Counted from the first letter of the stretch, positions 1-64,000 are shown. The stretch: 64,000 nucleotides of DNA from Microbotryum violaceum (GCA_001244265.2 CDLV01000018.1:62001-126000), one strand, 5' to 3'. The notes: a model not told the origin generated them from the letters alone. Program-made: numbers and translations.

Positions 1-2045
1 GATAACCGGCAAAATCGTTTCACTTGCAATCATGCCCGGTAAATGCGCCGCACCCCCAGCTCCAGCGATGATGACCCGGATCCCGCGACTTGCGGCGGTT
101 CGAGCGAACTCGACCATGCGGCCAGGTGTCCGGTGAGCTGACACGATCGACAGCTCGAAGGGGATCTCGAACTGGCGAAGGACGCTGGAGGCGTTCAGCA
201 TAATAGGCAGATCCGAATCCGAACCCATGACAATCGAGACAAGTGGTGATCGAGCCGATCGGGTCGCCTCCTGCCGTTGGGCCTTCTCGGCGTACTCCCC
301 TGGTAAGAGTTCAACCAGTTGTTCGAGCTGCGAACGGACGATCTCATCGGACTCGCCGACTATTGTCACGTGACCCATCTTCCTGCCCTTGCGACACCCT
401 GCCTTTCCATACAAGTGCACAGCTGCTCCGAGCTCGATGGCCTTTCTAACTACGCCAGACGGACCCATGAAATCTGACTGAGCTGAGGCCGACAACCCGA
501 GCAGATTGAGCATGGCGGATGATCGTGGGAGAAACTGGATTGGCGGCAACGGCAGTGACAAAATCGCATAAAGGTGAGCGGTGTACTGCGAGATGGAGCA
601 TGCTTCGATGGTATAATGGCCCGAGTTGTGCGGTCGTGGTGCGATTTCGTTGAGCAAGAGGCGGCCTGTTGACATTGAGGTGAGGTCAGCTTGGCATGCT
701 ATCGCACAAGAATCTCAAAAATCCACGAGCAAAAACGGACCATCCGATAACCAAAACATCTCTACACCAAACACACCGACGGCCCCCTCCCCGAGGGCGT
801 CAATGGCTCGCACGGCAAGCTCCTGTGCGCGCTCGTCCACCGGCTTCGCGGATATGCTGAACGCGCCCTTCTGTTTTGACCCGACCCCGTAATCACCGTC
901 GCACAACGGTCGAAGGGGGGCATACACGATGTGGCAGATGCTATCCCGGTGAACAGTCTCGACTGCGGGATATGAACGCGTACTTCCATCGGCACCGCGG
1001 ACAACCATAACGGCGACCTCTTTGACGAAGGCGGCCCACTTTTCGGCGTAGAGGCGATCGGTCGGAGCTCTCGCGCCTTGAATCGTCAGCGACGAGTCCG
1101 GGATAAGGGCTTCCAAGGCGAGTTCAATGTCGTTCTCCGAGCGCAGCACGAAGTTGCCCTTGCCGTCGTAGGCGAGGTGTCGGGACTTCAGCATGAGAGG
1201 ATAGCCAAAATCCTTGGCCGCATCTCGCACCGAATCACGCAGGTCGGCCCGCGGGTCCACAGAGTCGGCGGCTGCGGCGCCCGTTCCCGTGATGGGCAAA
1301 AAAGGGGCGACCGCAATACCGCGCTCTTGGAGATAGAGTTTTTGTGTGTACTTGTCCTGAATCGTACGAATGACGACCGGAGCGGGGTAGATTCTGACGC
1401 CTTCACCCGAGCGCCCTCCGGTGGACGCGAAGTCGTGTTGCACCCGCTCCAGAGCAGCGATGTCGACGTGCTCAATCTCGATGGTCAGAATATCGACGTT
1501 TTGGGCGAGTTGCCGAATGTGCGACTCCGAGGTGAAGGGTCCATTCAGGTGGGAGAGAGGACCGGGCCCAGAGCCAGCCTGTGACGAAGTCGAAGCAAGC
1601 TGCGACAGAGGCAGCCGCTCGGGCGCCGACACTTGCTTAGCCGGTGCCCCTTCTTCTGGGTCGAGCACAATGATCGGGATAGACAGAGGCGATGCAGCCT
1701 GAAGGAGCATTCGCCCTAGTTGGCCACCACCTAGAATCGGATAGCAGAGGGGCGATCGAGCGTCAGATGGACCTAGCTACCTACGCGAAAGGCGATCGTG
1801 AGATATGCGGGATCGAGGGTACACATCCGTCTATTCTGATAAGACTCCGGCACCACGGGGAAAGACACCGAGGGCAGACACCATGTACGTGGGCGAGCCG
1901 GCTCCGGCTGTTCGAACTTGCGGCGGAGCAATCCAGTCGGCCTGACCGTGCCTCCGTTGCGCGCAATCAGAGCAGAGGAGACTTGCAAGTGACTCCCAGA
2001 AAAGACCGAAGACTTACCAAGTACTCCAATGACTTTGTCGTCCAT
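1..2045 (-). CDS. ADE2: Phosphoribosylaminoimidazole carboxylase (PurK ATP-grasp + PurE), 5' portion; runs off window start
   Basis: Exon 1 MDDKVIGVL (2045-2018), intron 2017-1731, then [24 protein letters not shown] and GVFGVEMF. After another intron come [17 protein letters not shown] and the PurE motifs [17 protein letters not shown] and [14 protein letters not shown]. Confidence 0.97.
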
Positions 2046-2082
2046 GATTCGTGATTAGCGAAGGTAGTGTGAGCAGCGGAAT

Positions 2083-2231
2083 TGAGTCACCTCAGCTTGT
2101 AGGAAGGGGAGAGGAAGAGGCGCTTGTCGAAATCGAATCCAGCAGTCAGGCAGCACCTGGCCGGCCTGGCCGGTTGCCAAAGGCGACCAACGGGCGCGCC
2201 GAGCGAGTCGAAACGCGAGTGCGGTGAGTCA
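2083..2231. promoter_or_regulatory. Two TGAGTCA (Gcn4/AP-1, Bas1-core) motifs upstream of ADE2
   Basis: TGAGTCA at 2083-2089 and 2225-2231; a third TGACTC lies at 1990-1995 in intron 1. Confidence 0.45.
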
Positions 2232-2846
2232 CTCCCTCTCGCTAGAACCTATGGGCCGCCGTTTGGGTAACAAATGGATTTGCGTGCCCGGGGCTACTTG
2301 CGCGTTACAATTCGTTTGTACGCGCGCCGAAAATAGTACAATTGCGCGCCAAAGGGCCTTCAGACGCGCGTCATTCACTCTTGGACGCACTTTTGGTCTC
2401 TAACGCGCTCTGGAACCTGCGGAGTTGCGCGCTTTCCAGGAAAAACATCTGTTTCTGGCCCCTATTGGCGGTCCACGCGCTTTTCGCTCACTGTTAGACT
2501 CGCTCGCCCCGCCGTATCCGCGCACGGACGGGGCATTACACGCGCTACAGCGCGCTCATGCGCGCCCTACTCAATCTACGCGCTTTTTGATATTTTTACA
2601 AAAATAAAAAATAAATCCGAAAAATGAATTTAATTTTTTCAATTTCATAGCTAAATTCCGAACCCCGCACTCCCCGCTCTTTTGTTAAGTTGTGACCAGG
2701 GGTCGCTGGCGATTCGTGAGGCGGCACGAGCCGGATCGTTTCGAGGAGGTTGCAAGGCAGGACGGCGTTGCAGTGGACTCCCAGGTGGAGAAGTCGCGAG
2801 GCGAGCGGACGCACTCTGGCGGGCGGCCGCAGCGTAGCCGAGCGAT

Positions 2847-2958
2847 CTGTTCTCTACGGAATCTCAGCTGTCTGAATAGGCGAGTGAAACGATGATGCGA
2901 TTGCAACGGACCTGTTCTCTACGGAATCTCAGCTGTCTGAATAGGCGAGTGAAACGAT
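2847..2958. repeat. Exact 47-bp direct duplication
   Basis: CTGTTCTCTACGGAATCTCAGCTGTCTGAATAGGCGAGTGAAACGAT at 2847-2893 and 2912-2958. Confidence 0.95.
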
Positions 2959-3864
2959 AGAGAAGAGGGAAAGAGGCGCGAGTGCGCGCGAGTCTGACAA
3001 GGTTCTAGCAAGGGCGCGCGCAAAGGTACTAAGGCAAACTGGGCGGGCGCGTTGCGAAGCTTCAAGGACTAGACTCCAAGTGGGCCATCAGGAGGCTTTG
3101 AGAGGTGTTGTGTTGGACAACGGACACGAGGGGATACTTATCTACCATGGTCGAGTGTTGGTGAGCGGGGCAGTCCGGAGCGACAAGATCCAGGTTGCGA
3201 ACGACGGACGTCATGGATGGGCGATGCTCTGATGGCCGATGGAACATGAGGTCGGTGATGACAAGCTGATGGTAGCTAACCGGAGGCAATGGTTCGGCAA
3301 GACAGGAGTGGTAGATCGACTAAGTTCCGGCATGGAGACGGCGGCGCGCGAGCGTGAGTTGAACAGGCTGGCGCGGGCGAAAGGTGGCGGAGGCGAGCAG
3401 AGCGAGCAGGCAACGGCCGGACGGATGGACCAGGATGTGGATGTGTTGACTAAGGCGCACATGGGTCGATCGAGCGAGGCTGGTCGTGTGTATCAGGCGA
3501 CGAGGCTCGGGTAACAGGGGGCGCTGCGAAGGCGCCGAGGCAAAGGTGCCAAGAGGCAAAGGCGCATGGTGGCGAGCATGGCAGAGCAGGCGAAGCTGGC
3601 AACGACGGGCAGACTAACCGAGATGTGGACGAGGTGACAACGGTGCACATGGGTCGAGGAGTGAGGCTGGGCGCAAGCGTCATGCAGCGAGGCTCGAGGG
3701 ACAGGTGGCGTGGTGGAGGCTGGCAAAGTCGCAAGGCAAAAGGCGCACAAGCCCGTCAAACGGCGGTCCGAAGTCGAAGTGTTCGAAGGCTTGGCAGAAT
3801 GCAACTCAACAGGCAACAGGAGTCAGAAGACATCATGATAGCGGCGAATTGCTCATCTGGAATC

Positions 3865-4064
3865 TCGAGCACGTCGTCTAAGAGTAACTCGTGTATCTGG
3901 AGGGGCTGCTGTAGATGACATGCTGTCCTCTTAACCCTCAGCAAGGGCACGCAGGGAAGTGCGCAGAAGGTAGGATGCTCGCGACGTCACGACGTGGCAC
4001 AAGGTGAGGGTGGTCAGAGGCTGTCAGGGGCGTCTATTGGCATTTGTCTCACTTTCAGCGCCCT
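3865..4064 (+). repeat. Dispersed repeat, copy A (copy B at 36499-36693)
   Basis: Shared blocks TCGAGCACGTCGTCTA, TAGATGACATGCTGTCCTCTT, GGAAGTGCGCAGAA, TGGCACAAGGTGAGG and TCAGGGGCGTCTA. Confidence 0.9.
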
Positions 4065-4289
4065 TGATTTGGTGAGCGTCTGTACGTCTGTGAGCTCTGT
4101 GAGCGTGAAGCATTTTTTTGCATTACAATCGGCCGCGGCTCGCGCGTCCAATTTCGTTCAGAAACTCATTCAGACTAATGGACCGCTAGTTGGCCCGCGG
4201 CGCGCGCCTACTGATCCCAGACCGCCGCCGGTGAGCGCTGATACGGGCTCGGCCATCGGCCGAGCAGGGGACGACCAGGGAGTTGCGAG

Positions 4290-4451
4290 GTCGGGGTACA
4301 TCGATTTGTACCACATCCAGGACGCACATCGAAGATCTGGAGTGCCAATTTTTTCCGATATGTACCACTTTTGAGTCGCAGTTTGGGGTTCGGAGGGTCC
4401 GATTTGTACATTTTCGGGGACGCACATTGGGCTGAGCTTTCCCGGGTCCTG
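4290..4451. mobile_element. Right terminus of a CAGGACCC-family non-autonomous DNA element (left limit approximate)
   Basis: The reverse complement of 4422-4451 matches 35862-35891 at 28/30. GAT(T/A)TGTAC subterminal motifs at 4303, 4357 and 4401. Confidence 0.6.
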
Positions 4452-4623
4452 GTGCGGTGGGGCTTGGTGGGGCACGGGCCTCAGGCCACCGCGTCTCCGA
4501 CTCCCTTTCGACTCTCGTACGGCACCAGAATACAGAACACCTCGCTCTCCGTGACATAGCATCCCGTGTGTGAAAGATCTGGGCACGCCTCCTGACATCT
4601 GTCCGTGAGCATCGGCAATCGCC

Positions 4624-6195
4624 ATGTCATCGCCATCGGTGCACCGAAGCTCCTCACACGACAGGGCCGGACTACGCTCTGCTCTCAAGAAAGATCACGT
4701 CCACCCTGATCCGCGGCTCGACCCTACGAGAATGGAAGGACTCTGGCCGATTCGCTCGGTATCGACCCCAAGGTATCCTCCCATTTGGACGGCAACACAA
4801 TTGGATCTCCGCCGCACGCAAGTGGTGGTGCGCCAATTGCCTCCGGCTCGTACCCGCCCAGCGATCCCACGTCTGGGGCCCCGTCTCGTAGCGCCACTTC
4901 ATTGTTAGATCCTTCGGATGCCGAGGCAAAGAAGAGCTCGTCGAGCCTTAGTTTAACCCCCAAGTTTCAGCGGCGCGTCGGCTTCGACACGTTTGACTCC
5001 GAGGAGGTCGAGGGAAGCACGGGCGGAGGAACAGGTACGGCCCGCGGTCTCATCAAAAGGGCTACAGCGAGCATCTGAACACTGCACCAGTATCATATTG
5101 ATAACTGATTCTGGCTCTCACCACCGTGTTCCCAAAATTTTGTGACGATCTCTCGACTCGCGGGGATTCGATCGACACTCTCAGGAGTGAGTTACTCGTT
5201 CACGATTGGCGCCAAATCAGCGTCGTACTGCCGCGCGAGGTACACCCGCACCTTTCTATGCTGCACCGATCTAAACGGTGGGTCTGTATTCAGCCTTTGC
5301 GTTCAACGATGGCGTGAAATGCTGATCACAGCTCATGTTGTAGAGTATTCTGTCCACGCCCTTGATTGGCTACTGACCAATCTCGTCGAGGACCACGACG
5401 AAATTGTCGTCTTGCGAGTCATCGAACCCGGATCTTCAGCGCATGCCGCATGGAGGGCGAGTATAGAAAAGGCGAAGAGGGAGGCCGAAAGGGTGCTGGA
5501 GGAAGTGATGCGCAAAAACGGCGAGGAGAAACAGGTCCGTCCGGCCTCCTCGATTGCTGCTCCGAAGACCGACTAACATCCTGATCAGCGGATTTTCCGG
5601 GACAGATTTCGATCATTGTAGAGTTTGCCATTGGTCCTATTGAGGAGACGATTCATAGGTGCGATTTCCTGTTTGAACGCACGAAACGTCTCACCAATAC
5701 CAATACTATGCCTCTCTCTCCTCAGGATGGTCGAGATCTACGAACCGGATTCGCTGATCGTGGGTACGCGTGGGAAGCAAGAATCGCTATTCAAGCCGAT
5801 GATGGGCTCCATATCCAAGTATTGTGTGGCGCGTAGCCCCGTACCTGTTGTAAGCTCTACATTCTTTTGGCGATTGGGCGTGCCAGACCCCACCCCCCCC
5901 CCCCCCCCGGGTCTCAAGGCTGATCTGACTGCGTGTTCACGTCGTATCGCGACAGGTCGTTGTTCGTCCCGAGGACAAAGTGCAGGCATCTCTCAACGCT
6001 CGCCGCAGCGACTCGAAGCGTCAAAAGCACCTCTACCAGCTTTACGACGATGCGCGAGCGGCCGCATCGACGCCGACGTTGCAAGGGTCAGCTTTAGAAC
6101 GTAGTACAACGACTACACCAGCCGCTGCTGCTTCCGCGGAGAGCAAGCAGGAAAAGAAGGGAACCAAGTTGCAAAAGTTCGATACGTTTGGATGA
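4624..6195 (+). CDS. Universal stress protein (Usp) domain protein, multi-exon
   Basis: RRVGFDTF, SYSFTIGAKS..RTFLCCTD, YSVHALDWLLTNLVEDHDEIVVLRV and YEPDSLIVGTRG..MGSISKYCVARSPVPV, joined by GT-AG introns. There is an apparent 1-nt frame break near 4707. Confidence 0.85.
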
Positions 6196-6529
6196 CGAGT
6201 CAGTACCATCTGAACTCTTTGAGTGTAAAAAGCACGACATCCGTCGTTTCACGTGGCTCACTAACTACTAGGTAGTCAGCCGATGGAAGTGACCACTAAA
6301 TGAAATAGATGCAGTTCAGTTCTCAAGCAAATGCGTTCTCAATTCTCCCGTACCGAGGTAAACTCCATGTGTAATCATTTTATTTTTCATGAGGTGCGAC
6401 CCGATTTAAGTCCGCGCTCGTCTGCGCTGAAGTGCATTGGAGTGCGCTGCTAGCGCTGCTGGCGTGCAGTGGAGGTCCTGCTATGTAGGTCCTGCTCGCG
6501 TGCCTGCTCGACCTGCTCAGCCGGTAGCC

Positions 6530-7095
6530 CAGGACCCCGAAAGCCCAGCCATACACGGCCAGCCCTTTGGATGGGGATTTCGCACGGATCCGCTCCTGAT
6601 TTCCGCAGGGTCTGACTGGCGCTAGCCTCGCGGTGCTGGATCATACGGATTCCACGGTGGACACGAGAAGAAGTTGAGATTGTCATTTTCTGAGCGCATG
6701 AAACCTATTGCAGACAGTTAATCAACTGTTTGGGGATGCTTAACATCTACTCCATTCTTAGCAACCGCTAGTGAACTGATGCTGTAATGTTTCTACATAC
6801 CATATGGATTCCAGAGTACCAAAATCTAAGTTTTGCAGAAGGGTTTCATCAGAAACGCGTACTGGGTACGGACTCATGTTATCCGTACGAGGGAGGGTCG
6901 CGCGTGTAGGCGGCCCTCCAAAAACGGCATTTTCGAGGCAAAATGTCCAATTTTTTCCCGGATTCTGACTGAAAATGTCCAGATATGAGGGCCGCCTAGT
7001 GTTGAACAATTTCTCAAAACTACTCTACAAGCTGTACAATGCTCAGATTTTTTTCTGCGCACTGCGTTCCAGCCGAAAGGCTTTCGGGGGTCCTG
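6530..7095. mobile_element. MITE-like element with short TIRs (CAGGACCCCGAAAGCC...GGCTTTCGGGGGTCCTG)
   Basis: Inverted termini at 6530-6545 and 7079-7095 (1-nt indel) around a non-coding, lower-GC interior. No TSD found. Confidence 0.65.
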
Positions 7096-7113
7096 AGGAC
7101 CCCGAAAGCCCGG

Positions 7114-9330
7114 CCTGAGGCGCGTAGCGCCCGACTGGACAAATTGTGGGCCTCAGATGGGCCAAAATCGCGAAGGCGCGTAGTCGGGGGTGGACAAATC
7201 AGGGTGCGCCGGTGCGGGTAGGGTCCGAGGCCCGTAGGTGCCAGTGGACAAATCTGGACCCATTTCAGCCACATTCGGCTTGGTGCGCCAGAGTTTGCCG
7301 ACCCTCAAGAACGTGCGGAGCGCGCGCGAAACACTCTGGCCTGTACCGAATTCACAACAAGGGCTCTAATGGTTCGATTCTGCAATTAGAAGCCTCTTGG
7401 CTGGTTGAACGAGCCGTCTCGTCTGAGTGCGCCGTCTCTTGCCTCCCCCGCCCCGTCGCGTCGTCTGTGCCATCATCGTCATCAACATCCTAGGTTAGGC
7501 TCTCGCTTCAGCCAACTTCGACGAGATGTATCTAGACAATTTGGATATCGAGCTCCTTGACGATGATTTCGAGCGAATGGCACCCCTCTTGGACGTGAGG
7601 GTGTCTGAGCTTCTCGCCTTCCGCTTCGACAACCCACTGCAGACACCCAGATAACCCAGATACAGTTTTCATGGTCGACAGACGAGCCTCTCGAGTGTGA
7701 TACTCTTCCTAGGCCGCTCGATGCTTGGACGGACAAGTTCAAGGATCGTGGAGCAATTACTGCGGCGCGTGAGCAAGGTTACCGGTCAATTGCTATCGCT
7801 GGGCACCGGCTGCCTTTCGGTGTCGAAGGATCTGGCGGCATATAGATTACACCGAGCGCATGCGTTCGATGGTTATCAGTAGCCAAAAGTGGATGGAAAC
7901 TTATCTGGGTGTCGACATCGAGCCTCTCATCGTTAAGGCTCTGGAGGTGCTGCCGCCACTGCTCATTGAGGAGCAATATACCCCCTCAAGGATCCTCGGG
8001 TGTAGCGCGTCTTTGCACACGCTGCTCGATTTCGTTGGGAAGCAGCCAAATTGTTCGTCTGTTCGATGGCGTGGATTGATTGGGATTATTTTTCGTGCTT
8101 TTCCTAGGGACAACGTGGCTTGGAGAAAGGTCTCGTCGTGCTAGACCCGAAAGAGCGGAAGTCAGTTGAAAACGCTGTTCGCTCCTTAGCTGCTCTTGGC
8201 CTTGACAATGATGCTGCACTGTGCTTGAGACTTGTACCAGCCTCCTCCGAGCTGATGATACGTCTCTTCCAATTCTAGGCTTGCCATTCAGCAGGCCTAT
8301 GACGAGGCCGATGCTCAAGCAGAGGAACGCTTTCTACTCGACGCCATTGAGACAGCAAATGAAAGCTTGCCAGGTCGTGTAGGTTCATTTAAGTAGCAAC
8401 TGTCTTCTTGCAGAACCACTAAACAGAACCAGCACTCTTTCACAGGCTCAAATTCTTCGGCTCCCATCCGTTCTGCGTTACGACCCTCGTCAGCTTGCGC
8501 TTGATCTGAAAAGCTTGATCGAGCACCGTCGGGCCCATCAATGTGCCCACCTCAAGGCTGTCCTACTCAAGGGAAGGCACGGCGCTCCCACCTCGACTGC
8601 CCAAGATTTCGATCCCACATCAAGCGCAAAATTGTCCGAGCACGGTGAAGTGCACTACAGTGTCCTCCGAGGCTTAGTGCAATCAATGGGTGCAGCCCGT
8701 CTCGAAGCCGTGTCAGGAGTTGCGAGGTCCATTCGTTGGACCGAACAAAGGACCTTCAGTTGCTCTTCGACCGCAAACGAGACAGACAACATAGGATACA
8801 TCGAAGACGGACGTAAAGAGGTGAGCTACAATTGTGTGCTGTGCACATATGGCCCAGAGAGTGCTCATCAATAATGTTCATTCTTGCCCAGATACGGATG
8901 CAATCGCGAGCAAGGCAATACACGGCATTCGCCAAGAACCCACCGTTTGGGTCGATCGACGGAAACGTCACGTCAGCTACGCCTTTGAAAATCGGCTCTC
9001 TTGTCTGCTTCGGATTGAAACGAGGCATCATACCTGGCAGTTGTGACGCCAGCAACATAGGAGAAGAACAATTGTCCATTGGACTTGGTTCGTGCATCTC
9101 ACTGTAGCTAGCTTACTGCTTTGCAGAGTGACTGGCATCGATTTTACCTCTCGTAGCGCACCAAGCCGAATGTGGCTGAAATGGGTCCAGATTTGTCCAC
9201 TGGCACCTACGGGCCTCGGACCCTACCCGCACCGGCGCACCCTGATTTGTCCACCCCCGACTACGCGCCTTCGCGATTTTGGCCCATCTGAGGCCCACAA
9301 TTTGTCCAGTCGGGCACTACGCGCCTCAGG
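7114..9330 (+). mobile_element. TIR DNA transposon, non-autonomous internal-deletion derivative, 3-bp TSD
   Basis: 175-bp TIRs at 7114-7288 and 9156-9330 with one mismatch. CGG flanks both ends (7111-7113, 9331-9333). Each TIR holds three AGGC(G/C)CGTAG-N7/8-TGGACAAAT units. Confidence 0.92.
7526..9107 (+). pseudogene. Disrupted coding remnant inside the TIR element (Ulp1-like start joined to a transposase-like C-terminus)
   Basis: Frameshifted pieces MYLDNLDIEL.., AREQGYRSIAIAGHRLPF, SLHTLLDFVG/TTWLGE, LDLKSLIEHRRAHQC, VSGVARSIRW and GNVTSATPLKIGSLV. Family resemblance is from recollection only. Confidence 0.5.
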
Positions 9331-9465
9331 CGGCCGATCGATTCGATCCAACGTAATTCGGCGGTGCTGTCCCCTCCAATCCAGATCTCGACGGAATCCT
9401 CCTCCCTCCAATTTGGCCTGGCCTGGTCCAATCCACTCAATTGTCCTTCGTAAGCCATTGTCGGT

Positions 9466-12400
9466 ATGGCAGAAGCAGTGAGTCGTGATCAGCGGCTGTG
9501 CCATGTGCCCGGCCCCGCTTCGTGGGCTCGCTCATCTTGGTTTGGTTGAAGATATCTGACGTTGACGTCGACCGTTATGGCCTTCTTCGATCCTCGGGTC
9601 GGGTTTCATTTCCCTACTTGGTCACCCGATCTCAGTTCCCTTTCAAGGCTGTTGCTCTCTCAAAGTACAAGTCAGCGCCGGGCGCGCCCAAGCTGGCTTT
9701 CCTGCAGGGCGACGAGTTGACTGTGCTGAACCGCGATGATGACTGGTACGAGGGAACGACCATCTCGGGCCAAACGGGCTACTTCCCCGCCGAAGCTGTC
9801 CGGCAATTGGAAAATGACACCCCAGCTCCTTCTGGCGAGATCGCATCGCCAGCCCTCGCGACACGTGTTGAAAGCGTTGCGTCACCGCTGCCCAGCTCGT
9901 CCGATCCACCAGGCCCCACCACGCTGTCGCTGACCCCACCGACGACCCACCGTTCGGCTCAGCGCCCCGAGCCCAGGATCACGGTACCGAATGTTGTGGA
10001 TCCTTTTTCCGAGGAGCAACCCAAGCCCACGTCCCTCAAAGACCGGATCGCGGCTCTTAACGCGGCCGGGGCTGGGGCCGTGGCCCCACCTCCCGTCCGT
10101 CCCAAGCCGCGCGAATTGAAGCGCTCCACTGCACCCGTCCCCCTCGCAGACGGTGTCAGACCGGAATCCCCCACGACAGGCTCGCCAGTTCTGTCGCCTG
10201 TCATCTCAGTCACGGACTCGAGCGTAAAGTCATCCGTTGGCTTGTCAGCCGAAGACGCCGCAGAGGCAATCGGAAAAGGAGGGGGTAGCCTCAAAGACCG
10301 TATCAAGGCACTGCAAGGAATCCAGATGTCCACCCCTGCAGCTCCTGGACGTGCTCCTAAGCCGCGGAAGAAGACTAGTGTCAACACTGCCGCAGGCTCA
10401 GAGCTAGAGCGAGCTGCAGATTCGCCAGCGCTTGCTCTTCAATATTCTGAGTCCGATGAGGCGCAAAGGGCCGCTGTGAGGGAATCAAAATCGATGGAGC
10501 CATCTGAAGCTGTTCGGGCTCTTGTTGAAGCGGGAACAAGATCCTGTGCGAACTCCGTCGCGGACCCCGATGCCCACGCGGGGGCTCGAACGCTTCCGCC
10601 GGAGAACGAGCAGCACGAGTACCGTGTATCGACCAAAGCAAAGCTCGAACGCTCTTCAAGTGATGTAGACGGCCCTCAAAGACCTCCAGTGGCCGAACGA
10701 GCAGCGGGCATTGGCGACCAGCAATTTTCGATGGCAATGCCAGCTCTCCCGAAACGAGCGGTCCCACCCAGGAGGAAACCACCGGTGGTTAAGCCGGCAC
10801 CGGATGATGGTGTTAGCGACGTCGTAGTCGAGGCATCCTCCGCAGGACCAGTCGCTACCATTTCGCGCGGGGAGACTTTGGAGATATCAGCCCCGTCGCT
10901 TCTGGCGGGTGACAAGCAGTCATATGGGCAAGATGACAGCTACATGCCAGAGACTGACCCTAACACTGTCGCTTCTGAACACGATGTCTTGTCTGAGAAT
11001 GCGGCCGAGGAATCCAGCAATTGCACCAAGTCGAATACACCTGCCGTCCCTCCCAATACGGTCCACGTCGCATCAGATTCGCCTGCTGTGAGTTCGTTTA
11101 GAAACCGAATCAGTCCGGACCTCTCCCTATCGGCCAGCAGAATCTGGTCCCTGCTCAACGCAGAATTTGCGCCACGCCCACAGGAAAAATATACTCCGCT
11201 GCCGGGGTCGGGACTTGCGTTGACCCAAGGGCCGTTTGATACCACTGTATTCACCTCTCCACCATCTCGTCAGGACGACCCTTTCACCAGAGATCTTTCC
11301 AGTCCTCTCTCCATCGCAGCAACTTCAGCGCCGACAATCGACGACGAGCAGAAACTCCCAAGCCCGCAGCGACCTGCGATCCCTCAATCATTCGTAGTGG
11401 ATTGCATTGAGCACCCAGAGGATAATACTGTGGATGGAGACAACCATAGCTTTACCAAGGTTGCCAATCTCGAAGCCACGATTCAGCCCAGCACTCAACA
11501 GCTCGGCTCGGATGAGGTGGGACTTGAGGATGAAGCTGGAGAAGCCGAGGCCGAGGTACGGAATTATTTATTGCAAGATGTCCCCGATCAAAGAGTCATC
11601 GAAGAGACACAAGACCCTCGAGGCTTCCACGGAGGGGCTGGTGCACATGATAAGGAGCCTGGGCGTGCGAAGGAGGAGGAGGGGGAGGATAATGACGACG
11701 ATGAAGAGGACCCAGAACTCGCTCGTCGAGCTGCTCTGGCGGCACGAATGGCCCGCTTGGGAGGGATCAGCATGCGCATGCCTGGAGGTGCCATGATGTC
11801 ACCTATTGGTGGTATCCGATCATACAAGAAACCGGTCAAGGCTATGACCAAGGACGATTCACACTCCGGGCAGCAACTTTCAACGGGTGAGAGACACTGC
11901 TTGCCGAACCTTCGCCACTCGACGACCTGGCTAACGCATCCTATCCGCAGATGGCGACGACGTATCATGTAACCAGTCGGCCACAGAGCAAAGCTTTGTC
12001 CCCTCGCCTTTCCTTGGGATTCCTAGAGGAGGGGTCGCCATTTCTGGACTTGGCGTGAGGCCAGCGCCGCCTCCGGTCGACTCTGAAGATATTTCTGCCG
12101 CGACACCCAAGGACGAGGTTGGAGGTTCTCAAGCATTCAAGAGGTTACAAGCATTGGAAGAACTGTCTATCCAGCAGAACTTCGAGCAGCTCGACGATAA
12201 CCCGCGTGGAGAGGAGACCTGTAGCGACACCGGCGCAATCAGTCTACCCGAACGCGTGGAGGCAGTGCCGGACCCGTCCGTTCACGCTGTCCCTGACCCT
12301 CCCCCCAGACCTCGAGGCGGCCTACCCTCCGTACCAGCTCAGCCGACCTTCAGCCTCGAAAACATCAGTGAGCTAGCGGTTCCTTCGTCCCCACAAGTCG

Positions 12401-13139
12401 AAGCAGAGACTCAGATGTCAAGCCATCGAGACAGCGTTGCCTCGCTCGATCGAATTGCTATACGTTCGAGTTTAGGTTCAAGGCCAGCAGGGGCATCTGA
12501 TTCACTCCGTCGAGGCTCCATCGAGTCTTCCCGTGACGTTCGATCCCTCTCGTCGGTTCAGCTCTCGTGGCCCGCCGTTCCACGCAGCGACCTCGAAGAA
12601 TTCTCCATCACTCTCGGCGCCCAGGTTTTTGCTGCGGCCCACTTGAAGCTGAGCGAAAAGAGGGTCAAGTTCTCAAACGACGATGAGCTCATTCGATTTT
12701 GCCTCCATCGGGTGAAAGATGTGCAATGGCCTGGTGATGGATCGTATGGAGTGACCGTATGGGGGATCGCTGTTTTGGGCAAAGGGCTGAACGATCCGCG
12801 TATAGCGAATCTGGACGAACCACGAGCGGGTGATAGTCAGTTACTACGACCCAGGAATGACAGCCAAGAAAGGATATTAATATGTTTCCTTTTCGCTCTA
12901 TTATAGTTGTCATCATGACGGATTGCAAATTTAGGGCGACCCTCTCGTCAACGCGCGTTGGAGCAGACGGGCAGCCGAAGAAGAGCGTGTGTCAAGCTTG
13001 GGACGCTAAGAAGCGCAAGCTCAGGACAATTGAAGTTGGGAAAAATGGTGGTGTCGAGGAAAACAGCTTCAAGGTCGACGACCTCAAGGAAGGGCGCGTA
13101 GAGATCCAGAGAATAGTTGGGGCAAAGCCAGGAGAGTAA
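9466..13139 (+). CDS. BBC1: SH3-domain, proline-rich actin-patch protein (Bbc1/Mti1-like)
   Basis: Micro-exon MAEA spliced to FPFKAVALSKY..LAFLQGDELTV..DDWYEG..GYFPAEAV (SH3). Also SLKDRIAAL repeats, EDPELARRAALAARMARLGG and a C-terminal DEPRAGDIV domain; three introns. Confidence 0.8.
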
Positions 13140-13451
13140 GACGCGGTTCCCCGGTCCCAAATCAGTTTGATTTCGTATTCAGTCAGCACTACATGTAAAA
13201 CAATGCTAGGGTCTGTCAGGCCGAGCCGACTTCGCTCTTCGCTGAATCGGGAGAGGGAGCCAAGTATCGGCATCGAATGAAAGGCACGAATACAGTCGAA
13301 ATCGAAAGAAACGAGTGGATGTGAATGCAAACAAGCATCTACAAAGTTTCATAACTTGAGTGACAATAAAGAACAACGGGAGAAGTTCGGCAGCCATCGT
13401 CCGGAACCTCCTTCCCAAAGTGAGAGCTTTAGCATGCATGAAAGAAATAAG

Positions 13452-16400
13452 CTACATGAGCGTGCCTGGGTATCATATGAGGCAAGGGTTCAGAAGAGTC
13501 AGGACACAGGAAAAACGAGCGAGCGCATGAGAGGAAGCTTGTCACCGAACTTACAACCACGCGAGAACCACCAACTTGAACGGAACTGTTCAATCCAAAA
13601 CACGAGCAATCGAAGACGCTCGCGTGGGCTAGTGATCTGCAAGAGAAGAGCTTTGTTTTGATCGTCGACAGGCATAACTTCGGCCATCCAGAAGGAGAAA
13701 TCAGCGGGCGTTGTAGGCATGGGTCCGATCGTGTTGTTGAGGCGCTGAAGCACCCACGGCGCCGAGCCATTGCGAAGCGTCGAGACGAATTCAAGACATA
13801 TGTCCACCAAATCAGAAGTCGAACGTTCGATTTGACGCGTGTCGGTCATCGTCAGGCTGGGAGCAGTAGACTGAGTGTTCCGCGCAAGCGCTTGTCGCTC
13901 TAGCTGGGCTTCCTGATCCTGCGGTATATCGTACACGCGTTCGATCCGACCGACCGTATAGCCATCTAACACGCCTTTCTCAAGAATTCGAAAACGGTAG
14001 GTTCCGATCGTCTCGATGATCGAGCGCCCGTCTTCAATCATGTTGCACGACTGAATCTTGAGCATGGTCCCATACTCGTTGATGCCACCTTGATCACGGC
14101 TCGGCAGCACCATTCCAAACTCGCGATTTCCTTCCATTGCCCTGCGAATCATCAAGCGATAGCGTGGTTCGAAAATGTGGATATACGTCGGCAAATTGGG
14201 CCATGCGAGTGTGCACACGAAGAGAGGCGTGTCGAGGCCACCATCGGCGCCGCGCTCCTCTGCTTGTATCTGGGCGAAGCGATCTGCCGCAAGTGAGGGA
14301 AAGAGCGATAGAATGATACGCTGTGTGGTGGAATTGATCGGTTGGGATCGGAAACGGACGGAGGAAGGAAAGTCGTGGCGACAGAGCGGACACTTGTCGG
14401 AGTGATCGTAGGACCGGACGAGGCACTTTTGACAGAACGTGTGACCGCACTGCGAGGTGATTGGGTCGTGCAGCAACTGAACGCAAATCTGACATTCGAG
14501 CTCGGACAGAACGTCAGCGAGAAAAGTGGGAGACGCTTGTTCCAGGTCAAGCTCAATCCTGGCCACGATCGCCGCCTGTTGATCCCGATCCTTCATCTCG
14601 GCCGAACCTGCATGACGTCGTCGAGCGCGTTTGAAAGATGCCCAAGGTTTCACTCGAGAAGCTCGCTTCATATCATCGAGTGAAGTGGGGTTTTCGCCTC
14701 CTCCACCGCTACTGGTCGAGCTTCCGCTCGGACTCCGAGACGAAGCGCAGCCTCGGTCGAGCGCTAGTTTTTCATCATCATGACGCTCGGATGATGTTGC
14801 ATCACCCAAGTGGTTGTACCCATCCACGGACGACTGCTCCCCATCAGCGGGATCGTCCAGCTCGGCCAATTCGATCCGAGCGACTTCGAACTGGTGGTCG
14901 ACGAGAGGGAAATCCGATCGCAACAAGTGTAGTACTTTTTGAAGGACGAAGTCGGGCCTAGCCTCGGAAGACGTCCCCGGTTGCTCCTTCGACACCTTGC
15001 AGTCGTCTTGGGCGCAGCGCAGTCGTCCGCGATGAATCATGCCTGGCATGGCACGGAAACTGTCCCGACCGTAACCGCGCGATCCAGCTTCCGGTGCGCC
15101 ATTAGGCGCCTCGCTATCCGCAGAAATCAGATGGGGCAGCGCATCGGATCGACCTGGGCCGAAGGTGGGATTGGCAGGATTGCGAGTGAAAAGCGACTCG
15201 CTCGACGATACAGTGTTCGAAGCGAGGATAATGTAGTCGGCTGAGCGATGAACGATGGGACGCGAGCATGGCAGACACACGGTGTGACCGCAAGGTAGAG
15301 TCGTCGGATCGCGGAGGAACCTCTGGCAAGCCGTACATGTCACAAGGGAGAGAAGCTTGGGTAATAGGCGATCTAAAGGTGGATCAATCGCCGAGCACGA
15401 CGGCGTCGGTGAGGCGCGATTCGTGGACTGTGGAATGGTCGATAGACGATGATGGATCGAATGATGGATCCGTGGAGTACTCGGAACGAATGATGTCGAA
15501 TTGCTCGGGGTCTTGTGCTCGTCACTGATCGCGGTATCTGGGGCGACACGATGGCCAGTCTGGCAATCAGCGGGTGTCGTGCGTCCTTCACCGAAGTGAT
15601 CTCGCGCCTCACATCTACGTGATCGAGCTTGTGAGGGTGTGAAGCCATTTCGAGTGGCTGAGGTATGAACGCCACGCGCTTCGTCTTCTGAAAGCCAGTG
15701 TTGATCGGGGTCGAGCATAGTTGTCGATGCCGATGCCGAGAACGGTGAATTCAGTCGCGATGAACGATCAAATCGGAAGCCAAGGGGATCATGGGATGTG
15801 GATCGTGTGAAGCGCGCCCTTTGATTCAGGCTGGGGTAATGTTCCATGGACCAGTTTGGCGGGGATGATCGGCGCGAGCGGGCCGAAGCGAAAGACGGGC
15901 CGATCTCTTGCACAGGAGCCACCGGACCGGCGTCGGCAGGGCTCGAGATCGAGATCGCCGAGACGGGATGAGGGCGGTCGAGCTGTAAGACTGACAGCGA
16001 GGGGTCTGCAACCAAAGTGCTGGTATCCGGTTCGAACTGGGCTGTCGAGAAAAGTGGTGAAGGCAGTGGCGTAATGGGCACCGCCGCCCGATCGTGGGCG
16101 TCGTTGAGCACCGCCGTCGATGACGAGAGGTCGGCAGCAACAGTCCAAGGAGCGCCTGCGGGTATCGGTCGATGCGCACGTCAGTGAATCGATCTCGAGC
16201 ACAAGAGCCACCAGCTCGTGCAACGAATAAGGACGGCACAGTGTGACAGTTGTAACTCACCGCGGTCTTTGCGGCCGGGCACAGATGATGTTGCAACGGC
16301 GCGCTCAAGCTGATGATTGCGTACGATGCGGCTCGTGGGCGTGGGTCGGGTGTCGATGTCGGCGATCAGGGCGTGGGCGGCCGGAGTCGGGCTCGAGGTC

Positions 16401-16753
16401 GATGGCGCAGGGGTCGTGCTCGGCGAGGGGGACAGGTGTAGCGCACAATGATCGTCGTTGTTGTAATCGCAAGTAACAATTGCCTGGAGATAAACTTTCG
16501 GCGACGTATGCGATGTTCGCGGCTGCTGCACCTCATCCCTGGCCCCGGTCGCGGGCGCGGTCATCTGGGCCGCAGTGGGCAGGCCTGGAGCCGGCGTCTG
16601 CGCCGACGAGGCGGCAGTGGACTGGGTGGAGCTTGACGTGGCGTGGTGAGCACCAAGGTGGATCGGGGTTGCAGAGGAAGAGAATGTCGATTCGTGGGCC
16701 GTACGCTGCCTCGACTCGAGCGAATCGGTGAAGGCTCGATGGTGAGGCGGCAT
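13452..16753 (-). CDS. RING-finger + LON N-terminal domain E3 ligase (CrgA/LONRF family)
   Basis: RING motifs CTACQRFLRDPTTLPCGHTVC and CQICVQLLHDPITSQCGHTFCQKC..CPLCR; LON domain HIFEPRYRLMIRRA. Introns 16260-16156 and 13554-13466; the spliced end reads RGCTLM*. Confidence 0.92.
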
Positions 16754-17511
16754 GGCCTCGATCGCGGACGGAGTGGCCCGCGTCGAGGTCGAGATGGGAT
16801 GCAAGCGCAGCGGCGGGGGCGGGAATGCTGCGGGGCGATGGTCGAAGAGAGGGATCGAGCGGGGTCGATGCTGGTAGGTGCCGATCGGACGGGTCTCGGT
16901 CAGGCTGCACCACTCCGAGCGGGCATAAGTTGGTGGCGTCTCGAGCGGGTGAGAGCTGAAATCGCTGAGAGCTGAGCGTTGAGCGCTGAGATCGCTGAGA
17001 TGAGTGAGGAAGGTAGTCAACTGGGTAGTCAGGCTAGTCAGGCCAGAGGATCGTCATTGCCAAAGACTGCCACTGTCAGCCGCGGTCAGAATGCGGTCAG
17101 CCGCGCTCTGCCGCGCTCGCTCGGGCCTGTTTACTGAGCGCGCGTGTGGGCCGGCCGTTCCATCTTCCCCACCTGACATTGATCACGCTCGACAGCTCGT
17201 ACGCAGCTAGTGAGTAATCTTTGACCGACAGTGAGTGGCCTGACGGGCTATGTAGTAGTCGGTCTTCCGTATAGGCTCGTGCGGTTGCGGTCACCTCTCG
17301 AGTCCCCGCCAGTGTATCCGATGTTGTCGTGTCGCTTTGCAACTTCTGATCGTCATTATAGACCAATCCGTCGCTGACCACGCAACCGGATCGCCGACCG
17401 TGCGACGACACGCCAGTCGAGGCGTCTCGCCGCAGACGCCCATGATGGAAGGCGATCGAATGGCCACCATGTGTCCCAACTAGTCGCTGATCGTCGCGTC
17501 GGCATCGTGCA

Positions 17512-18155
17512 GTGCCCGTGCAGCTTCCTACGATTCTATACGACCTGCCGCGCAACCCGGCGATCGCAGTCGGCCTGCCGCTGACCGTCGGCTGGCTCAC
17601 AGGCCTCATCACCCGCACCTCCGTGCGAGCTTGGTACCCTTCGCTGCGCAAACCGTCGCTGCAGCCGCCTCGTTGGGCGTTCCCGGTGGCGTGGACCCTC
17701 TTGTACGCCTCGATGGGCGCGGCGTCGCATCTCCTTGTTGCCGCGTACGATAGCTCGCTGCCAGGCAGTGCCGCTCGATCCGCCGCCGATCATGCTCTCA
17801 AGTTGTACTGGTTACAATACGGTCTCAATATTTTATGGTCACCGACCTTTTTCGGACTGCGGCAGATCACGATCGCCAACGTCGACATCATTCTTCTCCT
17901 GGCAACTCTGCTCAAACTCGCGCCCGCTGCGTTCAAAGTGGACCAAAGGACCTTATTCGCCTTTGGCCCCTACGTCGCCTGGGTCTCGTTCGCGACCTAT
18001 CTCAACAGTGAGTAATAACATTTCAATTTGCGATCCCCCCACCCCCCCAGATCATCCGCTGCAGCGCACCGCTGATCTTAACCCGCTGCAAACACGACCC
18101 CAGGCAGCATCTGGTGGCTCAACCTTGGGCCCGGCTCCAAACAACTGCGAAAATA
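17512..18155 (+). CDS. TSPO: TspO/MBR translocator protein (start exon not resolved)
   Basis: WYPSLRKPSLQPPRWAFPVAWTLLYASMG, LNILWSPTFFG and PYVAWVSFATYLN, then an intron and SIWWLN..K*. Confidence 0.93.
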
Positions 18156-18358
18156 GGTTCATCCGACTTCGGCTAGGCAGCTCGCCTGTCTCTCTCAGAG
18201 AAGAGTAAACATCAACAAGAAAAATCCTTCTCATTTTTCTTCTCCGCTCTTCTCCAGCAGCGGGCGAATATTGCTTTAGTAGTCCCACACCGGCAGCTCG
18301 GTACAGGGGGAGTTGTTTGAAATTGAGGATGTATGTAATTATGGTGCAGTCGAAGTAG

Positions 18359-21300
18359 CTAGGGCTGCACAGAGATCAACTTATCCAACCTACATCGATT
18401 ACTCTGACTAACCAGACCACGAAGAGCAGTCCATTTCCTCTTCACCTCATCATCATCGTCCTGCAGCCAAACTGTCGCGCCCCACCTGAGCGCCGCTCCA
18501 TCTTTGGCCTGATCATACCTCGCAAGCGCCTTGAAGACCTCATCCGAAACCCCTACAACAACTGCGTCCGCGAGTTTACTCCTCGTTGTCGAATCCACTG
18601 ACGCCGAGAATAGCGCATTTGCCAGGTGGTGGACGCCAATCAGGTACAAGAGGGGAGTCTGCGCTTGGGTAACGTCACCCAGGCTGAGAGCCTTGGCGTA
18701 CGCGCAGAGAACGGTCAGATCTGTTTCGGCCGGTGCGAGAAAGCACGAGAGTCGAGCTTCGGGATCATCACAGTCCGAGATTGCGTCCTCAACGCGGGTC
18801 CTGATCTGTCGCAATAGGTGAGCGTAATCGTTCCAGAGCAGACGACGGTATTCGACCGGGTAGGACATGGCTAGGGGCGGCAAAAGAACCCAGGCGAACA
18901 CTTCATGGCCCAAGGAGATCGAATCGTACAGTCCAAGCAGGTCTGAGTAGGTTCGGTAAAACAGCGGCGAGCTGACCGTCGCTGAATGTCCTTCTAATGT
19001 GTCTTCGCTCGATCGGGCATCTGCCTTGTTGAGCTGCTGCGGACCTACAGCGACGCTCCAAAGGGTTAATAATTTGCGAAGTGAGAAGTCGACCCCTTGA
19101 TGTCGATACAGATCGGTGGACGCCGGGTCGTAAAACTGCCGGGTGCTAGGGGTGATCGGGTTGTCCGTCTCAAGCATGAAGACTTTGATGAGGTCGTAAA
19201 TCATCCTCCTCGGTTGTATGCGTGCTGAGACCTCGCCAGTATTAACGACAAGCCTCATAAGCGCCAAACTGGTGCGAACAAGGTCCAACTCCGATGCATT
19301 CCAGTCCTTTGGGAGCGACTGGAACACAGGGGATGTGCCGGACCGCAATAGCTCGTCGAGCGCGACAAGCGGCCAGTCGGAGTGAAGCAAAGTGTCTTTG
19401 GAACAGAACGGAGGAAGGCATGCCGTCAACTTGATGTCGCGTGGCGTCGGATGGTCAGGCCCAGTGACCCGACCTCCGCTGCTGGTGATGACCGCGTGCA
19501 TCAAGAAGGGCCGAAGGACTGCAGCGTTTGACAGGGCGCTCAATTCGAGATCGGCGTCCAGTGACGCCAACGGCGGCATGCTATGGTTGGCAAAGGGGTG
19601 CACAACCCGGATCATCCATTCCAGCAGGTCTCTTGCGGCGACTTCATCGCCAGCTCGGAGAAATCGTAGAGTGTCGACGGTGCGGGAGAACCGAATAGAA
19701 GTTGTCGGTATGTGCCTAAGAAGGAGTATGAGCAGTTGCACGAGGGACACGTCCGGCGCCGGTGAGCGCATGACGGCCATTTTCGGGACCACGGAATCAA
19801 AGAAGGAGACGACCGATGATCCATCGAGGTAAAAGAGCGCCGGTGTTGATAGATTCGAGTCCTCTTCAAAAGTTGTCGAGAACCGCACCGCGGCAACGAC
19901 GAGCTCGGCATCAAACCCGATGCTACGTGTGATATCCAAGCACTTGATCCTGTCGAAGGCAGTCTTCACGGCCAAAATCGCGATCTTCCCATCCTCAAAG
20001 TCGGTAGCGACGTGCTCCTGGATCCAGTTGCGCGCCATTTCTCCTCTCCACGCCGAGTTCACTTTGCTGCCCTCGAGCCAGACCGTCCATAGGTTCCACG
20101 CTGCCGCTATCAGAGTCGGCGAGGCGTCTTGCAAGCCTCTTCGATGGGCAAGCAGGGCAAGGTTTTCCCAGCCATCGATATGGCTCCATAAGATGTCGTG
20201 CTCGGACACGTGAGGATCGATCGCAGTGATGGTCCAAATGCGGAGCAATCGCAGCAATGCAACGACCATGTGTATTTCGCATGCATCGATGGGCATAGCG
20301 TCCCCAAGGAGAAAGGCTGCCCGGTCCAAGACGCTGGAGAGCAGACTAGCTGCTGTGGTCCGTAGACTCGTGCCCAGTCCGTACTGTGCGAGTGTTTGCC
20401 ACAAGTCGAACGTGGCATTGACCAGTCCGTACGTGAGCCGACGTGCAGCGGGGGAAGCGCTGTCGAGCTCCCACGGCGGAACCCCCAAAAAGCGCAACGC
20501 GGGCTCGGCGAGATAACGCGATACGATAGATTTTGTGCGCGCCCTGGAAGACCGCGCCAAATCCGAGAGCATTGCAAGCGCATCGGCTGCCGTGGCAAGG
20601 ACGGTCGGATCTTGAGCGGCAGGTCTAGGCCAAGGGATGGCGATGAAGTGCTTGGTCACCGCTTCAAGCAAGTTCGGCGTATCAACAATGGCGTCCAGCT
20701 CGACGAACGGGGGCGAACTCCGATCAAGAGTAAGCTGAATAAACAACTTGAGAATCCGAAGGACTTGGCGAGATGCTGATGTGGGTAGTCGCGCGTGCAG
20801 CAACTCCTGCTCAAGCACAGCAAACGGCAGCGCAATGAGGAGTGTCGAAAGGAGAGAAGATTCTTCTAATCCTTGAGGCCGAATCCATGAAAACGCTTCC
20901 CGCGGCCGTCGGCACTCCGTTTCGATAAGAAAGGACAGAAGATCGAGTGCGACGCTCCGAACACCCACGGTCGCGTCGAGGAGGGCGTGGCAGGCTCTTT
21001 GGGCAATGTCAAGTTCCAGTCGGAGCCACGCTTCCTTCCCAAACTTTGGCTCATGACTGGGGGTACAGGACAAAATCCTCAAAAGGGTTTGTAGCGCGCT
21101 TGAGCGTTGTGATGGCACAGAGGATAACGCGAGGCTCATCAGTGTCGTGATCGTAAATGCCGACGAGGACGAGACATGGTGCAACGCTGACACTTTCGGT
21201 GCTTCGCCGATGCCCTCGGCAGACGAAATGAAGGCACCGTTAAGGGAGAAGACCAAATGTCGGTAGTGTCCTGCGCTATCAATTCTAGCGTTAATAGTTT

Positions 21301-22443
21301 GATTCGGCTTCATCCAATCGAGGTTCGCACTAGCTGGCTCTTGTGGAAAATAGTGCTTGCGGATGGATTCGGGGCTGCCTTCAGCGTCATTTGTGTCGTC
21401 TTGCACGGATTGTAGAAGCCCTTTCCCACCGACCTGGACTTGCGCTGTCGAGGTGGTCGGTAAATCTGACTCCATGGAAGGCAAAACTGCAGGTCGGGTT
21501 TAGTCTCGCTGGATGGGGGCGACCAGGGGCAAAACGGACGTTGCTGTACCTTTGCTCCTCCGCGAGCGCGCTTCCAATATCTTAAGGAGCTCATCCGACA
21601 AGCCCATTGATTCCTTGATCTCGCGTTGCTGGTCTAGTATCTCTTGGTCGGACATGCCGGCCAGTAGACGATCGTTTTCGTCCGACACCGAAGCGAGGAT
21701 CGCCGGCATGGAGTTGGGATTGTGAATGTCACCGACCTCTCTCGTCGTCGTCACAGGCGAGTGAAGTTTCGAAGTCCAGGCAGTGGAAGACGAGGACGGA
21801 AGCGACTGAGACTGCGGCTTCGACTGCGGAAGCACCTGGGTTTGTTCTTTCAATGGAGTTGATGTATGTCGCACGGAGACGGGGAAGCCCAGCGGGAGCG
21901 CAGCTGGCGATGGAGAAGCACCAGCTCCGAGCAAGTGGGGTGCGGGCCTGGGCGGCTCGACGGAAAGCTCTGATGATGCGCGCTCGACGACTTGACCGAC
22001 AAGGCTGTACGCACCAGTTGCGTTGTGGTGTAAGGAGGCTTCACCCTGCACCTGACCGTGCACTGCGACTCGTAGGGCTTCTTCCCGGCGTTCGCGCTCG
22101 CGGTGCAGGGCGAAGCGAGACTTGGGCTTTGCCATCGGAGCCGTTGGAGCAGTCGGTGCAGTCTGTCCAGCCGAATCTGGGATGGGCTCACGGTCGAAGA
22201 TAACCGGGACATGATCTGAGCAAATAGAGCAGATTCAGGACTGGTTCGACCATCTGCGCATCGCCACACACACGAGTGGAACCCACCAGGAGCGCTGGTC
22301 CTCATCGCGGACGAGCCGACTTGAGGAGGTCGACGGCGCGTCACTGTGACGGCGGTGCCGAATGAGGAGAACTTCGCAAAGTTTGGGTCGACATCAGGAG
22401 AAGACAAGTCACGCAGCGAGGGTCGTATCCGTTGCGCATCCAT
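18359..22443 (-). CDS. RPAP1: RNA polymerase II-associated protein Rba50/RPAP1
   Basis: ENDRLLAGMSDQEILDQQREI (RPAP1_N-like), YFPQEP..LDWM, LHH..FTITTLMSLALSSVPSQRSSALQTL (RPAP1_C-like) and a C-terminal YDSISLGHEVFA..YRRLLW; two introns. Confidence 0.88.
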
Positions 22444-22750
22444 CGCGTTTCGCCGACGAGCGGAGTATAGTGGAGTAGAGCAGAATGGCAACCGTCTTCG
22501 GCCGAACGAGCGCGCTCTCGGTCGATTTGAGACAGGAATAGACTGAAAGAGACAGGACGAGACAGGACCTTAGGCTGGGACGACCTTCCCTGACGGCCAG
22601 CATTGGAGAGCATTGGACTAGCTGGAAAGTAGATCACTAGAGTGAATTGGCGACTCGTAAGAGAGGGAACGGCATCTGTTCACACAATTAAGGTACATAG
22701 TCTACACAGAGAAACGATCACAAAGAAGAAAAACTGAGGCGGTGAGCCGC

Positions 22751-25700
22751 CTACAGCCAAGGGGCGAACTGTTAAAGATGCAAGAACTCGTGATTAGCGA
22801 TCAATGGTCCCTCGGGTGTGGAGATGACAGCCTCGTCGCGGAGAATGACAACATACAGTAGGTTCCATCTTGGATAGATTCTGGACGCTCGTCGCGGACA
22901 ACAAGAGCTCGAGGATCGACTGATTGACGGGGACCGAAGCTGAGGGCGGCTGTAGATGAAGAGAGGGGGTTGACAAGGTCAATGACAGCGAGGATCAATA
23001 GATGCAGCGAGTGGTCGTGTGCTCGGACCGCACAGACACAGAACAGAGGCGCACCTTCTCGCGTTCCATCTTGCAGGACATAACCTTGGCGCGCTGCACC
23101 ACGACGTCGACGTTGCGCAGAACGAGCTCGCGTAACTGCCCTCGCGGATCGCTCTTCGCCATTTGTGCCCAAACTAGAATCTCCTCCCGCACAAAGATAC
23201 TCAGACGATGTTCAAAATCGAACTGCGAGACAACACACAGGAAAAAATAGAAGTGTCAGCAAGAAGCCCACCCGGCTGGAGCGGACGAATATTGGCAGTA
23301 TTCTTGATGACCTCTTGACTTACCTCCGATTCGGTCAAGCACCTGGCAATCGCCATCATTGAGCTAGTCAGAAGACCCTCGGTACCGATGGGGGTAATGA
23401 ACCTCTGGAAGTTTGGCGTGAAGCGGAATGGCACTGCTTCATTGTTGAAGAACTCAGGCTTGGTAGGAATGATCGCTGCAGAGGTGAAGGAGGTCAGCTC
23501 GTGGTTTCTTTTCTGTCCGCCATCCGAGACTAGAGCGCACGCTGCAACGCACAGGGCAACATGTCCGAAGTGAGAAGCTTGCCCGACGAGCGAGAAATAT
23601 GAACGCGCGACGGCAAACGCACGCCCATCGACATGACATAAGTCATAAAGATGAACGCCGCCATCTGGAGCGTCATCTCCCGACGAATATGCCACAGCTC
23701 GCTCGAGCTGGCCATCGATCGGATCATATATTTCTTAAGAATGTCATCTGGGACCATCTTGAGAGCAATCTCTTCAGCGATCTCTTGACGCGCATTCCAC
23801 AGCTCGGTTCGCTGTCGTGTGGAAATGAATGGCCGTCGGAGAGTCCGTCAGCAATGGTCTGCGAGAACACGAGAAACCAGAACTGCACTCGTCGATACTC
23901 ACACTGAGCGGAGGATCGTGATGATGAAGGGCCCTTACGCGCTCCGTGTGCGCAAGAATCGGGTCCTCCTTCTTGATTCCGGCCAAATCGCAGTGCTGCT
24001 CAAAAATGTCCTGCAAACTCGTGATGGAGGCATCGTTCTCGACCAAGCGTACATTGGGCGCAAGCGGGACCACGATGGGGATATTGAAAGCGAGGTTGCG
24101 CTTACGGCTCTCCTTCCGCATCGCCAGAGGACAGTTGAGCATGCGGAAGAGTTGCATGATGCGTTCTTCTCGACGCGAGGTGCGAGCGGAGGGTACTTGG
24201 ATCGCGAAGCGGTGCGTGCTGCCATCGTGGCCGAGAATCGTCAGACGGCGGAAGTAGATGCCGTGAGAGCGGGTGACGTCAAATTTGTTAGCAAAGTGGC
24301 TGATACGCACGAAGTTGCCATTGTTGTCCTCGTGCTACAGATGGCAAAGATGAGTAGAACGGTACCTATTAGCTTTCGTCCCAAGCGCAGACACCAAAGC
24401 AAAGGAGGGCGCAACCAACCATGAGATACTGCCCCGGGACCTCAATTTCGTCAAACTTCTGGTACTGGAACTCGACCAGCCAATGCGAAACAGCTTCGAG
24501 ATTGGCCTTCTTGGCCTTCTTGTCAAGCATGCCCTCATACCGGTCGCGCCATCTCTGGAGCCTCTGCACATACTGAGCGAGCGTCGGTTCCGAGGTGAGG
24601 AAATCCCGTACAAAGCTTTCTTTGATGGTAGGAGGATGGAGATTCTCGGCAAAGCGAGTGACGTTTGATATTGTGGGCGCCGCAAGCTTTCCATCGTCAT
24701 TGGGCATGCCGGCACGTGCCAGGAACTGCTGCAAACCGTCGGCGAGGAGAGCGCTTATGAGGCGGAAAATATCTTCGTCGGGTGTCGGTTTGAATCGAGT
24801 GGAGATCTGATCGACGATCATCTCCATTGACAGGGCCAGAAGTGGGAAAGCCGTCTTCAAGATAGACATGATTTCATCGACGTACTCCCACGGATGCCTA
24901 GGCCCGTTCGGCAACGGCGTCGGCGCTGGAATCGGCTCGTTGCGAAGTACGGCGGTGGCTTCGGCATCGAGACCCGCCGCTCGTGCCTCGTTCATTCGTT
25001 GGGCTTGAACGGCTTGGATGTGAGCGGCCATGTGCTGCCGCTTCGGCATCGAAAGATCTTCTCGCACCGTACGCAATTGAAAGAACAGCGACTGGCAACG
25101 GATGTGTACCAGTGGAAGTGTCAGCATCCGCAAATATCTCCGAGCTAGGGCAAACGAGGGCAGCAGCGACAGACCTGTGGGAAAACTTTCGCAATCTTCA
25201 AGAGGATCACCCGAGAATAGCGTGCCTCTCGCTGGGACAACGACAGCAGTAGCTGAGGGATGAACGTGATCCAGTACCACGTAGGAACCTCGCCCTTGTA
25301 GCTGTCGAATGCTTTGGAGATGGTGCCTTGCGCGTCGTCAAGGCTGAGCAGCCACAAGATGCGCACAAGCAACTTGCGGACCTTGGCGCTCTTGTACAAT
25401 CCGGCGGCCTGCAAGTAGCACGAGACGGCATTGCTGGCGATGCCGAGATCGGTGGGGTTCTCCTTGAACATGCGGTCGTGATATTCGCCCCATTCGGCCC
25501 AGGCCTTGGGGAAGGCCATTTCCATGGAGACGGCGAGATTGAATGTCTGGTTCGCTTCTTCGTGCAGATGCAGCTTTGCCAAGAACATGCCCTTGAGAGT
25601 GAAAAATTCGGCTTTTTGCGACGCGTTGAAGTACATGAGATTTGTGTTGTTGATGACCTCGAGACCTGACGCGAGCTCGGAGACACTCGCATAGTGGCAC

Positions 25701-28700
25701 TTGGCCTGCTCGCGAAGCTTGAGGAAAGCCTCTTGAATCTCGATGTTGGGCAGGGTGTAGATCTTCGTCAGCGAGGTGATACAGACCTCGTTGAGATGAT
25801 GCTTGCGAGCGACATGCGCAAACCGGTTAATGATCCAGGCCGTCTCGTGGAAGCCGCGGTAAGCGAACGAGCTCGCATTCTGCGGCTGACCAGGGGCGGC
25901 CTGCGGAACCAGAGGCAAGTACGTCGCGTTGATGGCTTGGAACACGTGTTGGCGCCAAGCAACGAGATCGCTCCACACATTGATGTCATCCCAGAGGTTC
26001 GGAAGTCGGTCTCGCCAAGTCCCAAGGATCGTCTTGAGTTCGTTCGAGCGTTGATCGAGGTTCGCCGCGTCGGTAGCATGGAGGCTGGCGAAAATAGCAT
26101 TCGCTTCTTGCAGCTCCACGAACTGTTGGAAGATCGTCAACAGCGGCACATGCGCTTGCGACACCGCCTCGGGCAGGTAGTACCATTTGCGCAGCGAGAG
26201 CTGGATCCCCTCGTCGCACAGCTTTGCGAACGCTTTTTTGGCCGAGCCATCGTTGTTGACGTCCTTGGGATAGGCGCGCAAGAGCGCCAAGTAGGCCTCA
26301 AAGACGCGACGTCGAGGCGTGGTGATCGGCGACATCGAGCTTAGTGTTTGTTCGATGAAATCGCGCTCGACGTTCCAGTCCGTGAGACGCCAGCTGCATT
26401 CGAGGAGCAGCTCCTTGTTGCCCTCGTTTTTGGCAAGATCCATGAGGACATCCCACTGCGCACAAGGTCACAAGGCGTGAAGAGGGCGTGAGCAAGTGCC
26501 AGAAAGTGGCACTGATCCGACAAAAACAGAGTCCGTCGACTCACCTGTTGCAGCTTTTGTGCCGTCACGATCCAGTGATCCTCCCACAGAGCCATCTCGC
26601 TCTCGGTGAAAGGTTGGACTCCACTCCGAGCGGTGATCTGGGCCGACTCGTACAGCACCTGAGCCTGTCCCCACTGGCCGATTTGCTCCCAACTGCGAGG
26701 CACAAAGTAGGGCAGATCAGTCACTGACCAGCAGACTCAGATACTCGCGTACCATTGACTGACCTGATTGCAGCGTTGGTCTCATTGTAGCTCGCACGTC
26801 GACGCCAGAGTCCGTAGAGTAGATCATCTTCGCTAAGCTCGCTATAGGTCTCGGCCAACGCATCCAGAGTCATTTCGCGCACGCTGTCCTCCTCCCTCGG
26901 ATTTTCCAGCGTCTCTTGAAGAAGCTCGAGACCTGTGTGCCAGACGTTGAAGGTTTTGGCGAGATAACGAACAACATGGGGAGGTAGTGTCGGCGCGGGC
27001 GAACAAGCAAGTACACCCGCTAGCAGCGTCTGAATTGCGTTTGGACGGCGGTCGATGCTCTTGAGATGATACTCCTTGGTGATGAGCGAAACAATGAGTC
27101 GGGTGAGATCAAGATGTTCGCGACGGTTAAGGCAAGCCCAGCTCGTCTTGAACGTCGATATCCAAAGCGCGTGTGTAGCCTGAGGATCGGCATAAAAAAT
27201 CTTGCGGGCGGCGCCGAGGAGCATACCAGAAGTGTAGCAGCTCAACACTTCGACGAAAGACGGTGGGGACGAATCATCGGTGTCCATCGTTGCATCGGGC
27301 ATCGCGTTCAGGACCGATTTTGGAGACGACGACACGAACAGCGGCTCGTCCGGATCGACACTGCCGAGAAGCAAATCGAGAGCTTGATGGATCCAGTAGG
27401 TATCGCCTAGGGGCTCCCAACTCTGGACTCCAAGTATGTAGTGTAAGCGACTGAAGAGAGATGTGGCGAGGCTGCCGTCGAATGTGGCGAGGAACTTGGA
27501 CCGCATGACCGGATCACGTGCACGGCATCCCATGAGAAAGGCGGGCTCGAGTTTCATTGTCAAGTCGGAGCGCGCAAGTGCTGGATTCGAGTAGATGTCT
27601 AGGATCAGTGAGAGATAGTCGCGGTGCAATGGCTCGTTCCCCCGTGCCTCGTACGCCATCATCTTGTGCAAGATGCCGGCTTTCTCCCTCATGGTCGGGA
27701 ACGGCTCATCGTGATCGGTCACCCACTTGCGCGTCATCTGGAGCAGGAATCGGCAAAGCTCGACATTGTTGGACTTCTCGACGAGCTGGACGATCGAACT
27801 AAGTAACCAACGGCGATGCTCGCCGAGATGAGAAACGCGCTGGCGAAGAAGCTCCAGGCTCGAGACGAGGAGGCGAAGCGTGGGGTCGCCTGGAAGTGGT
27901 GCTGTAGAAGTGCTAACGACATGGTCCTTGGTGTACTTGGCACACGCTCGAGCGATGAGGGAGATGAACTCATCCACGCACTCGGGTGATGCCTTGGCCC
28001 AGGCCTGAAGCACAAGCATTGTCGGGGGCATCTGCGTGATCGTGCCCAAATGTTTGTTGATCATGTTCCTCGCCCACTCAAAGAAGGCGACAACCTCGGG
28101 CGTTGCCTCGGTTCCCTCGCCGCCGACGCCCCTGGGAAGCGCGTCGAAGGTGCGCTCGAGAACTGGTCGCAACGCAGTCTGCAGACGCATCTCATTAATC
28201 ACCATGCTTGGTGCTCCCAACGGCTGGCCAGGGACGGATTTGCTTGGGGAAGGCACAGCGACGATCGAATACCCCTTATCGAAGATGAGCTGCAGCGTCG
28301 CGATGTTCGAGATATACCAATCGGGCGACTTGTGCAGAGAGACGACGTTCAATACCTCGGCCGAGTTGCAGAGCGTGACAAGCATAGGCTCCGGAACTTC
28401 GGTCTGTACGCCGGCGAAGGTGCGTTGAAAGAAGGCGAGCTTGACATGCAGATCGTTCCACACATTAGGACTAACGAGCTCCTTGAGCAGAACGAGCGCG
28501 CGCGCGACATAGTTGTTACGTAGGAATGCCTCCGGCGAGTTGGCGATGAATCGCAGCAGATTGTTGATGACTTGGTCACGCAGAACGGCGGGAACGGCAT
28601 AACCACCTGTGCGATCAGAAGTGCTAGTGGTAGAGGGCGCGGTCGAACCCGCGCGGTCCTTGCCTGTCCTCTTTGGCGAGCCTGCAACGACATCGGTTAA

Positions 28701-31700
28701 GTCCGCATCAACTTCCATTTTGGTCATCTCTTCGAGCTTGGCCGCTTCGATCCGCTTCTTCTCCCATTTGAGAATGAGCTCAATGACGTCCAGGGTGAGG
28801 ACGCGCGTATCAGAGGTCGTCGTGGAACTGAGCGTCAATTTGGCGAGCGAAGCGACCATATGTGGAACGAAGAGCTCGCGCGTAGGGTAGAACAGATCAG
28901 GATGTCGGACGATGAGTTGATAGATATTGACGAGCAGAGCCATGCTACCACTATCCTCGACGAGGATCTTGCGCGTCCATTTCGCCCAGTATGTCGAGTC
29001 AGCCGCGACGGAAGCCGGCCCGGCGCCAACTCCGGGACCCATCCGTTTGGGTAAAGACGGGGCCAGAATATCTAGTGCTTCACGAACGAGGGCGCGAGCC
29101 TCGGGTTGGTGGGCTTTGAGAAGCGCAACATAGATTTGGACAACGATCTTGCCCGGCGACTCGTAACGCTCGAGGAAGGACGCGATAAGCACATATGCTG
29201 CTTGCTTCACGGTAATGTCCTCGAGTTTGATTGTAACCCAGCCAAATTTGATGACGTCCTTCTTGTTTTCAAGAACCAAATGTGAGTAGGATTTGATCAA
29301 AAGCGTCGACATGTGGCATAGCTCGACCCGAAGTGCTTCGTCCTCAAAGGTTGCCAAGTCGGGTACGGTCGCCAACAGCGGTTGCCATACCTTGGCGTGG
29401 ACCTTGTTGATGAAATCCCCGTCGATCAGGTCGTTCTCGCCAGCACCTCGGGAAGAGGAGACGAGCAAAATCGGATTCGTGAGCATGCGTAACGCGGCCG
29501 TCTTGTGCGCCTTGGCCACCGCTGGATTCTCGAAGATGTCAATGAAGCGATCGAGGATTGTCCGCTTGAATTTTACATCATGGCTCAGAGCGACGTGCTG
29601 GTTGAGGAATCGCGTCAAGACGGTGAGATTGGCCGAGTTCCAGAAAGTGAAGGCGTCGACGACATGGAATAGAAGGTCGATGTGCTCCGCCTGTTCAAGA
29701 TACGCGATGAAGATGTCCAAAACAACGGCGTCCTCGCGCAATTGTTGGAAATGTGCATCACCCTCGGCCGCGAGCCGCTGCCGTCGAATGTCCGAGACCC
29801 AGCGAGTGATTAATTGGCCAAGCACACCCGAGCATTTGACGATCCACGTTCGGTCGATCTCGATCAGTTCGCGCATGACTAAGGCAGCATGATACCCGAC
29901 GTCGCCCTCAGATTCGAACGATGAGATGAACAGCTGATTGACTCCCAAAGTGATCTGGTCCCGGATCGGTTCCGAAAGCTCCGAGGCGATGACGGCGCGG
30001 AACGTGGTCACGAAGCGAGCGTCGGCGAGTCGCGTAAAGAAGAACTGAACAGCTTCGCCCGGGTACAAGCGAAGGTACTTCGTCAAAGGAACCGTGAAAA
30101 CGCTCGTCTTGAGCTTCTTCAGCTGCCGCTCTGCGTCTGCGACAAGGGTAACAAGTGCTTCGATGAAGATGTTCGCCGCCGGATGCGGCAAGAGGTGAAA
30201 AATGTTGATGATCGCAGCCATGATCTCCAGAACCCCGTCGTCGGACGATTGCTTCGTTGAGAGGCGTTGGAGATCGGCAGGCGTTGCAAGTGCCTTGAAA
30301 TGATCGATGAGCTTGTGACCGATCTCGACCTTGAAGTAGTTCGTCAACAACTGAAGAAGACGAGCAAGACCCTGCATTTAGAATCGGGCGCGGGGAAGAA
30401 TCGGAGCCTTATCGTCAGTCCGGAAAGTCCACACAGACTCGTAAACCTTGGCAAGACCTACCTGCAAACTCGCGACCGACAACTTCTTGTGATCCGCTAG
30501 GTTGACCAGTACAGGCTTCAGCCCTGATTGCAAGAGGTCTTTTGGTAATTTGCCTTGCTGCGCCATGACCTGCCTGAGGCTTTCGCATGCCGCGTCGACG
30601 ACCTCGGGCGCTTTGGCGTAGAGCAGCTTGAAGTAGACCGAGAGTGCTTTCAGTCGCGTGGGCTGGTGTTGCGGCTTGTTGAACTCGGAATTCGACAACG
30701 CAGCCGAAAGCAACTCGACGCACACGACCCGCAGTTGCGTCAATGGCGCCGTGGTCTTCGTCGTCATCTTGCCTCCCAGCAAAGCAGCATCCTCCGCATC
30801 GGCGATGCCGAGCGCCTCGTGCAGCAATCGAGATAGCTGCTCGTCGAAGTCGATCAACGGAGGGTCGAGAGTGATGCAGAATGTAACGGCGTCTATGTGG
30901 CCGATCTGCATCATGAAGCCGAGCGCACGCAACGGTTTGGTGAAGATAGGCGTAATCAGCCGATCCCGAACCGGCATCAATAACTCCGTCAGCGGCGTCG
31001 AAGTCAGTTCAGACAAGATCTTGAGAGCCTTCTTGACCGTCTCTCGCACACTCGAAATCTGACTACAAAGCTCGAGCAGGAGCAAGCCGACGAGATAGTT
31101 CAGCTGATTGTTAGACGCCGGAGTGTTCTCGCGCGCGCCCGGGCCTGAACAGACGCGGACAATGTGCAGTAGCGTATCCGACACTAGCTCGTGGTTGATG
31201 GGGGCTTCGCCAGGCATATCCTTCAGACTGAACAGGAGAGCGCGCGTGAACTCGATCTCGTGGTCCAATATCCACCGTGTCTCCAGCCCGACTTTGTCGG
31301 TCAGGATCGAAAGACCCATCGCGGCGCCCGTCTTGCGCTGCCATGAAGGATCGTAGCACAGGGACGAAAGGCGACTGCCAAGCTGATGCAGCAACGCCGT
31401 TGCCGGGTCAAGGCGGGGTGGCGGCCCCGTCATTGGGTTCGCCGAGGCAGTGGCAGCGGCGGCGGAGGCCGCCGTGGTCGTGGCAGGGTCGCGAGTCGCA
31501 ATGAGATCTTCGACGATCAGTTGCGTCTGCTCGGCAGCCTTGGGCAGGTCGGCATTCTCCACACCGCAGATGTTTTCGATGATTCCGTCGATGAGGGCTG
31601 AGCACAGAGGCAAAACTTGCTTGGCGTAGGCAGGATTCTCTGGCAACTCCTTTCCGAGCTCGAGAGAAAAGATGTGGCGCGCAAGATTGAAGACATAATC

Positions 31701-34700
31701 GTTCGCCTCTACAGCGAATTCTTCGACCCGTGTTGCATCGAATAGACCTTTCAAGATCTGGCCGAAGGTTTCCTCTGGTTGTCCGGCAGGTAGACCGTTG
31801 CGAAGGAAGATAGCGACAGCGTACTTGAGAAATGAGTAGGCAGCACGACGATAGTAGGGATCGCCGCGGCCGAGCATGCGCACGGCGACATTGACGATTG
31901 GGGCAATATGCAGGCTCGCGTCCTTGCCTTCGAATTTGACGTTGAGCAGAGCTTCGGGTCCAACCGGCTTCCACTCGAGCTTGGGAGGGCCAAAACCTTT
32001 ACGGTTACGACCTCCGATCTTGCCGAGGATGCGCATCGTAGTGTGAGCGTGTTGGTGGTTGAAGGGCAAAGGGCGGAGCAATTCCCAAAGGCCGACCATC
32101 ACTTCGTCGATCACCGGTGCCATCAGAGGGTTGAGAAACTCTTGCGTCAGGTTGTCGACGCACAGCTCGAGCGTGCGAAGGCCTTGGCTGACGAGTTCGG
32201 AGCTCGCCCGGAGTGCGTGCACGAGTGGCCGCATCAGGAAAGACAAGTACGGCAAAAGCACCGAAAGCCGCACGGGCACGGTCAGGATGAGCTCGGCGAA
32301 GAGATCCTTCTTCGACTTGTCCGCCGCTTTGAGCAACGCGTTCAGCTGTTCGAGCAGGCCCTGTAGCAACGGTAGCACTTCGTTGTACAAGATTTCGAAT
32401 CGGCCGCCTCCAATCGAGCGGAAGAGAGCGCGCAGCAACAGGTAGTAGGCGTGGGGTTCCGCGGCCTGGCTGGCGAGCTTGAGCGAATTCATGATCAAGT
32501 TCGAGAGGTGCGGAAGCAGAACGGGCTCGTTCTTCTCGGGGAATATTGTGACCGCCATGAACGACATCTTGTACAGCCGCAAAGTGACAGACATGTAATC
32601 CTTGTACTCCTTGCCCGCTTTGCCGAGATCTGGAAGTCTCGATGCGAGGAATCGGAAGAGAATCGCGACAAAGTGCTGCGAAACCATCTCGTTCGACAAA
32701 AGCGTTTGCGGTATAACGAGAAGCTCGTGGTTCTAAAGTCCGTGTTGAAATAATTTCCCAAGTCAGCCGTGAGCTCGCTGGGGGTTGATGTCTATTCCGG
32801 ATAGTAGAACCTGAGGGACACTCACCCGAATCAACTCGGTGAAGAAGAAGCCAATGCAATGCTCGATCACTTCTTGAAGGATGACAAGTTCGATCTGAAT
32901 CAGCGTCGAGCTGAAGACCTCCATGACCTCCTTCTGCTCGCGACCTTGATCGCGAGAAGAGTCGAAAAGGACCATGCACTTGACGGAGGCTCGGAAGAAG
33001 CGACACATCATCTCTGCGTCCGGGCCTTTGCCTTCGAGCTTGATGAGCGCGCTGGTGATCGTCTTGAAGCCGAAGAGGAGATTCCTGAACAGAAACCGTG
33101 CGTCTGTGGACAGCAGCGATAGGACGAAAGGCGCAGCGACGAAGGAAAGCCTGTTAGCGACTGCCGAATAAAGGTAAATGTTTGCTTTCTCAAAATCGAC
33201 TCACCCTTGATAGGATCCGGCCCAGGATCTGTCATGACCATAGCCTTCTTCATCGGCTTCGACCGCTCAATATCCACGTCGTCCAGCTCTGGTATCTGCA
33301 CGTCCTCGCCTGCGCCGTCATCATCCTTCTCCTTATCGTCACCTCCTTCAAGCTTCGTCCGAGCAGCAGCGGCATCGTCGTCGTAATTCATGGCATCCGT
33401 AGCGTCGGCGATCTGCGCGGCTTCCTTCTCCTTCCCTTTGCTCTTGCCCTTCGACTTGCCCTTGCCCTTGAGTGCCGTGGGAGGCGCGGCTTTGGACACG
33501 GCGCTCGCTTCGATCGACTCCTTGCGCTCGTCGCGCAACTTCTCGATCCTGGCCAATAGGTGCGGCAGCGGTTCGCGCGGTTTGGACCACTTGCTCCATT
33601 CGTCCCGGACTTCGGCGAGCGCCTCGATCTTGGACACGAAAGCGATGAGCATGCGCTGTAGGATCTTGATGGCCTCGCTCGGTTCTTTGGTTGCGATTGG
33701 CTCGATGAGGTTCAACAGCAGCTTGGAGCACATGGTCTGTATGGCGGCGGCCAAGGTCGGATCGTGGATGTTGGCCGAATAAGTGTGGACGATACGCGAC
33801 AGTTGCGACAGCGACAGCTCGCTGCGAACATGGTGGATCAAGTCGGCCAGCATCGAATAGGCGAGAGGGCGCAACGATTCGTAGCCTGTGACCGAGTTGC
33901 CGACGAGGACGTGGTCGTCGAGCAACGTGTCGATCTGACCCAGGAACGCGGACCGCAGCTCGCTCTGGAGGATGTGACGGGTTGCAACAACGAGATCACG
34001 CTTCATCGCCACCGCCTCGGATGGGCAATCCTTCATCAAGCGGACGGCGATGTCAGGGAGGATGTTGAGATAGGACGAAAGGGCGCTTTGCGACACTCGC
34101 AGCATGTAGGCAAGAAACGACATAGTCTGCGTAATGGAGAGGTGAGACCAAGTAATCAGCACGAAGCATCCAGTGGCACTTGATGAGAGAGGGTTGTGTA
34201 CTACCTACCTTGGTCTGCGCCAAGACCATATCCTGGAACGCCCCGCGCTTCGCCTTGGAAATCTCGGGGCATGTGCCGACCCAACTCTTGCCCGGCTCCA
34301 TACCGGCGTGCTTCCGCGCTTGCGGCGCCGCCTGGAGCTGCAGAAAGTCGAAGACGAGGGGCACGAAGATGGTGATTGCTTTATCGACGTAGGAGCGGTA
34401 CGTTTGAAAGATGAAGACAATCGCAGCTGGGCAGTCTTGCAGCAGCTTGAATGACTTCATCGCCGGGGCATGAATGACGGCCCCGGCTCCGCCCCCTTCA
34501 GGTCCCTCGATCGTGGGGGGTGCAGCCGCAGCGGGCGAGCTCGCCTCTTTGGACCCAGCGGTCTCGGATGAGAATGTCTCGTCGACGACGGCGCCCATGC
34601 CCTTGAACAAGTCGGCGACGATCCCGAGGAACTCGTCGACCGAGGCCTCGATCTTGACGGCGGTCGGATCGGGCATTGAGTCCTGGCCCGGGATGGCGCC

Positions 34701-35554
34701 ACTCGCGAGAGGGTGGGGCCCGCGAGAGTAGGTACGATGCAGGTCGATAATGACTTTCATGCACAAGACGGCGTTGTCCTCGTTCTCGATGCGCAGTAAT
34801 TTGAGGAGAAGGATCATGAGCGGGGGCGCATGGGACCGGAGTGGCTCGACGTGAGGCAGACGATGCAGGATTTGTATAAGCAGGTTCCGAAGCCGCTTTT
34901 TGATGGATTGATGTGACGAGTAGTTGAGACGAGTAGTTGAGACGGAATCGGAACCGGTGGTCAACCAGTGAAACGACCGAAGCGGCTTAGCCAGGGCCAC
35001 GCCACAGGCGCCCTACGACTCACATTCTCGGTTGAAGCTCCGGCGAACGAGGGCTTGCCGTGGGAGAGGATGTCGATGAAACAGGGAAGAAGTGTGTCAA
35101 AAAAGCGGGCAACGTCCATGTCACGTTGATACATATCGACGCTGTCCCTCAGCTCGGTTGCAATATTGATCTTGTGCTTTGAATCTGTCTCGATGAGAAC
35201 GTGTCAAGGCGTCAGTCGCAGCCGAGAGGAGACGGCGATGACATGTCCTATAGGGCACATCCGACCACGGGACCAGTGGTGGATGTACTGACCGAGTCCG
35301 GGGTCCGACAGCTTGGCGGCGATCTGTTCAAACTCCTGCCCGGCCAGCGCTGCACCGGCGGCCGGGCCAAAGGTCGATCCACCGAGCGCAGGTGCATGGA
35401 TCGAAGCACTCGCGGTGCCGGTTATGGTCGTCGAGGAGAAAGGAATCGCGCCATTGTTCAGGTTCGATGCAGTTGAGGCCCCAGCAGCGCCAGCAACCGC
35501 AGACGTGGAAGCGGTCGACTGCCTTCGAGCCGTGGCCGACGTCGAGCTCGCCAT
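22751..35554 (-). CDS. TRA1: Tra1/TRRAP PIKK pseudokinase (SAGA/NuA4 subunit), multi-exon
   Basis: [35 protein letters not shown] and [14 protein letters not shown] domain [24 protein letters not shown]; kinase-like RREERIMQL and [12 protein letters not shown] end MEPT/FAPWL* in the last exon at 22751-22768. Confidence 0.98.
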
Positions 35555-35861
35555 GGTCTTCGAGACGCGACAGAGTAGCGCGGCGTCAGATGTGACAGAG
35601 AGCGGGATGGAGGGACGAAGAGGAAAACGTCAGACTTGGAGGAGGACGAGTTGTGCCCCCTCGCACGAGCGATAAGTCGGGCGGGTCGGTGGCAGCGGTG
35701 AGGCCGTACACGGTAGGGTGGTGATGGTCTGATGGACGGGTGGGCGAAAGCTGCCCTGGCAGGCTGGCAGGCGAAAGACGCGGGCTGGCGCGGCGCGGCG
35801 GGCGGCGGCGGGCTGCATGGCTGCACGGTGCTGCACGCAGCACGGCTCAGCACGGGTAGTG

Positions 35862-36693
35862 CAGGACCCGGGAGAGCTCAGCCAAATGTGCATCTCGAAA
35901 AACAGCGATTTTAGGCCGATTTGTACATCGGGATAAGGTGTCTGAGGGGTCGATTTGTACCTAATTTGAATCGTACATTGGAAGAGTTCGGAGAACATAA
36001 GATATCGCTCTCCAACAGCCAGAAATATGAAAAATCGCTACAACGACCCGGTACTATCATCGCGTCGAATTTGACAGTCGGCCGCTCGGACCGGCCCGAC
36101 CACTCGTTGGCTATTTTGGTGATTCTGTGAATGTGAGGGCTGCATAGATCCCGTGGCTTTGACTTTACATAAATCTAACCCGTCTGATCAAGAAACATTG
36201 GTTTTGCATAATCGAATATGGAAATCTAATCAGGCTTGTTACAAAATTACGGGACTCTCTCTGTCTTCTCCTCTCCGAGTCTCTTCTCAGTTGTGCCTAT
36301 TCTTCAAAACTATATAGGGTTGGTGGTTGGGGCTCACACTTTTAGGGTCTCGTTTTTGTGGTTCTGTGAGCGTAGAGCTGCATAGATCCAGTGGCTCCGA
36401 CTTTGCCCAAGGCCAAATCCCTGTTCAAGAAGGATCAAAAGCCGGAGGCATACCGCCAAATCTCGAAAATCGTGACTTTTGTCGAATAATGAGGGATTTC
36501 GAGCACGTCGTCTAGGGACAAGTGAATACGTGACTCTAGAGGGACTTATAGATGACATGCTGTCCTCTTGTCCCTCAACAAGGGCACACACGGAAGTGCG
36601 CAGAACGTAGGACGATCGCGACCTGGCACAAGGTGAGGAAGGTCAGGGGCTATCAGGGGCGTCTAATAGCAGTTCGCCCACTTCCGGCGCCTT
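35862..36693. mobile_element. CAGGACCC-family element remnant including dispersed-repeat copy B
   Basis: Terminus CAGGACCCGGGAGAGCTCAGCC; GATTTGTAC at 35918 and 35952; internal repeat GCTGCATAGATCC(C/A)GTGGCT at 36139 and 36377. 36499-36693 is homologous to 3865-4064. Confidence 0.6.
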
Positions 36694-37433
36694 TCTGTAT
36701 TCGAACCTCGATTGGATGAAGCCGAATCAAATTTATAACGCTAAGAGTCGATAGCGCAGGACACTACCGACATTTGGCCTTACGCTGTGCACGAGGCGGT
36801 ACTGTCGTCTGACCAGTGACGGCCAATGGCTAGGCCAGGCTCTATCTGCTTCGAGTTGGCAGGCCCGGATTTTTTACTGCAATGGCTCCCAATTTGCGGA
36901 GTCCCCAACGTCCAGCGCTTGGATTGTGTATCACCTGTAGCATCACTATACAGTCTATCCTCGCCGCCGCCGCCATTGCAAGGCCTGCGAGAGTCACAGA
37001 ACTATCTGGCACTCGACTTACTCGGCCGGAAACTTGGAAGAGGAGTAAACTTCTCGGATGTATTGGCGATGGTTCCGGTACAGCACTGCAAATAGGTTGA
37101 GTGGGTCCACCGAGGATTTCGGGGCAAGCGCCCGTGTCACATCAAGTATCACCACTTGCAACACAAATACCGAGTTGAAATGTCGTGCCGAGTCCCGACT
37201 GGAACGACTCTCGACTCAACCAGAGGAGCTGATCAGTACGATCAGTACGATCAGTAGCTAATCTTCGCTGATCTCGGGACTGTAAGGCGACTTACTAAGG
37301 CGAGGTCTGGCGAATTTTGATGCATTTATAACCGGCGCCTCTTCACGTCTCTTCGCGCACGGCTGCCTCCGATGAAGCTACGGTAGAATCTCAACGCGAT
37401 CGTTGTATAGACTGCTCAACGTGGCCCGCGAGA

Positions 37434-39654
37434 ATGGGGCCTGCACCGTTCGTGCTACCCGGTTATGCCTGGAACGGCACTCGGTACTACAAGTCCCTGC
37501 CCGGGGCGACTGCGACCTTCCAACCCCCACCGCATGCCGAAACGGAATCGCGCGGCTCCACCTCGTCATCGAACCATAGCGGCGGGCGCCTCAAGCGTGC
37601 CAAGAAGCACCACGCCTCACAGCCACGCATCCCGACCTTAGACATACAGGATGCAGGATCGACCAGTAGACTGAGGCACATGGCCCTTCTCGCTCCTGGG
37701 CAACAGGTGCTGTTGAAACAGTCAGTCTTTCGCACGATGTACCTTTGCCCGCCGATTCGGGAGCCGTGTCATGAGCTCGCACATAGGCCTTGAGATCCGT
37801 TCGGCAGGACTGGTTGACCAGAAAGGACTTATACGAAGGTCGCATTCTCCCTCAACGGCTCGTGCAGTGATCTCGAATGCCTTTCTTGGCGACATTACCG
37901 CTCAAGCTCGGTCGTCGTTCCCGACTGCCTCATGATGGACGACACCATCACCGCTATCAGTTTCGACGACGAGAACCCCACCACCATTCGTATCGGAACA
38001 CAAGGCGGAAGCATATCGTGCGTTGGGATCGATCGCTCGTGGGGCCAAGAAGGCACTGTCATGGTCATGGCCACCATCCTCAGCTGACCCGCAATCTCTT
38101 CTCCCCCTTCTGCACAGCACCGGAAATCTCGCTCGTCTCAATGATCCCGGCGGCTATTACCCACATGACGAGATGGGGTGGCGGCCGAGTTGGGTTTTCG
38201 CCTCTCGGATCACCTCCCTTGCTACGTGCGGATCTCGTTTCCTGTAAGTCATCGAAGACATACACTTGAACCCTTCTCAATTGACCCGGGGGTCGTCATC
38301 AGTTCACCGACCTCACTGACCTCGGGTCGCTGGTCGCACATGATGCAGAGCAACTTGCCTCGGTCCCCCACCTGCAGCGGTGGTCTCTCAAACCAACGAA
38401 ACCGTTTCTCTAGCGTGAGTGGAGTAGCTACATCCGCTCCGACCGCTCAAACGTTTATCGTCGGTTCCAAGGACTTACATGCCGCTCGGCCTCGCGCTGC
38501 TGTTCTCACCAGCTCTGTCACTTTGTCCCCTCGCAAAACTTCGCTCTGGACATCCGCCTTATCTCCCTCCCTGATTGCCCTGGGTCAGTCCGTTTGAGAA
38601 TACGACAGCTCTCCCATGCTGTCGCCGAAGCTCATCTCCCCACCTGCACCCAGGCTGCGATCGGAAAGTTTTGATCTCGCGAGACCCGTCTCACGCAGCG
38701 ATGAATGGCTACTCGACTGGCGGGCGGCACGGCGATGGTGCGGTGTTCGCCCTCGATCTCGGCGAGGTGAGCTGCACCAATATCCGTGAACCCTGTGTTT
38801 TTCTATCACGAGACAAGGTTTGCTGAACTCGTTGGAGAGCTGTGTAGAACATGGTCCTCGCGGGCACGAGATCAGGTCGCGTTAAGATCTTCGATGTCAG
38901 GTCTCCTTGCTCGGCGGAGATCAATCGGGAAGATTCTACAAGACCCGAGGTCAGTTGATTTCTGACAGCGCTCCAACTCGAATAGAAAATCACACATGGC
39001 TGATGCATGTATACTTCTACCCAGCTTCAACTTTCATTCACAAGCTCCGTCACACACATTCGGAAACTTTCTTGCCACTCTGGCCCGACTTGGGCGGATC
39101 CCCGCCAAGTGCTCGTCGCCACACTGGACGGTCACCTCCAAGCACACGATCTGCGCTTCGCCACATCGAGTCCCTCGGATGAATCCCGCTCGTCACCTTA
39201 CAAAGCTTCATCTCGCTCCGTCGCTATGGATCTCAAGGGGCACGTCAATACAGTCTCTCGCGATTTGGGACTAGCGCTCTCCCCGAAAGTAACCTACCGT
39301 GGACGTTCAAGCGACCTCAGGGGGCAAGAGGCGTCAAACTCCTTCGTAGCCATGGCCGGAGAAGACGGTATCGTTCGAATATGGTCACTCAAGACGGGAA
39401 GCCGAATACTCGCGTCCGATGTATCGGAGCCCAACGCACCTGCCGAGCTTGCGACCTCGACTTCGTTGCTGACGCGCCGGTTTTCGGAGCCGATTCGTGC
39501 GATGGCTTTTGGCCCTCCACCACCAATCTTTGGCTCTGGTATCATAGGAAATGATGCGAACTATGAAACAAGGCCAGTTTCGAACTCCAGGGAGGATCTG
39601 GATACCCTGTGGGTCGCGGATGGAGTTGCGCTGGAGGCCTTCCAACTGCAATGA
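37434..39654 (+). CDS. WD40-repeat protein, DCAF4/WDR21-like, multi-exon
   Basis: N-terminal LPGYAWNGTRYYK, VLAGTRSGRVKIFDVR, LVATLDGHLQAHDLRF, LKGHVNT and AMAGEDGIVRIWSL. Confidence 0.75.
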
Positions 39655-39669
39655 GTTGGCAGCCGGTAT

Positions 39670-40972
39670 GCACATTGAAATCGCTGAGGGACCGGTCCGA
39701 TTTCACGGTACCGCCAGTAGACAAAGCAACAGAGCGAAACGACAGTCGACGGCGACGAGACGTAGCGGCAGTACGAGACGAACAGATTCCACTGGCGAGA
39801 CACTTGCGCATAATCAGAGCGAGTCTTTGGTTCCAGCGCGCATAAGGACATCTCGGCTGTGCCGATGATCAGTTTCTCGATAGACGGGAACGGCTGAGCC
39901 GGTCGAGCCAGCTCCATGAGAGGGCGGGAAGCGAAAACACGTTTCTTCCACCTTCGCCTCGGCTGATCTGCATAGCGGCACCCCACAAGCGACGGCATGG
40001 TATGGGTCGAAGGAGAGATGTGCGCCAAAGCGCGATTGGAGGGCGGATGTACGAAGCGAGATAAGTCGTCAGCGATGGCGTTCTGCTCGCCAGCCACGTG
40101 GAGGACTTTGAGGTCGAAGTTGCGAAGAAAACTGATGTCGTAGGCTGCTAGAGTGTGCGCAATGATATGAAGGCTGTATCGTGCACGTGAGACGAGGCGT
40201 AGACCGCCTGCGCGGAGTCGGTCCGAACCAAGACGCGCCGGAAGAGATCATCCGTGGCGATGTCAGGGGCTCGGACGACCGTCAATGACTCTGCGAATGG
40301 GAGCCTCTGGAAGGTGCGCCGGGGGCAGCGATAAAAGTGGTGCCGGGCACAGGTCGCGACGAGTCAATAGCCGAGCCCTGCCCCTGTGTTGTCGGCATTC
40401 CGCAGACACGCATCCGTATAGATCACAAGGCGACAACTCCCATATCTGCACCATCGAGTGAGGATGGGCGACGCGAGATCGAGAGTGGGACCCCAAGCGA
40501 TCAACCCTGCCACTTGCGTTGAAGCCTCCGTCACGTCCTTATTGACAGGATCTCTGCCATCGGGGTTGACTTTGCCACTGGTCTTGTTGTAGAGTGGACA
40601 TGATGTACGGCCGAGCTTGCAGCGCCACATTGAGTGCCCAGCTCGAGGAATCCGTCATTTGTCGCCACCGTCGGAGGGTCGCATGCCTGCTCGGCGTCTG
40701 CACTGGGAACGACTCGATCGCGGCTGCTAGCTTCGTGACTGCTGCGGGCGTGAGAAATACGCTGAACTCGTCCGAGTCGCAGTTGATGCCGGTCATAGTG
40801 CTGCGGCATCCGAAGGGGGCTTTGTTCGTGGCGAGCTAGGAAAGAGGTCCATGAATCGCCCCCACTCTCGCCATCGCCGCTTGCTGCGCAGGGATCTTGT
40901 AGGTGGCCCCGTCATGATGGACGAACGGGAAGAGATCGCATACTAGATCGATCCCGAATGCGTTGTCCCACA
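39670..40972 (-). mobile_element. Degenerate DIRS/Ngaro tyrosine-recombinase retrotransposon fragment (end of RT, RNase H, start of YR)
   Basis: WDNAFGID (decayed YVDD), IYTDACL..GAGLGY and HVAGEQNAIADDLSR (RNase H), then ALEPKTRSDY..WNLFV (YR N-terminal domain). Many frameshifts. Confidence 0.8.
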
Positions 40973-41547
40973 CTCCTCTTGTTGTAACACACTTGATTAT
41001 CCCTCTCTCTTAACAAGGGCGATGAAGCACGGTGTAAGCCGAGAAGAAAAGCGAAAGTTTGTATTGGTCAGCAGAACGAAAACCTTTGCAGCACCGGAGG
41101 GGCAACAAAGCTACTGGACCCGAACAAAGAGGGTTTTGCCTTTACGAGGCATTTCGAAACTAACAAAGGTCGAATCCGTAGGCGTTCGAAACGAGTCAAT
41201 GTTGCAAGTTTCACCGCAAGGGCCATGAAAAATGAAGCTCAGATCACGTCGCACGTAGGCACAACAAGGTCGTTCAAACTCGGAAGGTGGGAAGGCGAAA
41301 AGAAAAGCACAACAACGGACTTTTTCGAAGGGAAGGGAGAAAGCGGGTTGATGATGGTCGGCGGGAAGACATTACACGAAAGTCGTCACAGAGTGGGAGA
41401 TAGTGATCTTGAGCTGGCGACCAGAGGTGATGTGATTCGACAAAGGCGGACGCGGACCCGGGGGGGGGGGGGGGGATAAATTCCTAGAACGAATAAGACA
41501 AGCGACCGGGAACAGAGAGACGACGAAAAAACAAGGGCATAAAGCCC

Positions 41548-42852
41548 TCACTTCTTGCCCATCTTCATCTGAGACATCTGCATGCCCTGCGGGGGAAGTT
41601 GTCCGGGTACCTTGATCAAGTTCTGTGTGGGGCGCCCACGTGCATCCAGGTCAGTCGTCGTTGGTTCACAGCAGTAGGGCAAGACGAAACGCACCTTGTG
41701 GATATGGGGCAAGACACCACCACCAGCGATGGTTGCGCGGATGAGCGAATCAAGCTCTTCGTCACCTCGAATGGCGAGTTGCAAGTGACGGGGAGTGATA
41801 CGCTTGACACGGAGATCCTTCGAGGCGTTACCTGGTTGTGATTACGAAAAGAAGTCGAGATTGTCAGCTGCTGCTAGTCGGGCTGACTTTTGCATTGTCG
41901 CAGTGGACTGACCAGCGAGTTCGAGGACTTCGGCGGTGAGGTACTCCAGAATGGCCGAGGCGTACACGGCAGCCTTGGCACCTACGCGCATGTTGTTCTG
42001 GGTGCGGGCCTTGAGGTAACGATGGATACGACCGACAGGGAACTGTAGAAGGATTGGAAAGACCAGAGCAAATATGCGCATCAACCAATCTGCGTCTGCC
42101 TGAGCGGGCGTTGCTGAGGTCTGGTATGGCCCGGGTTGATGCACACAGAGTCGGGTTATGACAATGGCGGCGATCCATGACGAATTGCACAAAGCGAAAA
42201 CAAGTCGAAGCATCGACATTGCTTTGCTTTCCGTGACCGCGGATTCTGCTCGCTCGAATGGGCGCCTGGGCTGATAGGCAGATCGGCCACACAAAAGAGA
42301 CACGCGGCGCGCGTCGAGGCGCCTCGACTCGGGTCAAAACAAGGCCGCTGCCAGACTGGACCGTGCGCGCGCCCTCGGACCCACCCAGCGTTAGGGCGAG
42401 CCACGGGCAACTGCAACGATGTGGATGAGCGGTCGAACGTGGTGTTGAGAGAAGATGTAGAATATTGGGAGTGATTGTTGCAGGCCACTGCGCAGTCGCC
42501 TGCCGCTCGAGCCGAGCGAGCTTGACTGTCGAGCACCACCACCCGGCATGACGGGCGCGACGAAACGAGACGAGTTGTGGAGTAGGTATTCGACGATGCA
42601 CTCACTTGAAGACCAGCCTTCTGGGACCTGGTCGACTGAGCCTTGGGATCTCCACCAGCCTTGCCACCTTTGCCACCCTTGCCGCCCTTTCCTCCGGTCT
42701 TGCCTCCAGCGCCTGCGCGTAGGGGAGCGGCGGGGGGGGGGGGGGGTTTGGTGACCCGTCAGCCGTCGGCGGTCAGTTCAGACGTCCTCCCCATATCACA
42801 TCCGTTCTCGTTCGCGCCACGTGACCCATGGGAACGCACCTCCAGACGACAT
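41548..42852 (-). CDS. HTZ1: Histone H2A.Z
   Basis: [88 protein letters not shown]; five exons. Confidence 0.97.
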
Positions 42853-43433
42853 GTTCGATATAGTAGGGTTGAAAGGGTGGGGGTCGGGGTGACGAGATGA
42901 GCTTGACTTGGCGCGAGTTGAAAGGCTGCTAACACGCGAGGTTCGAGGTTGCGAGATGGCGGTCGGAGGGCAAAGGCGACACAACCCGACCCGCTCCCAT
43001 GCGCGCCCCTCCGCCGCCAAAGAGAAGCCGGGACTAATAGCAGGGAGGGCCAGAGCATCTCGGCCGTCGTCGACGTCGCGGACCCGACTCGACCTAGGTG
43101 AGGGTACCCACGATGACAACATCTAAAACCTCGGTTACCACCGTCTTGAGTAGTCCTCGAGTGCTTGACCTCATTACTCGTAAGAGCGGGATCTTGGTAG
43201 TCACACTTTCTTGACAGGTCGTTTGCATGTACCAGTTATGGCCTACGGCATATTGTGCAATCCTTACCTTCATCTCCGACTTGCGACTCGCTGCCACGCA
43301 GTGCAGTGCAGCGTCTGCGTGTTCGGTCACGTGATAATGTGACCTTAAGCTGAAATTTGTGGATCCAGCTATGCAATAATTCTAGGGCGAGTTATCCAAA
43401 GCTAGTGCAATACTACCTCGTAGTAATAAGACT

Positions 43434-44440
43434 TTGCGATTAGCTTCTCTGAATGCATGCGTCGGGATTCGAATTGCCCGGGCGACCGCCGCGCCCCGTG
43501 GATTCTCGCCGACTCGAACCCCTAACAAGGGTCCGCATAAGATCAGATCAGATCAGATCAGATCAAATCAAGTATCAATCAAGCCTCGAGAAAAGAAAAA
43601 AAAAGTTAGGCGGTACCTAGATGGTGCCATTGTGATTTCAACTGCAGCGCACCTGATCAGAAGAGAGAATGGATCGCGCCATCTCATTGCTAGCACTTTC
43701 TCATAGGAATCATGCGACCCAATCCAGTCATAAAAGCGGGGAGCTCCTCCAAAAAGCGGCGGCATAGCAAGGTGATCACTTTAGAGGATGATGAGGATGA
43801 GGATGAGGATGAGGTTGTGAAGGAAGATTCAACATGTAGACATGTAAAAGTCTTTATGTGCCAAATTAGGCAATTACATGTCTCAGATCAATTTGATCTG
43901 CTCAGATCAGATCAAGATCAGATCAATCAAGGCAGAATCAGAAAAATCCAGATCAAATCTGATCTGATCTGAAGGTGATCTGATCTAATGCGGATCCTTG
44001 ACCCCTAATGGCACCCTCATCAATTCAACTTCGCGTCATCGTACTTTTCTTCGAAAGCATAAAAGACCCCCAACTTGAGCTACGAAGTCAGTGCCCTGAA
44101 TATGGAAGGTGAAGGCGACCCCAATGTGCAAGTGCGATACCAGCCTGGCAGCTCGCTCAATCGTCGGCGCTCCCACTACATCGGAATATCCCGGCCTCGA
44201 CTTCGATGATGTGATATCATCCGTGACCGAGCGCTTATTATCACGCTTCTCTAAGTCTCTTGTGCTGCGTATGTTGCAATGCTCATCGATTCAAAGAGCA
44301 GGTAGCCCATGCTTCTTTGTCAGCGCCAACGAGTCTGCGATTATCATAGTACATCGATGTGAGGTCCAACTCTCTGGCCATCGCCAAGCAAATTCGAGCC
44401 CGCCACTGTGGTGTGACCGCTCACTATTATAATGGCGAGC
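43434..44440 (+). pseudogene. RecQ-like SF2 helicase relic interrupted by a MITE
   Basis: With the MITE removed it reads GIRIARATAAP..TFLRKHKR/PNLSYEV, later NESAIII and LAIAKQIRARHCGVTAHYYN. These resemble RecQ motif III, RPNL, motif IV and AYH. Confidence 0.5.
43526..44000. mobile_element. hAT-type MITE, 475 bp
   Basis: TIRs CAAGGGTCCGCATAAGATCAGATC and GATCTGATCTAATGCGGATCCTTG; perfect 8-bp TSD ACCCCTAA (43518-43525, 44001-44008); subterminal AGATC arrays. Confidence 0.92.
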
Positions 44441-46473
44441 TGTTTCTTTTCTCATCGGATTCCCCGATATGTGTCTTTGACGTCAATCAACTGTCGGCGC
44501 GCCATTTGCGACTCGACAGAAAACTGACACTAATTCGACCCTCAACTGGGTACCCATAACTGGTGATGCCTGCGGGCGCTACTCCCTTAACGCATTCTCT
44601 TGATCTGGATCACAAAATACAATCTCGATACGGCTGTATTCGATTGGCTAGAGGCTAGTCCTGCTGCCAGTACCCTCCTGAGTTCTGCCCAATTCATTCG
44701 ACTGGCCAAAGATGCAGCAGCTTCGTTCGGATCCCCCACACCTCTGAATAGAGGCACATTATCTCCCCCTTGTTGGTTCTCTTCTGTTTTTTGGTTGAGT
44801 GTTTTGTTTTTTGTTTCGCCGCTTTGGAGAGCTCTCCAGTAACCCAGCTCCGCGTCGGAACTCGTAGTAACTCGTGGAGCAAGCAAGGTCGCCTGCTCGG
44901 ACGAAACTGGTGGAGCAACAACCACTGTATTGATCGCCGCGATCTCAACTCTGGGGGGGTTCTTCTCAGAGCTCGCCCAATCTACCCAGACTTGATCGAG
45001 CTTGATCGACAAGGTATCTGGTCTTTCCGAAAGGTAGACCGTTGGCTTCAATATGGGGCTAGCCTCAATGTGGGGTGCACTGTCCCCTATCCACGAATTC
45101 ACTTCAGGTCAGCCGCGCGCGGCGCTCAGCTCGACATCGGCAGGGCTGGTGAGGTGGTGACTACAGCCTGGCGTCATATGATGACTCATTCAGCCAGGTG
45201 CCCCCCCCCCCTAATCGAAGTCAGCAACCAACTCGAGCTCGTCGTCTCTCTCTCTCTCTGTGTGTCTCCTTCCTGCTCCTCGTCGACGCGCTCTGCACTT
45301 CTCGCACTACTTAGGATTGCCGAAATCGCCCTCGCCCTCCTTTTTATAGATGAGAAAAAATGGTGGCTTATGGGGGGTGATAGATAGTATCGTTTGATCA
45401 CCCCCTCCCACCTTCTCTCTGTGTGAGTTAATGCCTGGTGCGACTCAAGAGAGCTCGTTCGTGCCTCGAGCGGTGATGCTGACTTGATCGTGGCCAGGCC
45501 ACCCACTCACCTCGCCTTCACCTCCACCTCCACTTCCATATCCACCTCCTCCCCTTATCCTCGTCTCGTCTTCATCCCATATCATTACACCTTCATTCGA
45601 CACTCCTCTCACTTCCTCCGAGTCTCACTGCACCCCACCTCAACCTAATCTGGGCTGACCATCGTTTCACCCCACCTCGATTCCGCCTTTACCGTGACCT
45701 CACCTCACGTCTCTCACCCGCTCTCAACCCACCTCGCATCTCGTTCAGCTCGTCATATCGTCGTCATCTCATCTCACTCGTGTTTGACCCCGACCACTTT
45801 GCCATCCCTAGCCTTCCTCCCGACTCGGAGTCCTTCCTTCCCCTCGTTGACGCGCTCTAGTACGGTTCTCGCACTACTTCATCTTGCGGACAGTAGACCC
45901 CTTCTAATACGGAACAGGGCTTTCTGTGGTGTGGTAGAGGTCGTATTTGAATCCCACCCATCGTCCAGAGTGCGGGTTGCCACCCAGCAATCGGAGCGTG
46001 TTCGTGCCGCAAACATCGTGCTGACTCCGAGTCGTCGATCCCGTGCACCCTTCGAGACCCGTCTTGTCTCTTGTTCACCCATTCCACCTTCCATCCTCCA
46101 GCACACCACCTCCATCATCTTTTCGCCCCAACTATTCTCTTACCGCTCACCGCTCACCCCTCACTGCGACAACAGACTCAAACCAGCATCCACTGCACGG
46201 TTGGGTCACCAGCTAGTCGGCTCGACACTCAAGGTCGATCTTACATTCGGATTGAAGGAGGTCGACGGTACCCTCATCATAAGTAAGTATGCCTGTACCC
46301 TAGTCCTGTCACACAAGGTAGCTTATTTCTAGTGTACCTCCAGCTGCACACGGTCTTCAAGCGATTTCTCACTTCGGTCGACAAGGGGTTTTTTTTTTCT
46401 TTTTTTTTTCTTCTCTGCAACGGCGCTACGTGGTAATCCTGCACTTGTCCATTATCTTCTCGACTCGAATGTG

Positions 46474-46476
<3 letters not shown>

Positions 46477-46509
<33 letters not shown>
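46477..46509. repeat. (AG)n microsatellite
   Basis: Pure AG dinucleotide run. Confidence 0.95.
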
Positions 46510-46512
<3 letters not shown>

Positions 46513-46875
46513 TCCTGGCCGGACAGAATCCTTTCCGCTCGGTTTACCTTTTGAACCGTAGTCATGATGTTTGGGGCGAAGGAGATAATATCTTCTGGTA
46601 CGATACCGTGGGGGCGGAGTTAGCGACGAACCTCCACCGTGCGGCCAGGGAGCAGTTTCTTTCGCACTTTCCAAGGGTAAGCGGTTCGATGGTCTCAAGC
46701 CCGCACCCGCACCCGATCGAATGGGATGGTGGTGACAAAACTTTGAATCGAGTTGCGAGGGTCGGCGTACTACTGCTGCCGCTCGAACAAATTGCTTTGA
46801 TGCGGATCCAAACTTGCATTGAAACCACTTTATCAACTGCCGCGCTCTAAGCGCCTATGCGCCTCACCTAATGGG

Positions 46876-49800
46876 CGCCGATGTCTTTCTCCTGAGCGAA
46901 ACGGGCCGACCTTCCCCGGAAAGGGTTGCCCAGTGGACTCAGGAGTGCCAAGACTTAAAGCTCTCCGCTCTTTTCACTCCTCTCAACAACACCGCTATAC
47001 TCTGGAAGAGCGACTCCGTGGTCATCACTATTGATCCCGAGTCACCTCCCAACACTCTTCGTGCCTCTTTCGCTTTCCCCGACCGAGTCACCGACGCCAC
47101 CTTTCGCGTGGGAGACTCAAAAATCCGGGTTGTATCAATATACGCGCCTTCCTCCGACAAGCCAGACAAAAAGCGTTTCCTCTCACATCTCAGCACAGCC
47201 CTCCGACAAGTCGTGCGCGACGAGCCCTCGCCGCCTGCGCTCTTAGTCGGGGGGGACTGGAATTGTGTTGAGTCCCAACCCCTCGATTCGGAGAACCAAA
47301 ACGGGACGAATTATGGGGCCAGGAGATGCGCGACCTTGCCACGGCCAACAACCTCTTTGATGTCTATCGGCTTCACCATCCCAAAGGACGAGCCACGACG
47401 AATCGCTCAGCGCCCGGCACGTGCCGTCGCCTTGACCGCATCTATGTCTCGCCTGATTGGGTCGACCTCTTCCACGACCACAAAATCTGGGCTCCTGTCC
47501 TCAAATCGACGCACTCGATGGTGGCGGCGCGGTTCCAAGTGCCGGGCGCAATCGACATCGGTCCGGGTAAATTCAAGTTGGGTTTGCACGTGATCGAGGG
47601 CGACGCGACCTGCGAATACCTCACTTCCACTGTCCAGGCCCTCTACAATGAAGCCCTCCTCCAGACGCCCGACGACCCATCAGCAGCTTGGACGTCCACC
47701 AAACAACACTTGCTGCCCGAGCTTCAGGCTCTGGCTCGCACACTTGCCCGCTTCCGACGTGGAGGATCGGAGGAGGCGAAGGCAGATCACTCGCGCTACG
47801 GCGCGGCGCTGCGGTCCCGCATTGATCCTTCCCTCGCGGGCCCATCTTCCATCTTCATCCGCCTACGCAAAGTGCGCGCATCCGACCTCATCCCTTCCCT
47901 CTCGGTCGACAATGTCGTCCACTCCGACCCCGACTCGATGCTTGGAGCCGCTAGCAAGTACTTCGAAGGGGTCTACGAGGATCGCGCTATCGATGACGCC
48001 GCCTTGGAGAAGATTATCGACGGTCTCGCCTCGACTCGCCTATCCCCTGCCGATTCGGACAAGCTCGAAGGAGCGTACCCCCTAGAGGAGATAACAAAGG
48101 CACAAGAGGCGTGTAAGTCGAACTCCTCGCCTGGACCCGACGGTCTCCCGGTCGAGTTTTACCGCGCAACGTGGACAGCCACAGGCCCCATCCTCCGCGA
48201 CGTCATCAACTCGATCCCCACCGACGACGCCAGTTCTCGAACGTCGGCCCGCCACACTGCCCACATCCACCTCATCCACAAGCGCGGCGAGAGGGATCGG
48301 CTGGTGAACAAACGCCCCATATCACTCATCAACGCTGATGAACGCATCATCTCCCAAGCCCACAACCAGCGCCTTGCCCCTCTGCTCGAGACCCTGATCG
48401 GCTCGACCCAGCGCGGTTTCGTTCCGAACCGCTGGATTGGCACGAACATCGCCGAGGTGCAGTGTCTCATGGATCCTGGGCTCCCGGGTTCAGAGCCGGT
48501 GTCCGGTCTGCTCGCAGTGATGGACTTCGAGAAGGCTTACGACCGTCTTTCCCACACCTACATCGATGCAGTCCTCAGCGCCGTTGGCCTTGGCCCGAAA
48601 GCCTGCCAATGGTACCGAGCGACCTATACAAACCAATCCGCCTCAATCTACCTCAACGGATGGCTCTCGGCCGCGTTCGATATCCTCTCGGGAGTTCGAC
48701 AAGGCGACCCGCTGGCTCCGTCGCTCTTCGTTCTCGCAATTGAGGGCTTCGCCGTACAGTTGCGGTCACAAGTCAAGGGCATCGCGAGCCCGGGACTCCC
48801 AACCATACGAGAACTTCTCTTTGCCGACGATGCCTGCTGTGCTCTCCACGACACCTCGGACCTCGACCACCTCAATCGGGCGATCGAGCTGTACGAGCGG
48901 GCAAGTGCCAGCAAGCTCAGCAACGCCAAATCTTTCCTCTACCCCCTCGGGTCATTCAGGGACCGTCCGATCCCTTCACACCTCGGGTCCTGGCGTCTCA
49001 GCGACTCGCAGTTTCGTTACCTGGGAGTGCAGGTTGGGGTGGACATCGCCGAGGATGCGGGCTGGGAGGAGGTCAAGTCCGCGACCGTCGCCCGGATACG
49101 ATCCATCCCAATGTACGACCTTCCGTACGCAGCGAAATGTTCGATAATCAATATCTACTGCTACACGAAGATTCTCTACCATAATCGTTTCATCCCAGCT
49201 TCCAAGAGCGTCGTCAAGGAGATCGAGGACGCGGTCATGATCGCTATCCACGGTCGAGCCTCGGACGGATCTCAGAAACCCCGAAGGTCTCTCGGCTGCG
49301 CCTCTGCACCCCTCTCGACCACGGCGGCTTTGGCTTGATTGACTTACCTCGGCGCCTCGCGGTCGATCACGCCAAGTGGGTCTTTCATCTTCGGGACCCG
49401 GACGGCTGCTTCATTCGGCACCTCTTCGACATCCGCACTCGCCTTCAGGCGGCGAACGAACGCACCCCCTTTACCTTGCCCAAATCAGGCCCCAACCCAC
49501 ATCGTCGCTCGTGGGTCTGGATCTGGTGGGCCTACTTTTGCCACCCTCCTCCACAGTGGGAACGCGCAGTGAGGAAGACGAAGGCCCTGCTCCCTCCACG
49601 ATGGATCCGCTATTTCGAAGCCTGGGATTTGGTGACAACGCTGAACCCCCCCGAACTTTCCAAGAGCCCGAATCTGGAGCGGTGGGCAACACACGTCCTC
49701 TACTTCCCAGCAGGCCACGGAATCCGACTCTCGGTGAACCCGACGCTTTTCCGAGGACCCGATGGCGAGGTGATGACTCCGTCTTCGTTTGTGAACGCGT

Positions 49801-50518
49801 CCAAACGCCACCAAGCCTTCCTCTACCCTCCTATCCTCCCTCTCGGTCATCAGAGGGTTTTCTGTCTCCCCGAGCAACGCTGGAATGCCTGGTGGAAGGC
49901 GCTACGCAAGATTCGCAGGGTTCATTCGGACGCCGAAGACACGGCCCACCTCCTCTCCCTAGGTTCACTTCATCCAGGTAGCCAAATCGCTTCTCCAAAT
50001 AGCCGTTCTCTCCACAATCGATCTACCGCATGTGTCATGTGCCTGTCGGAGGCTCCGGAGACCCTGGCACACCTTGCGGTCGGTTGCCCGTTTGCCCGCC
50101 GCCTCTGGTCTGCGCTCACTCCTATCCCACACCCCGACTTTGTTCAGTTCGTGTGCCCGGTCGTTTCTCGCTCGGAACGCCGACCCGTCGAGCTGCGTCT
50201 ACTCTTCTTCCACGCGATCTGGAAGCTCTCTCGTCGCCGTCGATTTTCGTCGGATCCTCTGGAGCCGATCGCCGAAACGGCATTTGAGGAGCTCCGCGCG
50301 TCCATCCAGGAGTCCAAGGGACGACTGGTTTCGCTGTAACCGCCTAAGGGGGTTTTAGTGGGTATGGTTGATTTTGTTCCAAGGTCAACGAGTCCCACAC
50401 TACTGGCCTCGCCAGTGTGCTTAACTGCATTCCCTCCGTCTTTTCCGAGGATTTTTAGGCATTAATATAGATATGCTGTTAATGAAATCTATTAGATAAA
50501 AAAAAAAAAAAAAAAAAA
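46876..50518 (+). mobile_element. 5'-truncated non-LTR retrotransposon (L1/Tx1-like), copy 1
   Basis: APE motifs LLSET, GGDWN and RLDRIY; RT motifs SPGPDG, DFEKAYD, GVRQGDPL and LFADD; C-terminal CVMC..ETLAHL..C. ORF2 stop at 50339, A21 tail at 50498-50518, frameshifts near 47318 and 49285. Confidence 0.96.
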
Positions 50519-50620
50519 GCGACGTACTAAGGGCTACTAAGGGTCTCCAAAGGTTCGAAAGGCGGAGCTCGGCGCGAGGCACCGTGATTTGGCCGACTTG
50601 AAAAAAGAAACTCCTATTGG

Positions 50621-52053
50621 ATGGACAACAACAACAACACCAACAACGCCAGCCATGCTGCTATACCACCTCTTCGCCCTGACCCTCCCGATCCTCCCGG
50701 CCAAGCCCCCGCCACCACCACCAAATCATACTCCGCCGCGGTCGGCGCCCGCTCCGCTGCGAAGCACGGAAACGCCACCGCCAACGCCTCGACTGCCGTC
50801 GCCGCCCATCCACTGATGCACAACATCGAGAATTGTGTCATCATCAACACCCCACCCTCAACCTCGGTCGAGCAAGTCCTCCTCGCGCTTGACAAATACT
50901 ACCCTGGCCTTACCGGCGCAATGCCATGCGTCATCAAGGGTCAGCGCGGCCTCCGCTTTCCCAAGGCCGCCGATCTCGACACCCTGGTGGCCAACGGCCT
51001 CACTGTTGGCAAGACTCTGTGCAAAGTCGAAAAGCTGTACAGCTCTACTAGAGGAGGTGTTGTACAATGCACCCTTACGGGCTTTTTCTCCGACCCCGAG
51101 GGCCTCTGCCTATTCGATGAGCAGATCGCTGCCTATGGCACGGTCCTCCGTCGTCGCATCCAATACATTGGAAAGACGAAACACATCTCTGGGGTGTACG
51201 ACTTTATCCTTGCCCTTAAGGATGTAGATGTTCTGCCCCCTGCCTCACTTTCTATTGCTCGTGACGGTGTCACTGAGCGAATCCCACTGAGGATCACCGG
51301 TGGCATGCGCCACTGCGTCTTCTGCCGTTCCGCGGCTCACGTCCGTAAGGATTGACCCGTCGCCCCGGCGTGCAAGTCCTGCGCGAGCACCTCGCACGCC
51401 ACCCAGCACTGCCCGGCCCGTCATGTGTCGAGCCCCCAGGGAACCCCCACGTCACGTGCCCCGCAAGCCTCCACCGTTACCACCGCCGCCCCCGCCGCCG
51501 TGTCCAAGTCGATCTCCCCGGCCTCCGCCCACGACCGCACGACCAAAAAACGTCGAGTGGAACAGGATCTGGCTGCCCAGACTGAAGATCTGTCCAACAG
51601 AGCTCAGCCCGATTCTCTGTCGAAGAATGCCCGCCCCGAGTTCTCCTTCAATTTCCCTTGCAAAACTGCCACTCCTCCTGCCCCCAGCCTGCCTCCAATC
51701 AGGGAATTGCCTACTCCCTCGTTGAAAATTTTTCGGAGTCCCCCAGCTCAGAGACCACTTCTCCATCCCCAAGCCCTCCTCCGGCCACGCCAAAGTCGAT
51801 CATAACTCGATCCAAGTCGATTGCCGCCATCTCCAAGCCAGCCACTCGTGAAGCCCCTCCCACTGCGCCTGCCCTCGAAGCCTCCGAGCCGATCCCTGAG
51901 CCGTCTTCGCCCACGCCGTTGCCCTCAGCCGCGCCCAAAGCCCGACCCGATGACGCCGACACCGACGACGAGGCCGACGAAGAAGCCGAAGACCAAGAAG
52001 CACCTCCTAAGGACGTGGAAGACGCTATGGACCAAGATGATGAGCACAACTAA
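50621..52053 (+). pseudogene. LINE ORF1 (gag-like, two CCHC knuckles)
   Basis: SYSAAV and CVFCRSAAHVRKD*..CKSCASTSHATQHC. A TGA stop falls at the Cys position (51353) and frameshifts follow downstream. Confidence 0.88.
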
Positions 52054-55000
52054 AATCCCAAACGTGTCTTTTGTTGCTGCCAACGTGCAGTCAATCAATG
52101 AAGACCGTAAGCGTGCCTCTCTTTTCTCCAATCTCCGCTCCCATAACGCCGACGTCTTTCTCCTGAGCGAAACTGGCCGACCTTCCCCGAAAGGGTGGCC
52201 CAGTGGACTCAGGAGTGCCAAGACTTAAAGCTCTCCGCTCTTTCACTCCTTTCAACAACACTGCCATACTTTGGAAGAGCGACTCCGTGGTCATTACTTT
52301 TGATCCCGAGTCGCCTCCAAACACTCTTCGTGCCTCTTTCTCTTTCCCGGACCGAGTCACCGACGCCACCTTTTGTGTGGGTGATTCAAAAGTCCGGGTT
52401 GTATCAATATACGCGCCTTCCTCCGACAAGCCAGACAAAAAACGCTTCCTCTCACACCTCAGCACCGCCCTCCGACAAGTTGTACGTGACGAACCCTCGC
52501 CGCCTGCGCTCCTAGTCGGGGGGGACTGGAATTGTGTTGAGTCCCAGCCCCTCGATTCGGAGAACCAAAACGGAACGAATTATGGGGGTCAGGAGATGCG
52601 CGACCTTGCCACGGCCAACAATCTTTTCGACGCCTATCGGCTCCATCATCCTAAAGGACGAGCCACGACGAATCGCTCAGCGCCCGGCACGTGCCGTCGC
52701 CTTGACCGCATCTATGTCTCGCCTGATTGGGTCGACCTCTTCCATGATCACAAAATTTGGGCTCCTGCTCCTGTCCTCAAATCGACGCACTCAATGGTTG
52801 TGGCACGGTTCCAAGTGCCGGGCGCAATCGACATCGGTCCGGGCAAATTCAAGCTGGGTTTGCACGTGATCGAGGGCGACGCGACCTGCGAGTACCTCAC
52901 CTCCATTGTCCGCACCCTTTACAACAAAGCCCTCCTCCAGACGCCCAACAATCCACCAGCAGCTTGGACGTCCACCAAACACCGCCTGCTGCCCGAGCTG
53001 CAGGCTCTGGCCCGGACTTTCGCTGACCACTCGCGCTACGGCGCGGCCCTGCGGTCCCGCCTCGACCCATCTCTGGCGGGTCCCTCTTCCATCTTCATCC
53101 GCCTGCGCAAAGTGCGAGCATCCGACCTGATCCCTTCGCTCACGGTCAACGATGTTGTTCATTCCGACCCTGATTCGATGCTTGGAGCGGCCGGCGACTA
53201 CTTCGAGCGGGTCTAGAGGACCGCCCCATCGATGACGCGGTCCTGAAGGCGGTCATCGACGGCCTCGCTTCAACTCGCCTCTCCCCGCGGACTCACTCAA
53301 GCTCGATGAAGCGTACCCGTTGGAGATGACAAAGGCTCAAGCGGCGTTTAAGTCGAACTCTTCGCCAGGGCCTGACGGCCTCCCGGTTGAGTTTTATCGC
53401 GCTACGTGGCCGGCCACTGGCCCGATTCTTCGAGACGTCATCAACTCGATCCCCACCGAGGCCCGTCAGCCTGGACCTCTTCCCCGCCACACCGCCCACA
53501 TCCATCTCATCCACAAACGCGGCGAGAGGGATCAGCTTTCGAACAAACGCCCCATATCGCTCATCAATGCGGACGAGCGCATCATCTCGCAAGCCCACAA
53601 CCAGCGCCTCGCTCCCTTGCTCGAGTCCCTGATCGGCCCAACCCAACGTGGCTTTGTTCCGAACCGTTGGATCGGCACGAACATCGCTGAGGTTCAATGT
53701 CTCATGGACCCTGGACTTCCGGGCTCAACACCCGTGTCTGGCATGCTAGCGGTGATGGACTTTGAAAAGGCTTACGATCGTCTTTCCCACCCGTACCTTG
53801 ATGCAGTCCTCTGCGCCGTTGGCCTCGGCCCCAAAGCCCGCCAATGGTACCGAGCGACCTACACCAACCAATCTGCCTCGATCTTCCTCAACGGTTGGCT
53901 CTCTGCCACTTTCGACATCCTGTCGGGCGTTCGGCAAGGTGATCCTTTGGCTCCGTCTCTCTTCGTCCTGGCGATCGAAGGTTTTGCCTGTCAGATTCGA
54001 TTGAGAGTCAAGGGCATCGATATTGCGGGCCTCCAAAACGTTCGCGAACTCCCTTTTGCCGACGACGCTTGCTGCGCACTCCACAACCTCTCGGACCTCG
54101 ACCACCTCAATCGGGCGATCGAGCTTTACGAACGGGCAAGTGCCAGCAAGCTCAGCAACGTCAAATCTTTCCTCTACCCCCTTGGAGCTTTTCGGGATCG
54201 GTCGATCGCCCCAGATCTCGGGACCTGGCGTCTCAGCGATTCGCAGTTTCGCTACCTTGGTATTCAGGTCGGGGTGGAGATCGCCGAGGATGCGGGCTGG
54301 CAAGATGTCAAGGCCTTGACCATCGCTCGGATACGCTCGATTCCGATGTACGATCTCCCATATGCAGCCAAGTGTTCGATCATCAACATCTACTGCTACA
54401 CAAAGATCTTGTACTACAGCCGATTCCTTCCCGCCCCCAAGAGCGTTGTCAAGGAGATCGAGGAGGCCGCCATGCTCGCCATTCACGGTCGAGCTTCGGA
54501 TGGTACTCAGCGACGTCCGAAGGTCTCCCGGTCGCGCCTCTGCACCCCTCTCGATCACGGTGGCTTCGGTTTGATTGATCTGCCTCGGCGTCTAGCAATC
54601 GATCACGCGAAGTGGGTCTTCCAGCTACGGGCCCCGGACGGCTGCTTCACACGCCACCTCTTCGACATCCGCATCCGCCTCCAGGCACCAAACGAACCAA
54701 CCCCTTTCACCTTGTCCAGACCGGCCCCCAACCAGCATCGTTGCCCTTGGATTTGGATCTGGTGGGCATACTTTTGCCATCCTCCCCCAAAGTGGGACCA
54801 TGCGGTGAGAAAAACGACAAAACTTCTTCCTGCTCGTTGGGTCCGATACTTCGAAGCCTGGGCGTCGGTGACCACGCTCAATCCCCCGGAACTCTCCAAG
54901 AGCCAGAACCTCGAGCAATGGGCGACGCACGTACTCTATTTCCCAGCGGGCCACGGAATACAACTCTCGGTAAACCCGAGGCTTTTTCGAGGGCCCGATG

Positions 55001-55574
55001 GCGAGGTGATGACCCCGTCTTCGTTTGTGAACGCGTCCAAACGCCACCAAGTCTTCATCCTCCCCCCTATCTTCCCCAAGGGACACCAGAAGGTATTCGA
55101 TCTGCCTGAGCAACGCTGGAACGCTTGGTGGAAGGCTTTGCGCAAGGTTCGCCGGGTTCACTCGGACGCCGAGGATACCGGCCACCTTCTCTCCCTGGGG
55201 TCCCTCCATCCGGGAAGCCAAGTCGCCTCCCCAACCAGCCCACATCCCAACAATCGATCTACCTCCTGTGTGATGTGCCTCTCGGAAGCACTCGAGTGCC
55301 TGGTTCACCTCGCGGTCGGCTGCCCATTTGCCCGGCGCCTCTGGTCTGCTCTGTCCCGACCCCCCACCCAGTCTTTGTGGACTTTGTATGCCCGGTCGTG
55401 TCTCGCTCGGAACGTCGACTTGTCGAACTACGAGTCCTCTTCTTTCACTCGATCTGGAAGCTGTGTCGCCGTCGTCGATTCTCGTCGGATCTTTTGGAAC
55501 CGATCACCGAAACGGAGTTCGAGGGGCTTTGAGCCTCTATCCAGGAGTCCAAGGGTCGCCTAGTGTCTCTGTAA
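52037..55574 (+). pseudogene. LINE ORF2 (APE-RT-zinc finger), disrupted
   Basis: Start MMSTTKIPNVSFVAANVQSIN; stop at 53214; frameshifts near 52190-52240, 53300 and 55365; FADD retained. Confidence 0.93.
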
Positions 55575-55852
55575 GACACCAAAGGGGGTTTTAGTGGGTA
55601 TGGTTGATCCTGGTTCAGGGTCAATGAGTCTTACACTACTGGCTTCTGCCAGTGTGCGTAACAGCATTCCCTCCGACTTTTCCGAAGATTTCTAGGTATT
55701 AATATAATTATGCTGTTAATGAAGTCTATCAAATAAATAAATAAAAAAGCGAGAGATCGGGAAGTCGAATCTACGGCTTAGCCACCGACGCCGCCTAGAT
55801 CGCCGCCGTCCCCATCTGCATTCCTCGTCCCGGACACCTAAGTGCGTTCACT

Positions 55853-58312
55853 ATGGCAACTCTACTCTCCTCGTAAGTACCTCTCCGGACAGGAGCCACC
55901 CTTTCTCTCCATGACCCTTTGTGATTCGAGCGCGACCGAGACCTAGCTGACCGACGCCATGTTCCTTGCTCGCGTCGCTCGACATACAGCCTTCCCGCCC
56001 CTCGCCACCTCGTCAACGCCGACGGTGACGATGCGGATGATGTTGCAAAAGTGCCCGGCGTCCAGGGCTCGTCGAGCAGTTCGGTTCTGACTACGACGGC
56101 TCGCGTGATTCCGGCGTACGGCCAGCGCAAGGGCTGGCGGCCAACGCAGATGACCGACTTTGGCGATGGTGGCTCTTACCCTGAATGTCATGTCGCCCAG
56201 TACCCGCTTGAAATGGGCCGCAAATCCAAGGTTCGTACCACCACATGCTCCGTCCTCTTTCTTGCTCCAAGGACCCTCGAGGGCGTCCGTGTGGATCGCT
56301 GCTTCGTGGGTTGGCCTCACGCTGATCAATCACGTCTCTACGCCCCCCATGATACACGACAGAGCAACTCGGGTAACACGTTGGCGTTACAAGTGGACGC
56401 TGATGGGAACGTCAGATACGATGCCATCGGTACGCACCTCCACCATCGCCCGGACTGGCTTCCTTCGCTGTCACTCGTGCTAATTCAGCCTCTGATCGCC
56501 GGTGCCTTTCCTCAGCGCAACAAGGTCATCGCGACGGCCGTCTTGTCCAATCGTCATTCAAGGATCTCATCCCCATGGTCAACCGCACCGACATCAAGGT
56601 TCGGGACATGGAACGCCCCTCGGAGGAGGAGGTCCAGACGACGGCGGAAAGGACCAAAGCCGCTCTCGAGAAGCTCGTGCAGGGCAAGATCAAAGCCGCT
56701 CAGCCTAATAATGTGCCCAACTCCCAGGGTAAGTTGGCGCGTCTTGTAAGCTTCGGTGGTGGTGGTGTACTCGTGCTGATTCGCACTCGCTTGGCCTCTG
56801 CAGGCGAGATTTCGTTCATGCGCTACACACCTCAGCAGGGTGATGGAACTCAACAGCGCATCATCAAAATGGTTTGTTCTGCCGCGGTGACACAAGGTTC
56901 GATCGCGCACGCGCTGATCTTGTGTGATCCCTTCCTCTCGCGCAGACCGAAGTCGTAGAGGATCCCCTTGAGCCGCCTCGCTTCAAAGGCAAGAAGATTC
57001 CCCGAGGCCCTCCTTCACCTCCTCCGCCCGTCCTGCGCTCCCCGCCTCGCAAGGTCACAGCCCAAGACCAGAAGGATTGGATGATCCCTCCCTGCGTCTC
57101 CAACTGGAAGAACAACAAAGGTTTTACGATCCCGCTCGACAAGCGTCTGGCCGCTGATGGTCGCGGCCTCCAGGACGTGCTCATCAACGATCGATTCGCA
57201 CAGTTCTCGGAAGCGCTCTACATCGCTGATCGCCACGCGCGCGAGGAAGTTCGACAGAGGAGTCTGATGCAACAGAAGATCGCGCAGAAGGAAAAGGAAG
57301 CGAAGGAGGAGCACTTGAGGATGCTGGCCCAGCGCGCCAGGGAAGAACGATCGGGGATCGTCTCGAGCCACGCGCCGGCGAGGGTTGTTGCGGGTGCCGA
57401 AGGCGGCTCGATGCCTTCCGCGTTGGCGGGATATGGAAGTGACTCGGACTCGGACGCCAATTCGACTACACAATCGCCGCCGCCGCGCCGAATAGCAGCG
57501 GACGAGCGAAGCGGCGAAGACAGCGCCAGCGAGGGTGAGAGCGAGGGTGACGAGAACGAGACGGAGGAGGATCGACGTGCCGCCAAGGAGCGCGAGCAGA
57601 TCCGACGCGAGCGCAAGAAAGAACGCGAGAGGGAGATGAGGATGAGCAATATGGGGACAGAGCAGCGTGCCAAGGTGTTGGCAAGGTCCGTTTATTCATA
57701 CTCACTCACATACAGTCGGAAGATGCTTACGGGTGATCGATCCTTAATTCCCCACAGAGCAACTGGTCGCGATATTTCGGAGAAGATCGCACTTGGTCTC
57801 GCAAAGCCTACTTTGTCGAAAGAAGCGATGCTCGACTCGCGCCTTTTCAACCAGGAGCAACTCAATACCTCGTTCGGCGACGACGATTCGTACAATATCT
57901 ACGACAAACCCCTCTTCTCCGGGTCGTCGGCCGCGGCTGCGATTTACCGACCTCGGGGAGCCAATATCGACGACGAAGGAAACGATGTTTCGCTCGAAGA
58001 CGGCATTTCGAAATCAATGCAGAACGACCGCTTCGGTTTGGGAGTTGCGGGGCGTGGGTTTCAAGGATCGGACTTGGCCGAAGTCCGAGACGGGTTAGTC
58101 CAACACGAGGCAAAAGATAGTACGAGACTAGGATATGGTGATACTAACTTTTTTGCACGGTGTAATTCTGTCTCGCTAGCCCCGTCGCTTTCGAGAAGGA
58201 CACCGCTGATCCTTTCGGTGTCGACGCGTTCCTCGAGACGGCCAAAGCGGGCAACCCGAAACGCGGGTTGGACGTCAAGGACGATGCTGCTCGTAAGCGA
58301 GCACGGGACTAA
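55853..58312 (+). CDS. PRP45: Pre-mRNA splicing factor Prp45/SNW1 (SKIP), multi-exon
   Basis: DFGDGGSYPECHVAQYPLEMGR, DPLEPPRFK..PSPPPPVLRSPPRK, WMIPPCVSNWKNNKGFTIPLDKRLAADGRGL and DISEKIALG. Confidence 0.97.
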
Positions 58313-58542
58313 GACCCCAATGCTGCTACACCATAACTGTTCGTTCTTTGATTCTGGACATCTTGGAAGCTTTTTTTCTCCTGTAATTGTGAAAGACGCC
58401 GACTTGACAGCTAGCATGATGATTTCATCTTTGTTGACCGTACGAAGAGTTGGCGTCACACCAGACTCCCTCGGGTTCCCTCATGCTTGTCCAACAGCGA
58501 CTATTCATGTTGATGTTATTGGTCCAATAAGGACTGCTCGTA

Positions 58543-59953
58543 TTACAACCACCCGCCTGGCAACTGTGGACATACAGTATCCCCGCCCTTATCCTGCCAT
58601 TCAAGTTGCACGATCTTGACGTACAATCTGGACAACAGCTCCGCACCTTCAACGGCGCCAATCGCAAGCTCCTTCCGATCAATCAGATTCCTGATTCGAG
58701 TCAAATCCAGTTTCTCTCGTTGAACGGCGCAGAAGTCGAGGCACAGATCGGCAACCGGTCTGAAATCACGAGAAAACGGCGAAAAGAGATTGTTCAAGGC
58801 GCTCGTTGGGATCAACGAGGAAGAGAAGGCTTCGAAAGCTGCGAGACGAAGTGCTTTGATGCCCAAACTGTCTGCGAGACGGTACATGGCTTCTGGGTTT
58901 GGCGCTGAGGACGGAGAAAAATTCTCAAGGTGGACCGGTGGAAGGGCAGGTCTAAGATGTCCGACAGGGGCCAGGATCTCAATGGGCGAATCATCCTCTT
59001 CCATCGCTGTTCCCTGATCCCGAGTGAGCACCAGATCCGGTGCATGATAGTCCCCAAACTGAATCCGGCCAAACCGAAGCCACTCCAACAGCACTTCGTA
59101 CGCTTCGTACGTGTTGCCACTGGTCTCCACGACCGCCCACGTCCGAGCGCCGGCGACACATCCAAAATCCAAATCTGAAAAGCTTCCTGAGGGTGCCAAG
59201 ACCTGTGCCAATCGAGGTACATGGGATCGAAGGAAAGCAGCGTTTTCGTACAGGACCCTTCGGGATGGAAGGAATAATAGGCGGAGATTGTGTGGGTTTC
59301 GTGCAAGATGGGTTCCTGCAGGCCGCCGAGCGAGAATTCAGAGTCAGCGAAGAAAGACAGATCCCGCTCAGAATATGCTTGAAAAGTGAGAACGCACTGA
59401 GATATGCTGACCTGACCCGTTCAAGTGTGGTAGACATCATCCGATGTTCCTTCATCATCCTGACGCGAGCAAGTTGGACTTCTGGATTCGCAGGTTCGCC
59501 GATACGGACCGAAATGCGGAAACCAAGCTCTGGCGATTGAGAACCCATGACGAGCTTTGTCAAGACATTCCCGTCAAGCGTGCACCTTTCCACTTCAGTT
59601 GACCATCCCAGCAAAGACGCGTGCGGCTCCCAACTAGCTCGACCACCTGTAATGGGTGATGCGGTCTGGTGATCCGCGGCGCCATCATATATCAGCGTGG
59701 TCGCCACAGTGGTGGACGAGCGAAGACGGGTCGAGCACCCCTTAGGCCGAATACTGCCCGTCATGTCCTCGACCAATTCCAACGCAGGACGGTCGGGAAG
59801 CCAACTGATGCGCCAGGTCGTCTTGTAGTCGGGTTCAGAGCCTTGACCCGACCCAGTGACGACGACGAACGACGAGGACCATTGTGCGGTCGACAAGTCG
59901 GCTTTGCGCAGGTTCAGGACGAAATGATGGGTCACACTGGTGGGCTCGAACAT
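58543..59953 (-). CDS. Hypothetical protein, probable BTB/POZ fold
   Basis: Spliced ORFs with SGNTYEAYEVLLEWLRFGRIQF and PEAMYRLADSLGIKALRLAAFEAFSSSL, a pattern typical of basidiomycete BTB-like proteins. Confidence 0.65.
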
Positions 59954-60840
59954 GGTCACGCGTGAAAATCAAGAAGTGTCGGAGGAAATGTTAGGACGAA
60001 GAAGGAGGTGACTTGGGCGCTTGCACAGCGTTCAGAGCCTTCGCAAGCGTGATCTAGCGTGATGGAGTGTGATGGGTCCCGGGGCCCGGGGACTGCCCGG
60101 GGGCCCACTGAGAGCTCGAAGTGATCACTCGCAAGCCCAACCTAGCCCAGCCGTCAGCAGCCGAGTATGTATGGAGGGCGCAAATGTGCCGAGAGCACCT
60201 TCAGTTATCACGCAGGATACGAAACCGGATCCCTATCTACTTCTTTCTGAGAGGCTTGCTCTCCCCACGACACAATTCATTCACCTCTAATGACCCGAAA
60301 CGGAGATGCATGCCATTTTCCCGATCCTTGGTGTGATCATTCTGGTCGTACGGGGGCCTGAAACCAGTATCTTCCCGTGGCATGACAAAAGAAAACATCT
60401 TGCAGAGGTGTCTGCTAGGCGAGGCCCAGAGAGGCGACGAAAGGAGAAGAACAGAAGGGATCGACGAGATCCCTAATACTCGATAGAAATGTGCATCGCG
60501 GGCAAGATTCCTCAACTTGCGTCAGACGATGCAACCGAAGACCGTGCGCCATTCATGCTCTCTCATCCTTCTCGCGTTCTCTCCGAAAAGAAATGATCAC
60601 GCCCCCCCGCCAGAGTGGTGAATGAGTCGATCTTGAAAAAGACATTGTTTTTAGCGGCGCACATTTGCCCCGCTGCGTTCCCTCCTGGAAGCTGACGAGG
60701 ACAAAGAGAAAGCCTGCTACGTCATCCGTCATCATCATCATCATCACCATACTGCGCTCCTTCCTTCACCCCCACACACCGATGCACTTCCCCTCAAATA
60801 GCCCGGGCCGATTCCAATCAGGCGATTCAAGAGAAGACGT

Positions 60841-62141
60841 TTAGGCGGCGTGTCGGCGTTGCTCGGCTGTAAGTAATGAAATGCGACTTAGTTGTCAAGC
60901 CAGTGGAGGTCAGAAAGGTGTGCGGTTGAGAGCTTACCGATGACACCGGTGAGCTCATCGACCTTGCGCTTGGCGCGGCGGAGTGTACCAAGCTGTTGGA
61001 GTCAAGATGATCAGCCATCGTATTGTCCGGTGTAGTTGTTGATCATGATGTGTTGCGGTTGAGGCAGCCGTCTGATCGTTCGTCTGTGCCCCCTCGCCGC
61101 CCCTGGAGACCATACGAGTCCGTCTGCTCCTGCATTCCTCTGCTTTCCCGGTTGTTCCTCTCTCTCTCTCTCTCTCTCTCTCTTTTCCGAGAAATGTCCC
61201 CTCTTCCGCCAGTGCCCCCTTCGACTGGTGACGACCCTCCGCGACATCAGCTTCGGATCGACCCCGCGGCGCGTCGTAGCCATGCAATCGGTCCCGTCCT
61301 TGCGCGTGTGATGGAATGGCTACTTACACGCTTCTTGGTCAGCTTGCGGGCCTTCTTGTCCTGTAAGAGGTGGCGTCGACGAGTAAGTCACGTCAGTATG
61401 ATGCGCATGGGGAAGAGTACGAGCACGAGCACGAGCGTGAAGCCTGGGTCGGACTGCCGCCAACCATTGAGGGCGGGCCAGCCAGCGGCCAGCGGCGGGG
61501 CCAGCGGACAGTTGAGCGAGCAGCGACGACGCACCTTGGAGTTGCGAATCAATTCCATCACTCGTCGCTCGTAGGGGGCGAAACCGGCAACCTGTCATGC
61601 AATTCATCAACGTCGAAAATAAGCCACTCATCCAGACATCGTCCTCGTGTAGCAAGGCTCGATGAATGTACCTCTCGGACGATCGACTTTACGAACGCCT
61701 GGCGGTTGGATTGCTTGCCCTTCCTGTTGGACGGCTTGGGCGCCTTGGGGATGATCGTCGTCGGGTGGCCCTTGTTGATACCCCAAGGCAAGTCTGTCAT
61801 AGCAGGAAAAAACGTTTGGAGAGCGTGGTCGAGGAGGATACACGCAATGCGAGGCAGGGGTGGGGAGGGGGTTGGGATGGGTGGGCGTCAGTTTGGGCGC
61901 GTTTTTGCGAAGCGGCGGTCTCCCCTGCAGTGCTGCTATCAAGCGCATGGCCCGGCCCAGCAGCCAGCGCAGGCCAGAACGCCAGCCTGCGACAGCGACA
62001 GTGGCCTGGGGAGCAGGAGGTGAGAGCCACTTTGACGGCACCGTTCATCCGCTCGTCCATGTCGCTCTGATAGCACTGAGCTTCCAATAGAGGCGAGTAG
62101 AACAGACGAGAGAACTGACTTGATCGAGTCGTGGCAACCAT
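60841..62141 (-). CDS. RPL36: 60S ribosomal protein L36 (eL36), six exons
   Basis: Exons 62141-62120, 61793-61672, 61591-61535, 61360-61328, 60992-60938 and 60866-60841 splice to GINKGHPTT..VRE/VAGFAPYERRVMELIRNSK/DKKARKLTKKR/LGTLRRAKRK. Confidence 0.97.
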
Positions 62142-62220
62142 GGTCGTCGGATACGTACTTGTCGGATGGAGAAGGGTGAGAGGCGACGTCGACGACCGCC
62201 GCGAGTGCTTTGCGGGCGCG

Positions 62221-62265
62221 TTCAGCAGGGTTCAGCAGGGTTCTGCAGGGTTCAGCCTGGTTCAG
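62221..62265. repeat. 10-bp tandem repeat (TTCAGCAGGG)x4.5 upstream of RPL36
   Basis: TTCAGCAGGG TTCAGCAGGG TTCTGCAGGG TTCAGCCTGG TTCAG. Confidence 0.9.
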
Positions 62266-63358
62266 AGCCCTTGCTCGCTCTAACTCGGCCCTGCTCAGCC
62301 GAGCCCAGGCGATTGAACGCACGCAGTCCAGGCGGCAGCGAGCGAATAAAGGCCCACCGCCCGCGTGGGCGCGTAGGCGGTGGACTTTATTCCTGCCTTC
62401 TTTTTTCTTTTCTTCTCGGTTTTTCGGACGCGCGCCAGACGACGACAACGGCACGCAAAGGCCAGTGCGCCAGTCGACTCGAAAGCCACGGTGGAAATCC
62501 CCCGAGTGGCAGCCAGCCAAAGGCAGGCGCTTGCCCCCAGGTCGTCGTCTTCGCCTCACACTTTGCATCTTGTTCGTGTCAACCACTGCGCTCCGCCAAC
62601 CGACTTTTTCACGTAAGTGCACGCATCGGGCCTGGATTCCTAGAACAGGCCATATCGGAGGTATCGAGCAGGACAGGCCCACGAGCTGGACTGGCTCAGG
62701 CGCTGGGTGAGGCAGGCAGCGGCGGCCACGGCAGGCGACAAGCGACGAGCGACGAGCGACGACGGGGGCGAAACGACGACCCGCGCATTCGAATTTGTTC
62801 GGCGCAGCACGACGCTCGACCACCTCGACCTCGACATGCTAATCAATCCGGACGGACGACTCGTGCTGTCCAACTCGAAGGCGCACTACCCAACTGGTCG
62901 ACAAAGTCGGATGCGATGGCGTACAAGCGTCTAGAGTTGGCCGTGACTCTGGCTCCGCGCCCAACGACGCAACCGCTTCGCATCGACGTATACCCACCCC
63001 GCGACTCGCACGATCGCCCTCGCATTCGATAAGACCACGCCAATTGACTGTTTCCAAAATCCGAGCAATTGTGTGCGATACGACACTATTGGGCCCCGCT
63101 CATGTGCCACGTTCAGTTCTGCGCACATCACTGTTGCGCCCGCCTGCCCAGCCCAGCCCAGCTCCGCTTTGCCCTGTCCTGCCTGTTGATGGGGGGGGGG
63201 GGGGGAGCCAACTACGATGGGAGCATACACGGGGAACAACATGGACCACAAAAAGAACAAGAATAATCGCTGACCTGCGCACATTCCACCTCGGCCCCTG
63301 CCTGATCCTCACAGTTCCCCCCCCCCCCCTTCCCCCTTCTCCCCACCAAACTTTATAA

Positions 63359-64000
63359 ATGGCTCGCAACTCGGACGTCTCGCCCTACGTTGGCAAGTTC
63401 TCCCGCTCGCAGGTCTACTCCAAGAAGGGCCTCTACAAGCGCGAGCACAAGGCCGCCCTCGCCCCCGCCGCGCCCGCCCCCGAGACCAAGACCAAGACCG
63501 TCGGCGGCAAGGCCAACGGCTCCTCGCGAACGATCCCGACCTCGCGAGCGGCCAAGTTCTACCCGTCCGAGGACGTCAAGCAGCTTAAGCGATCGCGCAA
63601 GTCGGTCCAGGCCCCCAAGCTCCGCTCGAGCTTGACCCCCGGCACCGTCCTCATCTTGCTCGCCGGCCGATTCCGCGGCAAGCGAGTTGTCCTGCTCAAG
63701 CAGCTCGACAGCGGTCTCTTGCTCGTCACCGGTCCCTTCAAGGTCAACGGTGTCCCCCTACGAAGGGTGAACCAGGCCTACGTCATCGCCACCTCGCTCA
63801 AGCTTGATATCTCTTCCCTCGCCGTGAGTCCGCTTCGTGCGCTTCCTTACGTCTCAACCGTCCTTGAACTCGGAGCTGACGCCCATCGTTGTATTCTCCT
63901 CTAGGTTGACGCCAAGTTGAACGACGCCTACTTCGCCAAGCCCAAGTCGGCTTCGCGCAACGGTACCGAGGGCGAGTTCTTCACCGACAAGGCCGAGAAG
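63359..64000 (+). CDS. RPL6: 60S ribosomal protein L6 (eL6), runs off window end
   Basis: [54 protein letters not shown]; intron 63824-63904. Confidence 0.98.

What the first reader, a model, noticed from the sequence alone, without database searches (positions are those of the whole stretch)
7114..9330. Unclassified DNA transposon: 175-bp modular TIRs, CCTGAGG ends, 3-bp CGG TSD
Seen: TIRs identical at 174/175, each with three AGGC(G/C)CGTAG-N7/8-TGGACAAAT units at about 55-bp spacing, a CGG duplication and a decayed interior. Established: 3-bp TSDs typify CACTA/EnSpm (CAC/CCC-type ends) and PIF/Harbinger (TWA/CWG targets), while hAT, P, MULE and Zisupton give 8-9 bp. This combination fits none cleanly. 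Inference: a recently mobile non-autonomous member of a poorly described fungal transposon group with an active partner elsewhere. This is my best candidate for an undescribed system in the window.
Basis: partly seen in the sequence, partly recalled or inferred. Interest (0 to 1): 0.78.

Follow-up and report, generated by a model that had tools for sequence, protein, structure and literature searches.

The report
Deleted copy of a fungal transposon
This is a real but crippled copy of a multi-copy DNA transposon of anther-smut fungi (Microbotryum) that has lost the enzyme-coding middle of its gene; the family is oddly built and unclassified, but the claimed 3-base target duplication rests on this one copy and is doubtful.

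Summary
The inverted repeats are real: 175-176 nt, one mismatch, three bipartite units per arm, CGG on both flanks. The interior is not just decayed. It holds the 5' and 3' remnants of a roughly 1,500-1,700-aa transposase gene. Longer copies are annotated as hypothetical proteins in Microbotryum lychnidis-dioicae and M. silenes-dioicae. About 1,100 aa are deleted: a Ulp1 protease domain, a zinc finger and the whole DDE core. The last ~120 aa are also missing. It is multi-copy in four public runs.

Its superfamily is neither CACTA nor Harbinger. None of 20 family proteins hits a Pfam transposase family, and the CACTA-type C(2)C/H(3-4)H motifs are absent. A D-D-D(2)H-E layout and protein-language-model features point to a very distant P-element/THAP9-like enzyme. 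No HMM or fold result confirms this.

The ends and the 3-nt TSD are not secured. Other copies match the window about 19 nt beyond the left "end". No empty site was seen, and CGG/CGG has a 2-6% chance expectation.

Interest is moderate: a new variant of a known kind.

The parts
7114..7288 (+). Left terminal inverted repeat (175 nt; 176 if 7113 is counted)
   Evidence: 174/175 identical to the right arm
9156..9330 (-). Right terminal inverted repeat. Its outer edge coincides with the repeat/unique border.
   Evidence: table 8: single-copy contigs of X1, X11 and X14 start at 9302.
7118..7253 (+). Three bipartite units (7118-7144, 7174-7199, 7228-7253), inferred transposase binding sites
   Evidence: 6 matches in the window, 0 in 100 shuffles. 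Binding is inferred, not tested.
9191..9326 (-). The three mirrored units of the right arm (9191-9216, 9245-9270, 9300-9326)
7111..7113 (.). Left CGG, candidate target-site duplication
   Evidence: chance 1.9-6.5%; this copy only
9331..9333 (.). Right CGG, candidate target-site duplication
7096..7113 (+). 18 nt outside the left arm that other genomic copies also carry. It is either the family's true outer terminus or a preferred target motif.
   Evidence: tables 7 and 8 (loose ends before 7100: 7 contigs in X11, 1 in X18; X14 contig 7100-7219); the same 16-mer stands at 6531.
7505..8045 (+). Remnant of the 5' part of the transposase gene (N-terminal region and the start of the Ulp1 domain), with frameshifts near 7650 and 7830
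   Evidence: P0008 residues 31-162 map to 7505-7898 in three frames, and P0001 residues 1-125 map to 7526-8033..
8046..8125 (+). Junction of the large internal deletion. About 1,100 aa are missing: Ulp1 core, zinc finger and the whole DDE core.
   Evidence: the match jumps from P0008 residue 162 to 1324; P0002 residue 604 and P0012 residue 1036 map to 8126
8108..9087 (+). Remnant of the 3' part of the gene (C-terminal region), as exons separated by GT..AG introns
   Evidence: P0012 residues 1036-1253 map to 8126-9086 in four blocks.; the 163-aa ORF finds 11 proteins.
9088..9155 (+). Last retained intron. The second deletion starts exactly at 9155/9156, and the final ~120 aa of the gene are missing.
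   Evidence: table 7: in all 4 runs other copies continue behind 9154-9156 with letters that read VRYMYAKATS, the next residues of P0012

Best explanation
Window 7114-9330 is a non-autonomous, internally deleted copy of a multi-copy cut-and-paste DNA transposon family of Microbotryum. Full-length members encode one large protein of about 1,500-1,700 aa. From N to C it has a conserved N-terminal region, a Ulp1-type cysteine protease domain, a CxxC...H...C zinc finger, a DDE RNase-H-like core with a D(2)H motif and a long helical insertion before the catalytic E, and a conserved C-terminal region. This copy keeps only the two gene ends, with frameshifts, between two 175-nt inverted repeats.

Shown: the repeats, the homology, the deletions and the multi-copy state.

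Inferred: the family's transposase, supplied in trans, binds the three repeated bipartite units in each arm, pairs the ends and cuts and pastes the element. The enzyme is most likely a very distant relative of P-element/THAP9 transposases (about 0.55), and is neither CACTA nor Harbinger.

Open: the true outer termini and the TSD length. The 3-nt CGG may be real, or it may be chance beside a copy whose right tip is missing.
For: Repeats and units.

Homology: the 163-aa interior ORF finds 11 proteins among 1.84 billion representatives, 4 of them at E<=1e-30. These include 862-, 1,375- and 1,517-aa forms named as Microbotryum hypothetical proteins.

Deletions: tblastn maps the window to P0008 residues 31-162 and 1324-1486 only. 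Loose ends behind 9156 in 4 of 4 runs continue into the next exon.

Ulp1 domain: Pfam PF02902 in P0008 (6.4e-5) and P0014 (1e-6). The family profile hits Ulp1 structures 6dg4 and 1euv at E about 2e-3, with the H and C motifs aligned.

Core motifs conserved down to relatives of 29-35% identity: SxxADG, D-x-K-H, DRQDDNA..R.FS, and PW..[ST]E..EH.FG..R.

P-like signal: with the core (residues 390-1010 of P0012), all 10 of the ten best named Atlas clusters carry P/THAP9 families PF21787, PF21788 or PF21789. Scores reach 0.95 with 206-208 of 256 shared features. D(2)H after the second D and an insertion domain of about 190 aa are part of the P signature (passages read, PMC8230255).

Multi-copy: word depth inside the element is about 10-57 times that of the single-copy flanks in X1, and similar in X11 and X14 (table 2; the tool warns that this is not a copy number).
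Against: No HMM or fold link to P transposases was obtained. None of 20 family proteins hits any Pfam transposase family, even at E<=10 for 11 of them. Four PDB sequence/profile searches find no transposase. Both AlphaFold models are poor, with mean pLDDT 32.6 and 46.7, so the fold searches are uninformative.

The Atlas evidence is feature similarity without an alignment, and it was not calibrated for parts of proteins.

P elements make 8-nt TSDs (passages read, PMC7776569). The 8-mers flanking this copy differ.

No intact full-length gene was seen. No other copy's two ends, no empty site and no RNA evidence were seen.
Confidence: 0.8

Rival explanations
1. The borders are misplaced. The family's true terminus lies about 19 nt further out, beginning around 7095 with the motif also found at the ends of the neighbouring MITE-like repeat at 6530-7095. 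This copy has lost its right tip, the CGG/CGG match is chance, and the copy is an immobile relic.
For: tables 7 and 8: 9 contigs from other loci (7 in X11, 1 in X18, 1 in X14) share the sequence outward to 7100, or to about 7095, and then diverge; the same 16-mer begins the repeat at 6531 and, inverted, ends it at 7080-7095, as expected if a MITE shares termini with its autonomous family; the chance of the flank match is 1.9-6.5%. No loose end at 7113/7114 is among the 24 listed (113 are not shown).
Against: The inverted repeat and the repeat/unique border coincide exactly at 9331 on the right, and the arms are symmetric to the base. The contigs that reveal flanks are the more diverged copies (X14: 8 differences in 120 nt) and may be another subfamily. 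Nothing like the outer motif lies right of 9331, so a deletion has to be assumed.
Confidence: 0.4
2. The family is a superfamily-level lineage of its own: a Ulp1-fused DDE transposase with no real kinship to P beyond the generic RNase-H/D(2)H class. It has long modular inverted repeats and a true 3-nt TSD, and it inserts preferentially into the short motif seen left of the element.
For: No Pfam or PDB sequence match to the core. Only 11 hits for the C-terminal region among 1.84 billion representatives. CGG/CGG flanks. The left motif is shared by other copies. [quoted passage not shown]
Against: The Atlas features are consistently P-like. The TSD is seen in one copy only. The right flank is single-copy DNA, not the rest of a repeated target.
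Confidence: 0.18
3. It belongs to a described 3-nt-TSD group: CACTA/EnSpm (CMCT clade), PIF/Harbinger or AcademX.
For: A 3-nt flank match. Subterminal repeats are common in CACTA elements (recalled). AcademX makes 3-4-nt TSDs (passage read, PMC10045372). Academ is reported as most abundant in Pucciniomycotina (passage read, PMC5751038).
Against: No PF02992, PF03017, PF03004, PF13359 or PF04827 in 5 long family proteins at E<=10. [quoted passage not shown] Ends are not CAC..GTG at the inverted-repeat border. CGG is not TWA. No XPG or helicase family in the proteins seen, although a second ORF of a full-length element could not be examined.
Confidence: 0.07
4. The interior ORF is a working gene, for example a truncated regulator of the family comparable to the shortened proteins of deleted P elements, rather than dead remnant.
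For: Independent deleted forms that keep the N- and C-terminal parts exist in two subfamilies (P0001 393 aa, P0006 490 aa). Gene callers produce open models.
Against: Compared with P0008 and P0014, the N-terminal part changes frame twice in the window. The zinc finger is deleted. No RNA holder was available. Keeping the two ends is what any internal deletion does.
Confidence: 0.05

Closest known systems
P-element / THAP9 (TNP-like) transposon superfamily
   Same: The core follows the D...D...D(2)H...long helical insertion...E order (P signature from PMC8230255). Language-model features match: all 10 of the ten best named clusters. Internally deleted non-autonomous copies occur alongside longer ones. 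Transposase sites lie inside the ends rather than at the very tip (PMC7776569). Among fungi, P elements are listed in RepBase only from Pucciniales and Allomyces (PMC5751038), and Pucciniales are in the same subphylum as Microbotryum.
   Different: No Pfam TNP-like or PDB 6P5A sequence match. There is no THAP domain but another zinc finger; THAP is stated to be restricted to animals. An N-terminal Ulp1 protease domain is present. The inverted repeats are 175 nt with three units, against 31 nt in P. The flanks show 3 nt, not 8.
CACTA/EnSpm and the wider CMCT clade
   Same: Possible 3-nt TSD, a large transposase, and repeated subterminal motifs.
   Different: No Transposase_21/23/24. No C(2)C and H(3-4)H motifs. 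Ends are not CAC..GTG at the inverted-repeat border.
Ulp1-carrying DNA transposons (some MULEs, Ginger1)
   Same: A Ulp1 (PF02902) protease domain is joined to a transposase (PMC2836005).
   Different: Here the domain is N-terminal and the core is neither MULE (no PF10551/PF00872) nor integrase-like (no PF00665).
Ds-, dSpm- or KP-type internal-deletion derivatives
   Same: Both ends and both gene ends are kept while the catalytic middle is lost. Mobility would depend on a full-length partner.
   Different: The analogy is one of origin only. The partner's activity is not shown here.

Membership tests
CACTA/EnSpm (CMCT clade) | [quoted passage not shown] | tested here: not met
   no conserved C(2)C or H(3-4)H in 11 aligned family proteins; no such Pfam family in 5 long proteins at E<=10. 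Feature definition from PMC12730594 and PMC5751038.
CACTA/EnSpm (CMCT clade) | Termini 5'-CA(C)..(G)TG-3' and 2-5-nt TSD | tested here: inconclusive
   The inverted-repeat border reads CCTGAGG..CCTCAGG. If the terminus lies further out, it would start with CAGG in other copies. The 3-nt flank match is seen in one copy only.
PIF/Harbinger | DDE_Tnp_4 / Plant_tran transposase | tested here: not met
   0 of 20 family proteins
PIF/Harbinger | 3-nt TSD, usually TWA; second Myb-like ORF | tested here: inconclusive
   The flanks are CGG, which is not TWA. No full-length element was available to look for a second ORF.
P superfamily | DDE core with D(2)H after the second D and an insertion domain of about 190 aa before the E | tested here: met
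   ADG, then D-x-K-H 52 residues later in P0021, then the E of EH.FG about 175 residues after that. This is a motif-level match only; the fold was not confirmed.
P superfamily | Sequence-profile match to TNP-like / Tnp_P_element families or to the solved P transposase | tested here: not met
   (E<=10): none
P superfamily | Fold of the catalytic and insertion domains like 6P5A | tested here: inconclusive
P superfamily | 8-nt TSD | tested here: not met
   the 8-mers outside 7113/7114 and 9330/9331 differ. One copy only, and its borders are uncertain.
P superfamily | Protein-language-model feature similarity | tested here: met
   all 10 of the ten best named clusters are P/THAP9-like, with scores up to 0.95
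hAT | hAT dimerisation domain (PF05699) and 8-nt TSD | tested here: not met
   no PF05699; no 8-nt repeat.
KDZ / Zisupton | KDZ transposase domain; 8-nt TSD | tested here: not met
   No KDZ family in Pfam scans at E<=10. No 8-nt repeat. TSD length from PMC12730594.
MULE with Ulp1 | MULE / Transposase_mut domain | tested here: not met
   only PF02902 is found, no PF10551 or PF00872
AcademX | Academ-type DDE transposase with an XPG nuclease; 3-4-nt TSD | tested here: inconclusive
   A 3-nt flank match. No XPG family in the proteins seen. No Academ profile is on hand and no full-length element was examined. The Academ paper (PMC7165386) is not held.

The most novel reading that the evidence does not exclude
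The family is a lineage of eukaryotic cut-and-paste transposons not yet placed in any superfamily. It would combine a Ulp1-protease-fused DDE/D(2)H transposase beyond HMM reach of all Pfam transposase families, 175-nt arms built of three binding-site units, a genuine 3-nt TSD, and a preference for inserting into a short GC-rich motif that also forms the ends of a companion MITE.
Probability: 0.18. Interest if true: 0.7.

Novelty: new variant of a known kind. Interest (0 to 1): 0.42.

Why it matters
Published Microbotryum repeat annotations that I read in passages treat 'TIR' elements as one bulk class. One comparative study reports that the classical TIR superfamilies were not found in the two Microbotryum genomes it studied.

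Tying this 2.2-kb element to a large Ulp1-DDE protein gives that class a concrete, testable family. It flags a set of 'hypothetical protein' gene models (for example the 393-aa type) as transposon remnants rather than host genes. If the P-like link holds, it would extend a superfamily that is rare in fungi to the Microbotryales, in a form with a protease domain and very long modular ends.

For the scan itself, the lesson is that a TSD read from one copy beside other repeats is weak evidence.

Tried and rejected
- Whole genome: none is held, so copies, TSDs and empty sites could not be tabulated.
- Pfam on 12 interior ORFs: nothing, apart from one chance-level hit at E 0.16.
- Homologue search with the full-length alignment A1: swamped, 3 proteins found. 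The core-only alignment A3 added three relatives at 29-35% identity.
- Metagenome scan with the protein alignment: 597 pattern stretches, 0 confirmed.
- Metagenome scan with the unit pattern: 7 loci, each with a single match and no further likeness to the element. The best BLAST pieces are the 27-29-nt pattern itself at 79-82% identity. I read these as chance.
- Structure: two AlphaFold jobs gave unusable models. Foldseek on pdb and VIA-align wide gave only weak helical matches.
- PDB sequence/profile searches: only Ulp1 proteases were found.
- Sequencing runs: no RNA holder was listed.
- Laid contigs: no contig joins 7113 to 9331, so no empty site was seen. The listing is cut (113 loose ends and 1,018 pieces are not shown), and contigs cannot prove absence.
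- Right flank against the expected outer motif: no likeness, score 5.0 against shuffles of 4.76 +/- 1.08.
- Papers not held: Yuan and Wessler 2011 and Kojima 2020 on AcademH.
- Supplements: not opened. The REPET consensus tables of PMC4469406 and the TE library of PMC10502011 may already contain and classify this family.
- Literature searches for a Ulp1-bearing P-like fungal element: nothing relevant appeared in the listings. Only the listings and the cited passages were read.

Full report
1. What is in the sequence

The inverted repeat is real. Arms lie at 7113-7288 and 9156-9331, 176 nt and 99% complementary. BLAST gives 174 of 175 for 7114-7288 against 9330-9156. Each arm holds three copies of AGGC(G/C)CGTAG-N7/8-TGGACAAAT, starting at 7118, 7174 and 7228 and mirrored on the right. 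These are the only 6 matches in 64 kb, and 100 shuffles gave none. CGG stands on both flanks, at 7111-7113 and 9331-9333. The window holds one copy. No whole genome is held for this window.

2. The interior

Read on the + strand, the interior is a chain of open stretches in changing frames, separated by short GT..AG segments. The 163-aa stretch at 8383-8874 found 11 proteins among 1.84 billion representatives, 4 of them at E<=1e-30. Three of the 11 are much longer than the interior could encode: 862, 1,375 and 1,517 aa. Sources name them as hypothetical proteins of Microbotryum lychnidis-dioicae and M. silenes-dioicae. The window therefore comes from this genus or a very close relative. The ~57% G+C and the ~23-Mb contig sets of the holder runs fit this.

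tblastn maps the window to residues 31-162 and 1324-1486 of the 1,517-aa protein P0008, and to residues 1036-1253 of P0012. Three points follow.
- About 1,100 aa in the middle are missing. The junction lies between about 8045 and 8125.
- The last ~120 aa of P0012 are missing. In all 4 laid runs other copies continue behind 9154-9156 with letters that read VRYMYAKATS, the next residues of P0012. So 9088-9155 is a true intron, and a second deletion starts exactly at 9155/9156, at the inner edge of the right arm.
- In the N-terminal part the homology to P0008 and P0014 runs through two frame changes, near 7650 and 7830. Gene models such as the 393-aa P0001 bridge these with 'introns'.

Other copies differ by small indels at 7605, 7825, 8073 and elsewhere, and by a 9-nt piece behind 8220 that carries a canonical splice donor (table 4). 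'Decayed' is thus partly right. The better description is an internal-deletion derivative.

3. What the family encodes

Aligned family members show the following order.
- A conserved N-terminal region.
- A Ulp1 protease domain. Pfam PF02902 scores 6.4e-5 in P0008 and 1e-6 in P0014. The family profile hits Ulp1 structures 6dg4 and 1euv at E about 2e-3, with the His and Cys motifs aligned.
- A CxxC...H...C finger.
- A core with HV[DE]DTK, SISADG, RDEKH (QDPKH in distant relatives), DRQDDNA..R.FS, a helical stretch, and PW..TE.VEHFFG.LR.
- The C-terminal region that the window retains.

The core motifs survive in three relatives of only 29-35% identity.

4. Which superfamily

None of the 20 family proteins scanned hits any Pfam transposase family. 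Eleven of them were scanned at E<=10. This argues against hAT, MULE, CACTA, PIF/Harbinger, KDZ, piggyBac and Tc1, which all have models.

The C(2)C and H(3-4)H motifs that unite CACTA, Mirage, Chapaev, Transib, Plavaka and ESTA (passage read, PMC12730594) are absent.

The D...D...D(2)H...insertion...E order matches the P signature as described for Drosophila P transposase and THAP9 (passages read, PMC8230255). A language-model search with the core alone returned P/THAP9 clusters as all ten of the ten best named hits, with scores up to 0.95 and 206-208 of 256 shared features.

From recall only, the helix around the catalytic E resembles the corresponding P/THAP9 motif more than the hAT one.

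Against this, four PDB sequence/profile searches found only Ulp1 proteases. Both structure models were poor, with pLDDT 32.6 and 46.7, and the fold searches gave nothing usable. I put the P-like reading at about 0.55.

A survey of fungal cut-and-paste elements lists P in RepBase only from Pucciniales and Allomyces (passage read, PMC5751038).

5. Copies elsewhere

Seventeen runs hold half or more of the sampled words of window 6400-10000. Four were laid: X1, X11, X14 and X18, which carry four organism codes.

Word depth inside the element is roughly 10-57 times that of the single-copy flanks in X1, and similar in X11 and X14. The tool warns that this is not a copy number. In X1, 96 of 314 laid contigs are at least 99% alike, 128 are 95-99% alike and 90 are 90-95% alike.

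Joints show further deleted forms. One skips 53 nt, which is one unit of the arm. Others skip 157 nt and 1,196 nt.

The single-copy contigs of X1, X11 and X14 end at 6595 on the left and start at 9302 on the right. The same insertion is therefore present in all three. No contig joins 7113 to 9331, so no empty site was seen.

6. Ends and TSD

The left side does not fit.
- 6565-7113 is also repeated DNA, at 7-30 times flank depth.
- Contigs from other loci match the window outward to 7100 and, allowing one extra C, to about 7095 before they diverge: 7 in X11, 1 in X18, and a single-copy 2,156-nt contig in X14 (tables 7 and 8).
- The same 16-mer stands at 6531 and, inverted with one extra G, at 7080-7095. 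So 6530-7095 looks like a MITE whose ends equal that outer motif, and 7080-7111 is a near-perfect palindrome.
- Nothing like the motif lies right of 9331.

Two readings remain. Under the first, the true terminus lies about 19 nt further out, this copy lacks its right tip, and CGG is chance. The chance is 1.9% for 3 nt, or 6.5% if the 7113/9331 pair is counted as part of the repeat. Under the second, the family prefers that motif as a target and CGG is a real TSD. I weight them at about 0.4 and 0.25, with the rest undecided. An 8-nt repeat, expected for P (passage read, PMC7776569), is not present at these borders.

7. Mechanism

Shown: two arms with repeated units, remnants of the family's own gene, and many copies including other deletion forms.

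Inferred: the full-length protein binds the units through its finger region, pairs the ends and moves the element by DDE cut-and-paste. This copy can move only in trans, if its ends are complete. The Ulp1 domain probably acts on SUMO-type conjugates during transposition, as proposed for Ulp1 domains in MULEs and Ginger1 (passage read, PMC2836005).

No intact autonomous copy was seen.

8. Novelty and verdict

Published Microbotryum annotations that I read in passages keep 'TIR' as a bulk class (PMC4469406, PMC10502011). [quoted passage not shown] Their supplements, which I did not open, may hold a consensus of this family. Repbase could not be searched.

On present evidence this is a real, ordinary-in-kind non-autonomous transposon. 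It belongs to an unusual, unclassified and probably P-related family.

Interest 0.42; new variant of a known kind.

Noticed in passing
window 6530-7095: Multi-copy MITE-like repeat whose two ends carry the same 16-17-nt motif in inverted orientation. It has an inner 28-nt inverted repeat at 6907-6934/6971-6998. Other loci join 6552 to about 6914-6930 and so lack about 355 nt of it. Its right end abuts the element's left flank head to head.
   Followed up: partly
window 7080-7111: Near-perfect 32-nt palindrome, formed by the end of that repeat and the 16 nt that precede the element. Its centre contains the same heptamer (CCTGAGG) as the element's inverted-repeat tip.
   Followed up: partly
window 8220: Other copies carry 9 extra nt here that include a canonical GTAAGT splice donor; the window copy lacks them (table 4).
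   Followed up: no
window 7181-7235: Some copies in X1 and X11 skip 53 nt here, which is one of the three units of the left arm. Two-unit arms therefore exist (table 5).
   Followed up: no
window 47272-49338 and 53236-55563: Two + strand ORFs with reverse-transcriptase domains (RVT_1, E 1.8e-20 and 5.6e-21), probably retroelement copies about 6 kb apart.
   Followed up: no
window 9489-11972: An SH3-domain ORF begins about 130-160 nt to the right of the element, so the insertion sits in its upstream region.
   Followed up: no
window 7128 / 9316: The single mismatch between the two arms is a C/T difference at a CpG in the spacer of the outermost unit.
   Followed up: no
window 5896-5912: A run of about 17 C inside a short intron-like segment of the upstream gene region.
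   Followed up: no
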